Of a stretch of 64,000 bases of DNA, positions 1-64,000 are shown in pieces (the first letter of the stretch is position 1; the number at the start of each line of letters is the position of its first letter). Origin of the DNA: Octopus sinensis (lineage: Eukaryota); the NCBI RefSeq assembly GCF_006345805.1, contig NC_043012.1, positions 32,860,001 through 32,924,000 on the forward strand. Reading direction: 5' to 3'. Made by a program: the position numbers and the translations under genes. Under the pieces are notes generated by a model. The model made no database searches. It was not told the origin of the DNA and saw only the letters and a list, made by a program, of their open reading frames with translations.

Positions 1-93
1 TCTGGGGCACGGTCGTCATTCTGTGAAGTATTCAAAATACCTGCATACCTAAGTCATATCTATCTGCCTATGTGTGTGTGTGTAAGTATGTAT

Positions 94-142
<49 letters not shown>

Positions 143-208
143 TTATAAAAATGGTAAGACAACAAAAGAATGAAAGAGACCTTGATATTATGTAAATAGA
201 GGAATTTA

Positions 209-401
209 TCTGTAAATGTAATATGTGACAATTATTTGGTAGCTATGATAAAACTCTTCAGTTATCCGGCCATCGGAAAAAATGCATTTTTTCCGATGGC
301 CGGATAACTGAAGAGATGGTGGCGTGGATTTCCACCTCGGCATCCGAAACTCGGAGTTTTATCATGGCTACTAAATAATTGTCACATATTACATTTACAG
401 A
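209..401. repeat. Foldback/MITE-like element: 48-bp inverted arms around a perfect 62-bp palindrome
   Basis: Arms 209-256 and 354-401 differ at 2 positions; 254-315 is a perfect palindrome centred on TG|CA at 284/285. Confidence 0.85.
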
Positions 402-771
402 ATATATATATATATTTATTTATTTATATAAAAGCAAATAAATAAATAACAAACAATGGATAATTGTCAGTTCATTACAGCTGTTTCTAATGCATTTTTT
501 AATAGATGAGTGATTACATTACATCATAGCAAAAAACTGTTTTCGTCTGGTGATACATAGAATTTCACACAATAGAAGAACAGTCCATGAACACAGTGGG
601 AACACACCTAGACTCCAGCTCAAGCTGGCCTGGAATGAGAGAATGAACATAGGGCTACAATGACCATTAAAAGGGCTAGAGAGACATTAAGAGTTTAGTT
701 AGCGGGTAGAAATAACAGAAGGTTTATAGCACCATGTTATTTATTTATCTGCTTATAATACACCAAAAGGT

Positions 772-1170
772 TTGACATCTTGGAGTATACCAAACACAGT
801 GTGTGCTTTGGATCAGCTGCTAGGTGTTGAGAGGCAGTTGGATGGAACTTACACTAACCTCCTTATGAGAGCTCAAAATCTCTCGTGGAAGTGTCATCCA
901 ACCAATGTACAAATATATGGGAAACTACTTTTTGTGAAAGGTAGAAGAGTCCAGTTTGCTGGACATTGTTGTAGAGCTGAAAACGAGGTAATTTCTACTC
1001 TTCTCCTCTGGAAGCCATCTGCTCGTGATACCAGAGGGCACACACTCTCCTACCCTGATGTAATCTCCAGGCATCCAGCAACAGGACCTCCGTAATGCTA
1101 TGATGGACCGTGAAGTCTGGTGTAGCATAGTAAATTCCATTGTCTTGACCACGGTCGAATAATGATGATG
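772..1170 (+). mobile_element. 5'-truncated, degenerate non-LTR retrotransposon 3' end (RT C-terminus)
   Basis: LDGTYTNLLMRAQNLSWK..RRVQFAGHC..LLLWKP resembles LINE RT C-termini; short TGA-repeat tail near 1160. Confidence 0.65.
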
Positions 1171-1586
1171 AATACTCATATGGATTATATTTTCTGTATA
1201 CATAACCTGAATATTTCACTGGATGCACTTTAGTATCCAGTGTATTTATTCGACTAAAGGTGGTGTTTATAAGGTAATTTGACCCAACCTGGTGCCTATC
1301 ATTTAAGTACAGGATTCTCTCCTGAATCCTTAATATTGTGTTTGTTTGTGTGTATAGATGAGATCTAGATATTCTCCATATAGAATACTTATAGTGCTCA
1401 AGGATTCAAACTTGAGTGGGCATAAAAGCAAATTAGACAGATCAATATATAATGTAAATACATGAAATACAAAATATGTATATATATATATATATATATT
1501 TATATTTGAGGATAATATCGATATTTAAGTATCAATATTATCAAGTGGCCAGCATGGAAAAAATACCGTACAAAGGTAATAATTTT

Positions 1587-1642
1587 TAACAATTAAAAGT
1601 GAGGGTGTCTGAGAGACACCCAGACACCCTCATTTTTAATTG

Positions 1643-1645
<3 letters not shown>
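1587..1645. repeat. Short hairpin (25-bp arms, 1 mismatch, 9-nt loop), probably a collapsed MITE
   Basis: taacaattaaaagtgagggtgtctg pairs with cagacaccctcatttttaattgtta. Confidence 0.75.
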
Positions 1646-1713
<68 letters not shown>

Positions 1714-2310
1714 GTCTAATTCTTGCAGAGTACAAATGATATAGAAAATTAAAGGAGTGGAAGAAAGGCACTACAAATGCAACAGAGACACTCATACCCA
1801 CTTCCGTAGTTGGCATGGGATTTATGTTTGGTTCCCTAATGAGTTATCAATTTAGGATTTATTGAAAACACTCAATCAGTCCACTGCACTAAGTTCTGAG
1901 CTGTTGCCATTTTAAATATGGTTAAATTCCTGATATTGTCGTCAGTTCCAATGCATGAACCTAAGTTAGCATCAATCTTAACCAATTTTGATGTGGTGAG
2001 TCATTCTCGCTTTTCATTCTTGAAGGGTTTTCTGAGGGTTTATTTTTTTTTTTTTTTAACTTTGCTGTATTCGCTTTAAAACTTTTTATTTTGTAGGTTC
2101 TGCTATAAACATATTTTTATGGTCATGGTAAATTGAACTTTTATTTATTTATTTTTGTCTATTGTGTAATTGGTATTTAACTTCTTCCTCTTTGATATCA
2201 GACATAACAATTAACTTGTAAATTTTAATTTCATAGGCATCAATCAGTTTGTGTATTGATTTTTCTTTTTACATTAGTTTGTTTTTGTTTTTTTTTTTCT
2301 CTTTCTTTAG

Positions 2311-2418
2311 CCTCGGCCAACCCTAATTGCGGTCCCGGTGGGATGATGGCCCAGCAGCAGAGTATTCCACAGCTTAGTGTCTCACAACAGCCTCAGTATT
2401 CACAGATTCCAGGTCCAG
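2311..2418 (+). CDS. KHDC4: KHDC4 exon (108 nt, phase 1-1): SANPNCGPGGMMAQQQSIPQLSVSQQPQYSQIPGP
   Basis: Polypyrimidine tract ending ctttctttag at 2310; donor CAG|gtgagg at 2419; open frame. Confidence 0.8.
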
Positions 2419-5400
2419 GTGAGGCAAAATTCCTTTTTTTTTTTTTTTACTCATGCAGTTTTTATATTTAATTATGAGGGCTAATAAGGGTGTTGTATCT
2501 CATTAATGAAAGCATACTGGTTTGTAATATTTTAGTTTCACTTAAATGTAATATGGTCTTATTATTGTTCACCACTAGAGCACTAAACTGTCTGTTTAAT
2601 GGGATCCAGTTCATTATCCTCATCATTTAACATCCATTTTCCATGCTGGCATGGGTTAGTTGACTTGACTAGAACTGGCAAGCAGGGGGCCTGCACTGGG
2701 TTCCTTTTCTGATTTGGCCATAGTTTCTATGGCCAGATGCCTTTCCTTACTCCAACCAGTTTACAGAGTGAGCTTGGTGCTTTCTACATGGCACCAGCAC
2801 GGTTGCTTTTATGTGGCACCAGCATGGGTGATATGTTGTAGTAATGGTACCGGAGCTTTTTATGTGACACCAGCACTAGTTTAACTTTACTATTTATCTT
2901 TTTAGGGTTGAAAAAACTATGTGCTACTAATATATCCAGTTTGATTTAAATGACTATACCTCTCCTGAACTATATACACTATAGTTCTATATACAGAACT
3001 GTAGTATGCATAGGTCTATTCATACTATAGGAGTATAGTATGTATCTATAGAACAACAGCTGTGTGGGTTGCAGGGAGTTGTTTACAGCTATCAGTTACA
3101 GTTAGTGGGTTACTATGACCTGCTTACAGCTAATGGATTACATTGAGTTGTTTGGACAACTTCCTGCATGCAATAATCTTTGCTTAGTTAGAGTTGGGCC
3201 TGGATTAATGAAACTAACTAAAAATCCCAAAGATGATATCTTGTTAACGGTTGTAGAATTTTGGAATACAAATATTCTGTTTGTATTCCAAGATCCACTA
3301 AATATGTTTAAAAAATACCATTTAAAAGACTGGAATTGTTTGTAGTGAGCTGTTGAAGCTGAATAGTTTGGATACTGAGAATGCAGGTTTTAAACTCAAC
3401 CAAAGCAATTTCTTCATATTGTCTTTTTACATATTTATATTTTTAAAAATATGTGAATTTTTTGTGTAATGAGATAAAAAAAACCAAGGCTGTATAGATA
3501 TTAGAGCATTTATAGACAGAAGGTCTTACAGCTGTTTCTAGGATATTAATTAATAATAACATCCCTTCATCGGAGACGGTGTGAGAGGAAAAGTTAAGTC
3601 ATAGTTAGTTTCAATGTGATACAAATAGAGAGTGAGGTGGAGGAAAGAAAATAGATGTATGGTTATTGAGTTCGTAAATCCGTTTTATAGGCATAATGGT
3701 ATATACACATTAAACTTTACAGCAATATCTAAAAAAAAATCCGACATTAAGATTAATAACAAACTTTCCTTAATTTCTAGGCATGCAGACTGTGACGTCC
3801 TTGCCACCAACCTTTCAGCAAGTTCTGCCAACGTCGTCTGTTGTACTCTCGGCCAATTCTCTTCCTGCGAGTCTGACCAGTATGCCACCACCAACATTGG
3901 TGTCCCAAGCTTCTGCTCAAGGTTTGATTCCTTTTTGAATACTTCAGCTGCAATAACGTTCATCTGAAGTTGTAGAATAATAAGTCTTTCTCTTCTTATT
4001 CCATTGTATACTTGTTTAAAAGGGAAAGAAAATGCCGGCAGGTTTCTTAAGTTTATGAGTCCTATATATTGTTGTTAAAATATTATCAACCCAAAACAAC
4101 TGACAAGGCTCTCTCGAGTGTTTTCCTCCATCGTGCTGTAGCTTATACTTTTATTATTAAGCTTTTCTTATACTTCGTAGTCTACTGTTATCATCATCAT
4201 TTTTTACTTCTACTTTTTCCATGCTGGCATGGGTTAGATGAGACTCATGGTAACTGTAGTCTTAGGTCAAATGTCCTTTCTGTTGCTAATCCTTGTTTGT
4301 TTTTTTAAGTAAGATGTTTTCATTTCACCAATCTTCATATATAAAACCAATGAGCTAGGGGACATATTGTTGGAGGAGGTGTAAACAAATGTCACCATCT
4401 TTCTCAGATTGTATCATTGTTAAAACACACTAAAATAAACATCTACACACACACACACATACACTGGGCTTCCATACAATTTCTATTTATAAATTTCACT
4501 CCTAAGGTTATAATACAAGACACTTGCCCAAGGTTCCAATAGAATTGAACTTGAAACCTTGATTGCAAAATGAGCTTCATAAACACACAGCTATATCTGC
4601 AACTTATAATTTGATTTAGTACTACTACTAATATCACCACTATCATCATCATCATCGTCTTAACATCTACTTTTCCATGGGTCAGACAGAATTTATTTCA
4701 GCAGATTATAAAATGAGTAAAGAGCAGCAGTTAATATGGACATGGATAGACGGACGGACGGACACACACATGCATTTATCTCTTTAGTTTATCACATTAA
4801 TTCATTTATAAGTCAGTTTCTTTGCATTGCTGATAAGTTTGCTAAATTTCTCCAGATTAACAGTATTCTGTTTCAAATATTCAAGTAAATAAACCATTTG
4901 GCAGTTATCAATATATAATATCGTAACCGTACCTTTTTTTTTTTTAAACTTTTCCTACTCCTGCCACCTCCAACAAACACAAACAACTGATATTCTAGGT
5001 TGGATATTCATTCATTGCAAGTTATCTAATCTTATAGCATTTAAGCCAGTCATATCTGGTCCAAATATTCTACCTATTTTATATTCAAAGTGGCCAGATC
5101 CAGCCTCTTACACCTACCTTATAATGTCATTCTAAAATGCCAGAGCGGCTATCTGGCCTCCGTGCTGGTGGCACGTAAAAGACACCATTCGAGCGTGATT
5201 GTTACCAGCATCGCCTTACTGGCACCTGTGCTGGTGGCATGTGTAAAAGATTCGAGCGAGGTCATTGCCAGTACCACCTGACTGGCACGTAAAAGCACCC
5301 ACTACACTCTCAGAGTGGTTGGTGTTAGGAAGGGCATCCAACTGTAGAAACTCTGCCAGATCAAGATTGAAGCCTGGTGCAGCCATCTGGTTCGCCAGCC

Positions 5401-8400
5401 CTCAATCATTCGTCCAACCCATGCTAGCATGGAAAGCGGACGTTAAACGATGGTGATGATGCATCTTTGAAATCTTGAAACTACAAAATAATGCATGGTT
5501 AATTCAAAATAATGCAAATTAATAAGCTTTGTTACATTTGGTAGAATAAGCTGAATGTCAAAGGTTTAAATCTAATTGTTATAGTTGACAGGATCTAATG
5601 TATACGGCACTGTTATATTGGATCAACACCAGAGGTTCATGTCTCGCTGCTAGTGTTATAGCAACTAAAATTTTAAATGTCATCATGCATATTTTGCTTT
5701 ACTATTTCTTTGTGATTATTTTGTAAGTGCAATATTAGCAAAATAGATATTGTATAGTGTGTGTTAGTGTGCTTAATGTAATCTGTGAATGCTTACCTGA
5801 TTGTAATGCATCTGTTCACTAACAAGATATTAACATAAAGATATTTTGGTTGCTGATGATGCAAATGCAAAACTACAGAATTGAAATTTACTCAGTTTTC
5901 TGCTGTTATTGTGTTAGGTTTTTGAACTTAGATTTAGTTGTGGAAATATTCAACTTGACACTTCTTAGCCTTAACAAAACAATCACTTCATATTCAATTA
6001 AGCCAGCTTTAGAAACAACCTTCCAGTTCATAGTTTGATTAGGAAAAATCTAGCTGTGCTGTGAAAGAAAATCCAACCTGCCTGACAATGCCATTATTTC
6101 TATGATAGAAACTGCATGTTTTAAAACAATAATCTAAATTAAAACCTTCCATTCTCATATTAATTTATGTTCCAAAAGAGTGGGTCTGTCTCTGCAGTAT
6201 ATATTGCAACTCTAACATATTATTTTTTGATACCTCATTCTGTGAACTGCAGAACAGTGCTTATTTTAATCTGCAAACATTTCACTTTCTCTGTGCAGGT
6301 ATGGCCAGCTCAGCTAATGCAGGTGGTTTAGTAATTCCTGTTTCCTATTCCACATCACTAACACCTATGCCTATGGTCACAAGTCTCTCAACATCTCCAC
6401 TTCTCTCGGTTGGCGCTGGTAAGCATTCTAAATTGTCTTTGTTATTGTAGACCAAAATTTGAAGCATATTTCTTTCACTCATTTTGGTGTTTGTTTGTTT
6501 GGTTTTTGTTTTTACTTTTATTGTATATGTTAAAATATATAACAGATATGTTACTTTCCATCTTATGTTCAGTTTGACTCATGCAAATACACAAATAATG
6601 TTCTGAAAAGTAATATAATTAAGTATTGGGAGTGATCACATCAAAACCAATACAGGATATTGTCTAATACATTTAGGCATTTCAAGGTATATGTTTTGTG
6701 AATAATTGTTGTTGCTTAGATCCAATCAAGAAAAGTGGAGTATGGATTAGTGAATCAAATATAAAGAGATTACACCAAAAGACAAAAAAATATTTTTAAC
6801 CATAGTAATTGTAGGATTGTAATTTCAGAAACTGATAAATAACTTATCAGTTTTAGATGTTATCTGAAATATTCACTGTAACAGATGGCTGAATACCATT
6901 TTGGTATGGTGAATTGAGGGCAATGTAAGGCTAGAAAAACTTGAAACTATTGCAGTAATTAGAAGTAAAATGTTGCTGATAAAGAATAATTTCAAACTTG
7001 CATACCCGGTACCTCTAAAGACAAAAGTGATAAACCTTGACGATCCAATTAATATGTTGGAGGATATTTTCATAATTGTTATTTCCATATTGTTTTAGGT
7101 CCTCCACCGGCTGCTCCTGCGGGTCAAATGGATGCCAGTGGAAGTTTATTACCAAACGCTTCCCTTCCGCCACCTCTTTTACAAGTCTCAACAGCTCCTG
7201 GTATGAGTCAATATGCAACCACTACAAACGATCCGTTTTTAGGTATTGTCTATTTTTAAATTCATATTAACAAATAACGCAAAACATTTTATGATAGATT
7301 TCTTGAAATAACATAAGAATATCACTAAAAAGAACTTTCTCATTGTTATGCAGGTATTACTGATATATATCAAATTTCTCCTTTATATACTGACATTTTG
7401 TTATAGTTTTCTATATGTATATATATATGTATGTGTATATATATATATATATATATTATGTTATACATTGCATTTCCTTTGTGTTTTTCTCATTGTTAGG
7501 CAATGCTAATTTAGGTAATCCCCAACCTGCCCAAGTGATAGTTGGCCAGCAGACAGTCACCCCTCTTGGTATGTCATTAAGTGGTGGAAACCCTCAGATG
7601 GCCCCCCAATATGGTTCTCCTGTTCCTAATTCAATAGCACCTCCAATGAATGCACTACAACCTGGAGTGCAATTTGTTTCTCAGCAACAGCTCCCGCCAG
7701 CTGGACAACCACCACCACCCTACTATGGACAGGTGAGTTTTTCAATTCTAGTTAATTTTACTTGTATTTGCTAATATTTTCGCCATCATTATAATCATCA
7801 TCTTGGCTTAGGTACAACTGTATCTAAAGCCTCCAGTTATGAGTGTTTCTTTCAAAGATGTATGGTGTATTTGTTCTTTGTTGACGTGTGTTGTAAATAT
7901 TATGTGTGTATGATGGTCTAAAATATGTTACTAGCTATACTCCCTTTTCTTTTACTTGTTTCAGTCATTTCTGAGGCAGTGCTGGGACACCGCCTTGAAG
8001 AATTCCCTTAAGTCAAATGTATTGACTCCAGTACTTGTTTTTTTACAGCCTGGCACTTATTCTATTGGTCTCTTTTGCTGAAACACTAAGTTACAGGGAC
8101 ATAAACATACCAGTACCAGTTTTCATGTGGTGATGGTGGGGACACATAGACAAAAAGATGCACTCTCTCACACACACATACATATATACACACACACACA
8201 CACACAATTGGATTCTTTGAGTTTCTGTTTACCAAATCCACTCACAAAAATTTGGTCGGCCTAAAGTTATAATAGAAGGTACCATGCCGTGGGACTGAAC
8301 CCCAAATCATGTGGTTTGGGAAGCAAGCTTCTTGCCACACAGCCACGACTGCACCTGTTATGAGGAATATTTGAAATAAAATGTAAAACCAGTGATGGGC

Positions 8401-11400
8401 TGAAAACGTATTTGGGGAGGTGTGTCATACACCATATCACCACTCATCTCAATATTTTGGCATCTTTTTTCTAAGGACCAAACTCTTGCCCACCACGCTT
8501 TCCTCCCTCCCTCTCTCCCTCCACCCTCTAGAGCACATTTTCACCCAGTATTTATTCTTCGGTCCCACCCCCTACTGAATTGGCAATTATTTTTCACATT
8601 TTAGGAGTGAATAAGTTAAGTGTTAGTATTATATCAGTAATATTGCCTCTCACAATAATAATGACTAAGATGATGATGATGATATTGAGAGACAATGGCT
8701 CAGCAGAATGTTGCTAAACATAGTATTCTCTGATCATGAATTTGGGTTTGGCACAAAGTTGTTCTTTTTTTATGTAATTAAAAAATTATTTTTCTTCTTT
8801 ATGTGCTATTTTGCACAAGAATAGAATTATTTCGGTTAAATATCAGAAATGAGATTTAACTAAAATAATTCAGTTATGTCCAGTTTCTCTTGCTGTCACT
8901 TCAGAAATGTATTGCTTATATGGTGATTCTGTGTAATGTTGGTGTGTGTGTTTTTTCTGTTTCAGTTTTCTGGTAGTGCTGCTAGTCTGCCGATGAGTCT
9001 TCCTGCAGCTGCCACGTACACTGTTGCTCCAACGACATACGCCATTACAACAACAGGTTATGCCTATAATGTCGGGCCACCGAAAGACGATTCTGTTCAA
9101 CCTCCACCTCCACCACCTCATCATGCACCTCCTTCACAGTCACCCGTCCCGCCACAGCAGCCTCCAAAGCGGAGATTTACTGAAGAGAAACCTGAAGATA
9201 AAATACCAGAGAATTTGTTGGGCTATCAGGTTTGTGTGTAGTTTGTTACTGATAATAGTGAGAAAGAGAATTATTATTCTTATTATTGGAATGGCCCATG
9301 TGGGAGACAGATTGACTCTGTCTTTGACTAATAATTCAGGGTTTTGTGTAGCCAACATTCATAAAAGTTAACATTAACTTTCATTAACCCACACACACCA
9401 CCACCGCCATCCCAACATTGGTAATGTTATAATAATAAAACTGTAATGAACCTTGTGCCTCCATACAGACAATAGTTCATTGTAGAAGGAATTGTTCCAC
9501 TCCAGAGACACATGAAATGCTTACAGAAGTATTTGAAATGTTTTCCCTGAACTTGGCTGTTATTCATCTCATGCTTTCAGCTATTTCATCAGTTCTGTCT
9601 ATCCATTAGTCAATTATAATCTTCACTAAAACATTGGCCTTATCATTATCATCATTTAACGTCTGTTGTTCATGCTGGCATGGGTTGAATGGTGATCAGG
9701 GCTGGTAAGCTGAGGGACTGCACTAGACTCCAGTCTGATTGGTTATGGTTTCTACAGCTGGATGCCCTTCCTAATGCCAGGTATACTTATTCAAAAGAAA
9801 TCACCATGCTATTCAAGAAGCCTAAAATGGCACTGCCTTATGCTTATTTAAGAAATCAACAATACTGTTGTCAAAGATTATTAATGTAAGAAATATTTAT
9901 TTTTGGATAAAAGAATTAGTAGGGTACTGGTCAAAAATATTTTGTATTTAGTTACTTCACTAAATGCCTTTCATCCTTCCAGGGTTGATGAAGTAAACAA
10001 CAATCATATACTGAAATAATGTTTGACTTTATGACAATTTAATAGATCATTATTATTATTTTTAAAACAGCAAGCTGACAAAACCATTAGCACATGGGGC
10101 AAAATGCTTTGCAGCTTTTCCTCTGTCTACTTTCTGAGTTCAAGTTAGGCAAAAGTTGATTTCGCCTTTCATCCTCTTGGGGTCAATAAAATACATACCA
10201 GTTGAATACTGGGGTTGATCTAATCGACTTACCCCTTCCCTCAAATTGCTGGCCTTGTGCCAAAATTTGAAACCAATATTATTGTTATTGTTTGAAATAC
10301 AGAATCAGAATGTCACTCAGAATGCTTTGCTGTTTAAATCTCTCACTTTGGCTTCTGGGTTCAAAGCTTGGAGTTGCTTTTCACTAATCTGTGGTTGATT
10401 CAATCAACTCTTCTCTCTCTTCTATATTCCTATGTTAGAAATCCTTATTATTATTTATTACCTACATGTAGCATTCTTCCCTTGAAATATAAATCTTGTT
10501 ATAAATGTCATGTAGAGTTCCTCCTATCCAGTTTATACTAGAAATGCTGTTGTACAAGATGCATTATTTTTATTCTTAAATGTAACAAACAATTGCATCT
10601 AATGTGACTGTATTCCAGGTGTGATACCAGGTGTATGAAACATTAGATTCATTTTTTTTTCCCCCCCTAACAAAAAAAAAAAGTGTTTGCCTTATGCTAT
10701 GGTGCATCTTCTACATCAGCAAATTCAGTATATCAGTTTTCACATAATGTTCGTATATTTTACAAGTTCCTCACCATCAACTCTTCATTATTGTTTATTA
10801 TAGGCTGTCATTGTTATTAATTTGCAATTTATTCACCACCTGTTTTCATACGCTGCTTCATTATTGTTGTTGTTGTTAGCATGGTCCTCCTCAGTTGGCC
10901 AATATGATTGCTTCTGGTCCTCCACCACCTGTAGTAGGAAGCCATCACCAGTCACCTGTGACACAGTCTTTTACCCAGCCTTTAGTTGCAGTCACTCAGA
11001 CATCTCAGGTTTATGAAGAATTCAGGTAACTTTGCTAATCTGTTCTTCAAATTTCATTTGGATTTTTTATTTCTTTTTTTGTTTATTATCAGTTTGAAAT
11101 TTTATCCATCATCGTCATCATCATTGCCATTGCTATTATATCTGGTGGAAATGGCTGAAACTATTTAAACAGCAGACTAGAAATACTTCTCAATATCTAG
11201 TTTCATCCCTCAGAGTTTGATTCTTGCTGTGGCTAGCAATCATTTTTCAATTATATTCTGGCTCAATAAAATAAGTACCAGTGATATACTGGACTCACTT
11301 TCAATTGATCATACTCTTTCTTCTAGAAAAAGTTGCCTTTTGCTTAGCCAAAGGAAATGATTTGCCATATATATCATATTACAGACTTACAAATTTTAAT

Positions 11401-14400
11401 TACAATCGTTTTTTTTGTACTGATTATTTTTTAATTTATTTGTCTTCCATTTTTGGTGATTGTTTTTTTTTTTTCTTTGTCATTATAAATATTAAAAACT
11501 TTTCGTTGCTAAAATTCTTCATTTTACAATGACTATTCAACTTTATCTAATAAGCAGTAAGTGACTAAGTTTTAAAACAAATATTGACTGCTGTTCTAAT
11601 TTTTTTTAATCTGTATCACTTAGATTTTGATTGTACCTTTAGACCTATTTGGGGCTTGTCATATCAATTCTGATTCATTTTAAAAGCAACTTCCAAATTG
11701 CTTGCATGCCCAGTCTGAGGATATATCAATTTGAACAGAAAAAGTGTAATATTTTCATTGTGGCTTCTCTAAAACAGAAATGTGGTTACTAAGTCATTTT
11801 TAATCAATATTTGTTAGTGTATATTTGATACCATTCATCTAAAACCACCTTTCTCTCTTTTCCTAGAAATCAAGGGTTTGCAAACCCCCCTCCTGTGAAC
11901 CAACCGGCATTTGTCACCCCACCTCCTCCACCACCCCCATCTCATAGTCCATCCCCAGAGAGGTCTGAAGTAGATAAGCACTTGATGCCTCCTCCTCCAC
12001 CTCCCGGTGAGAGTTTTGTTGGTTTTATGAAGCCAAAAAAAAAAGCCAAAGAAAATTGTTAACTACTATATGAATAAATAACAACAAACTGTGTGAGGGA
12101 CGCAAAGGGTGTAGCAGTTTGATAGCTTAGGTGCTGTTTGTAATCCTTCTTCTTGGTACATCTCTAACGTCTAAGTCTAGCAAATCTATTCTACATTCAC
12201 ACCTGCACGTGCACACACAATACACACTTGCAGTCATAAAACTTTTGATATCCACAGAAAACGACAGCCTCATAAGCCAAACTTATTTTTAGGCTGCATG
12301 GACCCTTTAACATTATACAAAAAAATTCCAACTTGTGATCTTAAACTATCACCTTCATCATCATTTTAGCATCCACTTTTCCATGCTTGCTTGGGTTAGA
12401 CAGAATTTGTTGAGGTGGATTTTCTATGGCTGGATGCACTTCCTGCCACCAACCTTCATCTGTTTCTAAGCAACGTAACATTTCCCATTGCCTAATGTAT
12501 TTTCGAAGGAAGATTTGAAATAAACGCTGATTGTTTACAACTATCATCTGATTTCAAAACAAAAGGAGCCTTTGTAATGAATATTAATTTGCACATTCAA
12601 TCTAAATTGGATGTATTGTTTAAAACACCTTAGAGTGTAGTAAACATCACAAGAAATCACCTTGTGTGCATGACAAACTGCTAAGAAGTACAGACTAATA
12701 TATTAGCTAATGAAATTTTTATTAGCACAGGCAAATGTGGATCATCAGTAATAGCTAACCAAGTGCCAAATGCCGGACTAACTGATGATATAGCATGATA
12801 CTGGCCAAACAGCCAGTGATGTTGCAAGTGGCTATTGGACTTTTTGGTCCAAAGAAATTGTATCTTAAATTGTAAGAGGGTCATTACCTCGGTACATGTA
12901 TTTTTTATAAAAAAAAACAATGTTTTTGAGAAGCAGAGGGTCTGTGGGCGCCTTCTTGCCTTCTCCCATCTTTATATTTTTTATTATAATCATCCGCCTC
13001 ATTAATGTCTATGTCCAGCCCGCAAGCTACTCTTTGTAATGCCCTTATGGCAAATCTTTATGAAATAAAGTAGCTATTGGACTGTGAATAAATTAGCTGG
13101 TAGTGACAGAAATAGCTTTTGTAATGACTATTAATTAGCACATCCAACCTAAATTGGATTATGTTGTTTAGAATGCCTAAGACTGTAGTAAGCATTTTGA
13201 GAAATCATCTCATGTAGATGACAAATACTAAAAAGGCTGCTTCTGTCTCTAATAGTTCATTCATTCACAGCCCACCAGCTTTTTGCAGTGTCACTGGTTG
13301 TTTGGTCACTATTATGCTAAATCATCCTGTCTGGCTAGCTGCTACTGATGATCCGTAGTTTACAAGGAAATCACGTAATGTTGTAGTGTCATCCACCAGT
13401 GCTGATTAAAATTTCATCACCCACTATAGCAGTCTGTGCTTTTTAGCATTTGTCATGGACACAGGATGATTTCTTGAGACATTAAGTTGTTCTAAACAAT
13501 ACATCTAATATCAATATATATATATATGATATAGTGTATATTTAAACACATAAGGAATTCACTTATAGGGATTCTACATGCTAGAAAGAACAGCTAGGTT
13601 CTATAACCACAAAAATTAGGGATAAAATTCAGTTTTTGTGGTTATAGAACCTAGCTGTTCTTTCTAGCATGTAGAATCCCTATAAGTGAATTCCGTATGT
13701 GTTTAAATATACACTATATCGTATGACTAATATATAGTCTTTTTGACTAATTTTTTTACACGTTAGACCACTGGAAATGTAAATTTTGATTAATTTCCAT
13801 TTCCCTTTGATATGATTATATATTGATATGTGCGAATGCATGAAACTCTCAGACCTTGAATCACACTAATACTTCTGCTAAATATTAATAAAAAATATCA
13901 TCATTTAACGCCTACTCTTCATTCTGGCATCTGTTAGACAGTTTGACTGGAGCTGATAAGCCAGAGAACTGCACCAGGTTTCAGTCTGATCTGACATGGT
14001 TTCTGCAGCTGGATGCCCATACATACATACATATGCATGCACACACACACACACTTTCTCTCTCAATATCACAATCATTATCGACCTAACTCCATTCACC
14101 ATATTTTACATTACATTTATACTTATATACTTGTATGCTTATACCTAAAATCATCTCCTCCGTATTAGCCACTACTCCCTTAATTTCCCATTCCCTGTTA
14201 CTCCCTTTCTGGCTTTTGGTTTTTAATATTGAGTAATGACAACGATGGGGAGGGTTGTAACTGAAATTTATTAAACATTCTGTCCGTGTTATCTTAGCTA
14301 ACTGTATAATGTTTTTGGCCTTCTACACAAATGAGATAATAGATTAGAAAAATTAGAAAGTGGTGAATGTTTCAAAACAGATTATATATATGTATATGTA

Positions 14401-17136
14401 TGTATGTGTGTATGTATATATATATGTTTGTGTGTGTGTATATATATATATCCATATATATGGATGTGTGTGTATATGCATATACATGCATACACACACA
14501 CATATATCCGTACATACATATATATGTATGTACGCGTGTGTGTGTATGCATGTATATGTACGTATGTATATGCATATATATTTATATATTACATATACAT
14601 ATATATGTGCATATGTATAATATATGCATATATATATATATGTGTGTGTGTGCATATACATATATGTGTGTGTGTGTGTTATATATGTATATTATATGCA
14701 TATATATGTGCATGAATGTGTGTATGTATATATATGTGTATGTATATATATATATACATATATATAATATGGGTGTCATTGTTTATACATACATATATAT
14801 TTATACATCTGTATATTTCTGTATCTATATACTTTAAATTAATAATTTTCTTTGTGCTTTTATTTTCATGCAAATTACGTAATCTGAAATTCTAGTGATT
14901 TTTGTATTGGATATGTAATATTTTAATTCTAAACTTACTATTCTAATCCTTACTTTGAGATTTATATATATGTATGTATACACATATATATGCATCTCAA
15001 AGTATCAGAATCTTCTTTGTAATTTTCTTCATTCATTTCATTAAGCTGATAATTCATCTATTATTTCTCTGGCATTCTCTACATAATTGTTTAATATGAA
15101 GATATCCAAACTTCTGTTAGTGATTAATTTTTTCACAAATAATTATTGTAACTTTTCAGGAAGCAAACGTACGGCGCAGCATCAAGGAGGTACTGAGACA
15201 CAGGAACAACGTAAAAAAATCAAAGGCGCTCTTGGCAGTGTAGCCGGTAATATTTTTTATAATTACAGTTTGTTTATTAGATCCAAAGCTAGGTGACTAA
15301 AATGTAAAATTACCTGTAGGAAAGTTTTAAATGTAAAGACTTTTATGAAGCATTGTGTTGCTAACTTCTGCTTCTATATTACAGTTGAATGTGAGAGAGA
15401 TTAATTGACATAAAATAGTTGTTTCAGCAATTCCTACAGTATAACCCATGTGTAAAAGGGTAAAAGAAATAATATTTCATTTTTGTAATTGGTTTGCAAG
15501 ATTCATGTGTGGAAACGGACTCTGTTGTGTCTTACGAGAGTCATTATACCAATATTAATAACACACACACACACTGCTTCGATTCCACTCCGTTATTATT
15601 AGTCAGTTGGTTAAGTATCAATCCAACTAAACAAGCGCTTGTTTGACTTGTCAGTTAAACAGTTAGTTGTTTGCTTTGATTTTTATTCATCAAAATTCTT
15701 TCATTTCCACTTTTCTCTATTTGTTTTCATTCTCTGAAATTCTAAGCTAAAATGTTACAAAATCAAAATATGGCTTCTTAAATTATTGGTATATGAAGCC
15801 TCAGTGAGGGGATTTTACAGTAAGGAGGGCCTGTCGTAGATGAGGTCGTAAAGATTTTTGCAAACATAACTGATTGATTGATTAACTGAATGATTAATCA
15901 AACCATTGATTAGTTTCTTAGTTAAATAGTTATCCAAATAACAAATAATAAAGAAGTGAAATTGAACCAGTGTGTGTATTTATTATTGATGTAATGACCC
16001 TCCCAAGATGCACAAGTTGACATTAGGGACCTTGCAAACCAAATACAAAAACAAAATATATATCTGTTCCCTTAAATGGTATACTTGTATTCAGCAGATA
16101 CATATTCGTTTGTCATGCTGTCTCCTCATCTTAGTTACATAATAAATGTTTTTTCATACACAAATAGCTGTTAGGCTTATTCAGTTTTAGTTCTTATAGA
16201 TTTTTTCATTAACTTTTACCCTTTGAAAAGATTTTTCAGTAAGTTTTTAAAATTCCCATTTTCTAAATCTTTTCTGCCGTATGTTGATTTGGAAAATACT
16301 GTGAATATAGTTGGATTGATGTAATCAAGATTAGGCTAAGAAAGTTTATGATTCATAAAAGACAAGAGAATTTCGTAGAACTTTGTCAGTATGAAATAGT
16401 TGAGGATTATCTTGTCCACCTTTGCCTTAAACTTGTTTGTATTTTATTTATATTGACAGTATATGGATCTGATGATGAAGAAGATGATTCTAGTTCTCCA
16501 AGTCGACAACAACAGCAACAGAGGACTGTCCCTTACAGCCAGTCAAGTTCTACAAATGCTGCCTATGTTCACCAAGGGCAGCCCAGTCCCCCACCTCCAT
16601 CTTTGCCTGCCAACCATTATGATCAATACTTGCCAGGGCAAGTATCAACATCATCCCAACAGCAACAGCCATTGCAGCATGGACAGTATTCTCCTCCGGA
16701 CCCTAACAATGGAACACCTTATCAACCATGCTCTAGTCCAACAAACTTTGCTAGTAAACAGTCCACAACACAACCACAACAGAACAACCATAGGAACTCA
16801 TATGAACAAATTTTGTCTACACAAGCTTCTCAGTTTGGTGTACCGCGACCACTCAGCCAGTCAACTTTTGCTACATCTACAACTGGGTTGCAAACATCTC
16901 CAGCCTATATCCCTCAGCAACAACCACAGCAACAACAACAGCAGCAGCAACAGCAACCCCAACCCCCTCAATTTAATGGACACACTTCAGCTGTCGCTGC
17001 TAATCAAGGCTACCTTCAACAGTTTGCTAACCAACCACCCCCTTCACAGCAGTTTTCAGGACAACCAAGCAACCAAGCTCCTCCATTCCAACCACCTCCA
17101 CCACCTGGCATGTCTTATTGGATGTCTCCTGCCTGA
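2311..17136 (+). CDS. KHDC4: KH homology domain-containing protein 4 (BLOM7/KIAA0907) orthologue, 3' ten coding exons; 5' end lies upstream of the window
   Basis: Exons 2311-2418, 3781-3921, 6299-6418, 7099-7200, 7500-7732, 8966-9229, 10880-11025, 11867-12006, 15160-15246 and 16460-17136 all have AG/GT boundaries and compatible phases (2018 nt, one frame to TGA). Motifs recalled from human KHDC4 occur in the same order: PPKRRFTEE..ENLLGYQ|HGP, DKHLMPPP, VAVYGSDDEEDD and terminal MSYWMSPA* (human, from memory: KRRFTEE..GLLGYQHGP, DRQLMPPP, LVAYAADSSDEEEE, MPFWMAP). Confidence 0.9.
2620..2880 (-). mobile_element. SINE-like element with CAT/GAT-repeat tail (family D), degenerate
   Basis: catcatttaacatccattttccatgctggcatgggtt start is shared with copies at 9650, 27075 and 54170, and in reverse at 5150 and 26100. 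Confidence 0.7.
3523..3577 (-). ncRNA. Minimal type-I hammerhead-ribozyme-like motif (Penelope type), variant core
   Basis: Minus strand reads GTCT CCGATGA A GGGAT..ATCCT A GAAA CAGCTG TA AGAC: stem I GTCT/AGAC, stem II, palindromic stem III CAGCTG and a GUA triplet. The core is CCGAUGA rather than CUGAUGA. Confidence 0.5.
3781..3921 (+). CDS. KHDC4: KHDC4 exon (141 nt, phase 1-1): MQTVTSLPPTFQQVLPTSSVVLSANSLPASLTSMPPPTLVSQASAQ
   Basis: Acceptor ctttccttaatttctag at 3780; donor AAG|gtttga at 3922; same P/S/T/Q composition as neighbouring exons; not reported in this frame by the ORF track. Confidence 0.72.
5150..5460 (+). mobile_element. Family D SINE-like element
   Basis: gtgctggtggcacgtaaaa repeats, ttaggaagggcatcc core, ends ccatgctagcatggaaagcggacgttaaacgatggtgatgatg. 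Confidence 0.8.
6299..6418 (+). CDS. KHDC4: KHDC4 exon (120 nt, phase 1-1): MASSANAGGLVIPVSYSTSLTPMPMVTSLSTSPLLSVGA
   Basis: Acceptor ttctctgtgcag at 6298; donor CTG|gtaagc at 6419; open frame. Confidence 0.78.
7099..7200 (+). CDS. KHDC4: KHDC4 exon (102 nt, phase 1-1): PPPAAPAGQMDASGSLLPNASLPPPLLQVSTAP
   Basis: Acceptor tgttttag at 7098; donor CTG|gtatga at 7201; GC-rich island in an AT-rich intron. Confidence 0.78.
7500..7732 (+). CDS. KHDC4: KHDC4 exon (233 nt, phase 1-0): NANLGNPQPAQVIVGQQ...PPPPYYGQ
   Basis: Acceptor ctcattgttag at 7499; donor CAG|gtgagt at 7733; lies within ORF 7415-7774. Confidence 0.85.
7948..8358 (-). mobile_element. tRNA-derived SINE (family A) with internal CA/TA microsatellite
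   Basis: Reverse complement of the consensus seen at 35289-35730. Confidence 0.75.
8966..9229 (+). CDS. KHDC4: KHDC4 exon (264 nt, phase 0-0) with the conserved PPKRRFTEE..LLGYQ motif
   Basis: Acceptor ttctgtttcag at 8965; donor CAG|gtttgt at 9230; motif matches KHDC4. Confidence 0.9.
10065..10275 (+). mobile_element. tRNA-derived SINE (family B), degenerate
   Basis: gcctttcatcctcttggggtcaataaaatacataccag core is shared with the 51571 and 57798 copies. Confidence 0.65.
10880..11025 (+). CDS. KHDC4: KHDC4 exon (146 nt, phase 0-2): HGPPQLANMIASGPPPP...VYEEFR
   Basis: Acceptor tgttgttag at 10879; donor CAG|gtaact at 11026; begins with HGP, continuing the LLGYQ|HGP junction. Confidence 0.82.
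11867..12006 (+). CDS. KHDC4: KHDC4 exon (140 nt, phase 2-1): NQGFANPPP...EVDKHLMPPPPPP
   Basis: Acceptor ttctctcttttcctag at 11866; donor CCG|gtgaga at 12007; DKHLMPPP resembles human DRQLMPPP. Confidence 0.85.
13528..13720. repeat. Near-perfect 88-bp-arm inverted repeat (1 mismatch, 17-nt loop) in a KHDC4 intron
   Basis: 13528-13615 is the reverse complement of 13633-13720 except taagg versus tacgg. Confidence 0.92.
14370..14830. repeat. Compound TA/TG/CA microsatellite
   Basis: Directly visible; source of several spurious Y/I/C/V-rich ORFs. Confidence 0.95.
15160..15246 (+). CDS. KHDC4: KHDC4 exon (87 nt, phase 1-1): SKRTAQHQGGTETQEQRKKIKGALGSVA
   Basis: Acceptor acttttcag at 15159; donor CCG|gtaata at 15247; RKKIK basic patch resembles a nuclear localisation signal. 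Confidence 0.82.
16460..17136 (+). CDS. KHDC4: KHDC4 terminal coding exon: YGSDDEEDD, Q/P/S-rich tract with polyQ, MSYWMSPA*
   Basis: Acceptor tattgacag at 16459; within ORF 16348-17136; TGA at 17134-17136; acidic motif and C-terminal WMxP motif typical of KHDC4. Confidence 0.88.
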
Positions 17137-20100
17137 ACAGTGGTTTTTTTGTTGGGTTTTTTTTTTCCAAATTTATTATTTTTTTTTTATTGTATCAATT
17201 TGCTGTCTGTGACTGTTTTCACTTTGTTGTTGATGAACAAAATATATCGTTGTTCCTTTCTCTCCCGCTTTATTCTTCTCGTGACTGTAAGAAAACAATT
17301 CAGATAGGGGAGAAACTGTCCAGAAAAGGGACAAAAACTTTATTTTGTCAATCATCAAAATAGCATTACCTTTGTCATCACTGGTCTCAATGTTTTCTCC
17401 TCCATTTCACTTCATCCTATATATATATAGCAGTGTATGTCGAGTACATTTTGTGAATCAAGCATTGCAGGGCTAGCAACTTTCAATAATCTTACTGGGT
17501 TATTTTTGTCCCTCTTCCTCTCACATATATGTGCACACTTAACATATATGCACATACTTATTACACTCAAAACATTGTCATAGACATTATACATATAATG
17601 ACAGATAATTCGTGATTTTTTTTTTCTTTTTCTCCCCTCCCCCCCTTCCCGTGTTAAGACAGGTATTTTTATTTTCATTTTTACCTTTAACTCTCCAAAA
17701 GCTTCTAAAATTTGAAGATTTATTTATACAGCTATTATTAAATCATTAGCAAATACAGAGTAACATGATTTATCTATTGTTGATTTGAATTGCATTATTT
17801 GTCCTCTTTCAATATGTTATGACAAGCCAAGATTCAGTGATACATTTATTGTTTTCATTTACTTTTAATCAATTATTTTGTTTTCTTACTATTTTATTCA
17901 TAGTAAGTTGGGCTGTGTTTTACAAGTCTTCAACAATTTATGGCACCAATTGTATTTTAGTTACCTTAAAACAGTGTTTACAGTCATTAACTTTAATTGC
18001 ATATTTAATTAAGGAGACAAAGGTTGCTTTCGGGATTCAATCTTAGAACTGGAAACATTGATTTGGGGCTGTCATAATAAAATCCTTTTCTTCCCCATTA
18101 TTACTTTTTGGGGGAACTCCATAGAGTTGCAATTCAAACCTTAAAGTTTGCCTTAGTTCTGGCGAAATAAATCACTTTTTCACTCTCTGCTAATATGGAC
18201 TTTTCCTGGTTTTAAAATGATAGAATTATATTGAGTGTTTGTGAATAATTTTCTTGTGTACCTATAAGAGTGATTTTTTAAAAAATAACAACTTAGATTC
18301 TTCCTGTGATAAATGCAAGCCAGTTGAATTACATTAATTTCAAAAGGTTCACATTCTTTATATACTTGATATTTCATCCATTCAGGGGGTGGGATTTTGG
18401 ATTTGTGATTCTAATTGAAAATTCAGAATATTTTGATTAAATTGATTCAATTTATTTCTTCTTCTCATGTACGAGTTCCTCTGTTAAATGTAATGAAAAT
18501 GTTGCTTAATCATTTTAGCCTTAGTATTTTAAACTTTTCAAGACCACAGTTGCTTGGAGACCCCTGCAATGAAAGCACATACAAAAATAGATATTGTTGT
18601 GGCTATTTTCAAATTACTTTTATTCTAAATGAACATTTTAGTGGCACCAGCCATTCTGGTCTTGAAATAGTTTAACAATGGCAAAAATTATTAGATGAGA
18701 GGGGGAAAGTCTTCCATATAACTCTATATTTGTTTTGTTTTGTTTTTTCTTTACAGTTATTTTTAGCCAATGCATAGTTAGAAATTCTTGTCTTATTAAT
18801 ATTATATCAGATCCCTCTCTACAAAATGTGAAGGATTGTGAGACAAAGAAAGGGTCATATTTAATACTTTTGCATTTGCAACAGAAGAAAAATGTATGCA
18901 TTGCTTTTTAATTAAATTATTTTCAAATTTATTTGTGCCTTCAACTTGCTGCTTAGATTTAAATCATTCATGTTTTAAACTGAGAATGATTAAATTTTTC
19001 GTTATTAAGGTTTTTTTTTTTTTCATCAATGTAGACTTAATTCTTCTGCAAACTGAATTTATAATTGTTTCCTAGAAATATTATTACTTTATGTAATGAC
19101 TAGATTCATGATCTTACATATAATAAGAATTCTTTATTGTAGATTGATTTCACTCTATAATCAGTTTGTTTCATCTTACATTCTTGAAAGTCTCCCTTTT
19201 ATTGTAGAAACATAGAACCATTTTTTTTATATATAACTGATCTATTTTATCTGTAATGATTGATTACATTCACTTGGCACATACAAATATTTATTTATTT
19301 AAATTCCTGCACATTTTCTTTTTCCAATATTATTCAAAATATTTTTCTTAGAAAAAAATAAAACATGAAAAAAACTTTATATATATATATATGTACGTAT
19401 GTATATATATATATATTAACCTTATTAATATGTGGTGTTCTGTGTCTGGGAATGGGGAATTGTAACGAAATATATATTTTTAAATGCTGTCTACCAGCAG
19501 TGATTAATTTTAGAACTTGGACTTGAGAAACCAACATTTTCTTAACTAATTTCACTGGTTCAACTACATCTCCCTATCTCTTCATTTCCAATTGCACATG
19601 CTTCTGTAATTCCTGTTTTGTGTTTTCCTGTGTTGGATAATGTCAGATTGTCATTATTGGAGATAACACCTTACAACTAGCTTGTTGCCAGAACAATCTC
19701 TCAGAACACACAAACTTTCCTATAATTTAGTGTTTTGTGGGGTGTGCAGCAGAGGAGTACAGTTTTTGTGATTCTTTTTAAAAACCTCTCTCTCTAATTA
19801 TTTTGATGAATAGTTTGAACAAGCTCTTTTTCAAATTGTCCCTCCACCTGCTTGGTTTTTTTTTTCTCATTTCCATCCTTTGAAAGCAAAAGCTGTACAA
19901 TCAGTAACTTTGCTGTTTGAAATGATGCCTTAAACTAGGATGTCTCTATAAGAAGTATTTATCCGCTGATCTTCCTCCCTAACCTGCTACACTCCCTATT
20001 TCTTAAAATGTATGCATTGTCTGCACTACATATCATGGTGCTCATTATTTACTGAGAATTCCTGTAAATATATTATAAATACAAATTATTTTTCTCCATT

Positions 20101-20400
20101 TCAGAGGATTGATGATTCATAGAGCTGTTTATAATAATAATAATAATAATAATAATAATTCATGTGTGTGCCTGTTTGTTAGTTGATATTTGCTAACTAA
20201 ATAAAAGTGATTTGGTCTCTTTGAAGAGGACTGAATTGAGACTTTGTCAGTGATAGCTTTCAAGATTCTCTCTCTTTCTCTCTCTCTTTTCCCCATCCTC
20301 AACAGATAATGGGGGATAAAAAAAAGCCTTTTCTATTAATGTATTTCTTGTAATTTTACCCCCCTATATAGTATTTTAATGATTAGAAGGGAGTTGAATT
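17137..20400 (+). other. Probable long AU/U-rich 3'UTR region of KHDC4; end not determined
   Basis: Largely transposon-free, T-rich stretch after the stop, with several AATAAA hexamers (near 18165, 19357, 20200). The poly(A) site cannot be chosen from sequence alone. Confidence 0.35.
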
Positions 20401-21124
20401 TTCTGAATGCAGAAAGATTGAAAAGAGAAAGAGAGAATAAACTGAATGAAGGCACAAAAGAGAAGTGATGAGGTTCATTACTTTCCCTTACAATGTGCAG
20501 CAATATAATAACGATGATAATAATAATTAATAATAATAGCTCTGATACTTGACAAAGTCTCAATGGTACTACAAGTACCAAGACAAATGGTTCCAGTCCT
20601 GCAGAGAACAAAACTTGGGACACAGTTTGTGATCTCTCTCCTGCCCTTTTCTTGGTTATATTGAAGTGGGCTATATTGTGAAAATTGTAAAACATTCTCT
20701 TTCATATTTGTATATATTTGCTGGTGTTTAGAATTTGTCATATTTGTGTCCTTCACATCCTTAAATAAATTGTTATATTGCTACTATATTGTCTTCATTT
20801 AATTATTGTTGTTTATTTCACATACGTCTGTACACTTTATCGCCTTTTTTTTCTAGAAGGATAATAATTGAATCAGCTGAGGAGTGTTAAAGGTAAAAAT
20901 TTTATTGGAATCCTGAAAAGGGTTTTGTCTCCAGCAGAACGTATGTTCAGAAGAAAATGAGGCAAAACGAAATTCTTTAAGATGGTCTACAATTACTAAC
21001 CATTAGGTTATCATATTTGGTCAGTCCAAATAATTTAGTTTACCAAACAAACTCATTATATTTAAAAACAAAGGTGGGAGCATGAGAAGACACTAATTAA
21101 GAAAATATTTTATTAATATACAAA

Positions 21125-21495
21125 TAGGCATAGACATGGCTGTGTGGTAAGAAGCTTGCTTCTCAACCACATGGTTCTGGGATCAGTCTTATTGCATGGC
21201 ACCTGGGTCAAGTGTCTTCCGGTATAGTCTTGGGCCAACCAAAGCCTTGTGAGTGAGTTTGGTGGACAGAAGCTGAAAGAAGCCAATCATATATATGTAC
21301 ATATGTACATATATATATATATACATATATATATGTGCCTGTGTCTTTCCCCCACCACCACTTGACAACCAGTGTTGGTGTGTTTACGTCCCTGTAACTT
21401 AGCGGTTCAGCAAAAGACACTGATAGAATAAGTACCAGGCTTAGAAAATACAAAAAAAATCAAGTACTTGGATTCTTCAAGGCATGGCTGTAGTC
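21125..21495 (+). mobile_element. tRNA-derived SINE (family A)
   Basis: catggctgtgtggtaagaagcttgct head; internal TA tract; ends gactgaaacaagtaaa. Confidence 0.8.
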
Positions 21496-22259
21496 TAACG
21501 ACTGAAACAAGTAAATGATTAAAGATATTCAAATGTGCACGTTATCATTTGTGTATCTCATCATTCCGGCAGGATTCTCTTCTTCTCTCCTCCCCCCCCC
21601 GCCACTCCTTACTCTACAAATTATATTCCCTAGGAGAGTATTGAACTTCAGTGCTACAAGCAAACAAAAGCACAGTTTAGTTGCTTACAGCAATGAGTTG
21701 TTGCTATGTTGTCATATCCGTTTGTAGTTTGATAGACTAGGCTATGAAGTTCACTGATCTTAGCCGCTAATACTAACACACAGTAACAGAATAGGAACTG
21801 GTAACCTTTTCGTTAGTAATGTTCCAACTTAAACATCTATAAAGAATAATGAACTTGTTGTATACAGTGCTGAGATGCACTGCAACTCATCAAAAAAAAG
21901 TAATCAAAACTGCATGAAGAGTACGTAGTGAATGGTGAATAAGTCTTTAAAAAAAGAAGTGGAGGTGAGCGGTGTTGGGAAATATCAAGAAGCATGGAAG
22001 TTTTGAAAGTTGTCTTTCTATCTCTGTCCTTCACCACCACCCCATATGCATTTTACGCTAGCCCCGGAAATAACGGTCTCACTTCTCGATTCAAATTCTG
22101 GCTGTCAACTTTGTTCGGAAAATGAATTCCAGCTAAGCAATCTTTTTAACTTAATTCAGCCCATATTTACCAGAAATATTTCTATGCAATTGATTGATCT
22201 TTAGTTTCCCCTGTTTTATCTCTATTTATGTTATGACTTTTCGACTATTACTCTGTTTA

Positions 22260-25200
22260 TTTCAGCCTCGCCTCGTGTTATATATTATGTATAATTCATT
22301 AGTTCTTCTCAAATATATTGTTGTCTCTCTCATGTCCTGTGTTAAATATATATATAATCCTATACATCGGCCCCCTAATTTTATCGATTAGCCCCACTGG
22401 CGCTCACACATGGCTGCTAGTTTTCGCAGGGGCACCCGCCCTCCCACCCCCTCCACCGTTACAGGAAGTCCTAAATTTTCTCATGTACACTTCAAAGTCT
22501 TACGCCGCCCCCACCGCTACAGGAAGTCCTAAATTTTCTCATCCTTGTTGTCTCCCATGTACACTTCAAAGTCTTACGCCACCCCCACCTCCTTCCATAA
22601 AAGGTAGTGGTCATTCATTGCAAGATATGTTTAGTGTAGCGTACGCGGTTTGAACTTGAGTTTTATTGTTTGTCTATGAATCCTGTCAAACACGAGTTTT
22701 CTTTTCAGGTTCATGATGCTACTAGGGCCAATACCTCCCACTCCCTCAGGGTTGGCACCCTCAACGTTGGCACACTGAAAGGCAGATCTGGAGAGATCGT
22801 TGAATTGCTTGAACGGAGGTGTGTTGATATATGCTGTATTCAAGAAGTGAGGTGGAGAGGAGGTTCTGCTAGGTTCCTCACAGGTAAAGGACAGAGGTAC
22901 AAGATTTTCTGGGCTGGGAATACTGACGGGGTCGGGGGTGTGGGTATACTTATGGCCGAAAAATGGGTAGATAAGGTAATCGAGGTAGTCAGAGTATGTG
23001 ACAGAATACTGAAGATTAGATTAGTGCTCCATCATAGTTTAGCAACTATTATATCGGTCTATGCCCCTCAGCCAGGGCTACCCGATGGACAGAAAGACCG
23101 TTTCTATGACACCCTACTGCAGACCACCTCATTGATGAATGACAGGGACCTTCTCTTTGTGGTTGGTGACTTCAATGGGCATGTTGGACGATATGCTGGG
23201 GGCTTCCATGGAGGCTATGGTTATGGTTCCCGCAACGAGGAGGGAACCAGGCTGCTGGAGTTCTGTGATGCGAATAGTCTTATGGTTTGCAACACTAACT
23301 TCAGGAAACCGACAAGCCACTTGGTCACCTACCGATCGGGCCGGCATACTGGCCAAATCGACTACATCCTTGCCAGAAAAAGGGAAAGATGGCTGCTTAT
23401 AAATGCCAAAACCTTCCCAGGCGAAGAATGTACCCCACAACATAGACTGGTAGTTAGTGACTTTAGGATCAGGACTAAGAGGACGACTAGAAGTCGACCA
23501 ACATGGAGAAGAAGGGTCTGGAAGCTTAAAGACCCTGCAAATGGACAGATTCAGAGACATGTTACTTGAAGCCTTTGATGAAATAGAAGGGGGTATAGCT
23601 ACACATGGGGTAGAAGATAACTGGACGCTTCTAAGGGACAACCTGCTGAAAGCCGCTGACCAGATCTGTGGCTAGTGCAAAGTCCCCTCAAGACCCAAAA
23701 TAACGTGGTGGTGGAACAATATTGTTGACAGGGCTATTAGACAAAAGAAACAGGCTTGGAAGCAGGGAAGTGTATCAGACTGCCAGAAGGGAAGCTAGGA
23801 GGCAGGTGTATTTAGCCAGAGGGGAAGCAGATAAGAAAAAATTTGCCAATGTTCTGCGCCGTGAGGATGAAAGACTTGAGGTATTTCGTGTTACAAGACA
23901 GTGTGTGAGAGAGAATCGTGATGTGGTAGGAGAGAAATGTGTTCGCAAGGATGACGGTTCACTTGCGCTAAATGAGGATGCAAAGAGAGAGGTTTGGAGA
24001 CGCCACTATGAAAGGTTGCTGAATGAGGAAAATGAATGGGATAAAGAGAGTCTGCCGAATGTCGACCCAACAGAGGGACCAGCAATCCGAGTTGACAGTT
24101 CCTTAGTAGTTAAGGCAATTACAAGCATGAAAACAAGGAAAGCCCCTGGCCCATCAGGAATTACTGCAGAGATGCTCAAAATATCTGGTAGTGCTGGCTA
24201 TAGCCTAGTCACCCATATAGTTAACCAGGTGATACACGAAGGAGTCATACCCAATTACTGGTGTAGCAGCATAATAGTCAACTGCTACAAAGGTAAAGGT
24301 GACGCTCTAGATACAAATTACTGGGGTATCAAACTGCTGGATCAGGTAATGAAGGTCACGGAGAGGGTTATAGCCCAACTAATTAGAGAGAGAGTTAGCT
24401 TAGATGAGATGCAGTTTGGGTTCATGCCAGGGAAAAGTACAACTGATGCTATATTCCTGGTAAGGCAGCTGCAGGAGAAATATCTAGCCAAAGATAAGCC
24501 CCTGTACCTGGCTTTTGTTGATATGGAGAAAGCCTTCGACAGGGTCCCCCGATCCCTTATCTGGTGGTCAATGAGGAAACTAGGGATAGATGAATGGTTA
24601 GTGAGAGCTGTGCGAGCCATGTACAGAGACGCTGCTAGTAAGGTGAGGGTTGGCAACGAGTACAGTGAAGAATTCCGGGTAGAGGTTGGGGTCCACCAAG
24701 GTTCAGTCCTCAGTCTCCTCCTATTTATCATAGTCCTCCAGGCAATAACGGAGGAATTCAAGACAGGATGCCCCTGGGAGCTCCTCTATGTTGATGACCT
24801 TGCTCTAATTGCTGAGTCACTATCAGAACTGGAGGAGAAGTTTCAGGTGTGGAAACAAGGATTAGAATCGAAGGGCCTTAGAATCAACCTAGCCAAAACC
24901 AAAGTCCTAATAAGTAGGAAGGTAGACCAATCACAAACGACTTCAGGTAGATGGCCCTGCTCGATTTGCAAAAAAGGCGTAGGTAGAAACTCTATAAGGT
25001 GCACCAAGTGTAAGCTATGGACACATAAGAGGTGTAGCAATGTCAAAGGAAGGCTAACTAGGAAAATAGTTTTTATCTGTGGCAGATGCTCAGGAGTAAT
25101 AAACACTGAAAATGTGAAGAGACCAACTTCTACCACGTTCCAGGGAGAAAAACTAGAAGTAGTTGATAGCTTCCGCTACCTAGGTGACCAAGTCAGTAGC

Positions 25201-25850
25201 GAGGGTGGGTGTGCTGAAAGTGTAACTGCTAGAGTAAGAATAGCCTGGGCAAAGTTTAGAGAGCTCTTACCCCTGCTGGTGACAAAAGGCCTCTCGCTCA
25301 GAGTAAAAGGCAGACTGTATGATGCATGTGTACGTACAGCCATGTTACATGGCAGTGAAACATGGACTGTGACTGCTGAGGATATGCATAAGCTCGCAAG
25401 AAATGAAGCCAGTATGCTCCGATGGATGTGTAATGTCAGTGTTCATACTCGACAGAGTGTAAGTACCTTGAGAGAAAAGTTGGACCTAAGAAGCATCAGT
25501 TGTGGTGTGCAAGAGAGACGTTTGCGCTGGGATGGTCATGTGGCGAGAATGGATGAAGATAGTTGTATGAAAAAGTGCCACACCCTAGCAGTTGAGGGAA
25601 CCTGTGGAAGAGGTAGACCCAGGAAAACCTGGGACGAGGTGGTGAAGCACGACCTTCGAACTTTAGGTCTCACCAAGGAAATGACTAGAGACCGAGACCT
25701 ATGAAAGTATGCTGTGCGTGAGAAGACCCGGCAAGACTAGTGAGAACATAACCTGTGGCCTACATACCTTTCCTTCTTGGGACACAAAACTCCACTTGTG
25801 AAGACCCGTTGAGGCAAGTGAAAATCAAAATCAAACCAAATCAAATCCAA
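22260..25850 (+). mobile_element. Near full-length RTE-clade LINE (APE endonuclease + RT + PHD-type finger), disabled
   Basis: ATG at 22676; APE motifs LRVGTLNVGT, ICCIQE, VGDFNGHVG and QIDYIL; RT motifs QFGFMPGKST, FVDMEKAFD, GVHQGSVLS and LYVDD. Lesions: frameshift near 23547, TAG at 23673-23675, frameshifting deletion near 23762, and TGA at 25702-25704 ahead of the likely original TAG at 25738-25740. AAAATC-like repeats near 25820-25850. 5' boundary approximate. Confidence 0.92.
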
Positions 25851-25889
25851 TATAAGAAAGCAGAACCAAAATCAAAGTCGATCAACATC

Positions 25890-26254
25890 AATGGAAATTG
25901 CAGCTGTGGTACCAGTGCCGTGACAAGTAAGCGAACCATCCGATCGTGGCCATTGCCAGCGCCGCCCTGACTGGCCTCCGTGCCGGTGGCACATAAAAGC
26001 ACCATCCGTTCGTGTCCGTTGCCAACCTCGCCTGGCCCCTGTGCCGGTGGCACATAGCACCATCCATTTGTGGCCGTTGCCAGCCTCGCCTGGCCCCCGT
26101 GCCGGTGACACGTAAAAAGCACCCACTACACTCACGGAGTGGTTGGCATTAGGAAGGGCATCCAACTGTAGAAACACTGCCAGATCAGACTGGGCCTGAT
26201 GCAGCCTTCTGGCTTCACAGACCAACCCATGCTAGCATGGAAAGCGGACGCTAA

Positions 26255-26284
<30 letters not shown>
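25890..26284 (+). mobile_element. Family D SINE-like element with an internal tandem module and (GAT)n tail, directly after the RTE LINE
   Basis: Repeated gtgccggtggcac..aaagcaccatcc..gtggccgttgccagcctcgcctggcccc modules, ttaggaagggcatcc core, GAT repeat at about 26256-26286. Confidence 0.8.
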
Positions 26285-26286
<2 letters not shown>

Positions 26287-26289
26287 AGT

Positions 26290-26620
26290 GTCCTGACAGC
26301 TAACAACTGATGCTGGTAGTTTATTCCATACTACAGCGATTCGGAGCATGAAAAAGTGTTTCCAAAGGTCATGAATACTCTGTTGTTTTTCGATTTTGTA
26401 AGCATGTCCACAAGTGTTAGACATATGGAATTCAAAATGGTGCACAAGGTTGTTAGAAAGATGATAAGAGTCTTGTGGGTGTCTACTTAGTTGCCAGATG
26501 TTGGAGCTTTGATGTGTCCATGCCCAGAGAAGCAAGATGTTCAGAGTTCAGTAGATGCCTGACAGCAGATATTCTGAGCTGGTTCTGAAAAGTTTCCAGG
26601 AAACTGACATGCCAGACAAG
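26290..26620 (-). mobile_element. CR1/L2-like LINE 3' fragment
   Basis: TCGHAYKIEK..KHFFMLRIAVVWNKLPASVVSC resembles the CR1-group RT C-terminal motif. Confidence 0.7.
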
Positions 26621-27074
26621 ACAGGGGTCTCCAGTGCAACCATCATTGTGATTTCCTCTCTGTATACTTACATAACAGTTCCAGTTTAGCTCCTACTTGA
26701 AGTTTGAAACCTTTCCGAAAGCATAAATCTGTTAAAATCTTGAAGTAGCTTTAGTAAAACTTAGCTGCTACTGTCTACATCAAATTTTTAGCTGAATATC
26801 CATCTGCATACTAAAATTCAAACTGCTTCTTTGTGTGCTCTTTGTTTTCAGACCTAAACTACACATTGTCAGGGTAAAATATTTGACTTGTAGACATTAG
26901 TCTTTGAGCAAGAAATAAATTTCAAGGGAATCTGATCCTAACAAACTTCAAAATATAAGAATTTTGTTCGTTATTCTAACATGTCTCTTTTTCTGAATGA
27001 CAAAATGAAAAGAACATGCTGCCATTGTGTATACATACATGCATACATTTGTGTGTGTGTGTGTATATATATAT

Positions 27075-27335
27075 ATCATCATCATCGTTTAACGTCTGTT
27101 TTCCATGTTAGCATGGGTTGGACGGTTCAACCGGGGTCTGGGAAGCCAGGAGGTTGCACCAGGCCCAGTCTGATCTGGCAGTGTTTCTGGATGCCCTTCC
27201 TAACGCCAACTACTCCATGAGTGTAGTGGGTGTTTTTTACATGCCACCGGCACAGGTATCACAACTACAATTTCCATTTGATATTTATTTTGATGTTGAT
27301 GTACTTGACTCAATAAGTCTCCTCAAGCACAGCAG
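27075..27335 (-). mobile_element. Family D SINE-like element
   Basis: catcatcatcgtttaacgtctgttttccatgttagcatgggttggacg..ctggatgcccttcctaacgccaac. Confidence 0.75.
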
Positions 27336-28939
27336 GTCACCCTACGATCCAAGGTTAGCACAGCAGGTCGTTCTGCAATCCAAGGTACTTTGGATGGGCT
27401 GGGGCTATGCGAAACTGGTGCAGGAAGCAGCCATGAACTCACATTATTTGTCGGGAAAAGTACTAAATTGCTTAAAAGTTTTTGTCATCATTGGTATTCA
27501 GTGGAATACCAATGATTCCATTGAATACCTATAACAGAACTCTTAAATCCTACTGACTTCACAGGCAGTGCCAGAAATGGGGACTAGCAACATTTATACA
27601 TTCCTGTATGACATTAGTAACATTAGAAATGAGAAATAGCTGTAATTATTTAGCTAATAACTTAGTTATTTAGTTAGTAATGTAAAATTAGGTCATAGAT
27701 TCAAGTTACTACGAACTTAACTTCACAGCATGCATCAGAGTGAAACAGTCGATGATACAATACAAAAATACTTTAGTTGTAACAGCAGTGGCAAATAATA
27801 GCTAGAATATTGATTCGATAAGAAGAGGAGTAGAAGCAATAATGGAAATGTTGCTTTAGAATGAGAAGTGGGGTGTTTATAGACAGCAGATAAAATGAAA
27901 GAAACAATATCACAGCTTTTCTGTTTGCTGGAACAATTTAATGCAAATGGCCTGGAACTAAACTTGTTTCATATTTTTCTTTCATGTTTTATCGTTCATT
28001 TCCATCCATCTAACCATCTGACACTTCCTTCAATTGCTAATAAATAGACAGGCACATTTATTTGTGTGTGTGTGTGTGTGTGTGTGTAAGCCACATATAC
28101 ATGTCTTTATATAAATTCACTCGATTTGAAAATTTGGTGATAATTTCACGCAACATGATATTTAACCCTTTTGAAGCATTCCTACAGGCAAACGTTATAT
28201 GACTATAACACGATGCAACTTTTCCTGCTATTAATCAATGAATGGACTACTTCAAGATCATAGTAGTTATAACTTGTATAAACCAATACTAACAGCAGGT
28301 CACCTCTTATCGATACATTAATGCTTTAAAATCCATCACCGTTAGCAGCCTTGCTAGTACTACACAGAAGTATTAAGAACGGTTTACACATAAAAGCCGA
28401 TCAGATTTCGATTGGTGAGTCGGGGGCTTCAGAAAACTGACTTGAATGGAAAATTGAACAGTTTGTAGTTCAATAAAAAACAGAAAAAGTCTCTTCTATG
28501 CAATTATTCAATGTGTTAGAAATAGTAGCCAAATCTCCCTCAAATAACAACATCCTAGCATCTTGGAAAAGGGAGGACACACTAATAAACACACAAAGTA
28601 GTTATAGACATGAAAAAAACTGATTATTTTGTCATGGCTGGGATGTCTGATGGAGAGATCTGCTGGATCAGAGCTAAACAAAAGCAAAAACATAAGAGAA
28701 ATCCAGTCGACAGCTTTTGACTGCACAACACACATTTCATTTGTTGATAAAGTGCAGTGAAGTAAGCAGATATGACGTATTGTGGATTAAAGGGTGGGAA
28801 GTTGTGGAAGAGGGAGACCAAGGAAGACACAGAATGCAGTATTGCTGAACCTTACAAAGGAGATGACAGGACTAAGATGTGTGGCACCTTATTGAATTCA
28901 AGAAAACCTGCCAAACACAACAGAATTGAGATTCTAAAA

Positions 28940-29160
28940 CCAAGGTGCCATGTAAAAAAGCACTGGTGCTGGTGCCATGTAAAAAGCCGCATAAAAAGCA
29001 CCCAGTACACTCTGTAAAGTGGTTGGCATTAGGAAGGGCCATGCAGCCATAGAAACCAAGCTGAAACAGACTATGGAACTTGGTGCAGCCTCCCACCTTG
29101 CAAGTTCCTCTCAAGTCTTCCAACTCATGCCAGCATGGAAAATGGATGTTAAATAATAAT
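28940..29160 (+). mobile_element. Family D SINE-like element
   Basis: ggtgccatgtaaaaa repeats, ttggcattaggaaggg core, catgccagcatggaaaatggatgttaaa end. Confidence 0.7.
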
Positions 29161-29550
29161 AATGATGATGGTGATGGTGGTGGTGATGATGATGATGAGG
29201 AGGAGGAGGAGGAGGCCGAGGATTGATGTGTTAGGCGTATTTGTGCTGTTGTATTTGACAGTAATGAGCTGAGCAATCATGAGATAAAAATGAACAGAGA
29301 GAATATCTCTTCAGAAGAATATTTCCTTTCACAAGAAATTTCAATTAGAAACAAGCTCTTTTAACCAACCATAAATAGTCAACTGTTTCTACACTCTTAA
29401 TTTATAAAGGGGGCAAAGCAAAAAATGCTACAAAAGTTATTTGTGGAATGACATAATTTTGGAGGTGTTTTTGTCCATCACTGCAGGCATGGCTGTGTAG
29501 TAAGAAATTTGCTGGACAGAAACTGAAAGAGACCTGTATGTATTTACATT

Positions 29551-30046
29551 ATTTACATTTGACCAATATTTGTCCTCATCTTATTTGTTGTTAACACAAC
29601 GTTTCAGCTGATATACCTTCCGGCCTTCATCAGGTGTCTTGGAGAAATTTCAAACCTGGGTCCTCATTCCTAAGGTATTTTTCAATGTTGTTCTTATTAT
29701 TATTCAAGTCACTGCCTGGAATCAAATTCAGAATCTTGGGGTTAGTAGCCCATGCTCTTAATCACTACGTCGTATGCCCATGGGCCCATGACAGTGATTA
29801 AGAGTGCAGGCTACTAACCCCAAGATTCCAAGTTTGATTCCAGACAGTGACCTGAATAATGATGATGATGAGAAGAAGAAGAAGAGCAGCAGCAGCAACA
29901 ACAACAACAACATCGAAAAATACCTTAGGAATGAGAACCCAGGTTCGAAATTTTTCCAAGACACCTGATAAAGGCAGGAGGGTATATTAGTGAAATGTTG
30001 TGTTAACAACAAACAAGATGGGGACAAATATCCGTCAAATGTAAAT
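29551..30046. mobile_element. Palindromic head-to-head dimer of a tRNA-headed SINE-like unit, each arm ending in a hammerhead-like motif
   Basis: Arms 29551-29780 and 29781-30046 are reverse-complement homologues meeting at gccca|tgggc; each has A/B-box-like sequences in the head and a CTGAT(G/A)A..GAAA(C/T)GTT motif near its 3' end. Confidence 0.8.
29593..29638 (-). ncRNA. Minimal type-I hammerhead-ribozyme-like motif
   Basis: Minus strand reads GACAC CTGATGA A GGCCGG AAGGTATA TCAGCT GAAA CGTT GTGTT: intact CUGAUGA and GAAA, stem I GACAC/GTGTT, palindromic ACGT stem III and a GUU triplet; stem II is imperfect. Confidence 0.6.
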
Positions 30047-31524
30047 ATAGAACTGTATTACCTGTATGTATGTATGTATGTGTTTGTATATATATATATG
30101 TGTGTGCATGTGTATATACATATGTATGTATGTATAGGTATGTATGTATGTATACATTTCCATCCTTGTGTGTGTGTGTGTTCATATGTATTTTCATTAA
30201 CACCATTTCACCATCTCCAATGATACCAGCGGATGACATGAACATCCTTCATATCACAAACCAAGAACACAGCCTAAAGCCCTCACTGCCATCCAAGACC
30301 ATCACCACCATAGTGCCATAACAAATAATCACACACACAGGGGTTGCTCTGGTTTTATGCCAATTTCACTTACACTGATTGTTAATGCCAGTTTGAAACC
30401 TGCCCAAGTTGTTCATATTAATCACAGACACAATTTTGATCAATCAACTCAAACTGCCTTGATTTTACAACAATCAAGAAGAATGCAAAAAAAAGCCAAT
30501 ATTGCAAACTGCCAAAATAAATGCAATACAATTTATACATTCTTGTGGTAATTTAGATGAATAAATGAAGGAGCTATTAACTTTATTAAGGGTGTGAGAT
30601 TTGAACCAGTAAAATATTTCATTTGTGATAAGGCAAAATCTATTTTGGATGCAGTCTATTTTAAGGGAGACAAATGGCAGAGATGGAACATTTTAATATG
30701 GTTAGGGCTGGTTTTCAGGTAATAAGAGTTATTCTAAGTGTTGTTATGTTTTAAAGAACTTGTTTGGCAGCAAGTGCAGGTATCAAAGAAGATGAAGCAT
30801 TTCCTGCAGAATTCCAAGTCATTGTGGCGTTAGGAAGAGCATCCAGCTGTAGAAACACTGCCAGATCAGACTGGGCCCAGTCGAACCGTCCAACCCATGC
30901 TAGCATGGTATAGTGTAGTGTAGATGTATAGTGTAGTGAATATCATAAAGATATTACATTGTGGATGAGATAGATAAAGCCATTTGAAAAATAAAGCTTT
31001 CAATAGCATTTATTGCCATTGAAGAAAACTCTGCATTAAGATTTAAACTTCTAAGGACAGACTTATACTCCTATTTAGGAGTAATGTTTTAGGAGCTCTA
31101 AATTTGAAGCTGATGGTGGTCTAGCACTCCCAAACATCTTGAGTATTGTAAAGATTAAATAGTGGGCCATACATCACCATAGGAACAAAAGCCTATTGTA
31201 AAATATACGTGTGTGTGTATGTGTGTGAGAGAGAGAGTTTGTGTGACTTTTGTGAACCCTTCACTTGATGTCATATAATGGTTGTAAGCAAACACCACCA
31301 TCATACAAGCAATTATTCACTTCCAGTCTTCCATGAAATTGGGCCAAGGAAAATATGTGAGAGTAGAAAGTAGGTTCTATAAATTTCAGAAATCGTCTTG
31401 TGATGTTTGATGCCACGTCATGCTGTGTGGAGGGTTATACCACAAAATGTTTCTATGTCTACATATATTTGCATAAGTTTGGTTATATAGATTATTATGT
31501 TCTTAAAATGTTATCAATATAGGA

Positions 31525-31860
31525 GTGGGTGTGACTGTGTGGTTAAGAAATTTGCTTTTCAGCCACATGGCTTTGGATTCACTCCCACTACGTGGCACAT
31601 TGGGCAAGTATCTTGTACTGTACGTTTGGCCTTGTTAGTAGATTTGGAGGTGCAAATTGAAAGTCGCCTGTGTGTGTGCATGTGTGTTTGTCCTGCACCA
31701 CTGCTTCACAATCGGTGTTGGTTTATTTACATCTCCTTTATATAGCGGTTCAGTAAAGAGAGACTGACGGAATAGAACTGGGTCGATTTATTCGATGAAA
31801 CTCTTCAAGCCAGTGCCCCAGCATGGGCTGCAATGCAATGACTGGAACAAAAGACAAAAG
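31525..31860 (+). mobile_element. tRNA-derived SINE (family A), degenerate
   Basis: gtgactgtgtggttaagaaatttgct head, ttgggcaagt, and gtgccccagcatgg..gactggaacaaaag end. Confidence 0.7.
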
Positions 31861-33365
31861 AAGTATTGACAGGCATACATATTCACACAAGCATCCGCGC
31901 GTACACGTATAAAAACACACACACACGCAATTTGTGACAAGACGCATGACCCTCCTACTTGCCTAACTCAACTGGAAAATTAAGACAACCTTACATTACG
32001 GTTGATTGTAAAGCATGAGCAAAGTTGACAGCAATAAATAACAGTGATGAAAGTAGTTGCGATGACTGCTGAAGTCACAGAAGATGGTGGGGAAGTGAAC
32101 GTTGCTGTTGTCATAGTCGTAGCAGACGAAGAAGTAGCAACAACAGCAGTTGCAGTGAGAAACTGATAAAAGGCAATAATTGAAGTCAACAAGAATATAT
32201 TCTTTTCTTTATCCAGCTCGTGTTTAAAGCTATTGATAAAAGGAAAGCAGCAACGGCTTGCTTTTGATATCTTCTTCTCGACATTGTTGAAGTCATTCCT
32301 TCAAATCAATTGTTCTGGTAAGGAAAGCAAATCACTGCATTAGTTTTTATGTAATTCTTTGTGCTTAGATCAAACGATTTTCGTGTGGATTTCGTTGTGA
32401 AAGTTGATAACATAATAAAGACGCAGTAAAAGAGGGGAAAGCAGTAAACTCAACAGAAAGGAACAAAGATGTTAAAAGGATAGTAGGAGAAAAAAAGAAA
32501 CTTTGTATGTAAGACTCAAGTTTTCTAAGTGGAAAATGGGATATCGAGAGACGAAAAATATGGAAAATCAAGTATTGGTGATTACAGGGGTTAGAGCGAT
32601 ATAAAGATTTTGTACAAATAAATCGGAAAAAAAGTGACAGAAAACGAAGAAATAAATGAAAGGGAAGAAGGCTAAATGAAAAGAAGTAGGAAGAAGAAAG
32701 AGATGAATGAAAATGTGAGAAGACGAATATGAAAAGGAACAGAAATCTCAATGTCTTTTACTCAACTAGAAATTAAAAAAAAAAATTTAATCACAGTCCT
32801 GAACAATGCCAGCCATTGATTTAGATTCGTTATCAAACATTTTCGGTCTTTAAATAAATACAGGAATCCCTCCTGTTAAAGAAGCGATGCATTCCTGAAG
32901 ATCTTGCCGTAATATAAAATATTAAACTGCGAAATTTACTTTTCTATTGATTTTCGTGTTACGAGGTCAGATGATACATTCCGACAGACATTTTTTTTCT
33001 GGGGTTTTTTTTTTCGGAAAAAAAATAAAACCAAAAATGCAGAAGGCATATTTTTATACACGAAAATAATTTCTAAACAGACAGAGGTGCACGCATGGAT
33101 GTGTGGTTAATAAAAGCGCTTTCCTTTCACAAAGTTTCAGGTTCTGTTCCACTGTGCTTCACCTTCAGGTGCTATAGCCCTGGGCCGACCAAAGCTTTGT
33201 GAATAGATTTGATAGTGGGAAACTGAAAAGAATCAGCTCAAGTGTGTGTACAGTGGCTCAGGAACAAAATTTGCTTCAGAGGTGCAAATGTTTTTACGAA
33301 AAAATTGAATTTTTTTCAATGTTAATATTAATACAAATACAAGTATAATAATAATTTTTATTATT

Positions 33366-34440
33366 ATGAGGGCCAGCTGAAATGTTCATAGGCTGAGCAA
33401 GACACTCTCATGGAATGTGACCAAAATGAAGTTCATTTTTTAACATAATTCCTCTTCACACACACTTCCATCAGTGCTTGGATTGCATTGAAGCTATCCT
33501 GTTGGTCAAAAACATCATGAGTAGCAGATAAGACGTCATCATCAGGGCCAAGTGTTTTTTCATGTTGGGAAACAGATGGAGTTCAAAGCCAGTCACGCAC
33601 AGCAACCATGGAAACCAAGGACTTGTGTGCTGAAAGCATTGTCCTAATGAAGCAAGACCTTCACCAGTTTTTCTGGCCGTTTGGTCTTGATAGCCTTTCG
33701 TAACTGCCTTAGAAAGTTGGCATAGAACTCTTCCTTGATGGTGTGGTCATTTTGAAGATAGTCAATAAACACAATGCCTTTTGCATTCCAGAAAACTGAT
33801 GTCATGACCTTCCCTGCAGATGAAACGATCTTTCCTTCTTTAGATGAAGAGGAGTGTTTCTGCTGAATGGATTGCCTCTTTGTTTCTGGTTCAAAACGAT
33901 GAAGCCAACACACATCCTAAGTTACGAAACGTTCAAGGAAATAAGCTGGATCTGCTTCAAACAATGTCGGATATTCCCGTAATATGATCAACCTGGTGCA
34001 CTTTTGATCAAGTGTCAGAAGACGTGACACCCAGCAAGTAGAAACCTTTATCATGCTAAGTTCATTGTGCAGAATATTCTCCACTCTCTCACGGGATATG
34101 CTAATTACATTGACTAATTGCTTTGAAGTCAATCGCTTGTCATCCATCACCATGTGGTGAACACGATCAATGTTTTCCTCGGCAGTTGCAGCTGCAAGAT
34201 GTCCAGACCATGGATCTTCTCAAGACTCTCTCTTCTTCTACTAAATCCAGCTGCCCACTTTTGCACTGTTGATAAAGCTGGAGCGTCATCCTCTAATGTA
34301 TCAGCCATATCAGTATGAATGTCCTTAAGAGCTAAACCCTTTTCCTGCATGTATCTGATTACGACACGATGCCAAATTTTGTCGATTTTTAAGAGAAGTT
34401 GCTAACAGTTACATTTGACGTTTCTCTGAATAATCAGATG
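33366..34440 (-). mobile_element. Mariner transposon relic with pseudogenised transposase
   Basis: Fragments: PALSTVQKWAAGFSRRRESLE, LTSKQLV..ILHNELSMIKVSTCWVSRLLT (WVPxxL motif), FEPETKRQS, SAGKVMTSVFWNAKGIVFIDYL; several frameshifts. Confidence 0.88.
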
Positions 34441-34623
34441 CCAGTTTACTTGGAAAGAAATAATGCAGTTATTAATAAGAAGTCTTGAAATTACTGCAAA
34501 CAAGATTCCTCAGCTCTCACATCTCTCCTTCATTATCAGGCTGTAAACTTTTCAATCTACTCTCATACATATGTAAAATACTTCAAATTTTTCCAAAACA
34601 TTTTGTACGCTTGATCATTTTGA

Positions 34624-34951
34624 CAATGAAACTTTCCATGAATATGTGTAAAGTGTTTTTCTTGCACAAGTTTTTATGCACATGCCTTATGGCACAGTGT
34701 GTTAGGCAGTGCTGCATCATTGTAGTATGGAACCAGGTCTTCAAATGGCGAAGTGCATTGAACGTTCTCACGATTGGTGCAAAGACAGGATAAGCTGCAA
34801 GCGAGAGAATGTTCAGCGCACTTCGCAGTTTGACGACCTAGCTCCATACCACAATGACACAGCACTGTCTAACACACTGTGCCATAATGCATGTGCATAA
34901 AAGCTTGTGCAAATGAAAATTCGTTGCACATCCTAATGGAAAGTTTCATTG
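34624..34951. mobile_element. MITE-like inverted repeat (arms of about 146 bp, roughly 80% identical, 35-bp spacer)
   Basis: 34624-34769 is reverse-complement homologous to 34805-34951. Confidence 0.8.
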
Positions 34952-35288
34952 CGAAAACGAAGGTAGAAATTTTTTTTAAATAATTTGAATCGCTTTTCCA
35001 TACGTACGAGACAGAATAAGCTGCATTAGCATCAACACTTGTTAGAACGAATAACAGCATCAGAAGCTCTCCGTTTTTCAAAAATATCATTCAGTTGTTT
35101 GGGCAAAGCTTCTTTTCCCGTCCACAGGCAAATAAGGAGTTTGGTTTGTGATGACAGTGAGGGTTAAGTAAAATGAAAAAGGCAGGTATGTATTTGCAAG
35201 TGCAAACGTCCCACAGCTGACTGCCTATAACTGCAAATCCTCTCGCTCAGAGCATATGCACATTCCTTCTTGCTGAAAGTGGTGATTC

Positions 35289-35448
35289 AGGAGTGGCTGT
35301 GTGGTAAGTAGCTTGCTAACCAACCACATGGTTCCGGGTTCAGTCCCACTGCATGGCATCTTGGGCAAGTGTCTTCTGCTATAGCCCCGGGCCGACCAAT
35401 GCCTTGTGAGTGGATTTGGTAGACGGAAACTGAAAGAAGCCTGTCGTA

Positions 35449-35527
<79 letters not shown>

Positions 35528-35730
35528 TTGTGTGTCTGTGTTTGTCCCCCTAGCATTGCTTGACAACCGATGCTGGTGTGTTTACGTCCCCGTTACTTAG
35601 CGATTCGGCAAAAGGGACCGATAGAATAAGTACTGGGCTTACAAAGAATAAGTCCCGGGGTCGAATTGCTCTACTAAAGGCGGTGCTCCAGTATGGCCGC
35701 AGTCAAATGACTGAAACAAGTAAAAGAAAA
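35289..35730 (+). mobile_element. Well-preserved family A tRNA-derived SINE with a long internal (TA)n
   Basis: gtggctgtgtggtaagtagcttgct A-box-like and gggttcagtccc B-box-like head; TA tract at about 35447-35518; ends gactgaaacaagtaaaag. Confidence 0.88.
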
Positions 35731-35949
35731 AATGAGTTCATTTTCGACAACATCAATGATGTTGAAAAATTGCCGATACCAGTCATCGGTGACAGAGCGA
35801 GCACCTTCTTCAGTAGTTGTTGTATGTCTCAAGTACAGTGGTGTATTCTTGGAACAAAGTGTTAGGCGTTTTCACAAAGTCAGCAGAGGATATTTCGCTG
35901 AAATAGTTTTCAAAAACATTCTCGCTTCTCATTTTTGAAAGAGTGTTCT

Positions 35950-36190
35950 TATATCGACCCCAGTGCGTAACTGGTACTTAATTTATCGACGCCAAAAGGA
36001 TGAAAGGCAAAGTCGACCTCTGCGGAATTTGAACTCAGAACGTAACAGCAGACGAAATACCTATTTCTATTTCTTTACTACCCACAAGGGGCTAAACACA
36101 GAGGAGACAAACAAGGACAGACAGACGGATTAAGTCGATTATATCGACACCAGTGTGTAACTGGTACTAAATTTATCGACGCCGAAAGGA
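35950..36190 (-). mobile_element. Family B SINE with an adjacent partial copy
   Basis: atcgaccccagtgcgtaactggtacttaatttatcgac..aaggatgaaaggcaaagtcgacctc occurs twice. Confidence 0.8.
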
Positions 36191-36230
36191 TGGAGTCGGC
36201 GTCCATAGAATTAGGGTCGTAACTCTAACG

Positions 36231-36458
36231 CAGTGGTTCCCAAAGTGACTCCCCAGGAGGGGAGAAAGACTCGGCAGAGCATTGAAAAGTGGGGTGATAA
36301 TGGGGTGGCTGAAATGAGGTAATGGATATAAAAATTTTAAAAAATAATGGGTTGATTGGGTTAACTTTTATTTGTGAAATACAGTTGTTTTGATATTTGC
36401 TGCAGAAAGTTGTGTAGGTTTGTGGTTGTGGGATCGAAAAGATCCTTGGGAACCACTG
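36231..36458. mobile_element. hAT-superfamily MITE (228 bp) with a perfect 8-bp TSD
   Basis: TIR cagtggttcccaa / ttgggaaccactg; TSD ctctaacg at 36223-36230 and 36459-36466. Confidence 0.92.
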
Positions 36459-37445
36459 CTCTAACGACTTGCTAATGCCTACTTTCGATTCAGGGGCTGC
36501 TGCAAAACTTTTATGAAATTGGAAAAATATGAAAGAAAAATTACAAAAAGGGAAGAAAGATCTTTTCCTAATCAAATGTTTATTCATTCAATTTAGTCAA
36601 AATTGTTTTGACTGACTTTATAAAAACGAAATGAAAAAATGGAGAAAATGGGGTGATTCTAACTTGTATTATAAATATAAATTAGCATTCCGTGGTCAAA
36701 CGAGTATCAAGTTTAAGTTCCCAATTACAAAGGAGAATCTTTATTATGATCAAAGACGACCTTACAAAGATGGGTACATAACAGGACAAACAAGAACAAA
36801 AAATGTTTACACGAGTTCGCATGAATATCGTTTTAAAAATTTGCTAAAAAATATATTGTGCAATCATTAATTATCCTTTAAGCTAGAACATTTTTTTAAA
36901 GAATAAAACATAGAACGAAAACAAATAAAAGTTAAAAAGATCGAAACCAGCAGCCTAAAAGGCCCAGCAACTATCAAATGATTAAGCTGGGTTACTAGCA
37001 CCCACCTTTCTCGTCACATCCTTCCATCGTTTCTCATATTCTCTCGGTGGCAGGGTCTTCCTCTCCAACCACATCTTGCTCTTCAGATGGCATCTGAAGA
37101 CAGCAAACCGGGGCCACAGACGAAGGACCCTCTCACAGAACCTTCCATTCTCGTCCTCGTTCCCAATTTCGAAGGTAGTGATTTTTAAAAAAAATTGTAA
37201 TTAAGGTTTTTGCTAAAAATGATGCATTATGGGAACAACATTAGTGAATAATCTAAACCCGTACCTCAAACCCGACTTCCAAAACGACGTGGTACCGTCC
37301 CGTTTTTATCAAAGATAATAATGGCTGAAATGAAGCTGGCTTGGCATGCAATAACTGTTGACTGTTCATATAAATAGAACTGATTAATTTTCTTTATTCT
37401 TGCGTTAAGTTACAATTACGCAGTGATGCAGTAAAATGATTGATA

Positions 37446-37733
37446 CTACTTGAAAACAGTGGTCCCGGTGCGCGCACTCGCGTACTCGCGCTAGCTAGTC
37501 ATGACTAGTCGATCCTTACTTTGTGTTTTTGTTATTTACTTTGTTTTAAAAATATTTACTTTGTGTTTTTGTGTTTCATTTACTTTGTTTAACAAAAATT
37601 ATTTACTTTGTGTAAAAAATTATTTATTTTGTGTTTTATTTACTTTGCTAGGTAGTCGTTGTAGGATCGACTAATCACGACTAGCTAGCGCGGATGCGCG
37701 AGTGCGTGTACCGGGACCACTGTTCGCTAGTAG
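37446..37733. mobile_element. MITE with CpG-rich TIRs of about 70 bp and an internal array of TATTTACTTTG motifs
   Basis: ctacttgaaaacagtggtcccggtgcgcgcactcgcg.. pairs with ..cgcgagtgcgtgtaccgggaccactgttcgctagtag; TA on both sides. Confidence 0.85.
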
Positions 37734-38029
37734 TACCAAAATGATTTATACAACCCAGCAAATGAGCAGAAGATTTTCCAGCATTCTTTTTCCTGCAATC
37801 AAAAACTTAAGTTAGCTCATCACTTTGTGCCACAGCTATTTGTTATGATAGAGCAAGCGCGATCTTAGATGAAATATCGGATCTCCCGACATATTCATTA
37901 TACTCTGATGTGCAAATAATTTAAATGCGATTTAAATTGAGGCTGTAAGCTTTTATACTTGAACCAAGATGGTTTTTTTTTTTGTGTGGAATGACTCTTG
38001 AAAGTGTCTCATGTTTTATCTGCTATCTT

Positions 38030-38212
38030 AACTTGTTTCAGTCATTAGACTGCAGCCATCCTGGGGCACCACCATGTAGAATTTTCAGTCGAATGAATCA
38101 ACCCAATACTTTTTTTTAAGCAGGAACTTATTCTATTGTTCTCCTTTTGCTGAACCGCTAAGTTTCTGGGACATAAACACACCAGTATCAGTTGTCAAGA
38201 GAAGGCGGACAC

Positions 38213-38243
<31 letters not shown>

Positions 38244-38405
38244 GCAGGTTTCCTTCAGTTTCTGTTTACCAAATTCACTCACAAGGTTTTGGTCGGCCTG
38301 AGGCTATAGTAGAAGATACTTGCCCAAAGTGTCACGCAGTGGGACTGAACCCCTAACCACGTAGTTCAGAAGTAAGCTCCTTAATGCACAGCCACGCCTG
38401 CACCT
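38030..38405 (-). mobile_element. Family A SINE
   Basis: Reverse complement of the family A consensus with an internal CA tract. Confidence 0.8.
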
Positions 38406-40259
38406 ATATCTTTTTATTATTATTTTTTTTTTATCTGACATCTTACTTTATCATTAAGTACTAAAACAAACAAGAACGTTTTCCACACAGACTGTAAAGA
38501 AAATTTGTGATACTAGATGAATACCCAGAAAGTCAGCAACTGAGACAGTCTTGCATGGCTTACCAGTAGCAGAAATTGCTCTACAAAAATTCTAGATGGT
38601 GAAGTAATGGAAACAGTGCCTTGGAATTCTTAGTTGTTTTTTTTAAATTCTGAAATAAAGTGTTGGACAGTGCTTTCAGTTTATCCATATTTTTACAGAA
38701 AAATAGTCTAGATGTAGCCATAGTTGCTCATTTGATTTGGTGTTTTGAAAAATATGGAAAAAAATGGAAAATAAATAGAATCTCAATTCAGATTAAGAAT
38801 GAAACCATTGAAATGGCTCAAAGATGTTAAACTAATATGAAATAGATCTTTTCGCTTTGACCGACAGATTTTTAAAATAATTTCTTTGTAACTAAAAAAT
38901 GTTAAACTTCGTATACTGCATACAGAACATAAAAAACAAAGATTCCATGATGGAATTGCAGAGGATGAAAGAATATTTGACGTCTAAAAAATGTCATTGT
39001 TGAATCTTAATTATATAAACTTATATTCTGTTATAAATAGTCCGGGAGATTTGAATATTTTAAAATTTAGCTTCCAAATTTAGTTAGATAAAAAGCATGT
39101 TGATAACCCAGACATACGTCGTCCTTCATATTGAGCTGGTCAGTTGGTCGGCTGCATGAATGATAATTGAAGCAAACTTATTGCCAGACATAGAGTATTT
39201 GGTGTTGGCTATTTACAATGAACAATATTAATAACTGTTGACTGGGAGAGAGGAAAACTGCTTTGAAATTATAGAAAGCTATTGTATAATATGCGGTCGG
39301 TCCAAAATAAAATCCAGTCACCTGCGCAATGTCCATGACGACGGAGATCCGTTGGCTGTTTGCACTCATCAAACGGTTTTAATAGAGGGAAGAGGTTTTA
39401 TTCTAGAACAATCGAGAAGACTGGTCGTTGTTTACTCATGGGTTCAGGAATTGACTTCAGTCAAGTTTTGTGTTGAAGAACTGCGGATGGGCCATTGCAC
39501 GGCTGTTCATTATAACAGCTATGTTAGGGAAGTATGGGCGGAGGACCTGCTCTGTCGTCCAGTTAAGGTTGTTGCTCCTGGGAAGATTGATCAGAAGTTT
39601 CTTATTTTGAGAAAGATTTCGTTTGTAATGTGCTGTTTATTGAATAAAATGCATATTGAATGCTTTAAACAACAAAATACGTGTTGTTCACTTGATTTTT
39701 TTTTGTCATCGAGGTGATTGTGAGGTGTGCTAAAAATAACAGCTAAATAGGCTTTAAATCATGCAACCCTACACTTATTTTCGGTAAAATTACAGCGTAA
39801 CATGTTACTCTGTAATTTTACCTTGTTTTCTTTCTTTTGGTATACATTATTCGCAAACATTTTCTGAAAATTCCAAAAACTAAAAGTTATAAGTCGTGCG
39901 TAATTCATTTGTTTTCGGTTCCATATAAAAACACAAGAGATGGATCGGACAAGTACTATTTTCAGGATGTTGACAAAATGTGCAGTCAAAAACAACCGGA
40001 CTAAAATACCTTAAAGATGGCCTGGGCCTAAAAACGTTCAGCCACACCCAAACAATAAACTATGCAGACCTGAAGATGACATCAATATCAACATGAAGTG
40101 CAGCTTTTACTCGGACTTGTGATCGCTACAACAAATCACACTTCGAAAGCCATGCATTTGCATTCCAAGAGCAAAAGATTGTTACAAAAATAAATAAATA
40201 ATAAGAAATTAAAAAAAAGACAGTGGATCCCCAAAATGCAACCAAAAATGCCGATTATG

Positions 40260-40768
40260 TTAGGTTTTTGTGATTAGTATGTTCAAATATGTCATCACTT
40301 GGTGATGCAACATGGCGTTGTCGTTAAAACGACATACAATGCCATAAAAAAGTGTTTTGAGATATGTAGTGTGATGGAGGAAAAGGACAACAGAAAAAGA
40401 AGTAAACGGGAGAAAGAAATACAAAAGGCCTTACCTGTTGACCTTGGCGAAACCAGCGGTCACTCTCACGAATTAAACACATCTTCTGTCTCTGCTCGAA
40501 CTGAGCCCACGTGCTTCCTGCCCACGCATGTCGTCTGCCTGTCTCTCCGGTCCCTGCAAGCCTTACTTCCGTCCACCTCATCTGCAATCCCCTCCACCAA
40601 CACCACATAGCTCCATCACAGCCCATAACACTACTAACACCACATTAGGTTTTTGTGGAAGATATCACACCTGTGATTAGCATGTTCAAATATGTCATCA
40701 TTTCGTGATGCAACATGGCGTTGTCGTTAAAACGACATACAATGCTATAAAAAAAGTGTTTTGAGATA
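40260..40768. repeat. Direct repeat of about 104 bp (40260-40363 and 40645-40768) flanking a 281-bp GC-richer insert
   Basis: Both copies read ttaggtttttgtg..atgttcaaatatgtcatca..catggcgttgtcgttaaaacgacatacaatg..gtgttttgagata; the second has an extra 18 bp. Confidence 0.85.
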
Positions 40769-41064
40769 AATCTAGAGAATACACCCTAATATTGAATATA
40801 TAAATAAACATGAAGATGAAGAATATTAGTGGAACATCCCCATCAAATCTTCCTCCAAATGCAAACATAACAGGGACGGATATCGTTGATTGGAAAAGAC
40901 AAGAAAATAAATGTACGAGATGCATTCCAGAAATTTTGGAGAAGCAGTTATGACTGTCTGCCAAGTTTTGCTTTTCTTGATTGAAACATTACTTTGAGCA
41001 CACATTACTAAACACTGCTTGTCACAACCGACTAATTTGCAGAATGCAGTCGGGACATAAAAGA

Positions 41065-41630
41065 CAATATGGAAGATCGTTGTGCAATAAAATTTTTTGA
41101 CTGGGCAAAAACACTACAGATACTTATGAAATGCTCCAGAATGCTTATGGATTAACTCGTAAGAGCCGAATACAAGGCGCCAGGCACAGCAAGTCCACCA
41201 GGAAGTTCATGATGATCCCATTTTTTGACAGCAAGGGAATCATTTACGTCCGCTGGGTTGCCTACGGCCAGACGTTCGATAAAGAGTACTTTGTGGAGGT
41301 TTTGAGAGAATTCGTCACAAAAAGCCAGACATGCACCAATCCATGATTGCATCCTTGTAACCAAACTACTTCACAGAAGTGGGCATCAAAACTGTTCCTT
41401 ACCCTCCTTACAGTCCTGACCTTGTTCCCTGTGACGTATGTTTATTCCCCCAAATTAAAGAAGAAAATGGAAGATGTGACCAAGGTCCTCGACATTTTCA
41501 CTTTGGAGGACTCCCATAGGGAACCTTCACGAAGTGGTTGGAGTACTACAAGTGCATTCAAGTCAGAGAAGCCAACTTTGAAGGAGATTAGAGCTTTCTA
41601 CTTCTTTGAAACTAATAAATATATCTCCTG
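41065..41630 (+). mobile_element. Internally deleted mariner relic
   Basis: MEDRCAIKFF..GKNTTDTYEMLQNAYG; KFMMIPFFDSKGII; a PYSPDLVPCD motif (ccttacagtcctgaccttgttccctgtgac). Confidence 0.8.
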
Positions 41631-43149
41631 AAGAAAGTTTCAAAACTTCTGTTGTGCATCTTGCATGTACTGTCATCGTCCCCAGCTGCCCTGTTGATGT
41701 GAATGTCTCTTTGAAAATCAAAGAGAAAGAGGATAGCTATGGACAACCTCTACATGTTCAGCTTCTATATTCAGATTATATATTCACATTTATAAATCGT
41801 AATTGGTGCACATTCACTATTCTTATATCAACCATTTTAACCTAAGCCGTTTTTACATGTAATATTTTTACCTTCTGTTGTGTCTGGGGAGTCATTTTCT
41901 TTTTGTGCCTCATAATTTAACACACACACCGGTAAAATTTCCACTTATTTCTTATTTTTACTTTCCTAAAATTTTCGTTGCGTCTTGCAACCTTTTCAAA
42001 AGATTTGGGGGTTGCCAAGGTTGTTGACTCCGCAGTTACAGACACTCTGCGTCGGTAACTTAGCTTCGATTCCTTGTTGAAATCATTTTATTTATCAAAA
42101 ACCTCAAGGTTTGTCTTACACACACACATCTCCCCCTCTCTGTCTCTTATCTATCTGTCTATCTATCTATCGATCGATCGGTTGATCTATCGATCGATCG
42201 ATCTCTCTATCAGTCTCTGATCTTACTAGCTATACTGCATAATTATAGTTGTCTTTAGACAGTGCGCAGTACAGTGTGAAAAGCTATTAAAGGCCAGTAC
42301 TCGACTAAGAAACAATCGTATATGTAAAAGTCTCCCCACTCCGCCCAGGCTAGTTGGAGATCGGTAATGAATGTTGATTTGACAATAACATTATTAGGAC
42401 ATACGACCTGTATGTATGTTAAGTAGGTAGTATTAGAAGGTGGTGCTCAACATGGCCACAGTCGCATGATTGAAACAAGTAAAAGAGTTATGAGGGGTTT
42501 TATGTTGTGCGTAATTCATTTGTTTACGATTTCATATAAAACACAAGTGCTATTTTCAGGATGTTGACAAAACGTGAAGTCACGTACAAAATGACAGCTT
42601 CCAAATCCTGTTTCCTGGCTGGGTGAAAATGATTAAACTTTAAACCTTTATAACATTTTAACTCCAGCAATTCAGCATGGAAAACTCCATAATTCTACCA
42701 AATTTTAAAATTCCCGATAAACTTTTGATTTTGATCTTGGCAGCCAAATAGAAAAGTCTTGACGCAATATAATGAAAAGGCATTTAATGACGAGTAACTG
42801 TAAATAGTTAGGATGTCATCCACTTAATTAAAGAGGGTGACTTTAATGGTTGGAGATACGAAAACAACTTACTTTAGGTTAAGTCACTTTTATAATCTAG
42901 AAGGAGAGGTCCAAAAGCAAACTCATTATATAGACAAGCGTTATGTTTGAGTAAACAGTTTTCCATCATTAAATGACCTTTTCTTTTTGCATCAAGATTT
43001 TGTCAGACGTTTTCTGTATGATCACGCATTATACTTTTCAAATTAAAACTAGTTGTACAATAAACTGGATTTAAGCTGAATAGAATTTATACAGTTTTTA
43101 ATGCCGAAAATATATATCCATTTATAGAAGTTATTTTTAAAGTAGTTTT

Positions 43150-46100
43150 TCAACACGTTTTCTCTTTCATTAGTTGCAAAGTTTTTGGTTGCTTAATCCA
43201 GTGGATAAGTTCTGCAATACTGACAATATAAACATCAGACATGTTAACCAATTTAGAGATAAAGTTTTTCAAACCTTCCAAGTTGTGCTTCTGTGAGGGA
43301 TTGAACCAGTCGTGTCGCAGATGGACTCCAAAGGGAATTTTCTTTTGGTAATGAACTGCTAAATTTTTCAGAAGAAATTCCAGAGTATCTTTTGTAGTAC
43401 TTGGATTAAATAAACAGCCGTCAGCAAAGACGCAAGTGTAATTATATTTGTCTAATAGTGGTATTACTGGAACTTCCCAAAATCCGTAAAAATTGCCAGT
43501 TGGACATTTCCCAATGAGACATTCTCTTCCCCAGCCAAAATCAAGAGTGAAAGGCCACCTATAATAACTTTGTTTGTAAATCAACGTCGAATCATAAATA
43601 AAATGCTCTTTTTGCAAAATCTTCATTTGATCATTGCCCAAAGGAAATATACTTGGAGAACGCCAACCAGTTATATTAACAGCTGGGATACCAGCACCAC
43701 GAGTCATTTTAAACTTTTGACTTTGAATATCTAAAGCTAACATACTTTTGTTTGAGTAGAACGAAGTACTATTTCCCTGAAGACCAATATCCATATCAGC
43801 TTCGTATAATTTTCTGACGAGGTCATAACGAGTGCCTGCATCCGAAACAAAGTAAGTAGCTTTTATGGGACATCTGAGGTTTAGATGCGATAGATTAAAC
43901 AAAGAGATCATACTGTAAAAGAATTGATTAGTAATGGGTCCGTTGAAAGTGAAATACACAAACTGAGGAATATCGTCCATCTTAGCTATACCTACATTAG
44001 TATTCATGCAACGACAATAAGGCAATAAGCAATTATTTCCCTGCTGGCATGTCTTAAACGTATTGTTATTCATATGTTTGCTTTTAATGGATATTCTCTT
44101 TGAATATCTAGAGCTAAATTCCTGATTTCCAACACCAGCTCTAGCCTGGAAGTTACTTTTAAATGGTTGACCAGTTTCGTTAGCAATAACTGATGTTTTC
44201 CATACATCATCAGCTTGCTCAGATGCTTTTAGTACCTTCTTGTCTAAAGCAAAGCTTGTATTCCTTCTTATATATGGTGAGTTGATATCGATGTTGTTGT
44301 TTCCACTGCTGTTGTTATTAATACTTCGACTAGTCATTAAAGAACCCAAGCTAGATGATTGGTTAACTGTTAAGATGTTTAAACGGTTTCTTTTTGCGTT
44401 ATTGTATCTCATTAGGTTGTTCTGGGACGTTCGTCCTTGCAAATGTCTTGTTGGTGTATTATTTTGAGGAATTTTAAAGAAAATTTCTGATTTATCCATT
44501 GATACGACTGTTCCATTCTTGTACATACCTAGTTTTTCTTGGAAATCTTTTGGTTGGTTAATGTGATATCTTGGGAAATAACTTCCAGAATATAGTCTAG
44601 AATGGTCAACATTTTTTGTTTGTTGTTTCTGATTATATATTTTCTTTTTCTTGTTTTCTTTGCCATTTTGCAGGGAGGCCTCGGTATTCATCTGTTTTAA
44701 GTGTTCTTTGTCTACTGATTCTTTGATGTAGCTAGAAAATTGAGATTGGTCATTCTGATTCCAGCCATTAGTTAAGTTAAAATTTCTAGCAACCCACTCA
44801 CGGTTCTTCGTCGTAACATGTTCAGTTACTGGCATTGATTTCTTTCTTGATTCTGCCCCGGTGTTAAGAGACTTTATTTCTTCTTTTGCTCTTCTTTCTT
44901 TATAATCTGTTAGCTTGTTTCGAGACATCCATAAGTTGTCGGAAATTGAATCACTTGCGATATTATATGAGAACTTATCACTGTCTTCTAATACTGATAT
45001 ATTATATAATCGATTTTCCTTCGCAATATATCTCTCCTCCAAATGTGGCTTGAATTGCTTTTGTAATAGCCTCTCCTTTTTGTGAATATCATTATATTTG
45101 TACTGCGGCAAGAAATTTTTGATAAAGTCATTCGAAGAATCGCATTGCCAAGATTTCAATGAATTAATCTCAGAGTTTTTAACAGGATTTTTAACCCATT
45201 CCAGCATTTGCTTGATCGTGATGATGTGAACATCTGGTTTTTTCAAAAGTTCTCGAATAAATCGATCCATTGCTTTCAAACGGTATGGATCATCGGGGTA
45301 ATTATAGAAAAACCAAGCTGCATGCATATGTACACCCATTGGAGCCCTATTACCATTGTAATAGTCCAAAAAATTGTTCCATAAATATCTATAAGCTTCT
45401 TCGTAGGTCGTCGGTGGAAAAGTACAACCATCAGTGTATACACAGTCATAGAGTGTGTTTTTATCTGTCACAGACACCACAGGTACCTCCCAAAAGCCAG
45501 GATGTTGCATCTGAGGACAGTTTGGGATTTGACAACGAAATGGCCAGCCATAATCCAGCGTGAAGGGATATATTGCTTTTCTCTGTCTTTTAGAATAAGT
45601 TAGAGTCGCATCATAAATATACCCACCTTCTTTGAGGATTTCAACCTGTTTGTCTCCGAAAGGTTTAAGGAAAGGACTTCTCCACCCGATAATCTCGTCT
45701 TTAGGAACATTTCCGAAACGCACCAAGTTGTCTTTTTGTCCAAGTATTTCCTTTCTAACTTGAACAAGATTTATATCACTTCTGTGGTTTACACTATGAG
45801 AAGCTATTTCCATTCCTTGTTTATAAAATTCATTCACGAGGCGATAGTCCGTGTAATTGTGAGAAACAAATAGAGTGAACTTGATTCGACATCCATTCGG
45901 ATTCTTCCTCTCGGCCGAAAACAATTTCCTGTACATTTTCGTTGTTTGAAGGGTTACGGCGTCGTCGAATGTGAAGTAAACAATTTGGGGGAAATCTGTT
46001 ATATTTGCTCCATTCGTAGGTAGAGAATCTTTACAACAGACGCATTTTGGTGGGTAACAAGTGGAGTTCTGTTGACATACCCGACATACTCTCAGCGTAC

Positions 46101-46164
46101 TGGTTTTAATTATTATGATATACACGAGGAAAATATGAAGACTAATTCGCAAATATATGTACAT
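43150..46164 (-). CDS. Secreted chitin deacetylase-like protein (1004 aa, single coding exon) with two CE4/NodB polysaccharide deacetylase domains joined by a low-complexity linker of about 360 aa
   Basis: Uninterrupted 3015-nt ORF; aaaccATG context; hydrophobic N-terminus. Domain 1 (aa 30-341) has CxxxxxCxxPxCxC, TFDD (45961-45972), HSVNH (45784-45798), RSPFL and PMGVHMHAAWF, matching animal CDA motifs 1, 2, 3 and 5. Domain 2 (aa 706-1000) has the same scaffold with degenerate motifs. Confidence 0.9.
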   Translation of the reverse strand: MYIYLRISLHIFLVYIIIIKTSTLRVCRVCQQNSTCYPPKCVCCKDSLPTNGANITDFPQIVYFTFDDAVTLQTTKMYRKLFSAERKNPNGCRIKFTLFVSHNYTDYRLVNEFYKQGMEIASHSVNHRSDINLVQVRKEILGQKDNLVRFGNVPKDEIIGWRSPFLKPFGDKQVEILKEGGYIYDATLTYSKRQRKAIYPFTLDYGWPFRCQIPNCPQMQHPGFWEVPVVSVTDKNTLYDCVYTDGCTFPPTTYEEAYRYLWNNFLDYYNGNRAPMGVHMHAAWFFYNYPDDPYRLKAMDRFIRELLKKPDVHIITIKQMLEWVKNPVKNSEINSLKSWQCDSSNDFIKNFLPQYKYNDIHKKERLLQKQFKPHLEERYIAKENRLYNISVLEDSDKFSYNIASDSISDNLWMSRNKLTDYKERRAKEEIKSLNTGAESRKKSMPVTEHVTTKNREWVARNFNLTNGWNQNDQSQFSSYIKESVDKEHLKQMNTEASLQNGKENKKKKIYNQKQQTKNVDHSRLYSGSYFPRYHINQPKDFQEKLGMYKNGTVVSMDKSEIFFKIPQNNTPTRHLQGRTSQNNLMRYNNAKRNRLNILTVNQSSSLGSLMTSRSINNNSSGNNNIDINSPYIRRNTSFALDKKVLKASEQADDVWKTSVIANETGQPFKSNFQARAGVGNQEFSSRYSKRISIKSKHMNNNTFKTCQQGNNCLLPYCRCMNTNVGIAKMDDIPQFVYFTFNGPITNQFFYSMISLFNLSHLNLRCPIKATYFVSDAGTRYDLVRKLYEADMDIGLQGNSTSFYSNKSMLALDIQSQKFKMTRGAGIPAVNITGWRSPSIFPLGNDQMKILQKEHFIYDSTLIYKQSYYRWPFTLDFGWGRECLIGKCPTGNFYGFWEVPVIPLLDKYNYTCVFADGCLFNPSTTKDTLEFLLKNLAVHYQKKIPFGVHLRHDWFNPSQKHNLEGLKNFISKLVNMSDVYIVSIAELIHWIKQPKTLQLMKEKTC

Positions 46165-46228
46165 GGTTTATCTTCTTGTAAAGCACCTTCCTTCGAAACG
46201 TTCGTGTTAAAGTGTGGTGGAAATAACT

Positions 46229-46262
46229 GCTTATATTTAATTCCTCTGAATTAAATATAAGC
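46229..46262. repeat. Perfect 15-bp-arm hairpin about 65 nt upstream of the deacetylase ATG
   Basis: gcttatatttaattc ctct gaattaaatataagc. Confidence 0.9.
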
Positions 46263-46994
46263 TGAGCGAAATTTCTGGACTGGACTGAATTCCACAACAG
46301 ATTTGTTATAACCTTATCTCTCTCCTGTAAATCTATAGATATAAAATAAAAGACGGGGAAATCGTAAAAATGACCCGCCCAGACAATTTGTTAGCTTAAA
46401 TGACAATTAAAACTTTGATGTGAATTAACTGACACAACGATGACGTTAACTTCAAACACCCCAGCTGTAATTCATTTTATTTGGTGACTTTTTTACTCTT
46501 CTTATAGATAAAAATAATAGAAGCAGTGAAATTCTTAGCATAATAAATTGTTACCTCGCGGCAGTTGCAGACCAACTACAAAAATGTCCAAAACGAATTA
46601 ATCATTATTTTTTTTATTGCTGTAGTTTTGTTATCTGTGTTTTCTCTTTTGTTCTGATTTTTCTTCGGGCAGGTGCTTACGATGTCGTTTAATGTAAGCT
46701 GAAGATTGCTTAGTTGATAAGAACTTGATCTGCTAGTTTTGTGGCGTATTTCTAGCAAATATTCCCAACGGGGGAAGTCTCTAAGTATTAAATAGATATC
46801 GTAGGCAGCTACGAAACATTGCTGTTAATAACTCAGTCTATACACAATTAACGAGAACTTCAAGTCTTGTTTTTGTCATACGAAATGCTATAAAATACAG
46901 TTGTTTTTACTCAGCACACCTTCTTATCCACGAGTCTAATTGGGGATCTCTGCGTCTTTCTCTCCACAAACACAAACCATCTTACAAACAATAA

Positions 46995-47345
46995 CTCTGA
47001 GCACCTTTTCAAGCTCCACCCGTGGACATGTTTACAAAGTCAGAAAACAGCACAGCTCCCATGACTTTAGGAAACATTTTTTCATGCTGAGAGTTGCTGA
47101 AGCATGGAACAAACTGCCGGCATCAGTTGTTAGTTGTCGGAGCACTGCATCCTTCAAAACTTCCATGCTTCCTGGGATTTGCCAACACTACACCTGATTT
47201 TCTCCCCTCCATACACACACAAGCATGTATCTGACTCATACACTGTTCGCTTTCCAGATATTTGTACATTACTGCATATACTCTATACGCACTTTTGACA
47301 AGTTGTGGTGCACCTGAGCACTGTATACAATAATTTCATTATTAT
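46995..47345 (+). mobile_element. CR1/L2-like LINE 3' end
   Basis: STRGHVYKVRKQHSSHDFRKHFFMLRVAEAWNKLPASVVSC, stop, 3'UTR and (ATT)n tail. Confidence 0.8.
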
Positions 47346-48665
47346 ATATATGATTAAAATATGCGTGTGTGTGTTTGTGTGCGTGCATGCGTGTGTGTGT
47401 ATGTGTATACATATATACATACATACATACATGTACAATGGGAGAGATGACGCTAATAAAGGCATAGAATAGATAATCACCAGATTAGTGTTCAAACTAG
47501 ATCGAATTCTTAAAATCCAGCGTGGGAGGAATAGAGCAGCAGAACAAGAGTTGACAAGAAGAAATGCATGGGTCGAGCGAATAATAGTAAAATAAAAGAA
47601 CGGCAAACAGTAATATACGGCATCAAATCATTTACAAAGATCTTACATAAACATAAATATAATAAAGAAGAAAAAAAAGTCCTTTACAGCTGTTTCAAAA
47701 ATTCGGTGACTAGTTGATGCAATAATGTATATTATGCAAAGAGGTGTACACAATGATGCATCAAAACATAGAGAAAAGGCAAAAATTAATATTAACACAT
47801 AAGAATGAAACGTTAATCAATTCAAGCTGCAAGCGATACTCAATGTACCTTTTCATCAGATGGAAGGTATGCAAAGAAAAATCAAGCAGTCATACAATAT
47901 ACAAGAAGGCACTACAGTAATAAAAGACGGCGGAAGAGGGGAATAGAGAAGTAATACAGCGCTGAGGTGAAGGCTCAGAAGTAAGAGGCAAAATCAGAGA
48001 AGAAAGGAAGAAAAATCAAAGTGAATAAAAGACCGTTCAGCTGAAAATGTGGAGACAAAATCAGATATATGGAGTAGAGACGAGAGATAAAAGAAGATCT
48101 ATTGAAGGAGAAAGGATTAGGGAAGAAGCTAACTAGAGATCCCTTGCTATGCAAATGTCAGCCCTAGCTTCTCGTGGCTTATATACTTTATAAACATCCG
48201 AGTGTGCAGAACATACAAGAATCGGAAGAGAAATTTTAAAATAAAGTAGAAAGTTAGTAAAGAGACAAAAAGTATGGACAAAATGGAGAGAAGATAACGT
48301 TGGAAAATATAAGGAGGGACAGTAAATATATCTTTCTATAGCTATAAACATACGGTTAAGAACTTTGAAGTTCCATTAGAGTAAAAGCTATGCTAAGATC
48401 GAACTACGCTCGGATGATTTCACTGAAGAGAAAAAGATAAAAGGCATGGAGGGGGTGATTATATTAAAGTGCAGGTAGATAGTTATCTAAGATGATTGGA
48501 GTATGTACACAGATAGTACAAAAGTAAATAATCTAAAGAAATGGTGGCAAGAATCGTATTATGCCGTCTGTTAAGTAGAAGATCACTTCTCTTGTAATAT
48601 TTAAATTGCATGGGGAGCAAACCCCTTGGTACAGTCATACAGCTTTAATGATAGGCCGAGTAATC

Positions 48666-48828
48666 ACTAGTGTAGCTAGGAGAGGGAGGGCGATGAAGGC
48701 AGTCTACCCCGGGCGGCACTTTTAAAGGGGTACCACTTTTGGGTCTACTGTAGGCAATATGCGTTTTTTGTGGGGTCCGGGTGCGACAAACAGAAGGGTC
48801 GCCCCGGGTGGCGCACACTCTAGCTACA
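48666..48828. mobile_element. Degenerate GC-rich MITE
   Basis: gtgtagctag..ctagctac termini and ccccgggcggcac / gccccgggtggcgcac subterminal repeats. Confidence 0.45.
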
Positions 48829-49139
48829 ATTTGAAATTAGTATTCATATTAATTAACGATACAAATGCAGCTCAACATTTTATGATTATTGATAGCCCCC
48901 ATTATTATTAACGAAAATACTTCTGTCATTACAATTAAAATTGTTCGGAACATTATCACCATTTATTTTCTGTAACAATTACTGCTGCTACTGCCGTTGC
49001 TGTCTTCTTCTTCCAATCAGGACTCACGCCATTAGCCTCAAAGAATAATCCCTAATTCGAGCTTACTCTAAGCTACTAAGAATGCGTGTGGAAACTTTAA
49101 GATCCACCCACCACACGCGATGGACTGGCGGTTGCATGG

Positions 49140-49475
49140 GTGCGAAAGCTACGTTGTTATCTTCATTCCGTAAACGGTGGTTTTTAACGGGTGGAGAGCT
49201 GAACCATCCTGGGGTACAGAGGATTCGCAACCTAGACTAGGGTCTGAAAGTTTTACCACATCATAGTGGGTTACACCATGGTTTCTCTGCTTTGTGGCAG
49301 AAGTAGGAAGAAAGAGTGAGAGAGTACAGCGGGGTTCACCCCAGCCCCGCCAGAGCCTCGTGGAGCTTAGATGTTTTTGCTCAATAAACATTCACAATGC
49401 CCGGTCTGGGAATCGAAACCGCGTTCTTATGACCGCGAGTCCGCTGCCCTAACCACTGGGCCATTGCACCTCCAC
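49140..49475 (-). mobile_element. tRNA-derived SINE (family C)
   Basis: Minus-strand head gtggaggtgcaatggcccagtggttagggcagcggactcgcggtc..ggtttcgattcccagaccggg has clear A and B boxes; homologous to 61366-61727. Confidence 0.8.
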
Positions 49476-49491
49476 TTGCTGTTGCTGTTGT

Positions 49492-49535
<44 letters not shown>

Positions 49536-49679
49536 GTTGTAGTTGTAGTAGTAGTAGTGTATTGGGTGCCGGATTTTCAAACTCCATCGAAGTTCTCTTT
49601 CTCCAGGATGTTTCTAACCGTGTTGGAGTTCTGAGAGCAGCTGATTTTCAAAGAGAGCATAATTTATTTATTTATTTGC

Positions 49680-50300
49680 TTACTTCATGCTCTTGCTTGG
49701 CGAGGGTCATCCCAGGTTAGTGGTCCCAGAGACGTCATCGTGTGTAGAGCCGACTGGGTCCACCAGTGCTCTCCATCGCTGTCGGTGTCCGTGCCAGCTC
49801 TTCCTTCCGCATCGTCATGACGTTAAGCCTCTGGGGATCTTCCCCAATCACGTCCAACCATTTGGTGCTTGGCTTGCTATGAAGCCTCTTCCAGCTCGTA
49901 GCTGCTACGTCGAATGTGAGTAACGCCCTGGTAGGATGATCTAGCAAGAGACGGAGGACATGTCCGTACCAATGCATGAAACGGGTAGCTATGAGGTGGG
50001 AGGCTACGGGCTGATGCGCACGTACACACATTTCTTTGTTGGAAACGTGATGGTACCATCTGATGTTTTCGATGGTTCTCAAGGTTCTGCTATCCGAACC
50101 GTCAATCCTCTTTGCCAGGGTCTTCGAGAAGGGCCACATTTCTGCTCCATATAGGAGAATGGAGAGGGTCGATGCGTAATAGATGCGGTGCTTCGTCTTC
50201 CGGGAGATAGAGCAGTGACGCCGACCATATTTTTGCCCTTTGTCTCATCATTGAAAGATCTCGGGAGTTTCGCAAACATCGCCGCTTTTGACATGGTCTT
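49680..50300 (-). mobile_element. RTE-like LINE 3' fragment
   Basis: LAKRIDGSDSRTLRTIENIRWYHHVSN..RFMHWYGHVLR..KPSTKWLDVI. Confidence 0.75.
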
Positions 50301-51570
50301 GTGCTCTCACATAACATTATCTGACTGGTTAGGTTTTAACTTCATGACTGTTGTAATTTTAAAGCTCCACCAATATTCTTTCGACCCTTCGGTTTCAATA
50401 GAGTCAAGTTTGTCTGTTGGTGTTTCTTTTTTTTTTTTTCTTCTTCTTTTCTTATCCAGACTATTCTGGCACTGCGGAAGACATTCTCACACAGTTGGCA
50501 ATAATGTGGTTGATGCCTTCAGTTTTGGTTTTGTACAGCCTACATTTGTTTTCTGCTTTTTACATTGCAAATATTTGGTTGGGGTCTTTTGTTCTTGAAT
50601 TATATGGAGGTCGCAGTGAAAGTGGGATGTCATCAACTTATCGGTCCTCCATGCCAGGTTTTTGATATTATCTATTCATTCTATGGCTTATATCTTTTGT
50701 GCCAAGTACCGATACACTGTCTTCTCAGCGAACTGGCTCATTTTTTATTATTATTTTCATAAATAGAGTTTAACAAGGTTCCTTAGGGAGAGACCTATAT
50801 CTGCTCTGATCTGATGCCTCTCCTCAAATATGTATTGTGTGTGTGTGTGTGTGTGGTGTGTGTGTGTGTGTGTGTGTGTGTATGTATATATGTTTCGATG
50901 GTTCCCAAGGTTATGCTATCTAAACCGCGTGTGTATGTATGATGTATGTATGCAGGTAGGTATGTACGTACGTGTGTGTATGTGTGCGTGCACGCGTGTT
51001 GATGCGTGTATACAGTCACACTCAGAGTATGTATACACACACACACACGCACACATACAGTATCGTATTTTCTCTCTCTCTCTCCCGTACACTTTCCCTA
51101 GATTACACCATTTTACCGTTATCTGTCCGTAATATTCTATTACATTTACATTACTGATAATGGGTGAAGAAACATTTGTTTTCTGGCGATATAAAGACTA
51201 AAAATCAACTTAGCTTAATCTCATGATTTCGTTCTTCGCCACCGACACCACGTTTCACTGATTATTTCCTCTGCTTTCTTTTTTTCTTTATCCATTTATA
51301 CTGGATTGATATAAAAACAGCCATTATAACCGAGAGATGTATTATAATATAAGCAAAATATTTCCTTACTTATCTCTTATCATCACCGACATTTTTTACT
51401 CTTTTCTTATTTTATCTGTGCATCGCGGATAGAATAACAAAATAGCTGTCTCGAAGACCAGATAGAGATATCCGCTGTCACTTCATTTCACAGGATTCCA
51501 TCAGCTGAATTTGACGGATCAGAAAAGGCAATTTCGGGCACCATCTAACGCCAGAGATTTATGATGGAGA

Positions 51571-51978
51571 GGCGGCGAGCTGGCAGAATAGTTTAGTACG
51601 CCAGGCAAGAGGCGTACTAACTATTCAAATTCCGCCGAGGTCGACTTTGTCTTTCATCCTTCAGGGTCGATAAAATAAGTACCAGTTTATCACTGAGGTC
51701 AATATAATTTATTTATCCCTCCCTCAAAATTGCTGGCTATGTGCTAAAAATTGAATCCAATATATATATTTCTTTACTACTCACAGGGGGCTAAACACAG
51801 AAGGGACAAACAAGGACAGACATAGGTATTAAGTCGATTACATCGACCCCAGTGCATAACTGGTACTTAATTTATCGACCCCAAAAGGATGAAAGGCAAA
51901 GTCGACCTCGGCGAAATTTGAACCCAGAATGTACGCATTTCGCCCGGCGTGCTAACGGTTCTGCCAGCTCACCGCCTT
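51571..51978. mobile_element. Two family B SINEs in opposite orientation (+ 51571-51757, - 51767-51978); the second has a 13-bp TSD
   Basis: ggcggcgagctggcagaa head on +; head on - at 51976; TSD aatccaatatata at 51754-51766 and 51979-51991. Confidence 0.85.
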
Positions 51979-52369
51979 AATCCAATATATAAGGAAGTGC
52001 GAAGACTGCATACGACTTTAATAAATCAGAAATATATCAGTACTGAGAAATAAATTTTATCAATCGTTACTTAAATCAATGAAAAAGTGTGACAACTTAA
52101 AATATAGAGTAAAAAAAAAAATCCCCGTAATGGTCTGAAATACTAGCATTGCAGTTTATATAATTTATTTTCTTAATGAAATCGCAGAGTGGTTAAGAAG
52201 ATCACTTTGCAATTGGATTCGATCCTGCTGCACGGCACTTTGGGCAAGTGCCTCCTACAATCACCCCGGTTCATCCAAGGCCTTGTAAGTGGATTGGATA
52301 GACGAAAACTGTGTGGACGACTGTTGTTTACATACATACATACATGATGATGATGGCTGCCCCCTCGTT

Positions 52370-52760
52370 ATCGAGTATGGCCATTGCACGAAGCTTAACT
52401 GTTATCGGTGCTGTGATCGACTGTGACTTTTTAGCCCAGCCAAAGATCCACAATGTCTTGTACAGAATTGGCAGCTAAAACCTTTACCGGCCAATAGCCG
52501 GCTGTAGTTGTAACTGGGCTTCGTGTACCTTTGCATGTCGTTTAAGTCCTCCTGCCGAATTACATTCTCTTCCACATGCCCGACAGATATGATTAGTATG
52601 GTGTGTTACACCACCACCAGTGGCCAGGTTGTCACTCATCTGTCTCACTTTATGACTACGAAGATGACTCTTGAGTCCAGCTTTACATACATAGATACAT
52701 ACCCACTCATCCTGTTGTTGAAATTCCAATGAAGGGGCCTTGGACCAAAGTTAGAAACCG
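52370..52760 (-). mobile_element. LINE 3' fragment with C2H2-like zinc-finger remnants
   Basis: CIYVCKAGLKSHLRSH and CRACGRECNSAGGLKRHAKVH, followed by a 3'UTR-like segment and CAT/GAT tail. Confidence 0.6.
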
Positions 52761-54169
52761 GCTCTTTCTCTATTGGCAAGAAATCTTGAAATAAAACTGG
52801 ATAATGACATATATACACACACACACCCGTCCGTCCATCTATCTTTGGTGAGTTAACTTGGGATTACCAAAGGACAATGTAACCTTCATACAATTAAGGT
52901 ATCTTCGGCCTAATGAGTAGCTAGCTGAGCACCCTTCGTTGAGTCATTATTACAGCAGAGGATCTGCTAATTAGGAAACATATGAAAGCTGGATTTTACC
53001 TGTTCCACTTAGCGGTGTCATATGAAATTGTCACCCATAATTATGACCCTAGTATCGATCTATTGCATTTCAATCTGTTTTAGGGTTAGGGGTGGGGGGA
53101 ATCTGTTTCTTAAACGAAGGACATATTCATACGGCAGAGAATGTTTTCACCTCAATAGACGTCATTGATTAGTCGAAATTGCAGAAATTGAAGAAAAACA
53201 ACAACAAATATCTTACAAACTATAAAATTTTCTCAATAGAGCCAAGAGAAAAAGATGTTTTATAAACACATTCTACCAGTATACGAAGTTTAAAAGTGTT
53301 TAGTTATGTGGAAATTATTTTTAAAAACTGCCGTTCAAACCGAAAAGATCCTATGTACGTATGAATGTATGTACACGTGCGTGCGTGTCTTTTATGTCTC
53401 TGTTTGCCCTATCCCCACTGCTTGATAACTGGTATTGGTTTGTTTATCACCCCGTAATCTAGCGGTTTGGTAAAAGAAACTAACAGAATAAGTATCAATC
53501 TTTTAAAAAAATAAGTACTGAAGTTGATTTGTTTGACTAAAACTCGTCATGGCAGTGCCCCAGCATGGCCGCAGTCCAATGACTGAAACGAATAAATGAT
53601 AAAAGATCAATAATATAGTTATTGAACGTCGCTCACAAGTGATAAAGAAGACGTGATATTGTTGTTTTTGACTATGATGGTAATCATCATTGTTGTTGTT
53701 GTTACTCTGACATCACTGAAATTAATATATTTGACAAGTTACATAAATTCAGTTGACGCTGGAGTAATTTTTTTTTTCTTTTTCATTAATTTCTCATAAA
53801 TCAACGTTTTTGCTACGTGTTTTAATTTCAGGTAATACTTGTCACTTTTACCAAATTACAAAACCATACTTTGTCTCTAGCCACAGATAAGGTGGGGCCT
53901 ACTATTCCATCACCACCACCACCACAGCAGACACCTATTAATGGGGCTTGGCTTGTAAAACCTGTCTGTGAAATAAGACCTGTTTAAACCGGTGCATTTT
54001 AGTCGATATAATTCTACACGTAATGACATTTGAAATATGCAAGTCGTATGTTGAATGATATGATGAGCCAAATGACAAATTTATTATTATTTTTTTTTTT
54101 TGAGTGGGGATCAAGTTTTGTGCACATTTCCGTGCCAACATTCATTTTCTTTGATCAAGTTTTGTACTT

Positions 54170-54620
54170 CATCATCATCATCATCATCATCATTTAACGT
54201 CCGCTTTCCATGCTAGCATGGGTTGGACGATTTGACTGAGGTCTGGTGAACCAGACTCCAATCTGATCTGGCAGAGTTTCTACAGCTGGATGCCCTTCCT
54301 AATGCCAACCACTCCAAGAGTGTAGTGGGTGCTTTTACGTGCCACTGGCACGAGGGCGAGTTTGGTGGTACTGGCAACGGCTATGCCCAAATGGTGCTTC
54401 TTATGTGCCACCTGCACAGGAGCCAGTCCAGCAGCACTGGCGACGACCTCACTTGAATATTCACATGCCACCAGCACAAGTGCTAGTAAGGCGATGTGGT
54501 AATGATCACGCTCGAATGGTGTGCTTGACGTGCCATCGGCACGAAGGCCACCTTGTTGCTCTGGCAACGATCTCACTCGTATGGTACTCTTAGCGCTCCA
54601 CTAGCAACGGATGCCAGTCA
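54170..54620 (-). mobile_element. Family D SINE-like element with (CAT)n tail
   Basis: catcatcat..ttaacgtccgctttccatgctagcatgggttggacg plus the internal tandem modules. Confidence 0.82.
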
Positions 54621-55239
54621 CCGAATTTATTCTTATTAACTAAATCTCTCTTAGAATTGACAGAACAAACAGGAGACAGCTATGTATAGAATATATTCAA
54701 TGTTGCAATTTTATGCCAGAACACTGAGGCGATAAATGCAATCATTTGGCTGATATTCAGGTGTATCCACCGACAATTAATAAACTCAATTGACTTTCAA
54801 TGCAAGAATTGTTGTGAGAATGGCTCCCAATGATATTAGCTGAGTAAGTGAAGTAGACTGCATCGGTAGGGGGAGGTCACCATGTGTGTGTGTGTGTGGA
54901 GAGAGAGAGATATGTAGGTAGATATAGACAAATTGGTTGATGTATGTGTACGTGTGTGAGTGTGTAGGTCTATATGTATGCATAATTATATAATAAAAAT
55001 CACTAATCTTATGGAATACAGCTACCCAGGGTTTCCTGATCAAATTATTTACTTTGCCAATTTTCAAAATGTTTATTAACTAGGTTCGAAGCAGTTGACA
55101 TTTGAATGAGAATGCAAACATCAAAAAAGACGGAGAAAAACACAGGGGAGAAAATTAACCCAACAACAAACACAACCCAGTGTCTTACACATTTCAAAAT
55201 TATGTAAACCAGACTTGAAAGGTTTATGATGTGTCGAGT

Positions 55240-55505
55240 GGTCTTTCTTTAATTTCCGCTATTTTTTAAAATGTGTACATAAAGAAAAAAAATCTTGCTC
55301 CTGGATTTTACAGTCATTGAGGTTCTTTTCCAGGAAAAATATTGAGTATCTTTTTGACATGTTAATATAGAGCTTGTCTTGGAAAGGATTTTCCATTTGA
55401 TGTTGTAGTTGAAGCTTTTGTCTTTATGGTTCCCAATCAGTGCTGAGGGAGTTGTTGCTCTCCCATCTATCTGGTACACTTGCAAGGCCCCTCTTCTAAA
55501 ATTCA
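55240..55505 (-). mobile_element. Penelope-like element remnant (GIY-YIG endonuclease C-terminal part)
   Basis: ATTPSALIGNHKDKSFNYNIKWKILSK..LTCQKDTQYF..KSRSKIF resembles the end of Penelope ORFs. Confidence 0.55.
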
Positions 55506-55509
55506 CTTG

Positions 55510-56430
55510 TCCGTGACAAAAACTACTCCTCCACTACTGTTCTGACCCCATCTACAGAATTCATATTTTTTCCGTTCAAATGATTTTGAAGACTGCAGAA
55601 TAAATGATAATCAGATGGGGCAATATCCGACAAATATGGTGGGTGGGGCATTGTTTTCCATTCAAACAGCTCCAGCCTTTGGAATGTCATCCTTGCTGTA
55701 TGCGGACGAGCATTATCCTGATGGAAGAACACTTTTCATCTTGAAACCAAAGATGGTCATTTTTCTTTTAGCGCTAGCTTAAGCTGCTCAAGCTACTTGC
55801 TGCAGATCTCCTTTGTTGTCGTTTGGTTTGGGTTTAAAAGTTCAAAGTGGACTAAACCTTTCATATCCCAAAAAACAGATAACAACACTTTACGTGGGTG
55901 AAGACCTTCTTTAGCCTGGGGTGCCTGTGTTTCTCCTTTCCCTACCCACCGTCTTTGGTGCTTGACATTTTAATAGAAAACCATTTCTCATCACCAGTCA
56001 CTATTTGGTCCAAAAAAGCTTCATTTGCAATACGTGATAGCAAAGAAGAGCTCACATTCACTCTCTGTGCACAATTAGACTTGGAAAGTTTCTGAGAAAC
56101 CCATTGACCCAATTTGCTGACTTTTCCGATGGCACGCAAGTGACAATGAATGGTTGAATGCTAGTTCCTCAACAGTTATGATGGGATTTTGTTCCACCAG
56201 GGTTTGTAGTACGTCCTCGTCAAGCTCCATACATCTTCCAGGATGAAGCTTGTCTTCCTGGCTGTAGTTTCTGGAATCATCATTGGAATTTCTGGAACCA
56301 GCATTGACACTGGCTTATGCTTGTCATCCAATCCCCATATACACAACTTTCTGTTCCGTTGTTGCCTTTATTGAACTCAAAAAGCAAAATATGCCAAATA
56401 TGCTCCTTTGTCACTTCTATTATAGCTTCC
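55510..56430 (-). mobile_element. Mariner (DD34D-type) relic
   Basis: IGKVSKLGQWVSQKL, FLDQIVTGDEKW, FFHQDNARPH and HPPYLSDIAPSDYHLF; frameshifted. Confidence 0.92.
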
Positions 56431-57797
56431 AAATATTAAAAAAAAAAACTGTTAAAATCGAACAGCACTCTTCAAAACTTGCACTAAGAATAAGGACAAG
56501 GTAAAATGACTAGCTGCTTTATTAGCAAGTTGATGCAGGTAGTTTATCCCATCCCGCTCCGACTTTTAGTTCATGCAATCGAAACAATCGCAATGGTTAT
56601 GGGAGGATCCAAGACTAAGCTCAACAGCACATCATTGCCGGGCAATTTTTACAAAAGAATGTCTTCTATAAGTTTTGGCTTATTCCATGTCAGGCCATGC
56701 CTTCCTCAACAGATAGGCCTCTTGATCAGGACAGATTTGCGCAATTTTTTGCAAAAAAACATCATTGAGGGGTTTCATTTTAAAATTATTTACATGTCTG
56801 TTCGACTGTTTCACATGACTTTATTCATTAAATGTTCTTACAACTTAGGTTGATGTAATGCTTTGCTTTTGTTTGTTTTATAAAAATTCCTCCTTGTAAT
56901 GATTTTGCTTTCATTTTCTGATGGACAGCTACCATGCAGAAAATACCAGTTTACAAATCCCGTTTTCTGATTAGATAAAATTGATTAAACTTTAAATTGC
57001 AGCCACATTTTTCTGCAATTTTTCTGGAATAAAATATTAAATCAATATAAGTAAATGACAGAAGGCATAGATACATGTGTCATATCTTTTATTACATAAA
57101 ATGTCTGAGATCATTCTTGCTTTCAGTTTTCAAACTTGTAAGACTCTTAAGTGACAATGCATGAACCATTTGTACTAGAAAAAGCTTACATTAGCTGAAG
57201 TAACTAATAAACATAATAATCATGGAACTTCAGTAAAAAAAAAAAAAATCATGAACATGAACAAATAATGAGTTGTAATCAATAACATGAACATTTGAAA
57301 ACTGCATGAAAATCTCTTGAATATGAATAGTAGCCAGGCTTTCCATTAATGGTGAACAATAAAAAACAAAAAATGAAAAAGACTATTCACTATCTTCAAG
57401 TAAGGTAAACAACTACAAATCAAACAAGAACAATGACCAAAGTGTCTTTTGATGTAAACCAATTCTTAAACAAAATAAGGCACAATGTATTTTAAATAAC
57501 TATAAATAGGCAACTGAAGTGAATATCGTATTTTAACAACAGATGACATAATTAACAGGCTCTGGCTACAAACAGAAACAAATAGTTAAAAGTTGGTTCC
57601 AGTTTTAACAAACAAACATTAGAGGTTCCCTAATTGCTATTTACTTAGATTGAATAATACAATCAGTGAAACATCACAAATATGGCCAGAATGTTGTAAG
57701 TTGGGAATAAATTCTGTACTAAATTGTCCATCTAATCTTGCTTTCTACTCACATAAGTCAGCTTATAGACTTTTAATTCATACCAGCTACAAATATA

Positions 57798-58029
57798 TGT
57801 TTCTTTATTACCCACAAGGGGCTAAACATAGAGGGGACAAACAAGGACAGACAAACGAATTAAGTCGATTACATCGACCCCAGTGCGTAACTGGTACTTA
57901 ATTTATCGACCCTGAAAGGATGAAAGGCAAAGTTGACCGTGGCAGAATTTGAACTCAGAACGTAATGGCAGACAAAATACAGCTACGCATTTTGCCCAGC
58001 ATGCTAATGGTTCTGCCAGCTTGCCGCCC
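57798..58029 (-). mobile_element. Full-length family B SINE with a 20-bp TSD
   Basis: TSD tcataccagctacaaatata at 57778-57797 and 58030-58049. Confidence 0.92.
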
Positions 58030-59389
58030 TCATACCAGCTACAAATATAGCCAGCCTAATTAGTTCATTTAAAGTCATCATGAAATGAACAGCAGTGAAT
58101 ATTGTGAATAGTTATTCAAGAACACAAGACGTTATCTATAGTATACACTGAAAACTAGGAACCAATATTTGAGCTTAAATCAACACAAATGTAGAAATAT
58201 ATACAAGGAAAATTGCTGAAAGTATAAAAATAAATACATTTTTTACAACCATTAATCATATTAACATAGATGTTGTGTCTATGATTTAGTAAAATAGAAT
58301 TTTGGTAACATAACAAACCAATGTTCACAGTGAGTGAATATACATACACATTTCATAATCCTTTAATACTGGAGGATACTGATGTGGATAATAACCTTAA
58401 CATTACAAAGATGAAACAAACAAATAGCTTTGGAAACAATAAAAACTAACCAAGCAATGAACAAAAACAAAAAATACTGAAATTCTACAACCAAAAATAC
58501 CAAAATCCATTAAAAAAACACCTCTTGAATAGAAATTGTAAGCAGTAAAGTAAGATCTACAACTATTAAATTAAGTAGGTAATTGCTTTTATAACCAATA
58601 AATATAATCTAAGTATAATGCAAGAATTAAACAAACTTCTTCAAAATAACTGATTTCATAAAGAGAGAGAGAGAGACATAAACTTAAGAAAACTTTTAAC
58701 CTTTTAGCATTTAAACCAACCATATCCAATCAAAATATTCTACCTGTTTTATGTTCAAACTGGCTAGATCTGGCTTCTCACACCAACCCTACAATATCAT
58801 TCTAAAAATTACCGGTTACCTCGTCAAAATCTCAAAGCTATAAACATAATAATGCATGACTAACACAAGACAATAAAAATAAATAAGCATTACTTTGGAC
58901 AGAATAATGTGAATGCTCAACGGTCAAGGCCTCACCCCTGCAACAATCTTTCTTTTTTAAATGCTGTCAAACAGAATTTAAAACATTTTATAATATTTTA
59001 AAATATAGTGAGATATCAGAATACATTTTATTTTCTATTTTTAGATTGTGAAATATCGTGGAAAACTGATGCCATTCATCTGAACATAACACTTTGAATA
59101 TATTAGATAATTAACTTGCAAATTAATTACTTTTTGCTACAATTATATTTAGTTCTTTTGTTGCATTAATTTTTCCTTGTCAATTTACTTCACCAAAATT
59201 TTTTAAAATATAGAAAATTACAAATTTTAATAAATATGTTATAAATCATTTCATTATGTATATGAAATTGAGCAGTATTAAAATAATGTACATAGTGAAT
59301 ATAAAGAAGAACAGGTATAAAGATAAATGTCAGGTAAAGTGTAAATATCTGGATAAATGTTGAGCAAATGAAACCATAAAGAATGTATG

Positions 59390-59391
59390 TT

Positions 59392-59443
<52 letters not shown>

Positions 59444-59671
59444 CATATGTACATACATGTATATATATATATACATACATATATATATATAATATACATA
59501 TGTATACACATATGTACATATATATATACATACATATATACATGTACATATACATACACACATATATAGGTATATTTCTGTGTGAGTTAGAGGTTGAGAA
59601 ACCAACTAAGGGATAGTACCTATCCAATATACTTCTGGTAGTGTACCCAATTTTTCATACCCAAGTGCTAG

Positions 59672-59708
<37 letters not shown>

Positions 59709-60344
59709 CATATATATATATATATATACATATGTATACACATATGTACATATATATACATACATATATACATGTACATATACATACACACATATATAGA
59801 TATATTTCTGTGTGAGTTAGAGGTTGAGAAACCAACTAAGGGATAGTACCTATCCAATATACTTCTGGTAGTGTACCCAATTTTTCATACCCAAGTGCTA
59901 GTTATATATATATATATATATATACATATGTATACACATATGTACATATATATACATACATATATATATAATATACATACATATATACATGTACATATAC
60001 ATACACACATATATAGATATATTTCTGTGTGAGTTAGAGGTTGAGAAACCAACTAAGGGATAGTACCTATCCAATATACTTCTGGTAGTGTACCCAATTT
60101 TTCATACCCAAGTGCTAGTTATATATATATATACATACATATATATATATAATATACATATGTATACACATATGTACATATATATATACATACATATATA
60201 CATGTACATATACATACACACATATATAGATATATTTCTGTGTGAGTTAGAGGTTGAGAAACCAACTAAGGGATAGTACCTATCCAATATACTTCTGGTA
60301 GTGTACCCAATTTTTCATACCCAAGTGCTAGTTATATATATATA

Positions 60345-60350
<6 letters not shown>
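59390..60350. repeat. Minisatellite: four near-identical units of about 210-230 bp, each a constant core of about 100 bp plus a variable TA/CA spacer
   Basis: Core tatttctgtgtgagttagaggttgagaaaccaactaagggatagtacctatcc..cccaagtgctagt starts near 59573, 59803, 60020 and 60233. Confidence 0.95.
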
Positions 60351-60411
<61 letters not shown>

Positions 60412-60450
60412 AATATATATATATATTATATATATATATATATATATTAA
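60351..60450. repeat. (TA)n-(GA)n-(TA)n microsatellite
   Basis: Directly visible. Confidence 0.9.
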
Positions 60451-60944
60451 ATAATTGGCCTACTCAGTGTATAAGCTAACACATATTGTTGCTAAGTTTT
60501 GTGATAGTTAAAAAAGACAAAACAACCAATCAAGAAAGAAAACCAGTGACTTACAAGGTACGCCAACTCAGATATGTGTGTGTGTGTGAGTAACAATACA
60601 CAAAAGAATGTGTATGAATAAAAAGGGATTTCTCTACATAGGAGGGAGAGCAAATACAAGAAAATAAGGAAATGTAAAAAAATATGAAGAATCAAGTTTC
60701 AATATGAAATTCAGTTGTGTACAAATGAAACTATTCGGATCTGAATAATGGCCTTCAAAATAGGATATGGCACTAAAGAGATGAGGAACTGCAATGAGGA
60801 ATTAAGAAAATGGTTCATATGGAAGTATTTTTAAAGTATTTTTAATGGAAAATTAAAATTAAATTGGGGAAGTATTATTTTTCTGAAAATATGTGTAGGT
60901 AATATTTTTATTTTTGTTCATCTTTGTCTTGTATTATTTACTTG

Positions 60945-61300
60945 TTACAGGCATTAGACTGTGCCATGCTGGGGCACCAGCTTGAATAATTTCTTTTAAT
61001 TGAATGAATTGACCCCCCCGCCAGCACTTATTTTTCTAAATGTGATACTTATTCTAGCAACCTCTTTTGCCAAACTGCTAAGTTATGGGGATGTAAACAC
61101 ACCAACACCGGCTGCCAAGCAGTGGTGGAGGGAAGAAACACAGACACAGACAAACACACACAGAGGATTCTTTCAGTTTGCATCAACCAAATCCACTACC
61201 AAGGCTATAGCAGAAAACACTTGCAAAAGGTACTATGCAGTAGGACTGAACCTGGAACATGCAGTTTGGAAAGCATGCCTCTTACCATATCACCATAACT
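60945..61300 (-). mobile_element. Family A SINE, degenerate
   Basis: gccatgctggggcacc, aagttatggggatgtaaacacaccaacacc and ctttcagtttgcatcaaccaaatccac. Confidence 0.7.
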
Positions 61301-61365
61301 GCACCATTTTTTTTTTTCATTTAGAATGTTTGTATTTTGCAGTTGGTTGCCTTTGCTGCTGTTGC

Positions 61366-61727
61366 TGTTGAGCGTAGCGGTCTTCGTCCAGTGGGAGAAG
61401 TCCGAAACGTGGTCCTTTGCCATTCGTAAGACCCGCAGAAGAGAAAGCAAGTCAACCCCGGACACCGAGAGCATCGCCGGATGGATGAATGCGCATCCGG
61501 GCTCAGCAGTTGTGTAGGAAGTCGGGGACAAGAAACAGTAAAAAAAGAGTGAGAGAAAGTTGGGGTGAAAGAGTACAACAGGGGTCACCACCACCCCCTG
61601 CCAGAGCCTCGTGGAGCTTTAGGTGTTTTGGCTCAATAAACACACACAACACCCGATCTGGGAATACAAACCACGATCCTCCGACCGCGAGTCCGCTGCC
61701 CTAACCATTGGGCCATTGCACCTCCAC
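61366..61727 (-). mobile_element. tRNA-derived SINE (family C)
   Basis: Minus-strand head gtggaggtgcaatggcccaatggttagggcagcggactcgcggtcgg; body homologous to 49140-49475. Confidence 0.82.
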
Positions 61728-62777
61728 TGCCTTTGCTGCTGTAACTATTTAACTGTGAAGTAAATGTAAAACCAGTCCTGTTTTTGGTGGGTGATGTCAG
61801 GCAAAATGAAACCGGCAATGTTACTTAGCTAATGCATTGCCCCCACAACTCCAGGAAGAAGCCTACATACTTGCATGTATGTACGTAATTTCTAAGCATA
61901 AGACAACAAGTTTGGGGCAGTGTAAAAGTGAACAGATCAGCAATAGTACTTAACTAATATTTAACCCTTTCATTACCATATTTCTGTTGAGATGCTCTGT
62001 GTTTCTCTCAATTAATTTTAAATATAACAAAGAATTTAGTAAAATAACTTAGTTATCATTAAGCTAGTGTTAGGAACATAAATTGTGACTAAGGTTTGGT
62101 GGAAGATTTTAATGCAGAATTTTTGAAAATAAGACATTTGTACTACAGAACCAGAGGCGGTTTCAGGCAGGTTAATTCACAAATAAAAAGCAAATTACAT
62201 GAGGCAAAACATTTTAATCAACACTAAAGTATCTACCTCAAGCTTGTGGCTGTAGAGACTTCTGGTGTTCTTGGTCTCTATGCACCACTCAGGGCAGAGA
62301 TGGCTATCTACAAGTGCAACCCCAGTGAATCAGGGCAGTTGTTCCAGTACACCTCCCTTGCCATAGCATCTTTTCTATTTTGTCTGCTGAGACCACTTCT
62401 TGTACGTTCCACTTCTTAATATAAAGCAACTCCATATAAATTGCTCTGTTAAGATCTCAGTAATAGATTAAGTTCACAACCCAATAAATCAAAGATACAG
62501 TCTATTGTTAACCTCCGTAACATTACTAACCTCATAACTAAAAATCATAAAGTCAAACTTTAGAACAGCCAGTTTGATGCAAGGTACGTAACTCTGCTTA
62601 TTTTAAATGATTGCCACGCGCAGTTATGGATGCGTAGTGAAGCTTGCTTTGCAGCCATGTGGTTTTCGGTTCTTTCCCACTGAGCAAAACACCACAAGCA
62701 TCTTCTGCAATAGCTACATGCTAACCAATACCTTATTAGACAGGAACTCTGTGTGTGTGTGTAATAATAATAATGTA

Positions 62778-63555
62778 TATTTCTTTATTACCCACAAGGG
62801 CCTAAACATAGCGGGGACAAACAAGGGCAGACAAAGGGATTAAGTCGATCACATCGACCCCAGTGTGTAACTGGTACTTAATTTTATCGACCCCGAAAGG
62901 ATGAAAGGCAAAGTCGACCTCGGCCGAATTTGAACTCAGAATGTAACGGCAGACGAAATACAGCTACGCATTTCGCCCGGCGTGCTAACCATTCTGCCAG
63001 CTCACCGCCTAATAATAATAATAATAATAATAATCCTTTCTAAAATAGGCACAAGGCCTGAAATTTTGTGGGAATGGGACTAGTCGAATACATCAACCCC
63101 GGTGTTTCACTGGTACTTAATTCATTGACTCCAAAAAGATGAAAGGCAAAGTCGACCTCAGAGGAATTTGAACTCAGAACATGAAGATGAACAAAATACT
63201 GTCAAGCATTTTGCCCAATGTGCTAACGATTCTGCTAAAGAAACATTTATAAAAAAAAAAAAATTTTTTTTTTAAACCCTTCAAATTAATAAATTCTCCA
63301 AGGTATGAGATAACCAAAATATTCTAAAATATGCCTATCATTAGAGAAAAACCATTTTTAATAACAATTTCAAATTTCGCAACAAAACCAGCAGTTTCAA
63401 AATAAAGATAAGTCGATCACGTTGACCATGGTGCTTAGCTGGCATTTAATTTATCAACCCTGAAAGGCAAAGTGGACCTCAACAAAATTTGAACTCAGAA
63501 TGTAAAGATGGACAAAATGCTGCTTTGCCCAGTGTGCTAATAGTTCTACCAGCTC
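62778..63555 (-). mobile_element. Three tandem family B SINE copies of decreasing conservation
   Basis: Core gaaaggcaaagt(c/g)gacctc..tttgaactcagaa recurs near 62900, 63140 and 63465. Confidence 0.8.
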
Positions 63556-64000
63556 TAAAAAAAAATCAGTTTTAATGTCAACAATGCTATTAAAGTGTAA
63601 TATGTAACTAGGGAAAAGTGTTGTGAATTGAATGCTTATGACTGAAACAGTAATGAAACAAAACTTAATCAAAATGAGTATGGATGTGTATATGGATAGC
63701 AATTCTCTGTTTGTAGTATATGATGTGGTTTGTTACATGTATATATAATTATGTTACAAACAACTTGAGCTATATAATAGAGAAATAGCTAGAGTTATTA
63801 ACACTTATATTTCTGATGTGATGCATTTTCAATATTTTCATATTTTTGATATGAAAAAATTTAATATTTAATTTTGAAATGTGAAAGGAATGGTTTTTCC
63901 CTTCCTGCTTCATCACTTTAAAACTTAACATAATAAAAATCTGTAAATAAGCACACAGGAAATTTCATTTAAGAATAGAAATTAATAGAAATTGATATGA

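What the first reader, a model, noticed from the sequence alone, without database searches (positions are those of the whole stretch)
43150..46164. Tandem active plus pseudo-enzyme chitin deacetylase in one secreted polypeptide
Domain 1 keeps TFDD (catalytic base and metal Asp), HSVNH (two metal His), RSPFL and VHMH. Domain 2 has TFNG (43939-43950), LQGNST in place of HSxxH, RSPSI and VHLR, so the Asp-His-His triad and catalytic base are gone while the scaffold and cysteines remain. The linker (aa 342-705) is rich in N/S/K/Q with several dibasic sites (ERRAK, SRKKS, AKRNR, IRRN, SKRI). Hypothesis: the dead domain is a chitin/chitosan-binding or scaffolding module replacing the CBM14 domain of insect CDAs, possibly released by convertases, for hard chitinous tissue such as beak or radula.
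Basis: partly seen in the sequence, partly recalled or inferred. Interest (0 to 1): 0.8.

Follow-up and report, generated by a model that had tools for sequence, protein, structure and literature searches.

The report
Chitin deacetylase with dead twin domain
An octopus gene encodes a secreted chitin-modifying enzyme tied by a long floppy linker to a catalytically dead copy of itself; the pairing is ancient and conserved across molluscs, so the dead copy very likely has a non-enzymatic job such as gripping chitin, but that job has never been tested.

Summary
Window 43150-46164 (-) is one uninterrupted 1004-aa ORF: a leader peptide, an intact CE4 chitin deacetylase domain (D1), a 361-aa disordered basic N/S/K-rich linker, and a second CDA-fold domain (D2). 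D2 has lost the Asp-His-His metal triad and the catalytic base.

The arrangement is not specific to octopus or cephalopods. Seventy-two bivalve, gastropod and octopus proteins share it. All of their dead C-terminal domains form one clade (200/200 bootstraps) with conserved Gly replacements at the former metal site.

D2 is under purifying selection: dN/dS is 0.11 in Haliotis, 0.13 in Saccostrea and 0.39 in Octopus, against 0.06-0.10 for D1. A confident model of D2 superposes on silkworm CDA8 at TM 0.88.

The convertase-release idea has no support. Dibasic sites occur at the frequency expected by chance, and there is no furin-type site. The beak/radula assignment cannot be tested here; the only proteomic lead places a 2xNodB CDA in abalone shell matrix.

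The proteins are already in public databases, mostly labelled "uncharacterized", and I found no paper that analyses the dead domain.

Verdict: a real, conserved active-plus-pseudoenzyme CDA. It is a new variant of a known kind. A chitin/chitosan-binding role for D2 is the best inference but is unproven.

The parts
43150..46164 (-). Complete single-exon CDS (1004 codons plus TGA stop at 43150-43152) of a tandem chitin deacetylase / pseudo-deacetylase
   Evidence: ORF; the protein is identical to database entry P0122; the O. bimaculoides orthologue is also one uninterrupted ORF; so are the oyster and abalone genes.
46093..46164 (-). N-terminal leader, aa 1-24 (MYIYLRISLHIFLVYIIIIKTSTL), a probable signal peptide
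   Evidence: Maximum 10-aa Kyte-Doolittle hydropathy is 2.88. 56 of 59 full-length orthologues have a similar leader before D1. AF2 models a helix at aa 2-22. The Haliotis 2xNodB CDA is annotated with a secretion signal. No dedicated signal-peptide predictor was available.
45142..46092 (-). D1, aa 25-341: catalytically complete CE4/NodB chitin deacetylase domain
   Evidence: 5ZNS E 2.6e-55 and 5Z34 E 1.5e-51. PF01522 hit. All five motifs are intact. dN/dS is 0.095. High pLDDT in the full-length model.
45961..45972 (-). D1 motif 1, TFDD (catalytic base D67, metal ligand D68)
   Evidence: Asp at both positions in 71/72 N-terminal domains. Motif roles from PMC6463723.
45784..45798 (-). D1 motif 2, HSVNH (metal ligands H123 and H127)
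   Evidence: 72/72 for both His.
45667..45681 (-). D1 motif 3, RSPFL (R162)
45427..45441 (-). D1 motif 4, VYTDG, which aligns to BmCDA1 AMVDS
   Evidence: Alignment, motif definition, census.
45322..45333 (-). D1 motif 5, VHMH (catalytic acid H281)
   Evidence: 72/72 His.
44059..45141 (-). Linker, aa 342-702: disordered, basic (net +24), N/S/K-rich, with 10 N-glycosylation sequons
   Evidence: Composition and shuffle test. pLDDT <50 across aa 343-703. No Pfam family. dN/dS 0.43. Linkers in other molluscs are 56-1033 aa and not alignable.
43153..44058 (-). D2, aa 703-1004: CDA-fold pseudoenzyme domain that ends on the last conserved Cys
   Evidence: 5Z34 E 1.2e-43. AF2 pLDDT 85.5, pTM 0.86. Foldseek TM 0.88 to 5Z34. 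Invisible to Pfam. dN/dS 0.39. Falls in the C-domain clade at 100% bootstrap.
43939..43950 (-). D2 ex-motif 1, TFNG (base Asp replaced by Asn, metal Asp replaced by Gly)
   Evidence: Gly at the metal-Asp position in 68/72 C-terminal domains, none with Asp. The base Asp is kept in 56/72, but octopus has Asn.
43765..43782 (-). D2 ex-motif 2, LQGNST (both metal His lost; now contains an N-x-T sequon)
   Evidence: first His in 3/72, second His absent from the commonest residues; Gly replaces the motif Ser in 67/72.
43648..43662 (-). D2 motif 3, RSPSI (Arg and Pro retained)
   Evidence: R 65/72, P 62/72.
43417..43431 (-). D2 motif 4, VFADG (Asp retained)
   Evidence: Asp 72/72.
43312..43326 (-). 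D2 ex-motif 5, VHLR-H (R950 aligns with the catalytic His; H951 is one residue later)
   Evidence: His at the catalytic column in only 9/72 C-terminal domains.

Best explanation
SHOWN: the locus is an intron-less octopus gene for a leader-bearing, presumably secreted two-domain protein. D1 is a canonical zinc-type CE4 chitin deacetylase with every catalytic residue intact and under strong constraint. D2 is a full-length copy of the same insect-type CDA fold with its five disulfide-forming Cys pairs, but it cannot carry out the canonical metal-dependent deacetylation. The metal Asp is Gly, both metal His are gone, and in octopus the base Asp is Asn. The two domains are joined by about 360 residues of disordered, basic, sequon-rich linker. 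The D1-linker-D2 layout arose once, before bivalves, gastropods and cephalopods split, and D2 has been kept under purifying selection ever since. INFERRED: D2 works as a built-in non-catalytic carbohydrate module, a CDA-derived 'lectin'. It recognises chitin or partly deacetylated chitin and anchors or positions the enzyme in a chitinous extracellular matrix, while the flexible linker lets D1 reach neighbouring chains. This would supply the substrate-targeting role that CBM14 domains or accessory chitin-binding proteins supply for insect CDAs. In shelled molluscs that matrix is most likely the shell organic framework. In octopus the target tissue is unknown, and D2 appears to be under weaker constraint.
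For: Architecture and loss of catalytic residues. Fold retention: D2 AF2 model with pLDDT 85.5 and pTM 0.86; TM 0.88 to BmCDA8 and 0.86-0.87 to BmCDA1. All 10 D2 Cys align to conserved D1 Cys. Conservation: 72 tandem proteins share the same pattern. The replacements are themselves conserved (Gly 68/72 at the metal Asp, Gly 67/72 at the motif-2 Ser). The pocket residues motif-3 Arg (65/72) and Pro (62/72), motif-4 Asp (72/72) and the base Asp/Glu (63/72) are retained, as expected for a pocket that still contacts a sugar. Single origin: the C-domain clade is recovered in 200/200 bootstraps. Selection: D2 dN/dS is 0.107 in Haliotis, 0.130 in Saccostrea and 0.388 (CI 0.20-0.84) in Octopus. No other binding module is present: only PF01522 is found, with no CBM14. 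D2 is always at the extreme C-terminus; 55 of 71 proteins end on its last Cys. The linker is disordered. [quoted passage not shown] A 2xNodB CDA is physically present in abalone nacre and prismatic matrix (PMC6003135).
Against: There is no direct evidence that D2 binds chitin or chitosan. The aromatic 'claw' residues that shape the BmCDA8 cleft are not conserved in the D2 clade, nor in D1. D2 also ends before the C-terminal loop residues (Phe347, Tyr361) that close one end of the BmCDA8 cleft. I could not map conservation onto the model surface. Activity of D1 is predicted only, and insect CDAs with complete motifs can be inactive in vitro. I obtained no expression or proteomic data for the octopus gene. 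The octopus D2 is more relaxed than its shelled-mollusc counterparts, so its function there may be reduced. The NJ tree could be affected by long-branch attraction, although the shared Gly signatures argue independently for a single origin.
Confidence: 0.55

Rival explanations
1. D2 is an intramolecular regulatory or activating partner of D1, the classic pseudoenzyme-enzyme pairing. It docks onto D1 to complete or gate the substrate cleft, rather than binding the polymer on its own.
For: BmCDA1 needs an accessory protein to become active, and the two domains of PgaB together form the binding cleft. D1 and D2 have been co-inherited in one polypeptide across molluscs. D2 is under strong constraint in shelled species.
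Against: The linker varies from 56 to 1033 residues and is disordered, which does not suggest a fixed D1-D2 interface. The full-length AF2 model gives pTM 0.44, so no confident inter-domain arrangement. Stand-alone dead CDA-like proteins exist in scallops and Argonauta, which shows that such domains can function without a fused active partner.
Confidence: 0.2
2. The protein is a precursor. Proprotein convertases cut the linker at dibasic sites and release D1 and D2 as separate matrix components.
For: Eleven dibasic pairs occur in the linker, most of them conserved in O. bimaculoides. The protein is secreted and the linker is accessible and disordered.
Against: The number of dibasic pairs equals the chance expectation for this K/R-rich composition (10.1 +/- 2.6, p = 0.43). 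There is no R-x-[KR]-R or RxxR site. Conservation of the sites is uninformative because the linker is 89% identical overall. Many orthologues have T/P/S mucin-like linkers with 0-3 dibasic pairs, so cleavage cannot be a family-wide mechanism.
Confidence: 0.1
3. In octopus specifically, D2 is a relic losing its function after loss of the shell. It is still an open frame but drifting, and only D1 matters.
For: D2 dN/dS is 0.39 in Octopus against 0.11-0.13 in Haliotis and Saccostrea, while D1 stays at 0.06-0.10. Octopus has additionally lost the base Asp that 56/72 D2 domains keep. The most divergent D2 domains belong to sea slugs with reduced shells, and octopus lies in the lower fifth.
Against: The upper confidence limit of omega is 0.84, below 1. 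The frame is intact over 302 codons in at least three octopus species or assemblies. The octopus D2 keeps 89% of the 65 clade-conserved positions and all 10 cysteines. The AF2 model is confident.
Confidence: 0.1
4. D2 is not dead but neofunctionalised: an enzyme using metal-independent chemistry on this fold, acting on some other substrate.
For: The same fold supports metal-independent catalysis in PuuE allantoinase. PuuE (3CL6) appears among the Foldseek hits (TM ~0.59) and is noted as a close structural relative of 5Z34. D2 keeps a conserved Asp/Arg/Asp constellation in most species, and the Gly replacements are conserved rather than random.
Against: The positions that would have to supply new catalytic groups (ex-motif 2, ex-motif 5) are highly variable across the clade: R/K/N/M/Q/Y at the first His column and R/K/S/H/Q/T at the catalytic His column. 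Octopus has even lost the base Asp. The D2 profile has no significant sequence match to PuuE-type proteins in the PDB.
Confidence: 0.05

Closest known systems
Insect chitin deacetylases BmCDA8 (group V, PDB 5Z34) and BmCDA1 (group I, PDB 5ZNS/5ZNT), CE4 family
   Same: Both D1 and D2 share the insect-type CDA fold: a (beta/alpha)7 NodB barrel with the loop insertion and C-terminal extension. D1 has the same five motifs and the same Asp-His-His zinc triad. The proteins are secreted.
   Different: Insect CDAs have one CDA domain, often with CBM14 and/or LDLa modules. This protein has no CBM14 or LDLa and instead carries a second, catalytically disabled CDA domain after a ~360-aa disordered linker. 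D2 also stops at the conserved Cys, before the BmCDA8 residues Phe347 and Tyr361.
Stand-alone CE4 pseudoenzymes: Bacillus Ba0150 (4M1B), BA3943 (7BKF/6HM9) and Encephalitozoon cuniculi EcCDA (2VYO)
   Same: All have a NodB fold with the metal-binding and/or catalytic residues lost, and are regarded as inactive.
   Different: They are single-domain microbial proteins only distantly related in structure (TM 0.45-0.5, 9-13% identity). D2 is an animal, insect-type CDA domain fused in cis to an active paralogue, and it has been conserved as a clade across a phylum.
E. coli PgaB (N-terminal CE4 deacetylase plus C-terminal non-catalytic glycoside-hydrolase-like domain)
   Same: A deacetylase domain is fused to a catalytically inactive, enzyme-derived carbohydrate-binding domain that helps present the polymer (as summarised in PMC6463723). 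This is the mechanism I propose here.
   Different: The accessory domain of PgaB has a different (GH18/GH20-like) fold, is tightly apposed to the deacetylase domain, and acts on PNAG. Here the accessory domain is a duplicate of the deacetylase itself, held on a long disordered tether.
Molluscan shell-matrix 'chitin deacetylase' entries (Haliotis laevigata idb_6290 'NodB (2x)'; Lottia gigantea Lotgi1|181237; Hyriopsis cumingii CDA isoforms A/B)
   Same: They belong to the same protein family, and the Haliotis entry has the same two-NodB layout with a secretion signal and was recovered from nacre and prismatic layers. The Hyriopsis isoforms appear among the single-domain relatives (P0094, P0100).
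   Different: Those reports list the proteins in tables without noting that the second domain is catalytically dead, ancient and under selection. The octopus has no external shell.
Chitinase-like lectins (GH18 chi-lectins) and tandem active/inactive domain pairs such as receptor tyrosine phosphatase D1/D2 (from general knowledge, not tested here)
   Same: The concept is the same: an enzyme fold that has lost its catalytic residues while keeping a ligand-binding or regulatory role, sometimes fused to its active twin.
   Different: These are unrelated folds and chemistries, so the analogy is functional only.

Membership tests
CE4 / NodB chitin deacetylase (catalytically competent) - D1 | Motif 1 TFDD: catalytic base Asp plus metal-binding Asp | tested here: met
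   TFDD at aa 65-68. Asp at both positions in 71/72 N-terminal domains. Definition from PMC6463723.
CE4 / NodB chitin deacetylase (catalytically competent) - D1 | Motif 2 H(S/T)xxH: two metal-binding His | tested here: met
   HSVNH at aa 123-127; 72/72 for both His.
CE4 / NodB chitin deacetylase (catalytically competent) - D1 | Motif 3 RxP(Y/F) Arg and motif 5 catalytic His | tested here: met
   RSPFL with R162; VHMH with H281.
CE4 / NodB chitin deacetylase (catalytically competent) - D1 | NodB (beta/alpha)7 barrel of the insect CDA type | tested here: met
   Full-length alignment to 5ZNS (E 2.6e-55) and 5Z34. PF01522 above the gathering score. High pLDDT over aa 26-342.
CE4 / NodB chitin deacetylase (catalytically competent) - D1 | Measured de-N-acetylation of chitin or chito-oligomers | not testable with these tools
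   Needs recombinant protein. Note that BmCDA1, with complete motifs, is inactive without an accessory protein.
CE4 / NodB chitin deacetylase (catalytically competent) - D2 | NodB barrel of the insect CDA type | tested here: met
   5Z34 E 1.2e-43. AF2 pLDDT 85.5, pTM 0.86. Foldseek TM 0.88, E 4.8e-26.
CE4 / NodB chitin deacetylase (catalytically competent) - D2 | Asp-His-His metal triad | tested here: not met
   G742, Q796 and T800 occupy the three positions. Across 72 C-terminal domains: no Asp at the metal-Asp column, His in 3/72 at the first His column, and His absent from the seven commonest residues listed for the second.
CE4 / NodB chitin deacetylase (catalytically competent) - D2 | Catalytic base Asp (motif 1) and catalytic acid His (motif 5) | tested here: not met
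   The base position is N741. R950 aligns with the catalytic His. H951 at +1 can be aligned to it only by opening a gap. Only 9/72 C-terminal domains have His at that column.
CE4 / NodB chitin deacetylase (catalytically competent) - D2 | Motif 3 Arg/Pro and motif 4 Asp lining the pocket | tested here: met
   RSPSI and VFADG. R 65/72, P 62/72, D 72/72.
Pseudoenzyme (CE4-derived) - D2 | Clear homology and fold identity with an active enzyme family, with loss of residues essential for the canonical mechanism | tested here: met
Pseudoenzyme (CE4-derived) - D2 | Maintained by selection (not a decaying pseudogene segment) | tested here: met
   dN/dS 0.107 and 0.130 in Haliotis and Saccostrea and 0.388 (CI 0.20-0.84) in Octopus. 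50 columns are at least 90% conserved across the clade.
Pseudoenzyme (CE4-derived) - D2 | Experimentally shown lack of catalytic activity | not testable with these tools
   Needs a recombinant D2 assay.
Insect-style CDA groups I-IV (CDA domain plus CBM14/ChtBD2, with or without LDLa) | Presence of a CBM14 (PF01607) chitin-binding domain | tested here: not met
   Only PF01522 is found in the whole protein, and nothing in the linker or D2. In one search, PF01607 was listed only for the bee protein P0118 and for none of the named mollusc hits. In the D2-profile search it was listed for Hydra P0157.
Proprotein-convertase-processed precursor | Furin/PC consensus sites (R-x-[KR]-R or RxxR), or dibasic sites enriched over chance and conserved across orthologues | tested here: not met
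   No consensus sites. 11 dibasic pairs against 10.1 +/- 2.6 expected. Many orthologous linkers have 0-3.

The most novel reading that the evidence does not exclude
The D2 clade is an unrecognised, phylum-wide family of CDA-derived chitin/chitosan-recognition domains ('CDA-lectins'), analogous to GH18 chi-lectins. Tethered to an active deacetylase, it reads or templates the acetylation pattern of the chitin framework during molluscan matrix and shell formation. Its constraint relaxes when the shell is lost, as in octopus and sea slugs.
Probability: 0.3. Interest if true: 0.65.

Novelty: new variant of a known kind. Interest (0 to 1): 0.45.

Why it matters
Chitin is the organic scaffold of mollusc shells, radulae, beaks and pens, and its degree and pattern of deacetylation control stiffness, protein binding and mineral nucleation. 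Almost nothing is known about how molluscan deacetylases are targeted to it. This analysis shows that molluscs have carried an active CDA fused to a catalytically dead CDA twin since before their classes diverged, with strong purifying selection on the dead half. That identifies a concrete candidate for the missing substrate-recognition module. It also explains why database annotation undercounts the domain, since Pfam sees only D1. Finally, it gives a simple testable hypothesis: does D2 bind chitin or chitosan and direct D1? If D2 turns out to be a lectin specific for the acetylation state of chitin, it would also be a useful reagent for chitosan analytics. The practical importance of the octopus copy itself is modest until its tissue of expression is known.

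Tried and rejected
1. Convertase processing. A shuffle test on the linker showed that dibasic sites occur at chance frequency and that there is no furin-type site, so I rejected them as positive evidence.

2. Cleft conservation. I mapped the BmCDA8 'claw' (Phe238/247/248) and the C-terminal aromatics onto D1 and D2. Octopus D2 has Tyr/Leu/Phe at the claw positions, but the columns are not conserved in either domain class, and D2 ends before Phe347 and Tyr361. This neither supports nor refutes binding.

3. D1-D2 packing. The full-length AF2 run gave pTM 0.44 with a disordered linker, so it is uninformative about domain contacts.

4. Pfam on D2 or the linker alone finds nothing. D2 is detectable only by direct comparison with CDA sequences and structures.

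5. Expression. No transcript-derived contig carrying this exact protein is on record; the cluster members come from genome assemblies. A chitin deacetylase is the third most abundant transcript in Sepia haemocytes, but the supplement gives no accession, so it cannot be tied to this gene.

6. Literature. Eight full-text searches found no paper analysing a dead second CDA domain in molluscs, only the 'NodB (2x)' table entry. Subscription-only papers are outside this library, so absence is not proof.

7. The bacterial-type promoter/terminator scan upstream of the ATG is irrelevant for an animal gene, and I disregarded it.

8. I considered whether the two domains could be an assembly or annotation fusion of two genes. 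I rejected this because the frame is continuous in the window and in O. bimaculoides, C. virginica, H. cracherodii, H. rubra and two Saccostrea species.


Full report
**1. What is in the sequence**

Window 43150-46164 on the minus strand is a single open reading frame of 1004 codons. At the window's ~36% GC about 7% of random codons are stops, so an open frame of this length has a chance probability of ~3e-32 (my arithmetic). Apart from the ORFs of a LINE retrotransposon, nothing else in the window exceeds 300 codons.

The protein is already in public databases. An entry identical over all 1004 residues exists (P0122). It is 97.8% identical to an Octopus vulgaris model annotated 'chitin deacetylase 7-like', and 93% identical to O. 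bimaculoides XP_014786111 'uncharacterized protein LOC106880611'. The window therefore comes from an Octopus vulgaris/sinensis-type genome. The window holds no second CDA copy.

**2. Anatomy**

- **Leader, aa 1-24.** This hydrophobic segment is modelled as a helix at aa 2-22. 56 of 59 full-length orthologues have a similar leader immediately before the first domain.
- **D1, aa 25-341.** It aligns over its whole length to the crystal structures of Bombyx mori CDA1 (5ZNS, E 2.6e-55) and CDA8 (5Z34, E 1.5e-51), and it is the only part that Pfam recognises (PF01522). By the motif definitions of the BmCDA structure paper (PMC6463723), D1 has all five motifs: TFDD (base and metal Asp), HSVNH (two metal His), RSPFL, VYTDG and VHMH (catalytic His).
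- **Linker, aa 342-702.** It has no Pfam match and pLDDT below 50 almost throughout in a full-length AlphaFold2 model. It is basic (net +24), rich in N, S and K, and carries 10 N-glycosylation sequons.
- **D2, aa 703-1004.** Pfam does not see it, but searched alone it matches 5Z34 at E 1.2e-43 across its full length. An AlphaFold2 model built on 24 C-terminal domains is confident (pLDDT 85.5, pTM 0.86). It superposes on BmCDA8 at TM 0.88 and on BmCDA1 at TM 0.86-0.87.
- **Catalytic positions in D2.** Motif 1 is TFNG, so both the base Asp and the metal Asp are lost. Motif 2 is QGNST, so both His are lost. Motif 3 is RSPSI, with Arg and Pro retained. Motif 4 is VFADG, with Asp retained. At motif 5 an Arg aligns with the catalytic His, and a His follows one residue later.
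- **Cysteines.** All ten cysteines of D2 align with conserved cysteines of D1.

**3. It is a molluscan architecture, not an octopus one**

About 70 of the 120 best database hits carry two CDA-fold domains separated by a linker. They come from unionid mussels, ark shells, clams, zebra mussel, Mytilus, scallops, oysters, abalones, a limpet, a vent snail, periwinkle, whelk and sea slugs.

In a census of 72 such proteins, the N-terminal domain has the base Asp and metal Asp in 71/72, and both metal His, the motif-3 Arg and the catalytic His in 72/72. The C-terminal domain differs sharply:
- It has Gly in place of the metal Asp in 68/72, and never Asp.
- It has His at the first metal-His column in only 3/72, and His is not among the commonest residues at the second.
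- It has Gly in place of the motif-2 Ser in 67/72.
- It has the catalytic His in only 9/72.
- It keeps the base Asp or Glu in 63/72, the motif-3 Arg in 65/72 and the motif-4 Asp in 72/72.

A neighbour-joining tree of 199 domains recovers all 72 molluscan C-terminal domains, plus the fourth domain of a Mytilus four-domain protein, as one clade in 200 of 200 bootstraps. Together with the shared, conserved Gly replacements, this indicates that the domain died once, before bivalves, gastropods and cephalopods diverged. From established molluscan palaeontology that means the Cambrian or earlier.

D2 is always at the extreme C-terminus: 55 of 71 proteins end on its last Cys. An exhaustive profile search at 50% clustering finds about 40 representative clusters with two or more CDA-fold stretches. 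My motif classification of those representatives shows that all-active arrays, active-plus-dead pairs and doubly degenerate pairs all exist.

**4. Selection**

I calculated Nei-Gojobori dN/dS between the window and O. bimaculoides:
- D1: 0.095 (bootstrap CI 0.035-0.22)
- Linker: 0.43
- D2: 0.39 (CI 0.20-0.84), at dS ~0.1

Because the genes have no introns, I could repeat the test in two independent congeneric pairs:
- Haliotis cracherodii vs H. rubra: D1 0.063, linker 0.35, D2 0.107 (CI 0.064-0.174)
- Saccostrea cucullata vs S. echinata: D1 0.060, linker 0.25, D2 0.130 (CI 0.080-0.195)

The dead domain is therefore under strong purifying selection in shelled molluscs and under weaker, but still non-neutral, constraint in octopus.

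**5. The linker and the convertase idea**

The octopus linker has 11 overlapping dibasic pairs. Composition-preserving shuffles give 10.1 +/- 2.6 (p = 0.43), and there is no R-x-[KR]-R or RxxR site.

Linkers of the orthologues range from 56 to 1033 residues. They are either T/P/S-rich (mucin-like, up to 51% Thr) or Q/K/R-rich, they cannot be aligned, and many have 0-3 dibasic pairs. The linker behaves as a disordered, probably glycosylated tether. Proteolytic release is not excluded, but nothing in the sequence supports it.

**6. Mechanism**

*Shown:* D1 has everything a zinc-dependent CE4 deacetylase needs. D2 cannot bind the metal or perform the canonical acid-base chemistry, yet it keeps its fold, its disulfide framework and part of the pocket, and it is conserved.

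*Inferred (about 0.55):* D2 is a built-in non-catalytic carbohydrate module that recognises chitin or partly deacetylated chitin and anchors the enzyme in a chitinous matrix, while the tether lets D1 sweep neighbouring chains. Four points support this reading:
- The protein has no CBM14 or any other binding domain.
- BmCDA1 is inactive until a chitin-binding accessory protein is added.
- PgaB needs a catalytically inert, enzyme-derived C-terminal domain.
- A 'chitin deacetylase ... NodB (2x)' protein with a secretion signal was recovered from abalone nacre and prismatic shell matrix (PMC6003135).

*Against:* There is no binding data. The BmCDA8 cleft aromatics are not conserved in the D2 clade. 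D2 ends before the C-terminal cleft residues of BmCDA8.

*Rivals:*
- An intramolecular activator of D1 (0.2). The highly variable disordered linker, and stand-alone dead CDA-like proteins in scallops and Argonauta, weaken this.
- A convertase-processed precursor (0.1).
- A relic decaying in the shell-less octopus (0.1). In favour are the higher omega, the extra loss of the base Asp, and the observation that sea-slug D2 domains are the most degenerate. Against are the intact frames in several octopus species and 89% retention of clade-conserved positions.
- A neofunctionalised metal-independent enzyme, by analogy with PuuE allantoinase on the same fold (0.05). The would-be catalytic columns are highly variable.

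**7. Comparison with what is known**

D1 passes every sequence and fold test for membership of the CE4 insect-type CDA family.

D2 passes the fold test but fails the metal-triad and base/acid tests. It should be filed as a CE4-derived pseudoenzyme domain, not as a deacetylase.

Known CE4 pseudoenzymes (Ba0150, BA3943, E. cuniculi EcCDA) are stand-alone microbial proteins. A 2024 survey of NodB architectures covers bacteria, fungi and insects only. Eight full-text searches found no analysis of a dead second CDA domain in molluscs; the nearest is the 'NodB (2x)' table entry. Subscription-only literature was not searchable.

**8. Verdict**

The finding is real and the core interpretation (active plus pseudo-enzyme CDA in one secreted polypeptide) is right. 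Its scope needs correcting: it is a pan-molluscan, single-origin, selectively maintained architecture, not a cephalopod adaptation for beak or radula. The convertase element is unsupported. It is a new variant of a known kind, and the proteins themselves are already deposited, mostly as 'uncharacterized'. Interest is moderate (0.45). It yields a clear, inexpensive experimental question (does D2 bind chitin or chitosan and direct D1?) and a possible link between D2 constraint and possession of a shell.

Noticed in passing
window 22670-25704 (+): A non-LTR (LINE-type) retrotransposon. One ORF carries an endonuclease/exonuclease/phosphatase domain (22670-23569). A 660-aa ORF carries reverse transcriptase and a PHD-like zinc finger (23722-25704). 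This accounts for the local GC rise to 0.45-0.47. A 58-nt tandem repeat follows at 25935-26123.
   Followed up: partly
window 16348-17136 (+): A 262-aa ORF, extremely rich in Q, P and S with poly-Q runs and no Pfam match. It may be an exon of a low-complexity (transcription-factor-like) gene, or it may be a chance ORF.
   Followed up: partly
window 59691-60381 and 14367-14837: AT/TG-rich simple-repeat arrays. One has a 213-nt period, 3.2 copies and 92% matches. The other has a 72-nt period and creates a spurious 156-aa 'ORF' made of C, Y, I, M and V.
   Followed up: no
window 46229-46262 (-), about 65-100 nt upstream of the ATG: A 15-bp perfect inverted repeat, GCTTATATTTAATTC-AGAG-GAATTAAATATAAGC, containing TATA-like sequence just upstream of the CDA start codon. 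It may be a core-promoter element or a chance feature of AT-rich DNA.
   Followed up: no
L001:10001-13003, L002:2001-5066, L003:2001-4415, L004:501-2888, L005:501-3368, L006:501-3419: The tandem CDA gene has a single uninterrupted coding exon in Octopus, Crassostrea virginica, two Haliotis species and two Saccostrea species. Intron-less coding sequences of 2.4-3 kb conserved across molluscan classes are unusual for animal genes and may point to an ancient retroposed origin.
   Followed up: partly
P0002/P0003 and cluster members P0124-P0130 (Mytilus spp., ~1406 aa): Mytilus has four-domain CDA proteins. Domain 1 is near-canonical (AFDD; HNTIH in P0002, HGAIP in P0003). Domain 2 is dead (AFDG/NGLGK). 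Domain 3 has lost the second His (AFDD/HGANN). Domain 4 is dead and belongs to the pan-molluscan D2 clade, while domains 1-3 form their own clade (100% bootstrap).
   Followed up: partly
P0093, P0103, P0109 (~1000 aa, ENA, organism unknown): An independent tandem duplication with the same outcome. The first domain is intact (SFDD/HSITH) and the second has lost the triad (GFIG/YSVTA). The two domains group together and away from the molluscan clades, which suggests convergent evolution of an active-plus-dead CDA pair in another taxon.
   Followed up: partly
P0142-P0151 (scallops), P0156 (Argonauta hians, 396 aa), P0183, P0184, P0191: Stand-alone or doubly degenerate CDA-like proteins. Scallops have a family with GFDG/SDAAN-type motifs. 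The octopod Argonauta has a single-domain protein with TFNG/NGLGK. Some representatives have both domains dead. Pseudo-CDAs appear to be common in molluscs.
   Followed up: partly
P0121 (Octopus vulgaris CAI9734152.1, 925 aa) compared with the window protein: The O. vulgaris gene model lacks the first 76 residues, i.e. the leader and the TFDD motif, although the window shows an intact upstream frame. This is probably an annotation truncation in that assembly.
   Followed up: partly
(Octopus, Haliotis, Saccostrea, sea slugs): D2 looks less constrained in shell-less or shell-reduced lineages. Omega is 0.39 in Octopus against 0.11-0.13 in abalone and oyster. The sea-slug D2 domains are the most divergent at clade-conserved positions. 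D1 constraint is uniform. This may link D2 function to the shell matrix.
   Followed up: partly
PMC7551771, supplementary table (Sepia officinalis haemocytes): A transcript annotated as chitin deacetylase is the third most abundant in cuttlefish haemocytes (~16,000 TPM). The paralogue is unknown. It hints that cephalopod CDAs may have roles outside hard tissues.
   Followed up: partly
window 45270-45563 (+): A 97-aa ORF lies antisense to the CDA coding region. It has no support and is most likely a chance ORF.
   Followed up: no
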